A DNA stretch of 64,000 nt from Salpingoeca rosetta (Eukaryota > Protista > Choanoflagellata), in assembly GCA_033442325.1 (NCBI GenBank), contig JAWQFM010000012.1, positions 560,122-624,121 on the forward strand. The letters run 5' to 3'. The position numbers and the translations under genes are program-made. The stretch's first letter is position 1; each line of letters starts with the position of its first letter. Under the pieces are notes generated by a model. That model was not told the origin of the DNA. It did no database searches and worked only from the letters and a program-made list of their open reading frames with translations. Shown here piece by piece: positions 1 through 64,000 of this stretch.

Positions 1-104
1 GAGGCGCAGGGGGTAGACGGGTGGAAGAGTGGAAGAGGGGAAGAGGGGAGGAAAATGAAGGGAAATGAAGGACAAAGGACACGTATGCACACACACGCAC
101 GCAG

Positions 105-198
<94 letters not shown>

Positions 199-201
199 CA
201 C

Positions 202-403
202 CTGGCCTGCTGTCGTGTGGGGAGTCCAAAGGAGAGCTCTGTGGGGAGTGGGCTGGCGAGTCAATGTTGAGCATGGAGCTCTCCGTCTCAAGCTGTCGAA
301 CACTCAGCATGTCCACAAACTGCACGTACCAAGGGAGATGACACACCATGTCTATGTGTGAGCACGCACGTGTGTTTGCTTGCTTTGCTTCCGAAACGTG
401 TAG

Positions 404-438
<35 letters not shown>

Positions 439-1060
439 CGTGGAGTTGTGTTTGTGCGTGCGTGCATGAAATACAGCACAGCAGCACTTGAATGCCACGC
501 TGCCTTGTACCTCTTGATCGAGCTGAGCGAGCGAGTCTGCAGGAATGCGCGACTTCACAAACGTCAAATACTCAACAGCAGTCCGGAACACCGTTGCTTT
601 GTCCGCCTCCTGCATACACAACACAGCACGGCACAACACAACGCAGAGCGCAGCGTGTTGAGGGGTAGTGGTGAGAGTGTGGCGCGCTGGCAACCATCAG
701 CAAGCTCGCTGACATGTGTATCACTGGCAGAGAATCGACAATGTGCCGGTCCCCACCTTGACTGTCGGTACGAGAAGACGAAAGTTGTTGCAGCTTGCCA
801 CAATGTTCGCCCTGTCACCCAAACCAAGCACCAAAGCCAGCCAGTGAGTGCTGCGAACTTGCTTGCTGAGCCGCAATGCAACACAACACGGCACGCACGC
901 ACGCATACACGTGCACTCGAGACCAGCGACCACAACACGTTTCACACGACACACGAAACACGCCACCGCCACCACCACCACCGACCTTCTGAGCTTTTCC
1001 TTCTCTGTGTGACCAAGCGCTGGTTTTGCTTTCTTCCGTCCCCTCCCTGACACACAAACG

Positions 1061-1111
<51 letters not shown>

Positions 1112-1227
1112 TGTAAGTCTGTATGCGCTGAAGCAGAACATGTTGAAGAAGGCAATGGAGCCACTGCACAATGCACGCACCCACACGCACACGCAATGCA
1201 CGCACACCTCACACGCACACACGCAAT

Positions 1228-1263
<36 letters not shown>

Positions 1264-2797
1264 CATCGCCTGCTCACCTTTGAGTTGCGAAACGGATGCC
1301 TGTGGCTGAGGCAGCGTTGTCTGATGCATCGAACACGGCGAGCAAGAAAGAGGGTGTGCAGGATGTGAGGTCCGGCTGCAACAGCGGGAAAAATGCACAC
1401 CTCCTTGCACGCACACGCACACGCACACGCACACGCACACGCACCAATGCACGAACACGCACCCATGCAGGAACACGCACACGCACCCATGCAGGAACAA
1501 ATACACCCATATACGAAAAAAAAGTACAGGCACACAAACACACGAAGGCACGCGTTGCAAATCACCACACTGCTTGCTCTCCTCCATGCGTCGTACCAAC
1601 GACGATACGCACCTTCTGCGTGAAGATGTTCGTGTTGACCTGGCCGGTCGGCAGGGGCCAAACAAACGATTGTTGTCCCCCTTGCTGCTGCTGCTGCTGG
1701 TGGTGTTGGTGTTGGGGCTGTGGTTGCTGCTGATGCTGTTGCTGGTGCTGCTGTTGTTGTTGCTGCAGCTGTTGCAAGAACTGGTACTGTGTTGGGGACG
1801 CAGGCTGGAACTGTGAAGGGCTTGCTGGCTGACGTGCCTGCTGCATCACACTCTGCTGCTGCTGCTGTGGCTGCTGCTGTGGCTGCTGCTGTGGCTGCTG
1901 CTGTTTTTGTTGCTGTTGTGGAAGGGAGAACTGCCCGGATCCTGTGGGCGAGAAAGTCGGAGAAAAGCTCTGCTGCCTTTGCAGTCGTTGTTGTTGTGTC
2001 TGCTGTTGTTGTTGTGTCTGCTGTTGTGGCTGCTGTTGGGTGAAGCCTGGAGGGGAGAACGCCTGCCCACGCGAGAGCGGGGTGGACTGCTGGTGCATCG
2101 ACAGGGACGCATCGGGCACACTGCCGCTCCGGGCACGCTGTAAGGAGGTGTGGGATGAGGTAGCGTGAAGCTGCGCTAACAACAATGACGCAGGGACAAG
2201 CAGCTGGGTTTAGATACGCTACAGACAGTCACACACACACACACACACACACACAATATGGCCACTGAAACGGCACACACACACACCCTCACAAACACAT
2301 ACACCCTCACCCACATACGCACACCTTCACACACACACACACACCCTCACACACAAACACATACACCCTCACACACACACCAACGTCAATGACAACGACT
2401 TCAACAGAAACGACCACGGCATGCGTGTGCGGACCTGTCCGCCGGAGGTGAGACAGTAGCGCACGAGGGACTCTGGTTCCGAGAAGAGGGAGCTCGAGTG
2501 GTTCAGAGAGCCGTGTGACGCCTGGCGCCGATGCATTGCCGACGACGACGACGATGACGGCAGCATCGCACTTGTAGGCGACACGGGCGACTCCGGGTTG
2601 GTGTTGGGGAGGCTGTTTGATGCAAGCGGGGAGCTGTGGCGCGGCGCAGCGCGTTCTGATGGCGAGAATGTGGTGAAGGGGCCAGTGGACGTGTTCACAT
2701 CAGTCATGGAGGACGACGAGTTGACGGAGGTGAAGCTCGTATCAGGCATGTTGCCCATCAGCGCCTGTGCATCAGCTGTAACACAGTCCATGTGATA

Positions 2798-2894
<97 letters not shown>

Positions 2895-3690
2895 CGCGTG
2901 CATGTGTGTGTGTGTTAGTGATGTATGGGACAAAGGCGGTGGAGGAGGGTGTGTGGAATATGGGGCTCTGAAAATATAACACGACACAACACAACGCAAC
3001 GCAACACAGAAGCACATGTACACACGCATACAACACACCGTTGAGGAACTGGGCAAATGGTGTCCACTTGTCAAACTGTTCCTTGAGCGCCTGTGTTGTG
3101 AAGGGCTTTTGCAGCATGTCATTCATGCCGTGCGCCTGGTAGTCGCTCGTCGTGCCTGAAGAACACACACACACATGGAAGAAGAAAGACAGGGTTTTGG
3201 TGCGATGTGAGAAAGGAGTGGGCTTTGACAGCAAAGTGAAGGGCTTTAACGTGCGTCATACTTCCCATGCTGCTGGAATTTCGGTCCCGTGCACCACAGC
3301 ACACGCTACACGGCCACACAGCACCCCGCAGCGTGTACCTGATGCTGTGAAAGCGATAATCGGGGTGTAAGCGTTGAGCTGGCTGTCTGATCGAATCTGC
3401 TGCGTGGCCTGCACTCCGGAGAGACCAGGGAGGTGGATGTCCATGTAGATGATGTCAAAGTGCTGCTGTCTGCACAGCTGCAGCGCCGACTCGCCGTCAA
3501 ACGCCTGCACACCACAGAGCGGTCCATCAAAAGGGGGAGGGGGGAGGTGATGGAAGGGCGCGTGCGGCATACGAAACGGCGCAAAGCGATGTGGGCGAGA
3601 GGGTGTGAGCTTTCGGGCACATTACAACGCTGATATCATCGGCTGTGGCGCGCCACAAGGTCATTGTTGCTTGCATATCATGCCTTGTCT

Positions 3691-3750
<60 letters not shown>

Positions 3751-4538
3751 GGGCGATTTCGGTGGTGAGTTCGCGGAGGAGGGTACAGATGACGCGCTGT
3801 GTGAGGCGATCGTCCTCGACCACAAGCACGCGCGCCGCTTTCTGCACTCGCGCACGACGAGATCGAGGGGTGGGGCAAGGGCATGCGAGTTGGAGTAAAG
3901 ATGCAGCAGTGAGAAGGAGATGGGATCGGCGACACGAAAAAACAAAGCTTACACATACACACATACACATACACACACGTACACACATACACATACACAC
4001 ACACACAGAGGGACGACCAGCTATCCTAACTGTACAAGCACACAAGACTACAGCACTCAACCACAGCCAACCAACGCAAACTAACAGCCCACACTTTCTG
4101 CGAATGTGCATGTGTGTATGTGTGTATGTGTGTGTGTGTGTGCATGACGTACGGGGACTTCAATGTCGAGGTCGAGGACATCCATGTTGAGATCGCCAAT
4201 GCCGGAGAAGTCGAGCGCATCAAAGTCAATCTGCGGCGGTGGCTGCTGCTCCTGCTGCTGCGCCATGACGACGCACAAGGACGCACAAGGACGCGCATTG
4301 ACGGGCATTGACGGGCGTGGCGTGTGGGCAGGGAACACGTGCTGACGTGAGTGCTGTGTCTCCTTCAGCCATTAACAACAAAGGCGGAGGGGTGATGGGG
4401 AAAGAAAAAGAGAAAGACAGCGCACATAGACATGTACAGCTCAGGGGGAGAGAGAGTGTGTGTATCCCGCCTCACGCAACCACACAACCACACAACCACA
4501 CACACGCAGCCACACAACCACACACATTCACACACATT

Positions 4539-4569
<31 letters not shown>

Positions 4570-5286
4570 AAAACCCCCCCACCCCCGCACCTGAACGCGC
4601 TGGTTGCCCCATGTGCGGATGCAGTCGAGCAGGGTAGTCTTTGTGAATGGCTTTGGCAGGATGGCACTGAAGCCTGCTTCTTTGCACGGCAGCGATACCG
4701 CCGCCTCTGATCCGGTCATGGCAATCAGCGCCGTGTCTGCGTTTGCACCCGTCGTTCTGCGCACGTGCGTGTGGTTGTTGTTTGTGAGGTGCCAATGCAA
4801 TGCGAATGGCACCAGCAGCTACAGAGAGAGAGAGAGAGAGGCAAATCGCAAGAATTCAACTGTAAAAGCAACAAGAGGTCGGCGTGTGTGCCCATGCATC
4901 CCCTCCTTGCTCCTTTCGCCGTTCTTAGAACCCCCCTCCCCGTCCTTTTTTTTTCTCTCTCTCTCCACCTTCACACCTGATGGCTTTGGCAAGAATGAAG
5001 CCGTCAGAGACGGGTGGGTTGCACGCTGTGTCAACATCGATGAGGATGAGCCCAAACTTGGCATTGCCACACGCAGCCAGCGCCTTTTCCGCATCCGGCA
5101 CCTGCAATGCACAGATTGGCAGCGTGGAATTAGGAGTCACAGCACAGCACACCCGCACACCTCGTCTGTGGCACACCAGCACAGCACGGCATGGACATTG
5201 TTCTGTGGAACAGCGGCCCCAGCCCACCCAGCATACACGTTCACAAAATCCTTCTGACCAACGAACGCACGGCCACGCTCACATTG

Positions 5287-5322
<36 letters not shown>

Positions 5323-5479
5323 ATGCACGCACACGAACGCACACACACGCACACGCACACACGCACACACACACACACACACGAACCTGGGTGTGAGGAA
5401 CGCCGCTCTCCCCGAGCCAGGCGTGGATCAACCGCTGCAGGTCTCCATTGCCATCAAACACAAGGCAGTTGCAGTCCAT
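202..5479 (-). CDS. Tandem response-regulator receiver (REC-REC) + Ser/Gln-rich region + C-terminal bHLH transcription factor; 3' end runs off the window
   Basis: GT-AG exons in compatible phases: 5387-5479 (MDCNCLVFDGNGDLQRLIHAWLGESGVPHTQ), 4977-5101 (..FGLILIDVD..), 4591-4756 (..LIAMTG..ILPKPF..), ~4153-4260, 3749-3841 (KAARVLVVEDD..), 3339-3504 (..FDIIYMDIHLPGLSGVQATQQIR..TPIIAFTAS), 3039-3155 (..GMNDMLQKPF..), 2465-2775, 1613-2170 (polyQ), ~1278-1305, 986-1046 (GHTEKEKLRR), 757-811 (ANIVASCNNFRLLVPTVK), 511-609 (EADKATVFRTAVEYLTFVK), 202-319. Confidence 0.85.
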
Positions 5480-5550
5480 CTGTGACCACGGATGTGCACG
5501 AGGTCGTATGGGCAGCGTGTACGGGGTGGGTGGTAAGATGACAACATGGC

Positions 5551-5584
<34 letters not shown>

Positions 5585-5642
5585 CAGCAGCAGCAACGCG
5601 CGTCAAACCGCACCTCAACCGCAAAGTGTCTCACACACATGT

Positions 5643-5646
<4 letters not shown>

Positions 5647-5729
<83 letters not shown>
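5647..5729. repeat. (GA)n microsatellite
   Basis: Perfect AG dinucleotide run. Confidence 0.95.
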
Positions 5730-5732
<3 letters not shown>

Positions 5733-7779
5733 GCGAGTGCGCAGCACATACACGTTCAAACACACACATACACATGCACACAAATGCGTACACAACGCAC
5801 ACACACACAGACACACAGATACATACGAATGCATACCCCTCCCCACCCGTGCACACGTGCCTTGTTCAACTTGAGGTGCAAGCTACGATGAGGGACAAAA
5901 GGTGCCGTGCGTCACGTGGCACGGTCCTCTTCGCACAACCACCAGCTCGCCACACAGAAAGATGGGCTTGCTTGCTTCTTCGTGCTTTGTGCTTGCTTGC
6001 TTGTGCTGCCCGTCTGTTCCACAGCCAGCCAGAGCAATGCACGCCAATAACCAACAACGAGCAGCTGCCAGCAGGCAAAGACTGCTGCCAAGCAAGGGCT
6101 CAAGGAAAGTCGAGAACAGTCCCCCTGATTCTTGCGCGCCTCCACACTTCTTGTGCGTGCGTGCGTGTGTGTGTGTCTCTCTCTCTCTCTCTGTTCGCAG
6201 CCTCTCTCAAAACCACACAACAGCAAGCAAACAACACAACATCCGCGAACAACAACAAAATCAACTCTCAACCACCCCCAATCAAGGTCAAAATCCTGCA
6301 ACGGAATGGACAAGCAAGCAAGAAGCAAGCAAGCAAGCAAAAAGAAGCCAAGGCGCTCTCTCGCTCTCTCTCGCGTCATGCACACAACCGCCGCCGCACA
6401 TACAAACACAAACAGCCCGCGTTGCTCTTCTGCTCTTGTCAGCTGTGTCTGCCTGGGGCAAATAACAATAAAAAAAATCTGGGGACGACGTCATGCGGAC
6501 ATGCTATCTACCGCTGGTAAAAACTGCAGAAAATATGACAAATTCCGGGAGATCAGCATATGTCTGCGAAGTGCAACTCTTCCCGCCCCACCCCACAAAG
6601 CAATGCACACGCACACACACACACGCACGAAAACAACACAACCCGCGGCACGAGCTCCCCAAAAAAGCCAAAGGCACGACCGCAAGCAAGTCAAGTTTCC
6701 TCTGCCAGCCCCTGCCAGCCAACCAACTCTGCTCGACCCTGCCCTGCCCGCAGCTACAACTCTCTTCAACCCCCCGTCCCCCTCAGCGCCACTCGTCCGG
6801 AACCCTCGCCCCTCCCCCCCCGCTTTCGCCTCCTTCTCCACACGCGTCCGCCTTTCAAGGCAGTAGCAACTGGGAGCGAAAACAGCGCCCAAAATCCCCA
6901 GCCAATCAGCCAAGTAGAAGTCAAAGTTGCAGCAAGTCCACATCATCCTACTCGACAGCTCCACTTGACAGCTGCAACCCCGTTGCCTAAACCCGCTCAA
7001 GGTACGTTTGTGCGACACCGCTGGACGGCGTGAGTAGCCCCCGGCAACTCTGCTGGCTCGGTACGCGTCTCTGGGTCTTGCTGATCAGTCAAACGAGCCA
7101 ATCAACTCCTACTTCCAACTGTCGTTTCTGCTACTCGAAGGACTTCTCCCTTTCTCCTTCTCGACTCGCCCCTGCCCATCACGATCACGAGCCCTTAGAA
7201 GCTCGGGAAGCCCGTTTTGCTCGCTCAGGGCTGATGTGCACTGCTTCTGAGCACCGCCTAGTCGTGTTCAGACCCGCGTTCCACTTTCACCATCCCCCTT
7301 CTACCCTCGTCTTCCTCTTTCTTCGAGTCTTTGGTGGCTGCTCGTACTCTGTGTCGTTGCCTCCCGCTCTGCTCCTTTGTTGCTCGAGTTTGCGCTGTCC
7401 TTGCAAGCCTGCATGGCACCTGTTCCTTTTCTACGCCTTGTTTGCTGCTCCATGGGCCTGCTGTGCCCGCTGTTGTGGGCATGTGGTGCTGCTTTGACGT
7501 GCTGTACGCTACTTGCTGAGCTTGCAAGGCTTCTTAGTGGCACAACTTTGCCCTGCCCTGTCTCCCTTTCTCCCTGTCTCTCTTTTGTCGCTAGTACCGA
7601 GGCCTGAGCTCGGCTGCTTTCAACTCGTTTGTCTTCTCCTCCCCCCCCCCCTCTCCTGCCATGTGCTCCTTCTCTCCTGCCCTCCTGGTCTTTGCGCAAC
7701 CTCGTCAGACTCACTCACGCTCGTGTCTCCCTCCTGCTCTGCACCTGCAACCTCGTATCCGCTCCAGAAACCCACCATC

Positions 7780-10417
<2,638 letters not shown>

Positions 10418-10934
10418 ATGCCAACGCCGTGTTTTGATGCATGCGGGAGCACCCCGTTCTTTAATGCATTGCCGCCGTCGCTTGTGCGTTTGCGTGTCTG
10501 TTTATTTCATTTGCCTGCACGCAGCTGCTCCGTTGTTGTTGTTGTTGCTTGTGTGTACAGTGTTGTGTTTGCTGTGTTTCTTGACCTCCTACAAGCGTGA
10601 ATGAATCTTGCTTCTTCAATCCTTATTTGTCCCCACCCCCTGCCCACTTCACTTTGAGTTTGATGACTGAACCACGAGTTTCGTTCGTATTAGCACCCCC
10701 TTGTTTGCTTGGTGTCGTGTCGTTTGTTTCTTGGCTGTGCCTTGTGTGAAGCAGCTCACGAAATGGAGAAGCATCCCCAGCCCACGTGTTCAGCCAGGCT
10801 GCTGATGTGCAGCCTCGGTGTACTCGTGTGCAACACTTGTTGCTTCTGGTGGATTTTGCGTGCACCGCGTTTCGTTCTCTTCCTGCTCAGGCCTTCAGGC
10901 GCACTTGATATGTGTGTGTGTGTGTGTGTGTTTC

Positions 10935-11003
<69 letters not shown>

Positions 11004-11813
11004 TCCTATTGGCTTACACCTGCTGAAGTCCTTAATCAACGAGTTTGTGAATGTCAGTCACCTCTCTCAGTCTCCCCTGTTTGCTTGCACGAACTAAACA
11101 GCAATGAAGAACTTTATGGTACTGGACATCTGGAGGGAAACGGACAGATGTGGAACGTGAAACGGTGCAGGCGGCGGTGGTTTAGGGAGAAGATGGTGGG
11201 GGCCAAGCTGAGTTTAGTCAGAGTGGCAGGCAGGAAGATACAGACACACAGGCCAATTGGAAGGGGGGGGGGTTGGATGTGGTGTACAGAAGCCAGAGGG
11301 TACAGAACCGCACAGTGCGTTTGATTTAAGACCGCGGCTTCCTCCAGTTGATCGCAAAGGCACATGGGCCCCGTCTTCATGGTTTGTGTGGAGTATTGTG
11401 GCTTCAGGCGTTGTTGCTCTTGCAGGCTTTTCATCCTGTGTGCTTTCGTGCTTTGCTCTCTTGCCTGCCTTTCGTGGCTGCGTTGTTGCCTTGCTCTTCC
11501 CTTGTGGCCTTTTCCCTTCTCAGCTTCTCTTCGTCTTGTTGCGCTGTTGCTTGCCTGCTTGCTTGCTTTGTGTTGTTGCTGTGTTTGCGTTTGTTTTGCG
11601 CTGTTTGCTCGTCGTGCCCCTCCCTCTTCTTTTTTTCTGTTGCTGTGTGCCTTGCGACTTGTGCGAAACGCGAAAATCAAGTCCGCCGAAAATTGGCAAC
11701 CACATTCGGCAAATTTTACGTGGAGTTTCTTTGATGTATTGCAGGAGGGTTTCTAATTGTTCGGGCAATTCTGGCTCACGCGCAAAGTGCGCATGTGCCT
11801 GGCGAGCGAGCTG

Positions 11814-12761
11814 ATGAGCGTTCTCGCGTTGTCGTTGTGCATAGGTGCGTGGTCTTCTTCTTGGTCTGACCTGCTGGTGCGGTGGCTTGTGGAGGGAAAG
11901 GGATTTCTGTGGGTAGTGCAGCTCACCCACGCATCGTGCACGACAAGAACAACAACACAATAACAACAACAACAACAACAACAACCAGCACACGGCAAAG
12001 GTGGACCTTGTGCTCAGCTTAAATGGATTGTTTGTGGTGTGTGGTTGTCGCCTAGCTGTTCGTGTGTGTCGACACAACCACTGATTGGGTCATGTTTGTC
12101 CCGCTGTGCAGGTTGCCAGCAGTTGGACATTTCTCAATCAAGTGCAATCCATTCTGCAATTTGCAAACCGTCCGTGCAAACAAAACCGTGCACAGTCGTG
12201 AAACCGTTTTCGTTGCTTGATCTCGATCTTGATTGATTGTTGTCGTTGTTTGTTTTGTGGGTTGTAGTTTGCTGTTGAGGTGAGCTGTTCATTCCACCCG
12301 CACCACCTGCCACACGGGACGCACACAGACGCACACAGACCACACAGTACACACAATACACACAATACACACAGTACACACAGTACACACACGCAACAAG
12401 GAGCCAGCATGAAGTTTGAGGTTGTTGCTTCCCTGGATCACGAGTACGTCGAGTGAAGGATTGACACGCATGACGTGTTTGTCGCTTGTTTATGTTTCAG
12501 GTCCTTCACAGCTGCCGATGCAACCTCTCTCACAGCGATTGCTGCTTATTCCATTGCATGTCGGTAGGTTGCCATGCTTCACAACAGCGATTCGGAAAGA
12601 CGAGAAGGAGATTTCCGTGGGTCGCAAGGATGGCACTGTCGCGGTACGTGCCAGGAAAGGAAGTAAAGGTCATTCATTGGTGTTCTCTTGCAGCACACGC
12701 TTCAAATTGAACTCCCATCCTTAATCCTCACACCATGCACTCTCACACGCACCCTCACACG

Positions 12762-12816
<55 letters not shown>

Positions 12817-14881
12817 TTACGCACACACACACACACACGCACACACACACACATGCACACACACACACGCACAACCTTGCTTTCTTACGCCCTACCCCCT
12901 ACTCATTCCTCCGTCGGTCACTGATCCTCATGGGGCTCATGCAGGTGTACAAGTTGGAGGATGCCACGCTCTCCCTCTCAAACATCCTCGAGGCACCCTC
13001 AACGGGGTTGCCCATGCCAGTCATGGACATCAAATACCTTCCGCCGTCGGCTGACAATGCCCTCGGCAACATCGCCATCTGCGCCGGTGCGTGCACACAC
13101 GCATGCGCACTGCGCACCTGTTTGTTTGTGTGCGTGTGTGTTTGTGTATTTGTATTTGTGTGTGTGTGTGTGCGTGTGTGTGTGTGTGTGTGTGCGTGTG
13201 TGTGTGTGTGTGTGTGCGTGTGGATGTGCGTGCGCGCACGTTTTTGTGTATGGCTGTTGCTCAAGCACTGTCACACATGCCATGTGCCCACCGTGCAACT
13301 GATTCTCACTTTGTGCATCGCACCGTGTTCATGCGCCAGACGCATCTGGGTTTATCCGGGCATGGCACACATCCTCCGCGCAGATTTTGCACTCCGTTCA
13401 AAGTTCGTATGCTTGGCACCGTTGCCACCGCCGTTGGTTGTGTGCTCTGTGCTACATCGAATACAGCACCGGCAGTTCTCACCATAAAGTGGGGTACCCT
13501 TGTGCTTCAATGCCGTGCACAGGCAGGTCCAAGGAGCCCGCATTCACGTGCATGGATGTCAGCGAGACACAGGTGCGATGCATGGATACCTGGAAGCGTG
13601 AGCGCGCGCATGCGTGCGCTGTGGAATGAGTATCAGCGACCTCATTAGCAATGGCCAAGATGGCACGTGCGCGCATGCTCATGTCCCTGACATTGATGTG
13701 TGCCCACAACCCCCTGTATCCACATCAGATCGTTGCGTCCGGCTATGATCACCTCCTTCACGTTTACGATCTCGAAACCTTCAAGCCGCAGCAAACCCTT
13801 GGCATGACGTACGAACACGCGCGCGCGCGCGTGTGTTGTGGATGTGAGAGTGTGTCGTGGATGTGCGTGTGAGTGTGAGCGAGTGTGTGTCGTGGATGTG
13901 CGTGTGAGTGTGAGCGAGTGTGTGTCGTGGATGTGAGTGAGTGTGTGAGCGAGTGTGTGTCGTGTATGTGAGTGCGTGTGTATGTCATGCGCGCGCGTGT
14001 GTAGTGTTGCAGCGATGTGGTTTGTTTTCCATGATGCTGTTGTTGTCTCACCCGCGAATCATACACCCCCCTCTCTCCATACCCTCGTCCTTCCCTCCTG
14101 CGCCCCTTTCCCCCACACAGGACGGCCGAGCTTGGTGCCATGAGCGAGGAAGGCATCATCTCCCACACCAACCGCGTGTTCTCCTGCTTGTTCCACCCAA
14201 CAGAGCGCAACATTGTGCTGTCTGGCGGCTGGGACCGCACCGTCATGGTGTGGGACACGCGGCAGCAGAACCCCGTGAGCCATCTTTCGGGGCCATACAT
14301 CGCCGGCGACGCCATGTCGTTTGATGCCTCTGGCGATAAGCTGTACACGGCCAGCTACGATCCGCACACAGGTCTTGAGTGCTGGGACTTTCGCAACCTC
14401 ACCTCGGCCTGGCGAAGCTCTGGCGACCAGGAGACACACCTCTACAGCTGCAAAGTACGGTCTTGCTCTGTGTGTATGTGTTTGTGTGTGTGTGTGTGCG
14501 CGTGCGTGTATGTGCGTGCGTGTATGTGTGTGTATGTGTGTGTGCTGTGGCGTCGGGGATTGATTGGATGAACGAAGCGTCTCACTCTCTTTACCTTCGC
14601 TTTGAATAGGCGAGCAACCACGGTTACGTCGTGTGCTGTGGCAGCCAGCCCAACCAGACACTTGTCGTCGAGGAAACAAATGGAAAGGTGCGGTGTGCTT
14701 GTGTGTGTGTGTGTGTGCTTGTGTGTGTGTGCTTGTCTGTGGATTGTGTGCGTGTCTATGGATTGTGTGCGTGTCTGTGGATTGTGCTCACTCAATCTCA
14801 TCACCCCCCTCTGCAACACATACACACACATACACACACATACACACACACACACTTGAATGCTCGCTCCATGTTCTTCTC

Positions 14882-14941
<60 letters not shown>

Positions 14942-15124
14942 CACACACACACACTCACACACTCGTACACTCGTCTTCAGGTGATTGGGCGGGCGCCGTT
15001 TGAACATGCCCTGTTTGACATCAAGTTGTTACGTGACGATTCACATTTCATTGTCACGGGCGATCAAACGCTGTCCTTGGTGTCCCTGTCTACCACCGCC
15101 GCCACCACCTCCTCCGCCCAGTAA
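11814..15124 (+). CDS. WD40-repeat protein (start uncertain)
   Basis: Exons encode [11 protein letters not shown]|[82 protein letters not shown], and [15 protein letters not shown] (stop at 15124). Confidence 0.85.
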
Positions 15125-15358
15125 ACGTTTGCTTCCGTTGCGAGACAGCGTATGCACTCACTGTGCTTCACTGGTGTAACATGCCACGATGTGGATCACA
15201 TGTCACATCATCATTTCGCCCACAGCCGCTGCGATTGTTACGTGATGATGTGATGTGAAATGAGGTGATGTGATGTGACACACGCAGCAGTTACATTGCA
15301 CGCGTCAGTTACACATGACATGCGAGACGCACAAGGAGCAACAACACAGCAAAGTTGA

Positions 15359-16947
<1,589 letters not shown>

Positions 16948-17504
16948 TTTGTGTGTGTGTGTGTGTGTGTATGTGTGTGTGTGTGTGTGTGTAGCATTTC
17001 AGTTGCTCTTGTTTCTTGTCTCGCGACGCATATGCCAGTTGTTGTGGTTTATTGCCTCGTCATTGCCTCGGCTTGTTGTTGCCGATGGTGTTGCCGGCAA
17101 ACCGTGTAGGCACATCACACAAGACACAAGATGTCCACACATTGAAACGACAGGTGCACACAAGGCCACGTACACACGCCCGTAGGCGACAAAACAGAAC
17201 CCACATCAAACACTCAAGAGAAAGCATTTCACTTGACATTGAAGCATCCCGCAACCGCACGCACGCGGGTCATTAAGATGAACACAGGCCAGCCACCGTG
17301 TGGCATCGTATGTGGCAAAAACATGGAAACAACACCACAACAACGTCAACAGGGTGTCAACTCTCTCACACACACACACACACACACATTCACATCACGC
17401 ATTCACATCACGCATTCACACACATTCACATCACGCATTCACACACATTCACGCATTCACACACACGCATTCACACAATCACAATCACACACCATGTCCT
17501 CTGT

Positions 17505-18619
17505 TCACGGTGTGGCGAGAATCTCGGAGATGACGGCGTTGAGAGAACCATCGTGGCGCTTGAGCATGGCGTGGAGGAGGTGCGGGTTGGCGTTGAACCC
17601 CATCTTCAGCAGCTGAAACACCTGGTCCGTGTACGGCCCAAACGGCTGGCTGGCTTCGCGTGCATCCGTTGCAGAGGCATCCGTCTGCGCTGGCGTTGTT
17701 GGCGCTGCACGCGTTGCACCGTCACGCTGGCCATTGTCACCTTGCTGGCGCTGCCTGCGGAACCGCTCATACCGGCCCTGACCCTGGCTGTGGGAAGCGG
17801 CGCAGGCGTGGTGCGTGGTGGCGTGAGGCACAGAAGCACGAGCACCAGCAACCGCGTCACCACGGCCATCTGCTTCGCCAGCGTCATCGCCATCGTCGTC
17901 ATCGTCATCGCTGTCAGGCGGGTACTGGCCATTGCGCACATCCTGGATCAGGGGCGCATCGCCGCGCTTCCGCGTGGCAGTACCCGCAGTGGCGGCGGTG
18001 GCGGTGGCAGCGCGCTCCTCTGGCGCAGCCTGCTCATGGCGCTCCTCTTGCTCGCTGCTGTTGGTGGCGCTTGTGGGTGTTTTCGGGTTGCTTGCAGGCA
18101 CATTCGAAGCCCGCTCCGTGGTGGGAGCAGAAGTGGCTGTTGCTGGTGTCGTCGCTGCTGTTGCTGTCGTCGTGCTTTCTGGTGCTGTCGTCGTTGTTGT
18201 CGGCGTGCAGCGCTGGCGAGGGCAGCACTTGGTGGCGCCGCCAAAGCCTGCCGCCCAGGGCGCACACGAAGGGGGAGCGCATGGCGGGCCACCAGGCGCG
18301 CAGAAGGGAAAAGGGAAGGCAAACGGGAAGGGCGAGCCATCTTGGCCTGCCTTGCACTGCTCCTTGCCAGCGCGCACAAACTGCTGCAGGAGCGGGTGCT
18401 CCACGAGGACGTCAACATCAACGCCATCAACCCCAAGCGTGTCCTTGACAAAGGCCTGCAGGCCTTCCAGCCATGGCGCGAGTGGGTGGTCGGCGTTGGC
18501 GTTGGCACTGCTGCCATTCTTGCCATGAGGAGGACGAGGCGGAGGGCAGCAGCGGGAAGCGCGCTGGGTGGCTGCAAACGGGCAGCCGCGGGACTTGCGG
18601 CCCCCACACGACCGCTCTG

Positions 18620-18655
<36 letters not shown>

Positions 18656-18986
18656 TGGTGGTGGTGGTGGTGGTGACAAAGAGGCGGAGCGTGTCGTCCT
18701 GTGCGCTCTGCACAGCCACGAGGAGGTCCTCGGCATCGCCGATGGTGATCATGTCGTCGTCCTCGTCCTTCCACTTGAGCTGCCACTCCTTGCCGCCGAG
18801 CGCGGCCTCGAAGCTCTCCTCGATGCGGTAGCGCAGGAATGCCGTGTCAAACATCTGCTGCATCCACGGCCAGCGCCGCACCTCGTCCCCGACATACACC
18901 TTCACGGTTGATGGCATCGCAGGGAGGATGTTGGCCGTGAAAGCGGCCGAGGAAGAAGAAGGAGAGTGCTGGTCTTGTCCGTCCAT
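17505..18986 (-). CDS. PB1-UBA protein, p62/SQSTM1-NBR1-like (single exon)
   Basis: N-terminal PB1 (TVKVYVGDEVRRW..LKWKDEDDDMITIGDAEDL..TLRLFV) and C-terminal UBA (YTDQVFQLLKMGF..LLHAMLKRHDGSLNAVISEIL). Confidence 0.85.
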
Positions 18987-20363
18987 GGTTGCTTGCTTGC
19001 TCTTTTGCTGCTTGTTTCTGTGCGCGCAACGTCGAAGGTGGTGCCGCTAGCTGTGGTGCTCTTTTGGGGTCTTGGTGCCGAGGCTGATGCTGAACTTGTG
19101 TCGGCGTTGTTGCTGGTTGCTGTTTTGCCTGAGTTGGTTCCTTGTGTTGTGTCCTCGGTCTGGTGCGATGAGCGAAAAGAAAAAAATGAAGCTGCAGCAC
19201 CGGATCTCGCCACTGATGGGAGCGAGCGCCGTGTCCACAAAACTGCCGTGTCGCGAACACATTCGTGTGCCTCTGTGTGTGCGTGTGTGCGTGTGTGCGT
19301 GTGTGCGTTCGCAGGTGCGTTCGCATAGCGTCATACTTGCAGTTGCTGCAGTGTTGGCGGTGACAGGGCAATGTAGTGGCCGAACGCCGTGAGGAACGGC
19401 CAGGATGTTCGTGCCACGAACGAACCAACAGTGATCGATCGATTGGTCGACTGATCGGTGGTTGGGACGACCGCAGCCAGCGTCGTCAGCCGCAGAGATC
19501 AGCCTTGCTGCAGTGTCACATCATGTCACTGCGTTTTTCCTTTTTTCCTTTTCCTCGCGGGTGGTGCTTCTGCGGCCTTCTGGCACTTGCTCGCAAGCGC
19601 AAGCATCCATAATGTGTGATGTTGACGTGCTGCTGACACGACACACCTGTGTACAATTATGGATCTTATGGATGACACGACATGACATGACGTCACAGAG
19701 CGAAAAACCGTCCTCTTGCCGCTGTCAGCGCCAAGTGTGAAAATTGCGTGCTTTGGGCAACGCAACACAAGCAGCAGGCAAGCTTGTCGCTCGTGTTCAA
19801 AGGCACGACACCGCCTCCTTCACACAGGACTCAGACATGTCATGGTGCTGAAGAAGGTAAGGAAGGTTTGGTGTGCATGAGAACGAGAACAGTGCGGCAT
19901 GTGAGCCACCCAGCACCCATGAAGCAAGAGTGCAAGCAAAGCCAAGGAGCAAGCAAAGCCAGCAGCAGGGCGCCATCGTCGTGACCCTGCTTTGCTTTTT
20001 GCGACCTCTGGATTTTTGACGAAGATGTACACCAATTCTCCTCAGCTCAACCATCTCCACAACCACCACAAACGAACGAACGGCCATCATCGCTGATGTG
20101 ACGCACTTCGGTTGCGGACGCGAAGCAAACACACCACACACAAACCCTACGAACACCACCACAACAAACAAACAGTAGACAACCCTCTCACCACCACTGC
20201 CTCTTTCCCCCGCTCGCTCTACTCAACCTACACCAACAATACAAACGGCACCCTGCAACGCGATCAAGAAGCGAGCGACGGCGGTGGTGACGACACACCA
20301 CACCAACACCACCACAACAAACAACAACAGCAGCACTACCACAGCGGTTGTTCGAGGTGGGTC

Positions 20364-20555
20364 ATGATCCGTCACCGCCTGCGACGATGGTGCTGCCACA
20401 GACACCGGCTTGTGTGGATTGCAGTGGTCGCCCTGAGCATCCTTCTTGTGATGTCGCTGCTTGCACCGTCGCCAACCCCCACCAGCGTTGATGGTGATTT
20501 GAGACAGAGGACAGGCAGGAAGAGGAGAGGGTGGCTGAAGCGTACGCTGTTTCCT

Positions 20556-20587
<32 letters not shown>

Positions 20588-21667
20588 GACAACGACAACA
20601 ACCTCCACAACAACAAAGCCGCCATGTGTCCCGGTCGACCTGCCCGCAATACACAACTTCACCCTTTTGAAAAAGGGCAAGCGGATACCCAAGGAGCACC
20701 CGTGGGGCGCGGTCGATGGCGTGTTCTCCTTTCATGTTCCAAATGCGCCGCACTCCCAGGCTCGCTACGACAGCCTCCGGAAGCAAATGTCATCGCAGGG
20801 GCTGTGGGACCACCTCACCGTTGTTGAAGGCCAGATCTTTCCCAACACCACCAGCGCACACGCGGGGGTCTACGCCGCGCAGCAACACGCCATCCGCACC
20901 GCACTGCAGCAAGACATGTCCGTTGCATGCTTCTTTGAAGACGACTTTCTCTTCGAGCCGTTCCGTGCACCACCAGAGGCAGACGAGGCGACCAGCGAAG
21001 GAAGCGCCCCAAGCAAGGGCCAGGGAGGAGGAGGAGGAAGGGGTGGAGGGGAAGGAGGCTCGAAGTCAAAGGCCTCTGCAGGTCATGCTGCGGGCCCAGA
21101 CCCAAACTGGATCAACCAGCACGAGGCACAGGCGTACCAGGAGCACGCTCATCTCAGCGAGGCACAGCGGATGCGTCTGATCCCACAGCACCTGACACAG
21201 GCCCTGCGCCGGCTGCAGCTGCACGACCCAGAGTGGGACGCGCTGATGCTCACGGGCAACTTCTTTCGCTTCCAGCTCGCGTACAACCACACGGGCGACG
21301 GTCGCCTCATTCGCGACTTTGTGCACGTGCGTGGCTTTGGCGCGGTTGCATACTGCCTGTCCCGGCCCATGATGGAGCACATTTCCTCTGTGCTGTGGGG
21401 CTGTGGCATTGTCCCGAGCGGCACGTTTGACGGCTTCTTCTACGCCAGCGGCAAGGTGTACGCAACGTATCCTCTGCTCGCCATCCATCCGCCCAACCAG
21501 AGCTTGCGCCACAACGAAGCCGGGCCATATCTGCCCGAGCACCTGCTGTGGAAGCCGCGTGTGGACGTGTTCCACCACATGGCCATGTACTGCCCCTCAC
21601 ACGCCGTCGCATGCGACCCGACAGCCCGCGCGTTTAACTGCATGCTGCCGTGGCGTGAACTCAAACC

Positions 21668-21702
<35 letters not shown>

Positions 21703-21797
21703 CCACCACCACAACCAACCGGACAACGACCAAACAGCCCATGCCAGCAGCAGCTGCACCAGCAGCGCCCAATGCACAAGCAGACGTGGAGCTGTAG
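20364..21797 (+). CDS. Type II membrane glycosyltransferase, GT25-like (single exon)
   Basis: Basic N-tail, TM LVWIAVVALSILLVMSLLA, poly-Thr stem, then CFFEDDFLF, PEWDALMLTG, GAVAYCLS and TFDGF in the order seen in GT25 enzymes. Confidence 0.7.
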
Positions 21798-22121
21798 AGC
21801 GTCATTTGTGAGTTGTGTTGATGATGAGTGGTGTTGATGGTGATAAGAGGTGGTGGTTGGTGTGGACGCTGTCACATCATTCCACACTGTGTTTAGCAAT
21901 GGTTTCAGCCCCTAAATTCAACTGGCACCACCCAGCCAGTTGTGGGCTGGTGTGTGTATGTGTTGTGTGTAGTTGAATTTCTTTCCTTGTTGTTATCTCC
22001 ACGTAGATAGCTAGGGCTTGGCCCTGTGGCATTCGTTTCGTGCGCCCTTCCGTTTCTTTGCACGCTTGTTTCTCCTTCTTCCCTGTGTTGCTGTAATGGC
22101 CGCTGACTGCTGGTGTGGCTG

Positions 22122-22204
<83 letters not shown>

Positions 22205-22297
22205 GGGTGTAAAAAAGTATGATGCAGACGTGCAGAAGGAAAGACTATTACTTAGTTTTATTTTATTTATAATTTTTTTCTTTTTTTTTTTTATGTG

Positions 22298-22397
22298 NNN
22301 NNNNNNNNNNNNNNNNNNNNNNNNNNNNNNNNNNNNNNNNNNNNNNNNNNNNNNNNNNNNNNNNNNNNNNNNNNNNNNNNNNNNNNNNNNNNNNNNN
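22298..22397. other. Assembly gap
   Basis: Run of N. Confidence 1.
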
Positions 22398-22750
22398 CGT
22401 GCGTGTGTGTGCGTGCGTGTGCGTGCGTGTGTGCGTGCGTGTGTGTGTGTGTTCCCGTTATCTCTCTATCTCTCTCGTGCGCGCGCTTCCTTTCTCTCTC
22501 TCTCTCTCTCCTCTTCTCGACTAGCTCTGTCACATGCGCCTGCACGGGCCCCTTTCATCAAACGATCGCATACAATCGACCGAGATGCCACACATGAAAG
22601 GAAGCGGGGGGGGGGTGCATGTGTGTGTGTCATGACACATGATGGGTGCTTTTGTGCTTCCACACACATCGATCGCTTGCTTGCTTGGCATGCATTGCGT
22701 GCTGTGTCCTGTTTTGATGACCTGTCTGGATGACACAAGATCACACACAC

Positions 22751-22803
<53 letters not shown>

Positions 22804-23258
22804 AACACACACGCGCGCATATCTTCAAACAATCACACATGCATGATGACATGACTTTTGTCATGTGTCACACCCAAAATCAGTCGTTGATTGATGACAC
22901 ACCTTCGCGACGCAACAACAAAACAACACACACTCTCGCACACACACATACACACATACACACACACAACACACGCTTGTGTTAACACACCAGCAGACAC
23001 ACGTCACTCCCTTGTTGCTTGATTGTTCGTGCCACCCAGGGGCGTCCTACCCTTTTCCATCCGACGAACGAAGAAAGAGGGGCAAGGCAAAACAAAGCAA
23101 GGCGAGGCGAGCAAACAGGACGCCAAACGATCGAGCTGAAGCGTTCAACACCCTCACGTACGCAAGACCGCCGTCACGCACGCTCGCATGCTCGCACGCG
23201 CGACGCGTGACACACGTTTGTCCATTTTCATCACCATCCCCGACCAGCAACAGCGCCC

Positions 23259-27317
<4,059 letters not shown>

Positions 27318-27791
27318 TGTGCTGTACATACGCTGAGATGCGCAGCTGCTGGTGCCCTGCGTTTCTGATGCTTGTTCATACTCGATCACGTTTTTTGTAT
27401 CATACCGGATGTCATCATGCATGTGAATTGCGCGTTCTTACTTGCTCGTTTCTCTGATGGGTCTGTCTGCATTTGCCTCACACGTATGCAGCAGCGTAAA
27501 TGACTCAATGCTCAGGGATGGTTTGCTTGTACTGATCAACGTCAAGGGCAAGTGGCGTGGATGTGACAGCGTGACAGCTGTAACTCAAGGCACAGCAAAC
27601 GGGTTGTCACACACATACACACAGACACACACATACACACAGACACACAGACACACACAGACATACACACACACACAGACACACAGACACACACACACGC
27701 ATAGGTATTCATGCGCGGACGTTCACACAGAGACACGCCCATATGACATGCACAGGCGTAAATGTAACCTGCCTGCAGGCATGGTTGTGAA

Positions 27792-28498
27792 CTACTTCTT
27801 GATGTATGTGTGGACGTAGTCGCGAACAATGTCCTTGAGGTCGACGTCGGTGGGCAGGCCAAGGGAAGCGGCCTTGCTGCAGTCCACCTCGGGGCACACG
27901 TTGATCTCCTTGACGGTGGTGGAGCCACTGTCGCTCTGCACCTGCTTGATGGCGCCAATGGCAATGCCTTCCTCCTTGGCCACTTCCTGCGCCGCGTCCC
28001 AGATCATCTGCAGCGTGAAGGACTTGGCTGGCAGCTGCACCACGCGGTTGTGGCCCATCTCCTCCCCGTCCACCTTGCCAGCAAGGTCGATGAGGCACAG
28101 GACGTCCGTGTTCAGGCTCGAGCACGGGTATGGAACCTGCCGCGGTCGTCCGTTGATGGTTGGCCGTGGTGTGTCCGAAAGCAGTGGTAACGTGAGTGGA
28201 GACGACCAAGGAAGAAGGGCAAGGTAACGCAGGGCGTAAGTATGCAGACAGCTCATTCGAACACAGTGAGACAAGCAGAAGCTTGGGCAAACACCAATGC
28301 GCACACAGGCAGACACACAGAGAGGCACATAGACGGAGACAGAGAGAAGACCCACACCCACACCCAGCCACACCCACACCCAGCCACACCCACACACACA
28401 CACCCACACACACACACATACACACACACACACATACACACACACACACATACACACACACACACACACACGCACACACACGCACACACGCACACACG

Positions 28499-28540
<42 letters not shown>

Positions 28541-29333
28541 CAGACACACACACACACACACACACAGGCAGACAAACGCATGCAGACACACACACACACA
28601 CACACACACACAGGCAGACAAACGCATGCAGCAAACGCACGTCCATGGGAAGGGGCACGTCGTAGTCCTTGCCCTCAAGGGTCTGGGTGAAGATGCCGGT
28701 GTATGGGTAGGAGATGGAGTTTGACCAGCCCGGGCGACCGATGACGGCGCTCAGGCGGCCAACCCGCCCGTCGATGAAGCCCTTGCGCGTGTAGTCGCAG
28801 AGGAGGAGCTCCACGCACGCCTTCTGCACGCCATAGGAGACGGGGGAGAGGCGGAACGACTCCTCCGTCACCGGGTGGGTGCGGTTGTACTCGTTGAAGC
28901 AGGCAACGTAGTCCGTGCTGACGTACACGTAGACCTGTGGCTTGCCCAGCTTGTCCTTGAGCTCGCGCACGCACTCCATGACGTTGATGCTGCCAAAGAG
29001 GTTGATCTTGAGGCCGAGATCAAAGTTCTCCTCCGCGTAGCCAGAGAGCAGCGCAGCAAGGTGGATGGCGGTGACGTGGGAGAAGTCCTCTGGATCAAGC
29101 ACCTTTTGCATGGCGGCCTTGTCTGTGAGATCGCCAAGCACGACGTGGACGCGGGCATCAGCGCGGGTGGCCTCTGCAACGGCGCTGGGTTCCCGCACAT
29201 CGAACAGCACAATCTTGCCAATGGGCTGCGTCTCCGTTGGCGACACATGCAGCGTCTCCAGCTGGGCCAGGCGATCGCACAGCCGCGCCCCAACAAGCCC
29301 ACCAGCGCCAAGAACAACAACCTTCACCGCCAT
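27792..29333 (-). CDS. NAD-dependent epimerase/dehydratase-family extended SDR, D-erythronate dehydrogenase (DenD)-like
   Basis: Exons 28641-29333 and 27792-28136. Rossmann motif GAGGLVG, IHLAALLSGYAEENFDLGLKINL, catalytic YGVQK, ELLLCDYTRKGFIDGR, RPG. Confidence 0.85.
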
Positions 29334-29647
29334 GACTTGCTTGCTGGTCCACTGTTTTGTTTGTTGTTGTTTGCTTTGCTGTCGTTGTGTGTTTGTGTGT
29401 GAATGAATTGCGCAAAGTAACACACCCCACAACAGCTGGCTTCTGCTCTCATACCATCTGCGTTCTGCACACCCACACCCCACGCACCACTTGTTGCTGT
29501 GTGTTTGCTTTGCTTGATGTGAGTTGCGCGTTGGAGGTACCGGGTCCCTTTCATTCAACCACACTCAGACAAAGGCAAGATGAAAGGAAGCGAGGGAGAC
29601 GAGAAACAACACGGCGCATAAAGGACTTTTCCACCCCAGCCAGGTGC

Positions 29648-30064
29648 TTAGAAGCGGAGCTTGGAGAAGAACCATGTGTTCTCGCCCTTCTTGAAGCTGT
29701 CAACAAGGCAGTGGCAACACACAGCAAGCAGCAGGCGCGAGATGAGCTTATGCGTGCGCGCGTGTGCGTGTGTGAATGTGCAACGGGCCACAACAACAAG
29801 ACCTGCACCACCCACCCATCCATCATCCATCGCACCCCCTACTTCGCAGGCATGTGGTGGTGCTGATGGGTGTTTGCTACTTACTGTCGGGACAGCTGCT
29901 TCTTCACCTCCTTGCGTGCAGCGGCCTTCTTCACCTGACGTAGCACACACAAGGCAAAGTCAAAGCACACAGCCACAGCAGGTGAGGCACCCAAAGAACA
30001 GGGCGCAAAAGCACGCAGCTACAAAACAAAACCCACACTAGCGCGGCAACCAACGCGTTTGCTA

Positions 30065-30102
<38 letters not shown>

Positions 30103-31302
30103 ACGGGGTTCTTGAGGGCTTCCTTGCTGACAACGTCCTTGTTGAACTTGAGGTTGAGGGAGTAGCGGGTGGGCATGATGTGGTTGGTGTTGATGACCTT
30201 GACAAAAGGCACCATGCGGCTGCGCTTGGCGCGCTTCTTCACACCCATGTCCTTTGTGATCTTGCGAGGAGGCTTCTCAAGGCCAACCACGAGGCAGTGG
30301 CCGAACTTGTGCTTCTTGTCACTGCGTTTCATGACAAGCCACACCCAAAGACAGAGGCGAGACAAAGCAAGGGCCACAATGTGAGCTCAAGTGTGCCAAA
30401 CGTTGTTGCTCGACGACCAATGACAAAGCACAACTGCAGCACCGCACCGCATCCACACAACAACGCAGCACACCATGCCATCCCACGAACTGTGCGTGTT
30501 TGGTGCTTACCCCTCATCAGAGTGGCTGACAATAGCTGCCTTCTTGCCAGCGTAGCGGCCGCTCAGGATGAGCACGACCTGCACATCAGTGCAACCAACA
30601 GAGAAAGGAGGGGAAGATGGGAGGTGGAGCAAAGAACACGAGAGAGAGAGAGAGTGTGTGTGTGTGTGTGGTGAGGGGAGTGGATCGGCGTGCAAAGAAC
30701 ACACAAGCTGTGTGCATACACATCGCTAGCGTAAGCCTGACGCCAGCACCACCCACGTTTCTCCATCCCTCTTGCATCGGTCTCTTTCTCTGGTCTGTGT
30801 CGCAAGGCAAGGCTGTCATCTGCGCATCTCGAAACAAACTGCCGTCGTTGTTGTGGTGGTGAGTGAGGAGGGAGAGCACAAGGCCCCCTTCTTCGGCGCA
30901 GCAGCAATCATCACCGTCATCATCACCAAGTTACGTGGCAGCCGCAGTTCGTCATCTTTCCAAGTGAACGTATCTTTTCTACATCTCGCCTCGTGCCATC
31001 GCCCACTCGATTGCTGTTGTCGCACAAGGCGGTACTGGGCACGTTGATGGCCACTGCTTGCCCGTGTCATCGAAGACTTTCGCAGCACAAGACGGGGCAC
31101 TCTTCCGCAGCAGCCAACCAACCACCCCCATCATCCTTTATGCACACCCATCCACAGACACCCATCCACAGACACCCATCCACAGACACCCATCCACAGA
31201 CAGTCAACCACAGACTGACACAAACATAGACGCGCATGCTGAGCACACAAGCTCGTGCCGGCTCACCTTCTTCTCCTTGAGGAAGCGCTGCTGTTGCACC
31301 AT
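29648..31302 (-). CDS. RPL27: 60S ribosomal protein L27 (eL27)
   Basis: Exons: MVQQQRFLKEKK (31267-31302), VVLILSGRYAGKKAAIV (30511-30578), FGHCLVVGLEKPPRKITKDMG..PFVKVINTNHIMPTRYSL (~30105-30321), KKAAARKEVKKQL, FKKGENTWFFSKLRF*. Confidence 0.97.
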
Positions 31303-32211
31303 CTTTGCGTCTCGTGTGTGTGGTGGGGAGAGGGTTGGTGGCTGGTCGTCGAAGTCAACCTCACGCGTGTGTGTTGGGAAAAAAGGCAGAGAACAAACCC
31401 TGGCTCCAGGGTCAAATACTATTCTTCGTAAAACTTCCACTATATTTCGTGTGCCTCGTTGCATGCAACGGGCCCAATCCACACACAAAGAAAAAATAAT
31501 AAAACCACACTCACATCAATCGAGAAGCAGGCAAATCAACACCGCGAACTGCACCACAACACGGACCTTGTTGATGTGAAGCAAAGCTCAAGCAAGCAAG
31601 CAAAGAAAAGCAAGCGTTCATCACATCATCCGTGCTGTCACTGGCTCACTGGCCACCGTGTCGCATCCTTTGCTCTTGTCTGTCTCGAGTCTCTCCTCAC
31701 GGCGCTGGATTTTGAGCTTGACGGCAAGACGGCGAACGGCGACCGCTCGGTTTGGCGCCTGCTGTCCACGTGGGCGTCTGCCTTGACATGTGAGTGCAGT
31801 TTGTTGTGTTTGTGTTTGTGGTCGTCGTTGTGGTAATGAATGATGGTTGTGGCTTTGTTGGTGGCTTTTATGGTGGTGGTGGTTGTGGTGGTTGTGGTGG
31901 TTGTGGTGGTTGTGGTGGTTGTGGTGGTTGTGGGGGCCGTGTCTTTTGTTGTGATCCTTGTCACGCGTGCCTGTAGTGCTGTTGTGGTGGCAAGTCGTCC
32001 AGTGTGGTGGGTGTGCTGTCGAACACTTGCTTTGCTGCCTCACACGATGATGGCCACTGCCTGTTCGTGGTTGTTGCTGTACCCGTCTCTTCTTTGTTTC
32101 CCTCGCCTCCACCCAACGTGCGCAGCTGCAGCACCTCCCTTCTCAGCTGGCCCGCAACCCGAAGAAGGAGAAGGTGCGGAAGGACGCCATCTTCAGCAAG
32201 ATCAGCCCCGC

Positions 32212-34168
32212 ATGATTCCTCAAGGTACGTGTGTGTGAATGTGTGTGTGAATGTGTGTGTGAGTGTGTGTGTGGGTGAATGTGTGAGTGAATGTGTGTGT
32301 ATGTGTGTGTGTGAATGAATGTGTGTGTGTGTGAATTTTGTTCGTTTGCCCTTTGCATTTCAACCCCGAGCTAGACGCTCGACTCGACAATGAAAGCAAC
32401 AAAGGCAACGCCCAAGCCATCACTGCATGCATGCATGCACTCCACTCTGCTCGCTGTTCATCTCTGACTCCTTTCACCTGCCCTGCACTCCGGATTCTCC
32501 ATTCCCCGTTCTTCCTATGTGGTTGTGTCAGATGATGGTGCGACTGTGAGCCCGGCTCATGCAACCACCACCGCCCAGCCGCAATCCTCTTCGACAGCAG
32601 CAGCACCATATGCTCCACCCCACGCAACAGCACCACAAGCAGCAGCGCCGCCGTCGACAACAATAGCAGCATCACCGACAGCAGCAGCAGCAGTTGCTGG
32701 ACCCCCACCCTCCTCGTCCACGTCGTTTCCGTCCTCACCGCGACAGCAAGCACGCAGCAGCGTCTACGACACACTTGTCGTCTCATATCCCCAGCGATCC
32801 CCGCCCCAGCAGCACTTGCTGGGCACCATGCAGATGCAACGCCACCAGCAGCAGCACGACCTGCAACAACAACAACAACAACAACAACAACAGCAACAGC
32901 AACAACAACAGCAACAGCAGCAACAGCAGCGCCTTGCCATGGCACACCCACCAAACGCGACCTATCATCAACACCCAGCAGGTGCACGCGCGCATGTGCT
33001 ACCCCACCAGCATTGTCCGCCGCCGCAACTACAGTACCAGCATCAACAGCAACAGTACCAGCACGATCAGCCACAACAGGCCCTTCCTCAAGCATCTCAG
33101 CCCACAGTCATGCTCCCACAACGACATCACTACTCCCCATATGCACCGCAGCCCGTCTACCAGCCACAGCAGCAGCAGCAACAACAACTGAAAGCACAAT
33201 ATGCTCACTATCAACAGCACCCACAACACCAAGCACAGCGGCAACACCACCAGCACCCACAGCAGCAATCACAACAGCCTCAGCATGCATTTGCCATGGC
33301 TGGCGTGCCCACCCTTACCACTTCCTCCATCGCTCATCCCAGCGCGCCGCCGCCCGCACATTCGGCAGCACCACCGCGCCTGCAGCCATCGCCACGCACT
33401 GCGCCAGCGTCCATGCCTCCCTCCACATACGCGCCATCACAACCACCACAGCAACAGCAAGCAATTGCACAACAACCAGCACCAGCACAGCGACACATGC
33501 CAGCACAACAGCAGCCCTCACAACAGCAGCAGCAACAGCAGCCCTCACAACAGCAGCAGCAACAGCAGCCACAACAGCTGTCACAGCGCGGGGTGATGTC
33601 GACAGATGGCGACGCCTCAGATACAGGCGCGGTTGCTGCTGCTCTGATGCCTGACGCGCCGGCGCACATGACGGGTATTGCTGCGGAGCTGGGCCTGGTC
33701 GCCCTCGCATCCGCCCTTCTCAACGTCAACGCACGCACACAGCAGTCACAGTCGCAGTCGCAGTCGGAGTTGTCGGGACAGGCTGGGCAGGGACCAGGGT
33801 CGGGCGAACTGGCAGCGCTGCTGGACCTGCTGTTGCAGTCGCCAGCACCGCCGCCAGTGGCAAGCGGCACTGCGGGCCACGCCATGACACCGATTGCCGT
33901 TTGCGGCAGCACGGCACTTCCCAATGCTGCTCGTACCACAGCCACGGCAGCAGGCATCAGCTCGTCGCCCGCCACAGCCACCACTAACGCCACCACTAAC
34001 GCCACCACTAACGCCACCACTACTGCTGCAACGAAGCCCGCAATGCACGCTTCGGCCGAGCCCAGTGCGCGCACGCGGCGCAGCAGCCGAGGCAGGAAGA
34101 CGGCAGCAGGAGTAACGCCACCAGCAGCACCAGCATCATCAGCGTCACCAGCAGCATCGGCATCGACC

Positions 34169-34207
<39 letters not shown>

Positions 34208-34907
34208 GAAGGCAAGGCTGCCACGTCTACACCAGCAGCGACTACACAGCCAAGCGGTGCAGCCGCAAAGAGGAATCGTCCTAGCAAAGTGTGCGTGCAC
34301 GGCAAGCTGCCGACGACACCGGCCACGCTGTCGGCCCTGGGGGAGGTCGGTGCACTGCGGGAGGAGGCGATGTGGACTGTGGGCAATGCACAGACGCTCT
34401 CGGACCAGGTGACGGCCACACACGCAGCCGTCGCCGGACTGTCTCTGCAAGTGTGCCGCATATGCGCCAGCAACGTGCAGTACAGCGAGTACCTTGCGCG
34501 GGTCGACCCAGCACTGCTGGAGCGTGTGCAGCAGCAGCTGGAAGCGGAGGCACGCCAACCTGCTGATGGCGGCGGTGGTGATGAGGAGGAGGCCGGCGGG
34601 GTCAAAGCTGAACGTGAGGAAGAAGGGGAAGAAGAGGAAGAAGAGGAAGAAGGGGAGGAAGGAGCAGTAGCGACGAACGGCGAGAAAGAAGCAGAAAAGA
34701 AGAAGAAGAAGAGTAAGAAGATACAGATGAAGAAGGCGCTGAAGAAGAAGAAGGGGCAAGCAAAGCGGCGCGCAAGTGCACGGGAGAGCGGTGAGATGAA
34801 GGGGAAACGCGCTCGACACGCACACAAACGGGAAGCGGGCGAAGAGGAAGAGGAGTTGGAAGAAGATGACAGTCAGCAGGAGGAACAACAAGCAGCCGAA
34901 GAGGAAC

Positions 34908-34938
<31 letters not shown>

Positions 34939-35531
34939 AGATGCGCTTGCCAAGCTGACCCCCGTGGAGCGGTCCTTGGCGCTGGTGTCGCGTGCGTCGT
35001 CAGCACCTCAGCCGGTTGTGCTCGAGCCGCCGCCGCACCCGAATGCGCCCGAGATTCGGCGGCAGGGGCGACCACGCAAGCAGCCCGATGTCGTGTACAC
35101 CACGCGCCTCTACGAGACCATCGCTCGCCCGCCCGCCACCACACACGATGGCGATGATGGCGATGGTTTTGGTGATGGTGGTGGTGATGGTGATGGTGGT
35201 GAGGGTGTTGATGGTGAGAGTGAAGACGAGGGTGAGGGTGACGGTCACGTCAAGGCAGAGGACAAGCCGCCGAGGACTGGTGAGGTTTGCTGTTGTGCAT
35301 GTGTGTTGCAGTGAGTGTGTGCGCACGTGGGTGGGTGGGGCGAGCCGATGCGCCTGTGCGCTGCGGTGCATATGAGCCATTGTCACCGACATACCTGTTG
35401 TTACTCACGACATGTGTATGCGACGTGCTTGTGTGTTTGCGCGCGCATTTGTGCCCGGATCATCCTCCACCACCACCACCACCACCACCACCACCACCAC
35501 CACCACCACCACCTCCTCCTCCTCCTCCTCC

Positions 35532-35585
<54 letters not shown>

Positions 35586-36863
35586 CTACCAGCGGTGCGC
35601 GTGCCGCCTGTTGTTGAGTGTGCTGTGCTTGATCCCAATACGGGCATGCCCGTCTACCACGAGGAGCACCCGCACGACACGGACCGCGACAGGAAGAAAT
35701 ACGAGCGCAAGCGCGACGAGGTGCGTGTGTATGTGTGTGTGTATGTGTGTATATGTGTGTCGTGTGGTGTATGTGTGTGCCGTGTGGTGTATGTGTATAT
35801 ATACATATGTGTGTGTGTGTGTGTGCGTGTGTGTGGCGTCTCGTGCAAAGCCGCTAGATTTGTTAGTTTGCGTGCCTGACCGTCGCCATTCGACACATGA
35901 ACCCGCTTCGACAGTCATCCTTACCACTTCCACGCTCATCACATTTATCACCATAACCACGTTCACCACATGCCCAGGACACGAGCGATGAGCGGTTTCA
36001 ACGGCGGCACGGCAAGCAGGAGTCGCTTGAGAGGCGCAACAACGCGTTTGGCGCCTACACCACACGCTTTGGCTACGAGCAGGCCCAACGCAAGCTTGCC
36101 CTCAGCCGGCACGGGCGCAGCAGGGCCCGGCGCAAACCCTCGGCAGCGCACCTCTCCTCATTCTGGCCACAGGGTGCGCATGTGCTGTGTGTATGTATGT
36201 GTATGTGTGTATGTGTGCATGTGCGTGCATGTGCTGTTGTTTGTTCGTTTGCAGTGTGTTGTGTGTGGTATGCTGTGTGCATGTGTGTGCATGTGCGTGC
36301 ATGTGTGTGTGCATGTGTGCATGTTTCGTGCACATGCACCAGTGATCTTTCACTGTTTGTAGATGACACCCACTTTTGCACGGAGTCTGACCCTCATCCC
36401 ACCAACACCAAACGCCATCACACACACACACACGTTCGTGTGCGTGCGTGTCTGCAGTTGAGGACCTGCGGACGCGCGATGGGGAGTATCCGACACTTCG
36501 TTTCGAAAAGCGGGAGAAACTTCCGCTTTACGCGTTTGGCGCCCTGGTGCCGCCCGTCAGCTCGCGGCCCTTCAGGTGATGCACTGTGACGTGATGCGAC
36601 AAGATGTGATTTGATGTAACATGATGTAACAAAATGTGACTTGATGGGGCATGGTGTGGCACTTCCCCTGTGTTGTGTGGCTGCTCTTGTACGCAAATGG
36701 TTGTTGCGTCATGTCCACGTTGCATGCTACGTGCATCCTTTTGTTTGTGTACCATGCCTCTTCTTCCGAGCTCACTTCTCTCCACCACCACCACCACCGT
36801 CTCCTGCTGCTCTTCGACAACAGACTTTCTCTACGCATGCTGGAAGCAGAAGAGAAGGAGTAA
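32212..36863 (+). CDS. Large Q-rich/acidic protein with AT-hook and C-terminal PEHE domain, MSL1-like (stop at 36579 or 36863)
   Basis: Long exon ~32532-35279 (polyQ, acidic tracts, RRQGRPRK); 35593-35720 (AVRVPPVVEC..RDE); 35978-36173 (DTSDERFQRRHGKQESLERR..LSSFWPQ); 36458-36575 (..LPLYAFGALVPPVSSRPF). Confidence 0.7.
35468..35586. repeat. Compound trinucleotide tract (CAC)n(CTC)n(ATC)n in an intron
   Basis: Read directly from the sequence. Confidence 0.9.
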
Positions 36864-37286
36864 CAGAGCACACAAAGAACACCGAAGCAAAACAACAACC
36901 CCACCCCCTGGCAGCCCAGCCACATTTGTCACCTTCCCCATCCCTTCTTCAACCTGATATGCGCCCCCTTCTTGCTTTGTCCGTACTTTTTTGCGTGGTG
37001 CCAGTTGTTTGAACACGTACCACATGTTGACAGTTGTTTGTGATAACAACATATTTCACACGGCATCAACACACTAGCTTGTTCCGTCGTGCTGCCTTCT
37101 TACATTACCTGCCTACACCCCCCCCGCCTTTGTCCCTTGTTGCTTCCTTGCAATGTTGTTATGCTCCCATCAGCACATATTTGCATGTGAGTGGTTCCAT
37201 AATGTAAGCATCTGTCAGCTTCGTTTGTTGTATTGCAGTGTCTGACCACCAAAGTAAATGAACACGCGCGCAGTCAAAGGGAACAG

Positions 37287-37372
<86 letters not shown>

Positions 37373-37749
37373 GTGATGCGTGGATGCTGCTGGGGAGTGA
37401 TGGTGTGTGTTGGCTGGCTCGCTGTCACGTTTGTTGTTTGGTAGTGTGGTTTGGTTGCCAGCCGCCTCCATTTTCTGGCATGGTGGTGGTGGTGGCAAGG
37501 CGTCATGCAGGGGCAATTATTGAGCGAGAGCAGGCATGCTACCACGCTCTGGCGAACGTAGGAACAAAGGACGAGGAGGTGAAGGCGAAGGTGCAAGAGA
37601 CAACGAATGCGTGTGTGTATGCGTGCGTGTGTATGTGTGCGTGTGTATGTTTGCGTGTGTGGTGGGAGGAAAATCAGCAAAGAAGACGGAGAGAAAGCAA
37701 CGGACACACAAAGCCACTTTGTATGTGTTGCGCTGGCGCGCCAAGCGGA

Positions 37750-38061
37750 TCAGATGACGTTCATCTGGCCGTCGCCGTAGAACGCGGGCGGGGCGACGTT
37801 GCGCTTGATGCACAGGAAGTTGAGGCGGCTGGCAAACTCGTTGATGTTCACATACACCCCCTTGCGCAATGACGAGATGAACCAGGGTAGTTGGTGGGTG
37901 GTTGGCGGTGAGTGAGCACAGAAGGGAGACACAATTAGAGTGGAGTGGGGTGGGAGGAGGCAACAGGGAGGCCCTCGAACAACAACAACAACAACGATAC
38001 AGGCACGCAGTGGCACATACACAGTTGCCCACACACAGTTGCCCACACACACACACAGTTG

Positions 38062-38128
<67 letters not shown>

Positions 38129-39012
38129 TGAGGTGGCGGTGGCCGTGGGTGCGGAGGTCAAAGGCGCGGCGACCATGCAGCATGCGCCTGTTGTTGAAGG
38201 TGAGCACGTCCCCCGTGTGCAGCCGGCGCTCGACATGCAGGTCGTCCCAGGCGTGGATGCACTGCGCAAAGGCAACATATGCCTCGTAGAAGGCAGAGAC
38301 CTGGTCGACGGGCAGCGTGTTGGGCAGCGGGCCTTCAAAGGGAGGGCTCCACGTCACCTCCACTATCTCGCCATTGTGGTCTAGGCGGATAATGGGTTTG
38401 AGCGACGCAATGTGCACAGGCAGCTCGCGCTCATAGTGCACCTGCACATGACATGGTGTTGTGGGTGGTGTTTGGAATGGAGGGTGGGAAAGAAAGAAAA
38501 GGTGAGCGCGTTGTTAATGACACAGAGCGATGTGTGTGTGTGTGTGTCTGTGTGTGTGTGTGTGAGTGAGTGAGTGATACAGATTGGTATGGAAGGCAGC
38601 TACTTGCTTGCGCACGTCCATCTCCTCACTACCGCCACGCGCACACGTGTGTGCACACACCTTCTGGAACCGCATTGGGACGCGGGTGAGGACGTCAAAG
38701 TGGGCCGGGTGCAGGTCGCGGAAGCGGGAGGCAACCGCAAACGCATCCATCAGCACAGACTCGCCGCCAGCGACCGTGTCGTCAAACTGCAGAGCGTGCA
38801 GGAACTGCAGCCCTGATGCGGCCGTGTCCGTTTTGCAGGCGAAATGGGATGAAGCAGTGGTGTGTGGTGCGAGTGGAGCGGGGTGAGGAACCAAAGGGAA
38901 AAATGGCAGGCAGGGAGGCGAACAAAAGACGAGAACAGAAAGGAAAAGATACAGACACAGACACAAACACACACACACACACATACACACACACGAAGAC
39001 ACAGACACACAG

Positions 39013-39044
<32 letters not shown>

Positions 39045-40139
39045 CCAGAGAGGAAAGCAGGCATTGTTTGTGTTGGGGGGCGGGGGTGCGGACCTGGCGG
39101 GGATTCGTAGTAGACGATGTCCTGGTGAAGTTCGAGCTGGGCCGTGCTGTAGGCGATGTTGATGGGCGCATCCGTCGCCACCACGTCAAACGTCGTCCCG
39201 TAGATGGTTGGCTGTGCACCGAAACGTGTGCATTGGTTGGGTGGTGGGCGGTGGGAGAAGGAGGTGGTGGGGACTTTTGACAGACACGCGTGTCAAAACA
39301 GCACAAGAAAACACAGACACACACGGACAGACACACGGACAGACACACACACACACACACACACGACACACGCACACACACACGACACACACACACACAG
39401 ACCTGCGGGTGGGAGATTGTGTTTGCGAGGTTGACGACTGCGTCCGTGTTGCCAGCAGCACCGGATATGACGGCATATCCGGTCTGGCCGAGGTCGTTCA
39501 ACCACGCAAACAGCGCATTCTCGTCTGCAAGCACGTCACTGTACTCGTGCACGCGCTTCTTCCTCCCGGCAGCAGCGGTGGCACTGGCATTGTTGGCAGC
39601 ATCAGCAGAGGGTGGTGGTGTTGTTGCGTCGTTTGTTGGGGTGGCGAGGGGGGCGGTGCGCAGGCAGTGGAGAGGCGTCATGCTCACGTGTCCGTCACAT
39701 GCAGCCCGCAGACACGCTGCAACGGGCAGTGTGATGTGTAAACGTGTGTGTGTGTGTGCACGTGTGTGTTGCGTGGGAATGAGAAATGCGGGCGAGAGAT
39801 GAGGGCGTGCGACATCAAAATCGCACAGGCACACAGACACACAGACACACACAGATACACAGACACACACAGATACACAGACACACACAGATACACAGAC
39901 ACACACAGACACACACACACAAACACACAGATACACATCAGGTGGGGGTGTGGGTGCTGTGACTGACTGTCTTCGATGGCGAGCGGGGTAACTTTGTTGA
40001 CAATCTTGAGATCCTGACTCATCAGCAAGCGCTGCCCACTATGGAGGTGGTGGCGGCGGCGGTGGTGGTGGTGGCGGTGACGAGCCGGCTGGGCGGAGAG
40101 GCTCAGGGCAAGCACACAGACACACACAGACACACATAG

Positions 40140-40174
<35 letters not shown>

Positions 40175-40447
40175 CACAGGCACACACACACACACACACA
40201 GAGTGCTGCTGTCACACCTGTGTCGCTGGACACAGTCTGGGCATGCGCAGTTGTGGCGAAGCCAGGTGGCATTGTGCTGTGTTTCCACGCCGTCGCTCCA
40301 TGTGACCTTCACAACATTGTCACACGAACCAACGACAGCCTTCACAGCATGGCTGACAAAGGGCACCGTTGTTGCGGGCACGTGCGTGAGGGGTGTGCAA
40401 TTCAAAAGACCAATAACATCACCACTCACAACACACACGCACACACG

Positions 40448-40537
<90 letters not shown>

Positions 40538-40596
40538 TACAAAGCTCTGCGGGAGGTGCGGAGCAGAGCTGACGACAAAGCGTTCAAGGAAGCCAT
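37750..40596 (-). CDS. Gamma-butyrobetaine/trimethyllysine dioxygenase-like Fe(II)/2-oxoglutarate enzyme (TauD fold), predicted mitochondrial
   Basis: Transit-like [19 protein letters not shown]; Zn-binding [14 protein letters not shown]; [28 protein letters not shown] (HxD); [10 protein letters not shown]; [13 protein letters not shown] (distal His and Arg). Confidence 0.9.
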
Positions 40597-41518
40597 TGTT
40601 GCTCGCCTGTGAGATGGGGGCGCACACACGTGTGTCAATGTTGTGAGCAGAACTAGAGGCAGACACACACACACACAAAAACAAACACATAAACACATAA
40701 ACACACACAAACACACACACACACACCAACACAAAAACAAACACATAAACACATAAACACACACAAACACACACAAACACACAACACACACACACACACA
40801 AACACACTCACGACGCTCTTAGCGGGATGCACGACGTGTAGGAAGCTTCCAGCGAATGACTTTGGTGGATCCCTCGGCGAGCAAAATGGTTCCTTTCTTG
40901 GCACCAGCCATAGGCCCTGCGGTGCGCAAACGGTGTCACACACGGAGGTGAACAAGGCCTCAAACACGCAGCCACGCGTTTGAGATGAAGAGTTGGTGTG
41001 CGTCTCCGGGTCGGGGAAGGCCAAAGATCAAGGCCACTCGGCTAATAACCGCAACTGCAAACAAGAGAGCTGGAGCTGGGCAAGCAATGCGAACACGAGT
41101 TCAACAACAGCGGTGAGCGCGCACGTTTATGTGAACGAATGAACAGATGAATGAACGGAAGAAGCTAAGCAACGCACGTTGACGCAATCGGGAACCGCTT
41201 GCTTGCTCGCTTGCTCTCTCGCTCGGTCGCTTGCTGACACGTCACATACCACCACGCGCTCCCACTCACGCAAGTTGAAGGATTGCCGTAATCGACGCAG
41301 GAACCTGCGCAGCAACGTCACAAGTGAGGGGCAGCTGTGGATGCAAAGAAAGCGCTTGCTTGCTTGCTTGTCTCGTTGCTTGCAGCAGCGACAGCGTTGT
41401 GGAACGTGTGTGTGCGTGTGGGTGTGGGTGTGTGCACGTCGTTGTTGTTGTGCAGAGACGAGTTGACGAAAATACCATGAAGATATACGTGAATTGTCAG
41501 TGACGCCAACGCCGCTTG

Positions 41519-42741
41519 ATGCTGGCGATGATGACGATGACAACGCAGGCGGTGCTGAGCAGGGGAAGTGGGATGGTGGAGCAAGTCAGTGCAAGGGTGG
41601 TGGCTGCCTTTGTGGGGAGAAGGGGTGTAGCAGTGCGGATGAGGACGGCAACAAGAAAGGCAAAGCAGCAGCAGCACCAAGCGAGAGCCATGTCGTCCTC
41701 GCTGTCGTCGTCGCTGCGGACACGGACTTCGCAAACATTACCCACACAATCAACCACAACAGCACCAACAACGGCAGTGACAACAGCAAGAGTGGAGCAA
41801 TGCAGCTGCCATCGCGTGCAGTGGCAGCAGCAGCGTCGACCAATGGCGGCACTGGTCAAGGCCATGGGAAAAGGATCCTGGAAGGAGGAGGCAGACAGGC
41901 ACCTGGCACTGAACCAGCAGCAGCTGATCCAAGCGCTGACCAGCGATTCCCGCATGCTCACCGTCACCGAGGGGCGACAACAATTCCCCGTGTTTGCACA
42001 GCTGCTCAGCACGGCCATGCATGCTCGCATGCTCGGTGTCTGGCAGGACCTCAAATGCATGTACAACCCGTTGGACCCGGACAAGGACATCAAGTCACTG
42101 CCACGCGCCACCACCGCGAAAGACGCCCTCCACGACTACCAGCGCTTCATGTCTCTCTTCTCCAAGATTGTCGACAACGCCAACTTTGATCGTCTCCCCA
42201 CGAGTGCGTTGTGCGTTCGGTCGTTCGTGTGCGTGTGTGTTTGTGTGTGCGTGCGTGTGCGTGCGTGTGTGTGTGTGTGCGTGCTGTGCGTGCGTCTGTA
42301 TGTGTGTGTGTGTCTGTGTGCGTCTGTATGTGTATGCGTGTGTGTGTGTGTGCGTCTGTATGTGTGGATGCGTGTGCGCGCGTCTGTATGTGTGTGTGCG
42401 TCTTGAGTGCGTGTGTATTCACCGTTCGCATGCCTGTACGCATACTTGCGTGTGTGTACGTGCTCATGCTTCCTGTGCTCCATGTTTGCCGACAGCACGG
42501 TTGGCGGCGGAGGTGCAACAGAAGGTCACCGCAGAGGGCGTGAAGGTGTCCGCAGATCCGGTACGCACATCGACACTGTTCACTGGCCCTATTGAGCGTG
42601 CTTCCAATATCGCTGGTTGGTTTTACCTGTGGCACACGCATTCGCACACGCACACAAATGTCATCTACACACACACGCTCACAAATGTCATCTCCACACA
42701 CACACACACACACACGCACACACACGCACACACACAACACA

Positions 42742-42774
<33 letters not shown>

Positions 42775-42794
42775 ACACAACATACACACACGTG

Positions 42795-42836
<42 letters not shown>

Positions 42837-43454
42837 GTCTGCGTTCCGGGACATTCGCGTGTGGACGCGTGGGACGACGTACGCGGCCGAGCGCACATGG
42901 CACCGACGGGCAACGACGCTGCTGCAGCGGCTGCGGGGCCAGCCTACTGAGGGCCCCAAGCACGTGTACCAGCGCGTGCTGCTGACGTATCGCGACCCAA
43001 CCAATGCATTGCACGTAAAACTCTTCAAGGACATCGAGGACGACCGCCTCGAGCTGCTCCTCCCAAATATCCGAATTGAAATGTCGGACTTTGACAAGTA
43101 CTTCCTGTACTCATCCGTGGCCATGGTGGGTATGACCAGCGCATACCGCCTCTTTAGCAACAGCGCCCTCACTATGGGCGTGCTGAGCAAGAGTCTTGCT
43201 GTCGTGCTAGCGGCTGCGGGTGTGGCGTTGTTGCAGTACTGGACAGGTCTGCGCAACAACAGGAACGCGTACACGGCCAAACACACGCAGCTGCTGTACA
43301 CCAACAACATCAGCGACAATCGCAGCGCCCTCGCCCTTCTCGTCGACCGCGCTACTGTGCGTTCGATTGTGCTGTGCTGTGTTGCGTGTGTGCGGTTATT
43401 ATGATCTGCAGCCACAACACTCTCCCAAGCCATTTCCCCTAGCCCTGACTCCCT

Positions 43455-43515
<61 letters not shown>

Positions 43516-43529
43516 CAACACACACTCAC

Positions 43530-43620
<91 letters not shown>

Positions 43621-44035
43621 CTTAAAACCAACAACAACTTACATTAAACAACAACAACAACTTAAACACCACCACCTCCTGCCTGTCCTCTCACGTATCC
43701 CATCATCACAGGAGGAAGAGTATGCAGAGCTGCTGCTCGCTTATTTCTTCCTGGTGACAACACCTGGCCCGCTGTCTGCGAAAGGATTGAGTATTTTGGT
43801 CGAGGAATGGCTGCTTGAAACGTTTCGGGCGCGCGCAACCTTTGATGTGGAGGATGCGTTGAAGAAACTTGAGGAGTTTGGGTTGCTGAAGGACAGGTGG
43901 TACGACAGGCAGCTTCGTTGTGACGTCGTCACTGCTCAACCACTTAAACGCGCCCTGACGCAATTGCAGGAGATGCCGCTGCAAGGCGTCGCCGGGTTGC
44001 AGCAGGGATACAAGCTGCAAACCATGGCCAACTGA
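41519..44035 (+). CDS. TMEM143: TMEM143 / DUF3754-like membrane protein (start uncertain)
   Basis: [41 protein letters not shown], two TM segments, [50 protein letters not shown]. Confidence 0.8.
43531..43620. repeat. (CAA)n microsatellite in an intron
   Basis: Read directly from the sequence. Confidence 0.95.
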
Positions 44036-44568
44036 AGTAAGTCGAACAGCTTTGTTGTGGTTGTTGTGTTTGTGTGTGTGTGTGCGTGTGTGCGTGTGCG
44101 TGTGTGTGAGCGAGTGCGTGATTGGGTGAGTGGGTGATTGGGTGATTGGGTGAGAAACTTGCATAGGGGGTGTGCACGTGTGGTCCTGCTGCCCATTTTG
44201 TTACTTGCGGCTTCGTGCGCTGGAAATGAAACCAGATCGTGTAATTGTTGAACGACCAACAACAAAAGCTTCTAAACGCAAAATGAGACACGGCACAGAA
44301 CGCGAAAGAGGACTACGAAACGCAAACACGCAAAACGAGAAACAAGACAGGAAAGCAGCGAGTGAATGAGCGAGTCAAGCCAGGGAGACAGCAGCGCGAA
44401 AGAGAGCCAAGCAACATGCATGCATGCAAAAGATCAAGGACGAGCACAACCGCAAACGCAAAAGGAAGCGAAAAACTGCAAGACGGAACATCATAACCCT
44501 GACAAAGTGAGGACTAACAAGGGTCACTCCAACACAAAGAGCGAGAGGGAACTAGAGAGAGAGAGAGA

Positions 44569-44636
<68 letters not shown>

Positions 44637-47600
44637 CTTGCGATTTCCCACATGACGACGCCAAAGGCCCAGACGTCGCTGCCTTGGGAGAAAATGCGGT
44701 CGTCCAGGGCCTCAATGGAGCACCACTTGACGGGAAGCTTCATGACCGTTTGTGACTGCCAGTGGTCGGAACCTTCAGGAAGGCGGCGCGTCAGGCCAAA
44801 GTCGGCGACCTAAACGTCATCGAGACGCAGCAAGACAAAAGGGTGCAGTGGTGTCAGTATCATGGTGTGTGAGCAACGCTGTCATCGGATCCAGTTGCGT
44901 CAAACAGCAGCAACGAATAGGTCAGTTGAACAGCAGCAGCAGGAACACCACCACCACCACCACCACCAACAACAACAACGCCACCAACAATAATAGCCGC
45001 TGCAACAGCAATCACCTTGATGAGGTTGCCGTGGTGGACGAGGCAGTTGCGAGCGGCAAGATCCATGTGCACCATGTTCAGGGATGCAATGTGCTCCATG
45101 CCCTTGGCAATCTGTTGCACACACACACACACATGCCAGACTCTTACGATGAGCAATGTCACAGATGTACTGCTGAAAGGCTGAAGACCGCCAGCCACTT
45201 GCAAAGTGGGAGAGGAAGAGAGAGGCAGACACGGAGTGCTTGTCTCTCTCGCTCTCTCGCTCACATACACACATATACACACATACGCACACACCTGGAG
45301 GGCGAAGGAGAGCTGTTCGTTGTAGGAGAGGGTGATGTCCTTGGCTGCGCAGCCCTTGAGGACATTACGCAAGTCGCCATACTCAAGAAACTCCAGGACC
45401 ATCAGCCACGGCCGCTGCTGCATCGCAACCCCAATCAGCTGAACACGACCATGATGGTGGTGGCGGTGATGATGGGGAAGACGAGTTGGTGGTTGAGATT
45501 TGTGTGCGTGAGTGAACAGCGCACGGGCGTGTCAGTGTGAGGAGAAGGCGGGACAAGAAGAGAAACATGTTTGATTGACATGCGCACGCGAAGGAAACAA
45601 CACCAAAGCGAAAGCACTTGGGCTCGACATGTGGACGCGTGCGCAAGCGAGTCCAACTATGATAAGTCCAACCATCACACTGGTTCATACGCTACGTTAA
45701 TTGAAATGCGCACCGTGACGAGGTTGTCGTGTTCAAGGTCAAGCATGATGGTCGCCTCCTTGATAAACTCCTCCTTGTCGTCATTGGAGGCGCCACCACG
45801 AAGCATCTTGACGGCGCGCCGGACCATGTTTCCACCATCCTCGCCCTGCCCATCAGCAACCGTCTGCCACGCAAGGTACACCTGCCCAAACTGGCCGGCG
45901 CCAATGGCCTTGACAGGCCGAAGGTCCACGCGGTGAACCTGCTTCTTGAACAGCGCTCCTGGCGGCGCCTCACGCTCCCCAACCGGCTGGAACGGATTGC
46001 CGCCTGGGAGGCCAGGGGACAGGGGTGAGTACGTGTGCGTGTGTTGTGAGTGAGTGAGTGAGTGAGTGAGTGAGTGAGTGAGTGAGTGAGTGAGTGAGTG
46101 AGTGAGTGAGTGAGTGAGTGAGTGAGTGAGTGAGTATGTGAGTGAGTGTGAGTGTGTCAGTGTGTGTGTGAGTGAGTGAGTGAGTGAGTGAGTGAGTGAG
46201 TGAGGGAACAGATGTGTGAATGTGCGCGCGCAAGTGCACGCGTACACGTGCATGAGCGCAATCGATGAAAGCAAGCATGGTCGCCTCCACAGCAGCATTG
46301 CAAGGATGCTTCACCAAAGGATCACGAGCGCACCTGTCTTTGCGACCTCCTCCTTGAACGCAGCAAACGCGTCACCGAACGATGTCGCAATGTCAAACGC
46401 ACGCTCGCCTGCAATTCAACCGGAGGAGGTGGAGGGATGGTGTGATTCGATGGGGCGTGACAGGAATAATGGGTGCGTGGGTATCGTTCATNNNNNNNNN
46501 NNNNNNNNNNNNNNNNNNNNNNNNNNNNNNNNNNNNNNNNNNNNNNNNNNNNNNNNNNNNNNNNNNNNNNNNNNNNNNNNNNNNNNNNNNNNNNNNNNNN
46601 NNNNNNNNNNNNNNNNNNNNNNNNNNNNNNNNNNNNNNNNNNNNNNNNNNNNNNNNNNNNNNNNNNNNNNNNNNNNNNNNNNNNNNNNNNNNNNNNNNNN
46701 NNNNNNNNNNNNNNNNNNNNNNNNNNNNNNNNNNNNNNNNNNNNNNNNNNNNNNNNNNNNNNNNNNNNNNNNNNNNNNNNNNNNNNNNNNNNNNNNNNNN
46801 NNNNNNNNNNNNNNNNNNNNNNNNNNNNNNNNNNNNNNNNNNNNNNNNNNNNNNNNNNNNNNNNNNNNNNNNNNNNNNNNNNNNNNNNNNNNNNNNNNNN
46901 NNNNNNNNNNNNNNNTAGGTAGGTTGCTCAAACACGCCGATGATGCGGCCTGTTGCCTCCCCAGAGGCATTTCGCCCGCCAGAGGCTGCGGCAGCCTCGA
47001 CTTGTGAAGGATGGCGTTAGAGGAAAGGAGGATTGTGTGCGGTTGTCAAGTGGTGGTGATGCAGACGTTAGGCGTTGGTGTGGAGGGACATACACAGAAA
47101 GATGGGAAGAAAGACAGACAAGATGGACAGACAGAGAGAACGACGGACGCACATTTACAGACAGACAGATGGACGAACAGAGAAAACGTCAGGGAGACAG
47201 ACAGAGAGACAGAGACACAGACAGACACAGACACCGACAGGCAGACAGACAGACACCACAGGACGTGCAAACAAGCGAACCTCCTCTGGGGATTTCCCGT
47301 CCATGATCTGTGCGGCCATCTGCTCCTGCTGCTTCTGCTTCAGCTCGGCGACGAGCGCCTTCTGGGCGGTGTCGATGGCGCGGCGAATCGAGGGCGTGCC
47401 TTCTTCGATGGCGCTGGGGGTGAACACGCTGCAGTGCATCCGGTCGAGACGCCGTTCGTGCACGATGTACGAAAAATGCTCGCCAGTCATCTTGGCATAC
47501 GACACGTCCCGGATGAAGAAGTGTTGCAGCTCCCTGGTGGTGACAGGTGGTGGCAGTCGGGTTGGTTGTTCAGGGGGTTGGGTTGGGTTGGGAGACAAGG

Positions 47601-49158
47601 GTGGTGACAGGACAGGTGGTGAGGCAGCGGAAAGAGACGAGTTTGCACGACGCCATTCATGTGCGACTGACAGACATGTTCACACAGCAGCACGTCCCGC
47701 AACACAACACGAAGTGCCAGCACCACCTCCAACACCAACACAACCAACAACTACAATCCCAGCAGCAACAGCAACATCAACAGCGGCAGCAGCGTACCCG
47801 CCGTGCTTGGTGTCCTCGACGACAAAGGCCTTTGCGTAGATCTTGATGGTGGCGGGTACGGGCTTTGCTCCAATCTTCAGCACGCGATCGCGCCCTTCCT
47901 CAAGCACTTCATCGCCTGTGGCAGGAAGAGGACACCCGGGGGGGGGGTGGTGGGGAGTGTAGAGGGTGGTTGTGTGAAGAATGAGTGTCGGGCGTGACGG
48001 CGAAGCGAGTCAACATGCGAGGCGTGCACACACGCATGAACATGGTCACATACGCACGCACACATGCACCATTGCTAGAGCCCAAGCACCTCCTCCCCCT
48101 CCATCCACACCACACATACGCACGCACACGACACGTATGTGCGAACGCACCTTTTGGCTTGCTGACGTTGACGGTACCGAGGTATGTGCCCGGGTACGAC
48201 TGCTGCAGCTCGCCCTTATCAAGCTCGGGCTGCTTGGCGGTGGACGCGGCCAGCGCATCCCGCTTCGACGTGCTGCGGCGGCGCGCGCCCTTGCCTGAGG
48301 TTTGAGTGAGTAGGTGAGTGAGTGAGTAGGTGAGAGAGAGAGAGTGTGTGTGTGTGTGTGAGTGAGTGTGTGAGTGAGTGATTGAGTGAGTGAGCGAGTG
48401 AGTGAGTGAGTGAGTGAGTGAGTGAGTGGGTGACCAGGAAGTCATCAAACAGTGTCGCAGGCTACCTTTCTTGTCTGCAGCGGCCTCTGTCTTCTCTCCC
48501 TTGAGCGCCTTGAACGCCTCATTGATGGCGACGGGGATGAGATGCGCGTCGCGTGCAACGCGGAAGGTGTGGCATGTGTTCAGACGCGCCTGCGCGTCAT
48601 GCTCAAAGAACGACACCTGTCGCAGCACAAGACAACAGCCATGAATGGGGGCAGATAGGGACGATGGTGAGTTGACATTGCTACCACTACCTGCGACAGA
48701 TTGATGACGTGGGCGCTCGTGAACAAGTGGCACATGTGCAACCACAAATTGCCACTGGCCCACGACGGACATGAAGTCGAGGCAGTGACAACCTGTTCTC
48801 CGAACACGAGCAGCTGCAACAAGAGCAGGAACAGGAACAACAGTAGCATAGCAGTGGCACAACTGACCAGCTTATCGTCAATGGGGTCCTGTGCCACAAA
48901 GGTGACGTGCTTGATGTTGACCTCCTTCACCACGTCCTTCGTCTTGGCGTCAATCAGGTACAACCCCAGGACAGTGACCTTGAGGCGGATGGGCTTTGCC
49001 TTGAGTTTCAAGTCCCGAAGCCGCTGCACGGCGTTGGTTGCAATGTCGTTGCCGGTCGCCGCCTTCACCGGGACAGAGCCGACGTACTTGACTTTGAACT
49101 CCTCAATCTCCTGGCCATAGTCAATATGGCTCTTCACCTTGGACGATGAGCCTCCCAT
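44637..49158 (-). CDS. Myristoylated multi-PTB HM-motif tyrosine kinase (HMTK family); spans a gap; kinase C-terminus not found
   Basis: MGGSSSK N-myristoylation motif; PTB1 [17 protein letters not shown]; PTB2 [17 protein letters not shown]; a third PTB begins next to the gap; kinase [58 protein letters not shown]. Confidence 0.9.
46047..46204. repeat. (TGAG)n tetranucleotide microsatellite
   Basis: Read directly; a similar tract lies at ~48304-48428. Confidence 0.9.
46492..46915. other. Assembly gap
   Basis: Run of N. Confidence 1.
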
Positions 49159-49744
49159 CTTCACTTGTCTCCACGGGTTGCTGTGTGTCGTGTTGTGTTC
49201 TCCTCACGCCTCCTGCCACTGCTGCTTCTCGTACACTCCTCCTCTTCCTCTTCTTCTTCTTCTTCGGAAGCGAACCTGTGTTTTGATCGAGTGCAGTGGC
49301 TCTTCGCCTCGCCCTGCCTGTCCCAAGATCACCACTGCCTGCCTCAAGCTTGCTTGCTTGCTTCTTGCGACGTCGCTGGATGGGGGTGACGGTAAGGGGC
49401 GTGAGTTGTTGTTGTTGTTGTGGGTGTGTGTGTGTGTGTTGTTGTGGGAAGTGGCGTGTGTTTGTTTTTGGTTTGTTTTGATTGGTGGTGGTGGTTGTGG
49501 TTGCACCCATCCCCTCGCATCCCATCGCATCCCCTCGCATCGTTCTCCCACCGTTCTCCCGCCACACGCCCCGCTGCCACGGGTTGGTCACATACACACA
49601 CTGGTCGTTTCTCTCACACGCTGTACCACTCTCCAGCGTCGTCATGTCGGATACGCATGCAAACTCGCCCGCTTACCAGGATGCCATCATCAACCAGCGA
49701 TCCCTCTCTGCACGTGCGTGCGTGTGTGTGTGTGTGTGCGTGCG

Positions 49745-49839
<95 letters not shown>

Positions 49840-50226
49840 GTGTGTGTGTGTGTTTGCGCTTGTGACAGCACCCTCTTGCACTCGATGCGTAAATATCCCT
49901 CTTGCTCTCCATACACCATACAATACGTAACGAGTTCCTCCCCTTCTTGCACTCAAAAAACCTTATTGGCGCGCACTTCTTGAAGGGAACAAAACCTCGG
50001 AAAGGGAGTTAGGGTGTTTGATAGAAAAGACCTTGGTTCGTGTGTCGTCAAAACACCAAAAGGAATTAAGTACTGCAATTACCCCCCACAGAGAAAGGTG
50101 GGTTCTTGCCACTGTCTACTGAACCCCATGAACTCCTGTTTTTTTCCAATAGAGTAAGTAGAGTAGATTGAAAATTGAGATTAGATGAGAAATGACACAA
50201 TGGGCCACCATCTGAGCCATAGTCGA

Positions 50227-50969
50227 NNNNNNNNNNNNNNNNNNNNNNNNNNNNNNNNNNNNNNNNNNNNNNNNNNNNNNNNNNNNNNNNNNNNNNNNNN
50301 NNNNNNNNNNNNNNNNNNNNNNNNNNNNNNNNNNNNNNNNNNNNNNNNNNNNNNNNNNNNNNNNNNNNNNNNNNNNNNNNNNNNNNNNNNNNNNNNNNNN
50401 NNNNNNNNNNNNNNNNNNNNNNNNNNNNNNNNNNNNNNNNNNNNNNNNNNNNNNNNNNNNNNNNNNNNNNNNNNNNNNNNNNNNNNNNNNNNNNNNNNNN
50501 NNNNNNNNNNNNNNNNNNNNNNNNNNNNNNNNNNNNNNNNNNNNNNNNNNNNNNNNNNNNNNNNNNNNNNNNNNNNNNNNNNNNNNNNNNNNNNNNNNNN
50601 NNNNNNNNNNNNNNNNNNNNNNNNNNNNNNNNNNNNNNNNNNNNNNNNNNNNNNNNNNNNNNNNNNNNNNNNNNNNNNNNNNNNNNNNNNNNNNNNNNNN
50701 NNNNNNNNNNNNNNNNNNNNNNNNNNNNNNNNNNNNNNNNNNNNNNNNNNNNNNNNNNNNNNNNNNNNNNNNNNNNNNNNNNNNNNNNNNNNNNNNNNNN
50801 NNNNNNNNNNNNNNNNNNNNNNNNNNNNNNNNNNNNNNNNNNNNNNNNNNNNNNNNNNNNNNNNNNNNNNNNNNNNNNNNNNNNNNNNNNNNNNNNNNNN
50901 NNNNNNNNNNNNNNNNNNNNNNNNNNNNNNNNNNNNNNNNNNNNNNNNNNNNNNNNNNNNNNNNNNNNN
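50227..50969. other. Assembly gap (probably hides the 5' exon(s) of the second HMTK)
   Basis: Run of N; the first visible downstream exon starts mid-PTB. Confidence 0.95.
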
Positions 50970-51039
<70 letters not shown>

Positions 51040-51117
51040 TGCGTCCACCTTCCTGCAAGACACCCCCCCCTTGCACCCCCGTTCACACTCCCTTCATTCA
51101 CGCTCGCTGCGCAACAG

Positions 51118-54100
51118 GAGGTGATCAAGTCCATCCCCATCCTGGACATTTCGTTCTCGGCGGTGCACCCGAAGGACAGCAAGTTGGTCATGTGGATCAC
51201 AAACGACGCTCGCTTGGATCTCATGTACTGCCACGCCTTTCACGTCAAGAAGGCAAAGGTGCGCACCACCATGTGTGTGGCTGCGTGTGGCTGTGGGTGT
51301 GGCTGTGGGTGTGGTTGTGTGCATGTGTTGGTTCTTGCTGCATTGGCAATGCTATTCTCTCCCCGCTACCTTCCACACCACACCACCACCTTCACCACCT
51401 TCACCATCACCACCACCACCACGATGATGACAATGACAGGGGGAGGAAGTGCTGCAGACGATGGCGCTTGCGTTTACGAACGCGAAGCGGCGGCTGGAGG
51501 CGTCACAGGGCGACGAGGAGGCGCTCAGGGAGATGGGCATCACGTCAGGCAGGAAGACGCAGAGCAACGGTGCGATGGTGGTGGTTGTGGTTGTGGTGGT
51601 GGTGGTGGTGGTGGTACTGATGGTGTTGGCGGTGGTGGTGTCTGTGGTGGTGGTAGTTGTTTTTGGTTGTGATGGGAGTGTTTGCTCGTCCACATGGCAC
51701 CTCTAACTTGTCAATATGGATATGTGCGTGTGCGTGTGCGTGTGCGTGTGCGTGCGTGCATGTGCAGCGCTGGGGGTGTTTGAGGCGAAGTTCATTGGTT
51801 CGGTGCCGGCAGCGGACGTGACGGGATCCGAGGTCGCAGAGCAAGCCGTTGTCGACGCAAAGGTGCCGAGAGTTGGCGGCGGTGGTGGTGGCGGTGGTGA
51901 TGGTGGAGGAGAGCCTTGGTGTTCCTGCACCAGTGCACGCACAGCCAACTGCCTCTTCCTGTTTCTGCTTCTCATTCTCAATACCCCCCTGCACACACAC
52001 ACACACACACATACACACACATACACACACACACACACACACACGCCGCACACGCACACATACGCACACACATAAACACACACACACATAAACATACACA
52101 CACATTGCCACGTCACTGCACGACACTTGGCGACTGCAACAGCAACTGAACCGCCACCCTGAGGGTGTGATCATGATCATCTCGTCTGAAGGCATCCGCA
52201 CCATCGAAGGCCTCACAGGCGTACGTGTGCGCACATGTGTTGATTGCTGTGTGGAAGTGCTTGAATGCGTGCTTGCTCGTGTGAGGCCTCACAGGCGTAA
52301 GTGTGCGCACATGTGTTGATTGTTGTGCTCATCCTGGGGTAGAGCTTGAATGCGTGCGTCCTCGTGTGTGGCGTGTTGTGTGTGTGAAGCTATATTTGTA
52401 TGGCTGCTTCAACAAACGCGCTCACATTTCTCCACACACACACACACACACATGTTCATCGCCGTGGGCAGGAGGTGGTGACGTCTGTGCTGATCACGGA
52501 TGTGTCATTTGTGACGACATCTGGCGCCAAACGCGATGTGCTCGCGTTCATCAGCAAGGACACGCGCCTCAAGCGCATCACCTGCCATGTCTTTGAATGC
52601 CGCAGGGTGGGTTTATCTACTGCTGCTGGTGGGCATCAGCACAAGTGTGCACAAGCACACGGGCACATTCTCACACACCTTCACAACACGCACGTACACC
52701 CATGCACTTCAACATTATCGTGTTTTGCGCATGATCTCACACACCAAACCACTCACTCACCAACCAACCAACCAACCAACCAACAACCAAACTACGCGTC
52801 TCTCCACAACCAGGCGCAAGAGATATCGACGACAATCGGCAAAGCGTTTGCAAAAGCGAAAGAGGAGCAGGACCAGCGGGCCGGAAATCCGTTTGCCCCA
52901 ACCAGCACCGAGCGCGAAGGTGTGACCAGGCGGCTGCAAACGCGTTGTGTGTGTGTTCGTGCGTGCGCGTGTGTTTGGCGCTGATACAATGGCTCTTTGA
53001 GCTGTGTTTCTGCCCTCTTTCCTCAACTCACTGCTCCGTCCACCACCACCATCACCACCACCACCACCACCACTGATTCCACCATCACACAGCCGTGCAG
53101 GGCCCGTTGTTCAAGTACCAGATCCATCGCAAGGACCTCGTGGCAGACAAGCCCATTGGCGCCGGCCAGTTCGGACAGGTACACACACGCGCACATTTGG
53201 TGGTGGTGGTGGTGGTGGTGGTGGTGGTGGTGGTGCACACGGCATTTGGAGCGCGTGTGCGCGCGTGAGTGTGGGCGCGTGTGTGCTCACACTTGTGAAT
53301 TCAAGTATTGCTCTGATGGCGTCGCACTCACATCAGATCCTTTGTACCACATCCACACTCCTGCCACCGTTGTAGGTGTACCGTGCCAAGTACAAGCACC
53401 AGAAGGTTGCCGTCAAAACCGTGCGGCAGTCTGCCTCTGCCCAGGATAAGGGTGAGGCTCCATTGTTGAAGCCCCACGATGTTATGGCCCGGGTGGTGGT
53501 GGTGGTGGTGGTGGTGGTGGTGGGCTTTGTTTGGTGGTGTGGAACACCGAAAGCACTTGCGTCTGGTTCTTGCTCTTTGTTCTGTTGTCTTGTTTTCCTT
53601 TGACGGCTGTTGTGTCAGCGTATGGCGTTCTTGTCTCACGTTGATGCAACGTTGCTCCCCACGCACTCATCTACGCGCACGTGCCTTGCTTATCTCCCTA
53701 TCCCTGATGCGCATGGCAGATGAGTTTATGGACGAGGCGGTTGTGATGGTTGAGCTGAGCAACCCCAATCTTGTGGGCATCCTCGGCGTCTCTCTCCAGC
53801 AGAAGCCCTGGCTCTGCGTCATCGAGTACATGGAGGTGTGCAATCGTGATGTGTGCCCCGTGATGCTGTGTTGTGCTGCACTGTGCTGCACTGTGCTGTG
53901 ATGTGCTGCGTGCAAGTGATCGGGTGTAGGTTGGCACACGTGGTGTTGTGTCTTCGTGCGTGTGTGCGTGTGTGCGTGCGCTTTTCACGCAGGCCAGACA
54001 TCCATTCATGAGTGGCCAGCCCGGACTTCACACACCCCCTGACTACGCACACACGCACGCACACACACACACACACATACACACACACACACACACACGC

Positions 54101-56136
54101 GCGCGCGCACACACACCGCTGCCACCGTCATCAGTACGGAGACCTGCGTGACGTGCTGCAGACGTGTGAGGAGAAGAAATTCCCTCTCCGCGAGAGTGAA
54201 CAGATCCACTTTGCAAAGCAGATTGCAAGCGGCCTTGCTTTCATGGCCAGTCTTCGATACATCCACATGTACGGCACGAGCATGCGTTTGTTTTTTTTGG
54301 GGGGGGGGGTTGGTGGGGGGGGGGTTGGTGGCGGAGGAGGTGGTGGCGGTGACGAGGATGATGGTAACCGTAGTTGCTGCTGCTGCTGCTGCTGTTGCTG
54401 CTGTTGCTGCTGCTGCTGATGATGATGATGTTGATGATGTTGGTGATGATGAGCATAGCAACATAACGGTGAAGTGGAATGAAATGCATGCGCCTGTTGT
54501 GAGTCGGTGACGTTGCTACACGGTATTCACGTGTTACTCATGTGTGTGCGTATTCACTCGTGCAGGGACATTGCTGCGCGTAACTGCCTTCTCACGTACA
54601 ACAACGTCGTCAAAGTGGCCGATTTCGGTCTCGTAAGTCACGACACGTGTGTGTGCGTGTGTGCGTGCGTGTGCGTGTGTGTGTGCGTGTGTGCGTGTGT
54701 GTGTGTGTGCATTTGTGACCTCCTTGTCTGGCCATGCCCCCTTCTTCTTTCTCGCGCCAACAGCCTCACTGGGTGCACAACTGTTTTCGATGCACCAGAC
54801 CCGCAAACTTGACGAAGGCAAGGACACGTACACGCTGCGCAAATCTGCCAAGCTCCCCGTGCGCTGGATGGCAGTCGAAACCATGACCAAGAAGGTGAGT
54901 TCGTGCATGTGCATGTGTGAGAGTGTATCTGAATTGTGCGCGTGTGAATGAGTGTGTGCACGTGCGTGCCTGTGTTGGTGTGTTGAGTGTGGGGTCCCAG
55001 CTTCTAACGCGACATGAATGCTCTTGCACACCGCCTGTGCAGCTGTTCTCGGAGGCGAGCGACGTGTGGGCATTCGGCGTCCTGCTCTGGGAAATCCTCA
55101 GGTGTGCCGCAACATCACCACGCCATTACACCACGGCAACTGATGTATCATGATGGTTCATGGTGGCGATTTGTGATGAACACTTGCATTACTCAGTTTC
55201 CCTTTCGCACACACTGACACTCACACACAAACACAAACGAATACACGCACACACGCACACACACACGCACACACGCACACACACAAACACAAACACACAC
55301 AAACACAAACACTAACAAACACATCTCGTGTTCTCGTCGTCTGTGTGCATCCACGTTGCAGCTATGGCGAGCTGCCATACAAGGAGATCAAGAACAAGGA
55401 TGTCCAGAAGGCGATTGTGAAGGAAGGAACGCGCCTGCAGAAGCCAGCCAGCGCCCCTGATCCGCTCTTCCGTGTCGCCGAGACATGCTGGCGAACGGTA
55501 CGCACCTGCGGATACCAGCACACAATATCAGAGGCCGTATGCGTGCTTGTGCCTTGGCTCCTGCGTCTCTGTGTATTGTGTGCTCTGTGTGTGTGTGTGG
55601 GGGGGGGCATTGTGTACCTGCGCGACTGCGTTCTGTGTGAGTACTTCGTATTCGTTGTTGTGTGTTTTATATTGTTGCACGCATGTTTGTCTTGAATTCG
55701 CACATGCTATCCTCACAACCCTCACAACCACCCACTCTCTCATTCTCTCCCCTTTCCTACTCCTACTGCTTCGCTTGCATTTCCCTCAGGACCGCTTGAA
55801 GCGCTATGCATTCGCAGAGCTGAAGCAGGTGAGCCTCCCCCCGCCCCAACGCGTGCTCGTGCTCGTTGCAGTTGCAGTGCCACCACTTTCATTGCCATCA
55901 CTTTTGCAGTGTCTCTGCTATGCAGCGCCTACGTGCTGTCCGTGGCTTGCGCTGCACACCATGTGCCCGCCGCCCACTCCTTGATGTGTGCCGCTGTTGC
56001 CTCCCATATCTGCCGCATCTCACATGGGCCACATTGCACCTGTCCAACTCTGCAGCAACTTGAGACGCTGCATGGCGAAGCCGTTCGCAAGGACCCGGAC
56101 GTGCGTGACATTGGCGCGTGCATCAGCTCCCTCTAG
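51118..56136 (+). CDS. Second multi-PTB HM-motif tyrosine kinase (HMTK family), 5' end missing
   Basis: PTB EVIKSIPILDISF..MYCHAFHV; PTB FEAKFIGSVP..ITCHVFEC; kinase [20 protein letters not shown]|[49 protein letters not shown]; ends DIGACISSL*. Confidence 0.93.
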
Positions 56137-56339
56137 TAGTGAAGTGGACGCGTGCATGTGCACGCGCGTGCGCAGCTGCATTGGTTTGTGTTGCTTGATG
56201 TGTTGCCTTTCGTCTGCTGGCATTGTCCATACGCTGCTTGGTTTGCTTTTGTTCTTGCACTCTTGTTGCTTTCTTGTGTTGTGTGCTCTTTCTGTGTTTG
56301 AGTGCGTGTGAGCGAGTGAGTGCGAGTGCGTGTGCGTGC

Positions 56340-56438
<99 letters not shown>

Positions 56439-56678
56439 TGTGTGTGTGTGTGTGTGAGTGTGTGTGCGCATTGACATGAATCAAAAACAAAAGCAAAGGA
56501 ACAAACACAGCACTTCGTGCGTGCAAGAAATTTGGCGGAAAATGTGTACAAATAATCCGAGCTTGCTTCTGCCTTGCTCATGCCTTGTGCCAATCTCCAC
56601 ACAAACACGTGTGCACAGACATCGCTGCACTGAACACCACCCACAACTTCCTTTGTCTCCCACCGTTGTTTGGTCGAC

Positions 56679-57638
56679 ATGCTGAGCAAGGCATACCTGA
56701 TCGCGTACAACGCGGTCGTGGCCGCAGGGTAAGCAACTGCAAGGGGGTGGAGGGGAGAGAGCATGGGCGTGGTGCCCACGCTGTGATGGTGGTGACCTGC
56801 GATTCAAATCACCGATGCAGCGTTGTGCGCGCGACAGTTTTTGTGCGGCAGCAGACAGGCCTTTGTCCTGCTTGTTGCGTCTGGTTGCTTCGACTGTGCT
56901 CTTCTCACTCTCTGCCTTGCGTCGTGGCCGTGATGGCAGATGGGCCTGGATCATGGTGATGACGCTGTCATCACTGCGCCTGCCCGCGTCCGAGAACGCA
57001 AAGTGCACCTTCTACAACACCGTGTGCTTTGACACGTCCAGTGGGCCCGCCATCTTCGATTTCCTCAAGGTAGGCGATGGTCCTGCTTTTGCTGCTGCTG
57101 CTGCTGCTGCTGCTTTTGGTGCTGCTGCTGCTGCTGCTGATGATGATGATGATCTCTGCCGTGCAATCGTGGTGTGGCAACGTTGCTGGTGCTGTCATCA
57201 ACTGGTGCATGCGAATTCTTCCCTTGATCGCTGATTCGATCAAGTTGGTGTGTTCAACCACCACTGACTGTCTTGAATGGGTTTGCAGATCTTCCAGACG
57301 GCCGCCTGCCTTGAGGTAAGATCCGATTCACACTGCGCCATGATGTGCACCGTGTCGTGGTTGACGCGACTTGAAGGATCAGCTGTGATTGCTGTACCAG
57401 CAGCTAGTTGATGTACACCACATGCACGTTAACTCACGCGCATTACGCGCGCCCGGGTGTTTGCTTCCCATCTGCAGGTGTTGCATGTCATGCTTGGTCT
57501 CGTGAAAGGCACGCTCTTCACCACCTTCTTCCAAGTCTTCTCTCGCGAAGTCCTCACCTGGTTCGTCTGCTACGTCAGCCCTCGCGTAAGTCCCAGGTCT
57601 GCGGTTAGCATGCACATGCATATGCCTCCCTCCCCCCT

Positions 57639-57680
<42 letters not shown>

Positions 57681-59013
57681 ACTCTCTCTCTCACTCACTC
57701 ACTCACTCACTCACTCAAACACTTACTCACACACACACACACACACTCACTCACTCAAACCTCTCCCCCTCCTCCCTTCTCCCTCTCTGTCATCGTGTGC
57801 ATCGGGGCAGATTACCCAATCTGACGCCTTCTTCTTGATGATGGTTGCCTGGAGCGTGACGGAGGTGATCCGGTACAACCTGTACTGGATCAAGCTGGCC
57901 TTTGACAAGGTCCCATATCCGCTCATGTGGTGCCGCTACTCGTTCTTCATCGTCCTCTACCCACTCGGCGTCTACGTAAGTAGCACCCCAGTGGACGCTA
58001 CGTGCCCCATTTAGTGGTGGTGGTGGTGGTGGTGGTGCATGTGGTGCTTGTGTTGCTTGTGTGCGTGTGTGTGTGTGTGTGTGTGATAGTGGGTCATCAT
58101 GTACCTGCAAGTGCGTGTGTTCATGCTCGAACGTTTGCTCTCACCCACCTTGTGGCTCCTGCTCACGTCCCACCTCCATGTATATGCGCGCTTGACTGCT
58201 GTTCAGTCTGAGATTCTGTGCAACCTGCGTGCCATCTTCTTCTTCAATGAACTCCGCGAGGAAGGGAAGTTTCTCGACGACACCGAGGTATGCGGTGATG
58301 GCGAGATGATAGCGGGGTGATGGTGGCAATGGCACAATGAAGGTTGTCTTCATTGTTGTTGTGAGCATGATGCTTCTGTGTTATTGTTTTCGTGCTGTGT
58401 CAGAGGCAATGGCTTCGCTGTGCTGTTGGTGATGGCATGAAGACATACGCCGTAACCACCACTCACACACGCTTTCCTTCCCTCCGTACTGTGTTGTTTC
58501 GTGTTTGTACAGGAGAATGGCTACGTTGCCCGCCTTTCCCGCCAATACGGCGTCTGCGTTGCGCTTCTCATGGTCCTCTACCCAACAGGTGCAAGCTGCC
58601 ACCTTCTTTCCATCGCACACCAAGAATGCACGGGGGAAGGTCACACACACGCACACACACGCACACACATACATACACACACCCATGCACGCGCACGCAC
58701 GTACGCACGCACATATTCGCACGTGCACGCCCGCGATATTCGCACATATGAATTCACCGCCTCACCACCCGCCACCGACAATGTGTGTGCTTTGCCCAAC
58801 AGTGTTCCCGCAGATGTACCTGTACATGTTCAAGCAGCGCAGCAAGTATCTCAACGCCCGCAAACCGCGTCCACAGCAGACAGAGGGCATCCAGTTCCCA
58901 GCAGATGACAAGGTCCCATGAGTTGTGTATGCGAATACGTGTTCGTCTGTTTGTTTGTTCGTGTGTGTGCCTGTGTACGTTTGCTTGCAAGCACGTTGCC
59001 TGGGTTGCTGTTC

Positions 59014-59044
<31 letters not shown>

Positions 59045-59785
59045 CGTGTGTGTGTGTGTGTGTGTTCGTGTTCGTGTTCGTGTTCGTTTTCGTGCTGTAC
59101 TCAGCATTTGCCGTTGCTGGCTGATATCATATTCACCACCACTGCCACTGCTGCTCGTCAATGCCACTGCCGTCACCATTCGAAGGTGGCGGTGATTGCG
59201 CCCGTGCATGTGCGCGCCTTTCTCCGCCCCGCTCACCATCGCTGTTATGACTGCTTCTCAATTCTCAACTGCACGACAGGGCAAGCGCAGCACGAGCGCA
59301 TTCAACCAGGCCGCGTTTGCCGCCAGCGTCTTCAACCACGACCAGCAGGTTCAGAGAGCGCGTGTGTGTGTGCGTGTGCGTCTGTGATCCATTGCGAGTG
59401 TGCATGTGAGTGCGTTCCTGGTGTGTGTGTGCGTGCGTGTGTTGCTTTGACGTGAGCATGTCCACGTTTTGTTTGGATGCGTGTGTACTCGCGCACATGT
59501 CATTTGCATATGTGCGCGTGTGCGTGTGCGTGTGTGCAGGCTGCGATGGCTGTGATGAAGGAGAAGAACTGGCGGTTTGGATATGGCAAGCACGTCATCC
59601 GCAACGTCGCCCTCTCCTGCAAGGACAACGACACCTGCCTCAAGGTGCGCCAAACGCACGCTGTTTTATCCAGCCATGTGTGTCGTTGTTGCGGTTGCAA
59701 TCCCACTTGCTTAATGATTTGTTGGACAGGTCAGTGTGCTGTCTCGTGTGGCAGCTGCCTTGTTTATGTTATCTCCTTCCTTCTT

Positions 59786-59883
<98 letters not shown>

Positions 59884-60006
59884 TCACACAACCACAACCA
59901 CACCGACACACACACACACACACACACAGACACAGACACTCACACTCGTGTCCAGACTACAAGGAGTGGGATTGCGTTCGGTAGGGCCAAACAGCTGCCA
60001 GAATGA
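56679..60006 (+). CDS. HACD: Very-long-chain 3-hydroxyacyl-CoA dehydratase (HACD/PTPLA/Phs1) with C-terminal extension
   Basis: [56 protein letters not shown] (catalytic Tyr and Glu), [13 protein letters not shown]; further in-frame exons run to 60006. Confidence 0.92.
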
Positions 60007-60396
60007 AGATGCCAAACAGCAGCGTGAAGATCACGGATGTCACGCACAGCCTGGCGCATGGGGAGGTTTCCGGGAAGTGTGTCGCTGCATTCACACATGA
60101 ATACGAATTGAAGTACGCGTTACCGTGGGTGCATGCATTTAAGTGAGCATGGGGAAGCGAGAAGAGTCACTCAGAAGCCTCGCACGGCAGTGCAGGTGGC
60201 AGTGCACATCTCATCCACAAGGCATACACAAAGGCGGTGCTCACGTTGTGAATCCACAGACGTATCCTCGAGGATGAGGACGTCTTCGCTCGAGTGGCTT
60301 CTGCACATCAAGAACAAGCAGGGAGGAGAAGGAAGGGAAACGAAAAGCGTGAGCCAACCCGCATTCTTGAACAACAAGCCAGCCGTCCACCACCCT

Positions 60397-60464
<68 letters not shown>

Positions 60465-60916
60465 GCACGTGCTGGTCGCTTTGCCACATCCAACCACCCC
60501 CTATCCACGAACCATCACACAACTGCAACCCGCACACAAACGCACTCCAAATCGTCCTCGATATCCATTGTTGCTGTTGGTTTGGAGCGGGTCGTGTATA
60601 ATTATGTAAAACACCACTAAATTTTCCACAATCAAAAGGGCAAGAAGAAGAACAAGAAAAGGGCAAGCAAGCAAGCAAACGATGCAAACGTCAACGTTAA
60701 GCAAGCCTCTGTTGTGCTCTCTCTCTTTCTTTCTCTGTTTTGTCTGGTTGAATGCACGCATGCGTGTGCACTCACTGTATGCTGTGTATGTGCTGTGTGG
60801 TATGCGTCGGGGTGTGTTGTGTGCGTGTTTTGTGTGTGCTTTTGAATATGTGTGTGGTGGGGTGCGATTATGGGCTGCCCTGCCAGATAGCAGGCTCGTA
60901 ACGGGTGGCGAGCAAG

Positions 60917-62182
60917 CTAGTGACCGCCATGAGGCGGTTGTGGTGGTGGCGGGCGGCGGTGTTGTTGATGCTGCTGCGGTGGCTGCTGCATCTTTGGGCG
61001 TTTCGCTGGGTGGGGCTGGCGGCCATGCGGGTGTTGCGGGTTGCCGTGTGGCGGGCCGTGCCTGTAGTGCTGTGGCAAGTGCTTGCTGCCCTTGCTGCCA
61101 TGGTGAGCAGCACCAGCAGGGTGGCCGTGCCCATGTGCATGCCGCCCGCCGCCGCGATGCGCCTGCTGCGACTGCTGCTGCTGCTGATGAGGGCGAGGGT
61201 GGTGGCGTTGGTGCCGGCCACCACTGCTGCCGCGTTGGTGCTGCTGCGGGTGCTGCTGCTGCTGCCGTGGCTGTACATGCGCACGTGTGTGGCCGCTTGG
61301 TGGCCGGGGTGCGTGGTGGCCACTCGGGCGACGTGACATCAACGGCTGCCCACGCTGGCCCGATGCTGCTGCAGCTGGTGCTGGTGGTGCTGATGGTCGG
61401 CCATTCTGCTGCTGCGGTGGCGGTGGTGGGGGAGCACCTGGTGCAGAGGTATCACGCGGGCGGCGACGCGGCGGCGGCTTGCGGCGCTCAAGCATGGCCT
61501 TGGCGTCCTCGTGGCACTCGGGGCCAAGGTCGCGGATCCTGGGCAGTGGCAGACGGAAGAGGGGGGGGGGAGAAGGGGTGGTGGTCGGGGTTAACAACAC
61601 GGGGGAACATGAATGAGCGAAGACAGCAAATGAGCAACGCACAAAGGCACACAAGGCACAAAAAAGGCACACACAGACGTACACAGACACACGACACACG
61701 CAGACACACAGACACACAGACACACACACACTCACACACTCACACGAGACACGTGGGGAGAGAAAGCTTACTGTGAAGGGAGGCAGGGCATGGGGTCCTC
61801 CCAGAAGAAGTGGTGGTCGAGGGCGGTGCCAGCTGTCGGGCGCTTGCTGGGATTCATCACCAGCAAATCATCCAGCAGCGCAAGCCCCGAGGCACACTTC
61901 TGCAGGAACCTGTGGTAGTCGGAATGTTGTGAGGGGGGGGGGGAGACGGGGTGAGAAGAAAGACGACAGTCGAGTGCAACTTGGACAAACACGAGCGCAA
62001 ACAGAACACGCCATTCAACCACACACACACACAATTGGACCAAGAAGATATTTGAACAAGCGCGCCAGCAACGCCAGCAACGCCAACACACACACACACA
62101 CTCACACACACATGCAGACAGACACAGACACGACACAGACAGACAGACAGACACAGACACGACACAGACAGACACACACACA

Positions 62183-62233
<51 letters not shown>

Positions 62234-63672
62234 ATACACGCGCGCGCGCAACTGCTACTCACTGTGAGCCGAGTCTCTCCTTGAGCCTGCGCGGGTAGCG
62301 CTTCTTGGGGACGATAAACGATGCGTGTGGCAGCTTGGTGTACTCGGGCCACGACTCCTCCCTCGGGGTGCCGCACGTCTCGCAGATGAGGAGAAACTGG
62401 TCAATCTCGTTGTCCTGCTCCGTGCGCGCATCAACAACGCCGCCCTGGAAGGTGGGGCGCCCCGTGAAGAGCTCGGCAATGATGCACGCGCCACTCCAGA
62501 TGTCAATCGCCTGCGAGTAGCGCTTGTCGCCAAGCAGCACCTCCGGCGGCCGGTACCACCGCTGCACGCACACGACACGACACGACAAGGGCGGGGGTGG
62601 GGGTGGTTGTTGTTGGTGTTGGTGTTCGTGGTTGTAGTGTTGGTGGCGGTGATGGCAGAATGAGGGGAGGTGGATGAAAGTGGCAAGGAGAGCATGGGAA
62701 AGGAGAGCATGGGAAAGGAGAGCATGGGAGCACCACACTGCAAGAAACAGCAGTCACAGCATATTGAACACTGCAATGTTGAGAGGAGCCACGGCAATGA
62801 ACAAACAGGCAAGGGCTTTGGCTTGATTCACAACGGTAAGAAGAGAGGGCAAAAGAAAAACAGGGAGGAAGGTGTGTGTATCCAAGCCATTGGTACTTGG
62901 TGTCACACATACCGTGCACACTGGCAGCGTGTATCTGTTGTTCTTGTCCATATACCGAGACAAGCCTTGTGTGGTAGTACAGGGGACGTGGTGCGGAGGG
63001 GGAATGGAATGGAATGGATGGGATGGGAATGCGCGTCAGCACACACGTGCAACCAGAGGAGGAGGCGGAGTGGTTCATTTGCGAAAGAAAGAGGGACCCA
63101 GCCAACACCACCAAATGCGACAACAACAACAACAGCACAGCGTGAAGCGAGTCACGGTGGTGGGGATGATGATGATGGCGGTGGGTGGATGGGTTGTGGG
63201 AGAGGAGGGAGGGGAGGGGATGGCAGGGTGGAGTTGTGTGTTGTGTGCACAACAGTGCAACACCCACGCTACAACCGCTCCAGCAGTGCCAACCACGTCA
63301 ACCAACTGCGACCACGTGAGCCCATGCCAACAAGCCGTGCGTCAACCACGGGCCAGCCACCCACCAAAGTCGGCAATCTTGAGGATGCCCTTGCGGTTGA
63401 GAAGAACGTTTGCAACCTTGAGGTCGCGGTGCATCACTTTGTTCACATCCAAATAGTGCAGCCCTGAACACACACACACACACACACACACAAGCGTACA
63501 CATACGCACGTATATGAGTGTGTGCGTGTGACATTGAGTGATGTGCTCAGGGAGCACGGGACAAAAAGCGATCAATGTCCGCCGTGACCATGTCGTCATC
63601 GCTACCATTGCCGCCAATGCCAACTTCCATCGCCACCCCCCCAAACCAAAACCAATTCTCGTCATTAACATG

Positions 63673-63728
<56 letters not shown>

Positions 63729-63839
63729 TAACGNNNNNNNNNNNNNNNNNNNNNNNNNNNNNNNNNNNNNNNNNNNNNNNNNNNNNNNNNNNNNNNNNNN
63801 NNNNNNNNNNNNNNNNNNNNNNNNNNNNNNNNNACGACC

Positions 63840-63870
<31 letters not shown>

Positions 63871-63973
63871 GTGTTGTTACGTTCGCTGTGGACGGTTTCC
63901 TCGAGGCGCAGGACGTTTTCGTGGTTGAGCTGCGACAGCAGCCGAATCTCCCGCATCGCCAGGAGCGGGAACT
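60917..63973 (-). CDS. Transcriptional cyclin-dependent kinase, CDK9 family (5' part outside the window)
   Basis: [12 protein letters not shown] (PITALRE equivalent), [50 protein letters not shown], then a Pro/His/Gln-rich tail. Confidence 0.88.
63734..63833. other. Assembly gap
   Basis: Run of N. Confidence 1.
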
Positions 63974-64000
63974 GCAGACACGCACACACACACACACACA

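What the first reader, a model, noticed from the sequence alone, without database searches (positions are those of the whole stretch)
202..5479. Response-regulator/bHLH fusion: a phosphorelay-style transcription factor in a probable close relative of animals
Seen: 14 phase-compatible exons splice two CheY-like receiver domains, a Ser/Gln-rich region and a bHLH into one frame. The ORF track hides this because the exons are short. Known: animals lack His-Asp phosphorelays; eukaryotic response-regulator TFs use HSF-type (fungal Skn7) or Myb/GARP (plant type-B ARR) DNA-binding domains. Inference: this is an independent third design, coupling Asp-phosphorylation to an E-box-binding bHLH. It would imply a His kinase/HPt pathway controlling transcription in this organism. 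I do not know of a characterised REC-bHLH protein.
Basis: partly seen in the sequence, partly recalled or inferred. Interest (0 to 1): 0.88.

Follow-up and report, generated by a model that had tools for sequence, protein, structure and literature searches.

The report
Receiver-receiver-bHLH transcription factor gene, expressed
A choanoflagellate-type genome encodes and transcribes one protein joining two bacterial-style phospho-receiver domains to an animal-style bHLH DNA-binding domain; the same design occurs in many unicellular relatives of animals but has apparently never been studied functionally.

Summary
The fusion is real. One junction needs correcting: it is 2435/2137, not 2465/2170. 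Two more coding exons lie beyond the window start, giving a 764-aa protein. It reads degenerate REC1, acidic linker, canonical REC2 (Pfam 42.5 bits on one exon), Ser/Gln-rich linker, bHLH (Pfam 25.7 bits, cut-off 20.7), conserved tail.

It is not unique. Collinear REC-REC-bHLH orthologues exist in at least 12 named choanoflagellates (including Monosiga brevicollis XP_001748279.1), in Corallochytrium and in Chromosphaera.

- REC2 keeps the full Asp-phosphorylation residue set in all 21 sequences.
- REC1 has lost one Mg-binding acidic residue in every choanoflagellate.
- The bHLH keeps the His-Glu-Arg signature of CACGTG binders.

Six-frame scans of the genome find one hybrid histidine kinase locus, one HPt candidate and this single separate receiver locus. 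That suggests a minimal phosphorelay ending on an E-box factor.

I found no paper describing the design. Hehenberger 2017, on two-component signalling in holozoans, could not be read and may mention it. Verdict: a genuine, conserved, uncharacterised variant of eukaryotic response-regulator transcription factors, of moderate interest.

The parts
5387..5479 (-). Coding exon 1: start codon (ATG at 5479) and REC1 strand 1/helix 1. The acidic pair reads D9-G10, so the second acidic residue is lost.
   Evidence: Contigs X4#7 and X13#3 continue from exon 2 into it. Choanoeca orthologues start at the same point. Key residues.
4977..5101 (-). Coding exon 2: REC1 core with Asp53 at the acceptor position, and a choanoflagellate-specific loop insertion after it.
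   Evidence: Contig pieces 5439-5566 of L002 are joined to exon 3. Alignment.
4591..4756 (-). Coding exon 3: C-terminal part of REC1 (Thr87, Lys108-Pro).
   Evidence: Pfam Response_reg 12.8 bits at profile positions 69-110. Contig X5#9 links it to exons 4-9.
4153..4257 (-). Coding exon 4: acidic, hydrophobic-punctuated linker between the two receivers. It is conserved in choanoflagellates.
   Evidence: The record length of contig X5#9 accounts for exons 4+5, 198 nt. Alignment.
3749..3841 (-). Coding exon 5: REC2 strand 1 with the acidic pair Glu172-Asp173.
   Evidence: Contig X5#9.
3339..3504 (-). Coding exon 6: REC2 core with the phospho-acceptor Asp216 and Thr247.
   Evidence: Pfam Response_reg 42.5 bits, cut-off 30.2. 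It is the best Response_reg six-frame hit in the genome. Joint 3616->3800 of L002.
3039..3155 (-). Coding exon 7: REC2 C-terminal part (Lys266-Pro-Phe) and a conserved DKWTPF motif.
   Evidence: Pfam 11.9 bits at profile positions 89-109. Joints 3237->3501 and 3616->3800 of L002.
2435..2775 (-). Coding exon 8: Ser/Thr/Pro-rich linker.
   Evidence: Joint 2599->2897 of L002 is seen in three contig sets and 11 raw reads.
1613..2137 (-). Coding exon 9: Gln-rich low-complexity region, a probable activation region.
   Evidence: Joints 2599->2897 and 1782->2075 of L002. Contig X13#1 spans the whole exon with a 12-nt gap in the CAG repeats.
1278..1320 (-). Coding exon 10: short linker exon.
   Evidence: Joint 1782->2075. 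The 258 nt of contig X13#1 between exons 14 and 9 equal exons 13+12+11+10.
986..1046 (-). Coding exon 11: bHLH basic region, with His604, Glu608 and Arg612 spanning the junction to exon 12.
   Evidence: Joint 1272->1447 of L002. Pfam HLH on the spliced stretch. Invariant H/E/R.
757..811 (-). Coding exon 12: bHLH helix 1 and a short loop.
   Evidence: Joints 1070->1218 and 1272->1447 of L002..
511..609 (-). Coding exon 13: bHLH helix 2 (DKATVFRTAVEYL) and the start of an extra conserved helix.
   Evidence: Joints 781->973 and 1070->1218 of L002.. The orthologue model has helices 405-424, 433-449 and 453-479.
202..319 (-). Coding exon 14: conserved C-terminal tail. It splices on to two further coding exons outside the window (G000:C12:559907-560070 and 559664-559687, stop TAG).
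   Evidence: Contig X13#1 joins 667-781 to 248-414 of L002, and joint 28->248 is listed. The tail aligns with the Monosiga and Choanoeca orthologues over about 160 residues at 51-52% identity.

Best explanation
This is the single separate response-regulator gene found in a choanoflagellate-type genome. The species is probably Salpingoeca rosetta; that is my inference from genome size and nearest relatives.

**What it is.** It is an orthologue of a holozoan-wide REC-REC-bHLH family. The 16 coding exons give a 764-aa protein with this layout:
- REC1, degenerate
- an acidic linker
- REC2, with a complete phospho-acceptor pocket
- a long Ser- and Gln-rich disordered region, the likely activation region
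- a short-loop group-B bHLH followed by an extra helix
- a conserved Ser/Pro-rich tail

**Proposed mechanism.** The only hybrid histidine kinase locus found autophosphorylates at its H-box. It passes the phosphoryl group to its own receiver, then to the one HPt protein, then to Asp216 of REC2. Phosphorylated REC2, with REC1 as an adaptor as in PleD, changes the dimer state or releases the bHLH. The zipper-less bHLH then dimerises on CACGTG-type E-boxes and the Gln-rich region activates transcription.

**Shown:**
- gene structure, single transcript and expression
- domain identities
- residue conservation
- kinase and HPt loci in the genome

**Inferred:**
- phosphotransfer
- which receiver is used
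- DNA motif
- direction of regulation
For: **Transcript**
- The chain of splice junctions and overlapping RNA contigs links REC1 to the stop codon.
- Stranded reads point to a minus-strand RNA.

**Domains**
- Response_reg scores 42.5 bits on exon 6.
- HLH scores 25.7 bits against a cut-off of 20.7.
- REC1 hits bacterial receivers at single-domain E 9e-09 and REC2 at 8e-11.

**Family**
- Eight of the ten best candidates from the library search carry Response_reg plus HLH in Pfam, seven of them with two receiver stretches.
- Further members were found, and the named ones come from 12 choanoflagellates plus Corallochytrium and Chromosphaera.
- My model aligns collinearly with them over residues 1-290 and 595-760.

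**Residues**
- REC2 has E/D-D, Asp, Thr/Ser and Lys in 21 of 21 sequences.
- bHLH His/Glu/Arg is present in 21 of 21.
- The second acidic residue of REC1 is kept only in the three non-choanoflagellate sequences.

**Fold**
- The AlphaFold model of the Choanoeca perplexa orthologue gives two (beta-alpha)5 domains at pLDDT about 90 and three C-terminal helices.
- Foldseek matches the tandem to PleD. It matches single receivers to Sln1 and other hybrid-kinase receivers solved with Ypd1.
- The closest solved bHLH sequences are Cbf1, Max, ARNT and MITF, which as I recall all bind CACGTG-class sites.
- The homodimer prediction for the orthologue's bHLH scores ipSAE 0.76, with best control 0.00. That mark was reached by 21 of 30 solved homodimers and 0 of 23 single chains. 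The runs share at least 97% of contacts and partner pLDDT is at least 79. This may be memory of solved bHLH dimers.

**Pathway**
- Six-frame scans found only two Response_reg loci genome-wide: this one and the kinase's own receiver.
- They found one clear HisKA locus, beside HATPase_c and REC on the same strand, plus one weak stray hit (0.85, 15.7 bits) on C35.
- The kinase H-box reads SHEIRTPL and its receiver has LVLMD.
- One HPt hit scores 24.1 bits and carries an AHSLKSG motif.
- One HK is also reported for Monosiga brevicollis (PMC6324907).
Against: - No biochemical evidence exists for phosphorylation, dimerisation or DNA binding.
- The aromatic switch residue of REC2 is Met/Ile/Leu in choanoflagellates and Tyr/Phe only in deeper holozoans.
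- The HPt hit is just under Pfam's cut-off (24.1 vs 24.6). Its gene model and that of the kinase were not assembled, and no sensor domain was recognised in the kinase.
- Six-frame scans see only exon-sized pieces, so further small receiver or HPt genes could have been missed.
- RNA linkage across the CAG-rich exon 9 rests on assembled contigs, not single molecules.
- The fold and dimer predictions were made on an orthologue, not on this protein. The spliced sequence has no reference to hand in.
- The bHLH might work mainly as a heterodimer.
Confidence: 0.7

Rival explanations
1. Phosphorylation-independent factor. Both receivers act as pseudo-receivers, serving as dimerisation or partner-binding modules as in plant PRRs, the PleD adaptor domain or the PDE8 N-terminal domain. 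The protein would then be simply a bHLH factor with REC-fold accessory domains.
For: - REC1 has lost the second Mg-binding acidic residue in every choanoflagellate. Its acceptor is Asn in Choanoeca flexa and Glu in one environmental sequence.
- The aromatic switch residue of REC2 is not conserved in choanoflagellates.
- Pfam iREC and PDE8A_N give weak hits on relatives.
Against: - REC2 keeps all five catalytic positions in 21 of 21 sequences across choanoflagellates, Corallochytrium and Chromosphaera. That is hard to explain without phosphochemistry.
- The genome keeps a kinase locus with an intact H-box and receiver Asp, and an HPt candidate with its His. The scans found no other separate receiver for them to feed.
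Confidence: 0.15
2. Obligate heterodimer partner. The phosphorelay input is delivered into another bHLH network, such as the organism's Myc/Max-type factors, rather than acting through a homodimer.
For: - The genome holds at least ten other HLH hits.
- The closest solved relatives include Max and ARNT, which as I recall are classic shared partners.
- The bHLH lacks a zipper.
Against: - The homodimer prediction on the orthologue passes with a wide margin over controls.
- A family-specific extra helix after helix 2 contributes to the predicted self-interface at residues 459-467.
- This rival overlaps the main reading rather than excluding it.
Confidence: 0.1
3. Gene-model artefact. The REC exons and the bHLH exons belong to two neighbouring genes or to separate transcripts, and are joined only by prediction or by chimeric contigs.
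For: - Linkage across the CAG-rich exon 9 depends on short-read assemblies. Two of the three contig sets break inside the repeat.
- No annotated protein of this genome turned up in the protein searches.
Against: - Contig X13#1 carries the exon 8/9 junction and runs through the whole of exon 9 to the 3' end.
- Contigs X4#5 and X5#9 carry REC2 plus 216 nt of exon 9.
- The frame is open throughout.
- Transcriptome-derived complete ORFs from at least ten other species have the same REC-REC-bHLH order.
Confidence: 0.03

Closest known systems
Monosiga brevicollis XP_001748279.1 / UniProt A9V6B9 (MONBRDRAFT_27791) and the choanoflagellate, Corallochytrium and Chromosphaera orthologues
   Same: Orthologous family with the same order of REC, REC and bHLH. 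Identity to the Monosiga protein is 57% over REC2 and 52% over the bHLH plus tail. The REC2 and bHLH residues are invariant.
   Different: These are uncharacterised database entries named only 'hypothetical' or 'Response regulatory domain-containing'. The Monosiga model lacks most of REC1, probably because it is N-terminally truncated. This copy has a much longer Ser/Gln-rich linker, giving 764 aa against 450-640.
Fungal Skn7 (response-regulator transcription factor)
   Same: From established knowledge, it is a eukaryotic transcription factor whose activity is set by His-Asp phosphorelay through an HPt protein (Ypd1) onto a receiver Asp. The REC2 model superposes on Sln1-type receivers solved with Ypd1.
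   Different: As I recall, Skn7 has one receiver placed C-terminal to an HSF-type DNA-binding domain. Here there are two receivers placed N-terminal to a bHLH, and no HSF-type domain was hit.
Plant type-B ARRs
   Same: From established knowledge, they have an N-terminal receiver followed by a DNA-binding domain and a Gln/Pro-rich activation region, and they are fed by hybrid kinases through HPt proteins.
   Different: Their DNA-binding domain is Myb/GARP and they have a single receiver. The lineage and DNA motif differ.
Caulobacter PleD (REC-REC-GGDEF)
   Same: It is the best whole-model Foldseek match (E 1.6e-12). As I recall, it has tandem receivers in which one accepts the phosphoryl group and the other is an adaptor used for dimerisation.
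   Different: The order is reversed, since here the degenerate domain comes first. The output is a DNA-binding bHLH rather than a diguanylate cyclase. PleD is bacterial.
Group-B bHLH factors (yeast Cbf1, Max, USF, MITF, SREBP, ARNT)
   Same: They share the His-Glu-Arg basic-region signature and a short loop. They are the best PDB sequence matches: Cbf1 at E 1.6e-4 for the Monosiga domain and Max at 9e-7 for the Chromosphaera-like domain.
   Different: There is no leucine zipper continuous with helix 2; a Pro follows it and a separate helix comes after. There is no PAS domain. No known group-B factor carries receiver domains.

Membership tests
CheY-like receiver domain (Pfam PF00072 Response_reg) | Profile match above the curated cut-off | tested here: met
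   Exon 6 alone scores 42.5 bits against 30.2 and 41.6 bits in the genome scan. Orthologues score 83-157 bits, seven of the ten scanned with two stretches.
CheY-like receiver domain (Pfam PF00072 Response_reg) | Complete phospho-acceptor pocket in REC2: acidic pair, acceptor Asp, Thr/Ser, Lys | tested here: met
   E172, D173, D216, T247 and K266. The same five positions are conserved in 21 of 21 family members.
CheY-like receiver domain (Pfam PF00072 Response_reg) | Complete phospho-acceptor pocket in REC1 | tested here: not met
   REC1 reads D9, G10, D53, T87, K108. The second acidic residue is missing here and in all choanoflagellates, and is present only in Corallochytrium, Chromosphaera and one metagenomic relative. 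REC1 is still a receiver homologue.
CheY-like receiver domain (Pfam PF00072 Response_reg) | (beta-alpha)5 fold | tested here: met
   Tested on the Choanoeca perplexa orthologue, not on this protein. There are two five-strand/five-helix domains at pLDDT about 85-95. TM 0.8-0.88 by target to CheY, Sln1 and GacS receivers.
CheY-like receiver domain (Pfam PF00072 Response_reg) | Asp phosphorylation by HPt~P or small phospho-donors | not testable with these tools
   This needs biochemistry.
bHLH DNA-binding domain (Pfam PF00010), group B | Profile match above the curated cut-off | tested here: met
   25.7 bits against 20.7, E 1e-05, on the spliced 71-aa stretch. Orthologues score 21.7-57 bits.
bHLH DNA-binding domain (Pfam PF00010), group B | His5-Glu9-Arg13 basic-region signature of CACGTG binders | tested here: met
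   H604, E608 and R612, invariant in 21 of 21. Assigning the signature to CACGTG rests on established knowledge of bHLH groups.
bHLH DNA-binding domain (Pfam PF00010), group B | Two helices that pack as a dimer (prediction only) | tested here: met
   Orthologue helices are 405-424 and 433-449. The homodimer scores 0.76 against a best control of 0.00. The mark was reached by 21 of 30 solved homodimers and 0 of 23 single chains, and the result may be from memory of solved bHLH dimers.
bHLH DNA-binding domain (Pfam PF00010), group B | Sequence-specific binding to an E-box | not testable with these tools
   This needs EMSA, DAP-seq or ChIP.
Holozoan REC-REC-bHLH orthologue group | Collinear similarity over both conserved blocks, with the same domain order | tested here: met
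   BLASTP of the spliced model gives residues 1-290 at E 1e-45 to 2e-88 and residues 595-760 at up to 1e-40 against 20+ members. Alignments.
Fungal Skn7-type response-regulator transcription factor | HSF-type DNA-binding domain N-terminal to a single receiver | tested here: not met
   Pfam scans of the exons and orthologues found no HSF-type hit. The DNA-binding domain is an HLH C-terminal to two receivers.
Plant type-B ARR | Myb/GARP DNA-binding domain after the receiver | tested here: not met
   Pfam scans found no Myb-type hit, only an HLH.
bHLH-LZ / bHLH-PAS classes | Leucine zipper continuous with helix 2, or PAS domains after the bHLH | tested here: not met
   Helix 2 ends before a Pro and a separate helix follows. 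No orthologue has a PAS hit.

The most novel reading that the evidence does not exclude
The REC-REC-bHLH protein is the sole transcriptional output of a one-kinase, one-HPt phosphorelay. That relay was already present in the last common ancestor of Holozoa and was lost on the animal stem. Asp-phosphorylation-driven receiver dimerisation does the job that zippers or PAS domains do in animal bHLH factors. This would be a previously uncharacterised way of switching an E-box factor, directly testable in a genetically tractable choanoflagellate.
Probability: 0.35. Interest if true: 0.7.

Novelty: new variant of a known kind. Interest (0 to 1): 0.5.

Why it matters
As I recall, animals have no His-Asp phosphorelay, while bHLH factors are central to animal development. 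Here the two meet in one conserved protein in the closest relatives of animals. It appears to be the only separate receiver locus in the genome.

That gives a compact pathway to work on, with three genes: kinase, HPt and regulator. It could show what environmental signal a choanoflagellate wires to E-box transcription. It could also show how a bHLH can be switched by Asp phosphorylation, and what was lost when animals discarded two-component signalling.

It also flags that published gene models may under-represent this family. The Monosiga model looks truncated, and no model for this genome was retrieved.

Tried and rejected
**Splice models**
- My first model (donor 2435 with acceptor 2175) broke the frame.
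It is not among the supported joints, and RNA shows 2435/2137. A minor isoform cannot be excluded, because 21 weaker joints were not listed.

**Scans that could not see the domain**
- The six-frame HLH scan of the genome did not find this locus, because the domain is split over three exons of about 19, 18 and 33 residues.
- Exons 11 and 12 are too short to scan alone.

- The full 764-aa spliced protein has no reference. I did not hand it to any search, fold or complex tool. Only a 71-aa bHLH stretch was typed, and the rest was analysed in scripts.

**Searches with little or no yield**
- No protein identical to this gene's product appeared in the library searches. I could not see how, or whether, the gene is annotated.
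- The region-restricted search with the Chromosphaera-like bHLH found only itself and Chromosphaera.
- The Atlas look-up gave only generic bacterial receiver clusters.
- I could not test for presence or absence in Capsaspora, other ichthyosporeans, fungi or animals.

**Literature**
- Nine searches found no description of a receiver-bHLH protein.
- Hehenberger et al. 2017 (Curr Biol 27:2043) is not held, and citing papers quote only its title.

**E-box count**
- CACGTG is not enriched: 43 in the window against 82 expected from shuffles. I do not claim the two sites upstream of the ATG as autoregulation.

**Earlier notes**
- The two look-ups of earlier notes added nothing.

Full report
**1. What is in the sequence**

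On the minus strand of window 202-5479 there are 14 short open segments. Each is flanked by AG...GT, and most introns are full of (GT)n or (CA)n runs. My own first choice for one acceptor broke the frame.

The window is G000:C12:560122-624121, in an assembly of 55.4 Mb and 68 contigs. I fetched the flanking DNA and found that the frame continues past the window start.

**2. RNA evidence**

L002 equals window + 462. Three runs were Logan contig sets whose word share (0.32-0.43) fits exons only. The fourth was raw stranded RNA-seq.

All listed CT..AC joints (GT..AG on the minus strand) coincide with the model:
- 781->973
- 1070->1218
- 1272->1447
- 1782->2075
- 2599->2897
- 3237->3501
- 3616->3800
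- 28->248

Each is seen in all three contig sets and in 11-46 raw reads. First mates lie almost only on the + strand, as expected for a minus-strand RNA in a standard stranded library.

Junctions that were not listed follow from contig arithmetic:
- X13#1 places 258 nt between exon 14 and exon 9. That equals exons 13+12+11+10 (99+55+61+43).
- X5#9 places 198 nt between exon 3 and exon 6. That equals exons 4+5.
- X4#7 and X13#3 join exons 3, 2 and 1.

X13#1 carries the exon 8/9 junction and runs on to the 3' end. X4#5 and X5#9 carry REC2 and 216 nt of exon 9. So the receiver and bHLH exons are on one assembled transcript.

- The exon 8/9 junction is 2435 | 2137.
- Two more coding exons follow exon 14, at C12:559907-560070 and 559664-559687, ending in TAG.
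- Depth suggests exon 1 starts at the AG just before the ATG. At least about 315 nt of 5'UTR then lie on upstream exon(s) that I did not locate.

The final CDS has 16 coding exons and encodes 764 aa. The ATG at 5479 is supported by the Choanoeca orthologues, whose complete ORFs start at the same position.

**3. Domains**

- Pfam on single exons gives Response_reg at 42.5 bits for exon 6 (cut-off 30.2). Exons 3 and 7 give weak matches in the right profile positions.
- The bHLH is split over three tiny exons, so the six-frame genome scan misses it. The spliced 71-aa stretch scores 25.7 bits against a cut-off of 20.7.
- REC1 (residues 1-128) matches unrelated, mostly bacterial receivers at single-domain E 9e-09. 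It matches REC2 at 29% identity, E 8e-11.

**4. It is a family**

A full-library HMMER search with exon 6 returned eukaryotic proteins of 450-640 aa among the bacterial kinases, with the match at about residue 200-280. Pfam shows Response_reg plus HLH in eight of the ten I scanned, seven of them with two receiver stretches. Word-indexed searches added more members.

Source names are:
- Craspedid choanoflagellates and an uncultured one: Monosiga brevicollis (XP_001748279.1 / A9V6B9), Choanoeca perplexa, C. flexa, Mylnosiga fluctuans, Salpingoeca infusionum, S. urceolata and uncultured choanoflagellate UC4.
- Acanthoecid choanoflagellates: Acanthoeca spectabilis, Acanthoecidae sp. 10tr, Savillea parva, Stephanoeca diplocostata and Didymoeca costata.
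- Other holozoans: Corallochytrium limacisporum and the ichthyosporean Chromosphaera perkinsii.
- Environmental sequences.

My spliced model aligns collinearly with all of them over residues 1-290 and 595-760. The best matches are Choanoeca and Monosiga. Together with the genome size, this is why I think the organism is a craspedid choanoflagellate, probably Salpingoeca rosetta. That is inference, because names are coded in the tools.

**5. Residues**

| Element | This protein | Across the family |
|---|---|---|
| REC2 | E172, D173, D216, T247, K266 | Conserved in 21 of 21 |
| REC1 | D9, G10, D53, T87, K108 | Second acidic residue replaced in every choanoflagellate; present in Corallochytrium, Chromosphaera and a Chromosphaera-like metagenomic protein |
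| bHLH basic region | H604, E608, R612 | Invariant in 21 of 21 |

- Choanoflagellate REC1 also has an insertion after the acceptor strand. Two members have Asn or Glu at the acceptor position.
- REC1 therefore looks like a receiver drifting towards an adaptor role, while REC2 is under strict constraint.
- The bHLH loop is short. A Pro follows helix 2, and then comes a conserved extra helix.

**6. Structure predictions, made on an orthologue**

The spliced sequence has no reference to hand in, so I used the Choanoeca perplexa orthologue.

- The AlphaFold model built with alignment A2 gives two (beta-alpha)5 domains at pLDDT about 90. It has a disordered linker and helices 405-424, 433-449 and 453-479.
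- Foldseek matches the tandem to PleD. It matches single domains to Sln1-type and other hybrid-kinase receivers, several solved with Ypd1-type HPt proteins.
- PDB sequence searches put the bHLH nearest to Cbf1, Max, ARNT, MITF, SREBP and USF.
- A homodimer prediction of the bHLH plus extra helix scored 0.76, with best control 0.00. That mark was reached by 21 of 30 solved homodimers and 0 of 23 single chains. The runs share at least 97% of contacts and partner pLDDT is at least 79. It may reflect memory of solved bHLH dimers.

**7. The rest of the pathway**

- Genome-wide six-frame scans find only two Response_reg loci. One is this gene and the other is on C28.
- The C28 locus also holds HisKA and HATPase_c on the same strand within about 5 kb.
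- Its H-box reads SHEIRTPL, and its receiver has the LVLMD acceptor motif. It is therefore a hybrid kinase, with no recognisable sensor domain in the pieces I scanned.
- One HPt hit, at 24.1 bits and just under the cut-off, lies on C8 and has an AHSLKSG motif.
- A published survey counts one histidine kinase in Monosiga brevicollis and none in animals (PMC6324907).
- The simplest reading is a minimal kinase -> HPt -> regulator relay.
- Exon-by-exon scans give lower bounds, so small extra components may have been missed.

**8. Mechanism, and what is inferred**

Shown:
- gene structure and expression
- domain identity
- orthology
- residue conservation
- presence of kinase and HPt loci

Inferred:
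- Asp216 of REC2 is the acceptor.
- REC1 is an adaptor.
- Phosphorylation controls bHLH dimerisation or availability.
- The target is a CACGTG-type E-box.
- The Gln-rich region activates transcription.

The main rival is that the receivers are phosphorylation-independent modules. The perfect conservation of the REC2 pocket and the retention of kinase and HPt weaken it. Heterodimerisation with other bHLH factors is compatible with the main reading.

**9. Comparison and novelty**

Functionally this protein resembles Skn7 and type-B ARRs, which are eukaryotic transcription factors at the end of a phosphorelay. It fails their membership tests, because the DNA-binding domain is neither HSF-type nor Myb/GARP.

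It belongs to the receiver and bHLH superfamilies and to an uncharacterised holozoan orthologue group that already sits in public protein sets.

Nine literature searches found no description of a receiver-bHLH protein. The one paper likely to mention it, Hehenberger et al. 2017, is not held. Its title states that a two-component system was present in the ancestor of animals, so the evolutionary inference is at least partly published.

I therefore rate this a new variant of a known kind.

Noticed in passing
window 1-6000, and L001/L002 introns: Nearly every intron of this gene carries a long (GT)n/(CA)n or (CT)n microsatellite, for example at 20-195, 2800-2890, 3690-3750 and 5650-5735. The reads tool skipped them as repeats, so intron retention could not be judged there.
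   Followed up: no
window 1613-2137 (exon 9): RNA contig X13#1 spans the CAG/CAA-rich exon with a 12-nt gap relative to the genome. Many apparent variants and chimeric joints pile up at L002 2140-2235. They are probably a poly-Gln length difference or assembly collapse, plus cross-mapping from other CAG-rich genes.
   Followed up: partly
window 5854-5859 and 5913-5918: Two CACGTG E-boxes lie about 380-440 bp upstream of the ATG of a gene that encodes a probable CACGTG binder. The motif is under-represented in the window as a whole (43 against 82 expected), so this stays only a lead for autoregulation.
   Followed up: partly
P0013 (Monosiga brevicollis XP_001748279.1): The public Monosiga model begins inside REC1, at the position of residue ~99 of this protein. 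All transcriptome-derived orthologues have a full REC1, so the model is probably N-terminally truncated.
   Followed up: partly
L003 = G000:C28:615000-624999, minus strand: This is the hybrid histidine kinase locus, with HisKA at about 7227-7313, HATPase_c at about 5849-6757 and REC at about 2191-2835 of L003. The upstream ORF pieces are low-complexity and show no recognisable sensor domain. The receiver is interrupted by a (CA)n-rich intron right after the acceptor Asp.
   Followed up: partly
L004 = G000:C8:922500-927000, minus strand, about 2087-2266: This is the only HPt candidate found in the genome, with an AHSLKSG phospho-His motif. It scores 24.1 bits, just below Pfam's 24.6 cut-off. 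The gene model was not assembled.
   Followed up: partly
L001 about 5300-7150 (G000:C12:557400-559270), plus strand: The stretch just downstream of the 3' end appears to hold coding exons on the opposite strand. That would be a convergent neighbour ending within a few hundred bases of this gene's 3'UTR.
   Followed up: no
protein searches: No protein identical to this gene's product was returned by any library search, although orthologues from about 15 other species were. The gene may be missing, split or mis-modelled in the deposited annotation of this genome.
   Followed up: no
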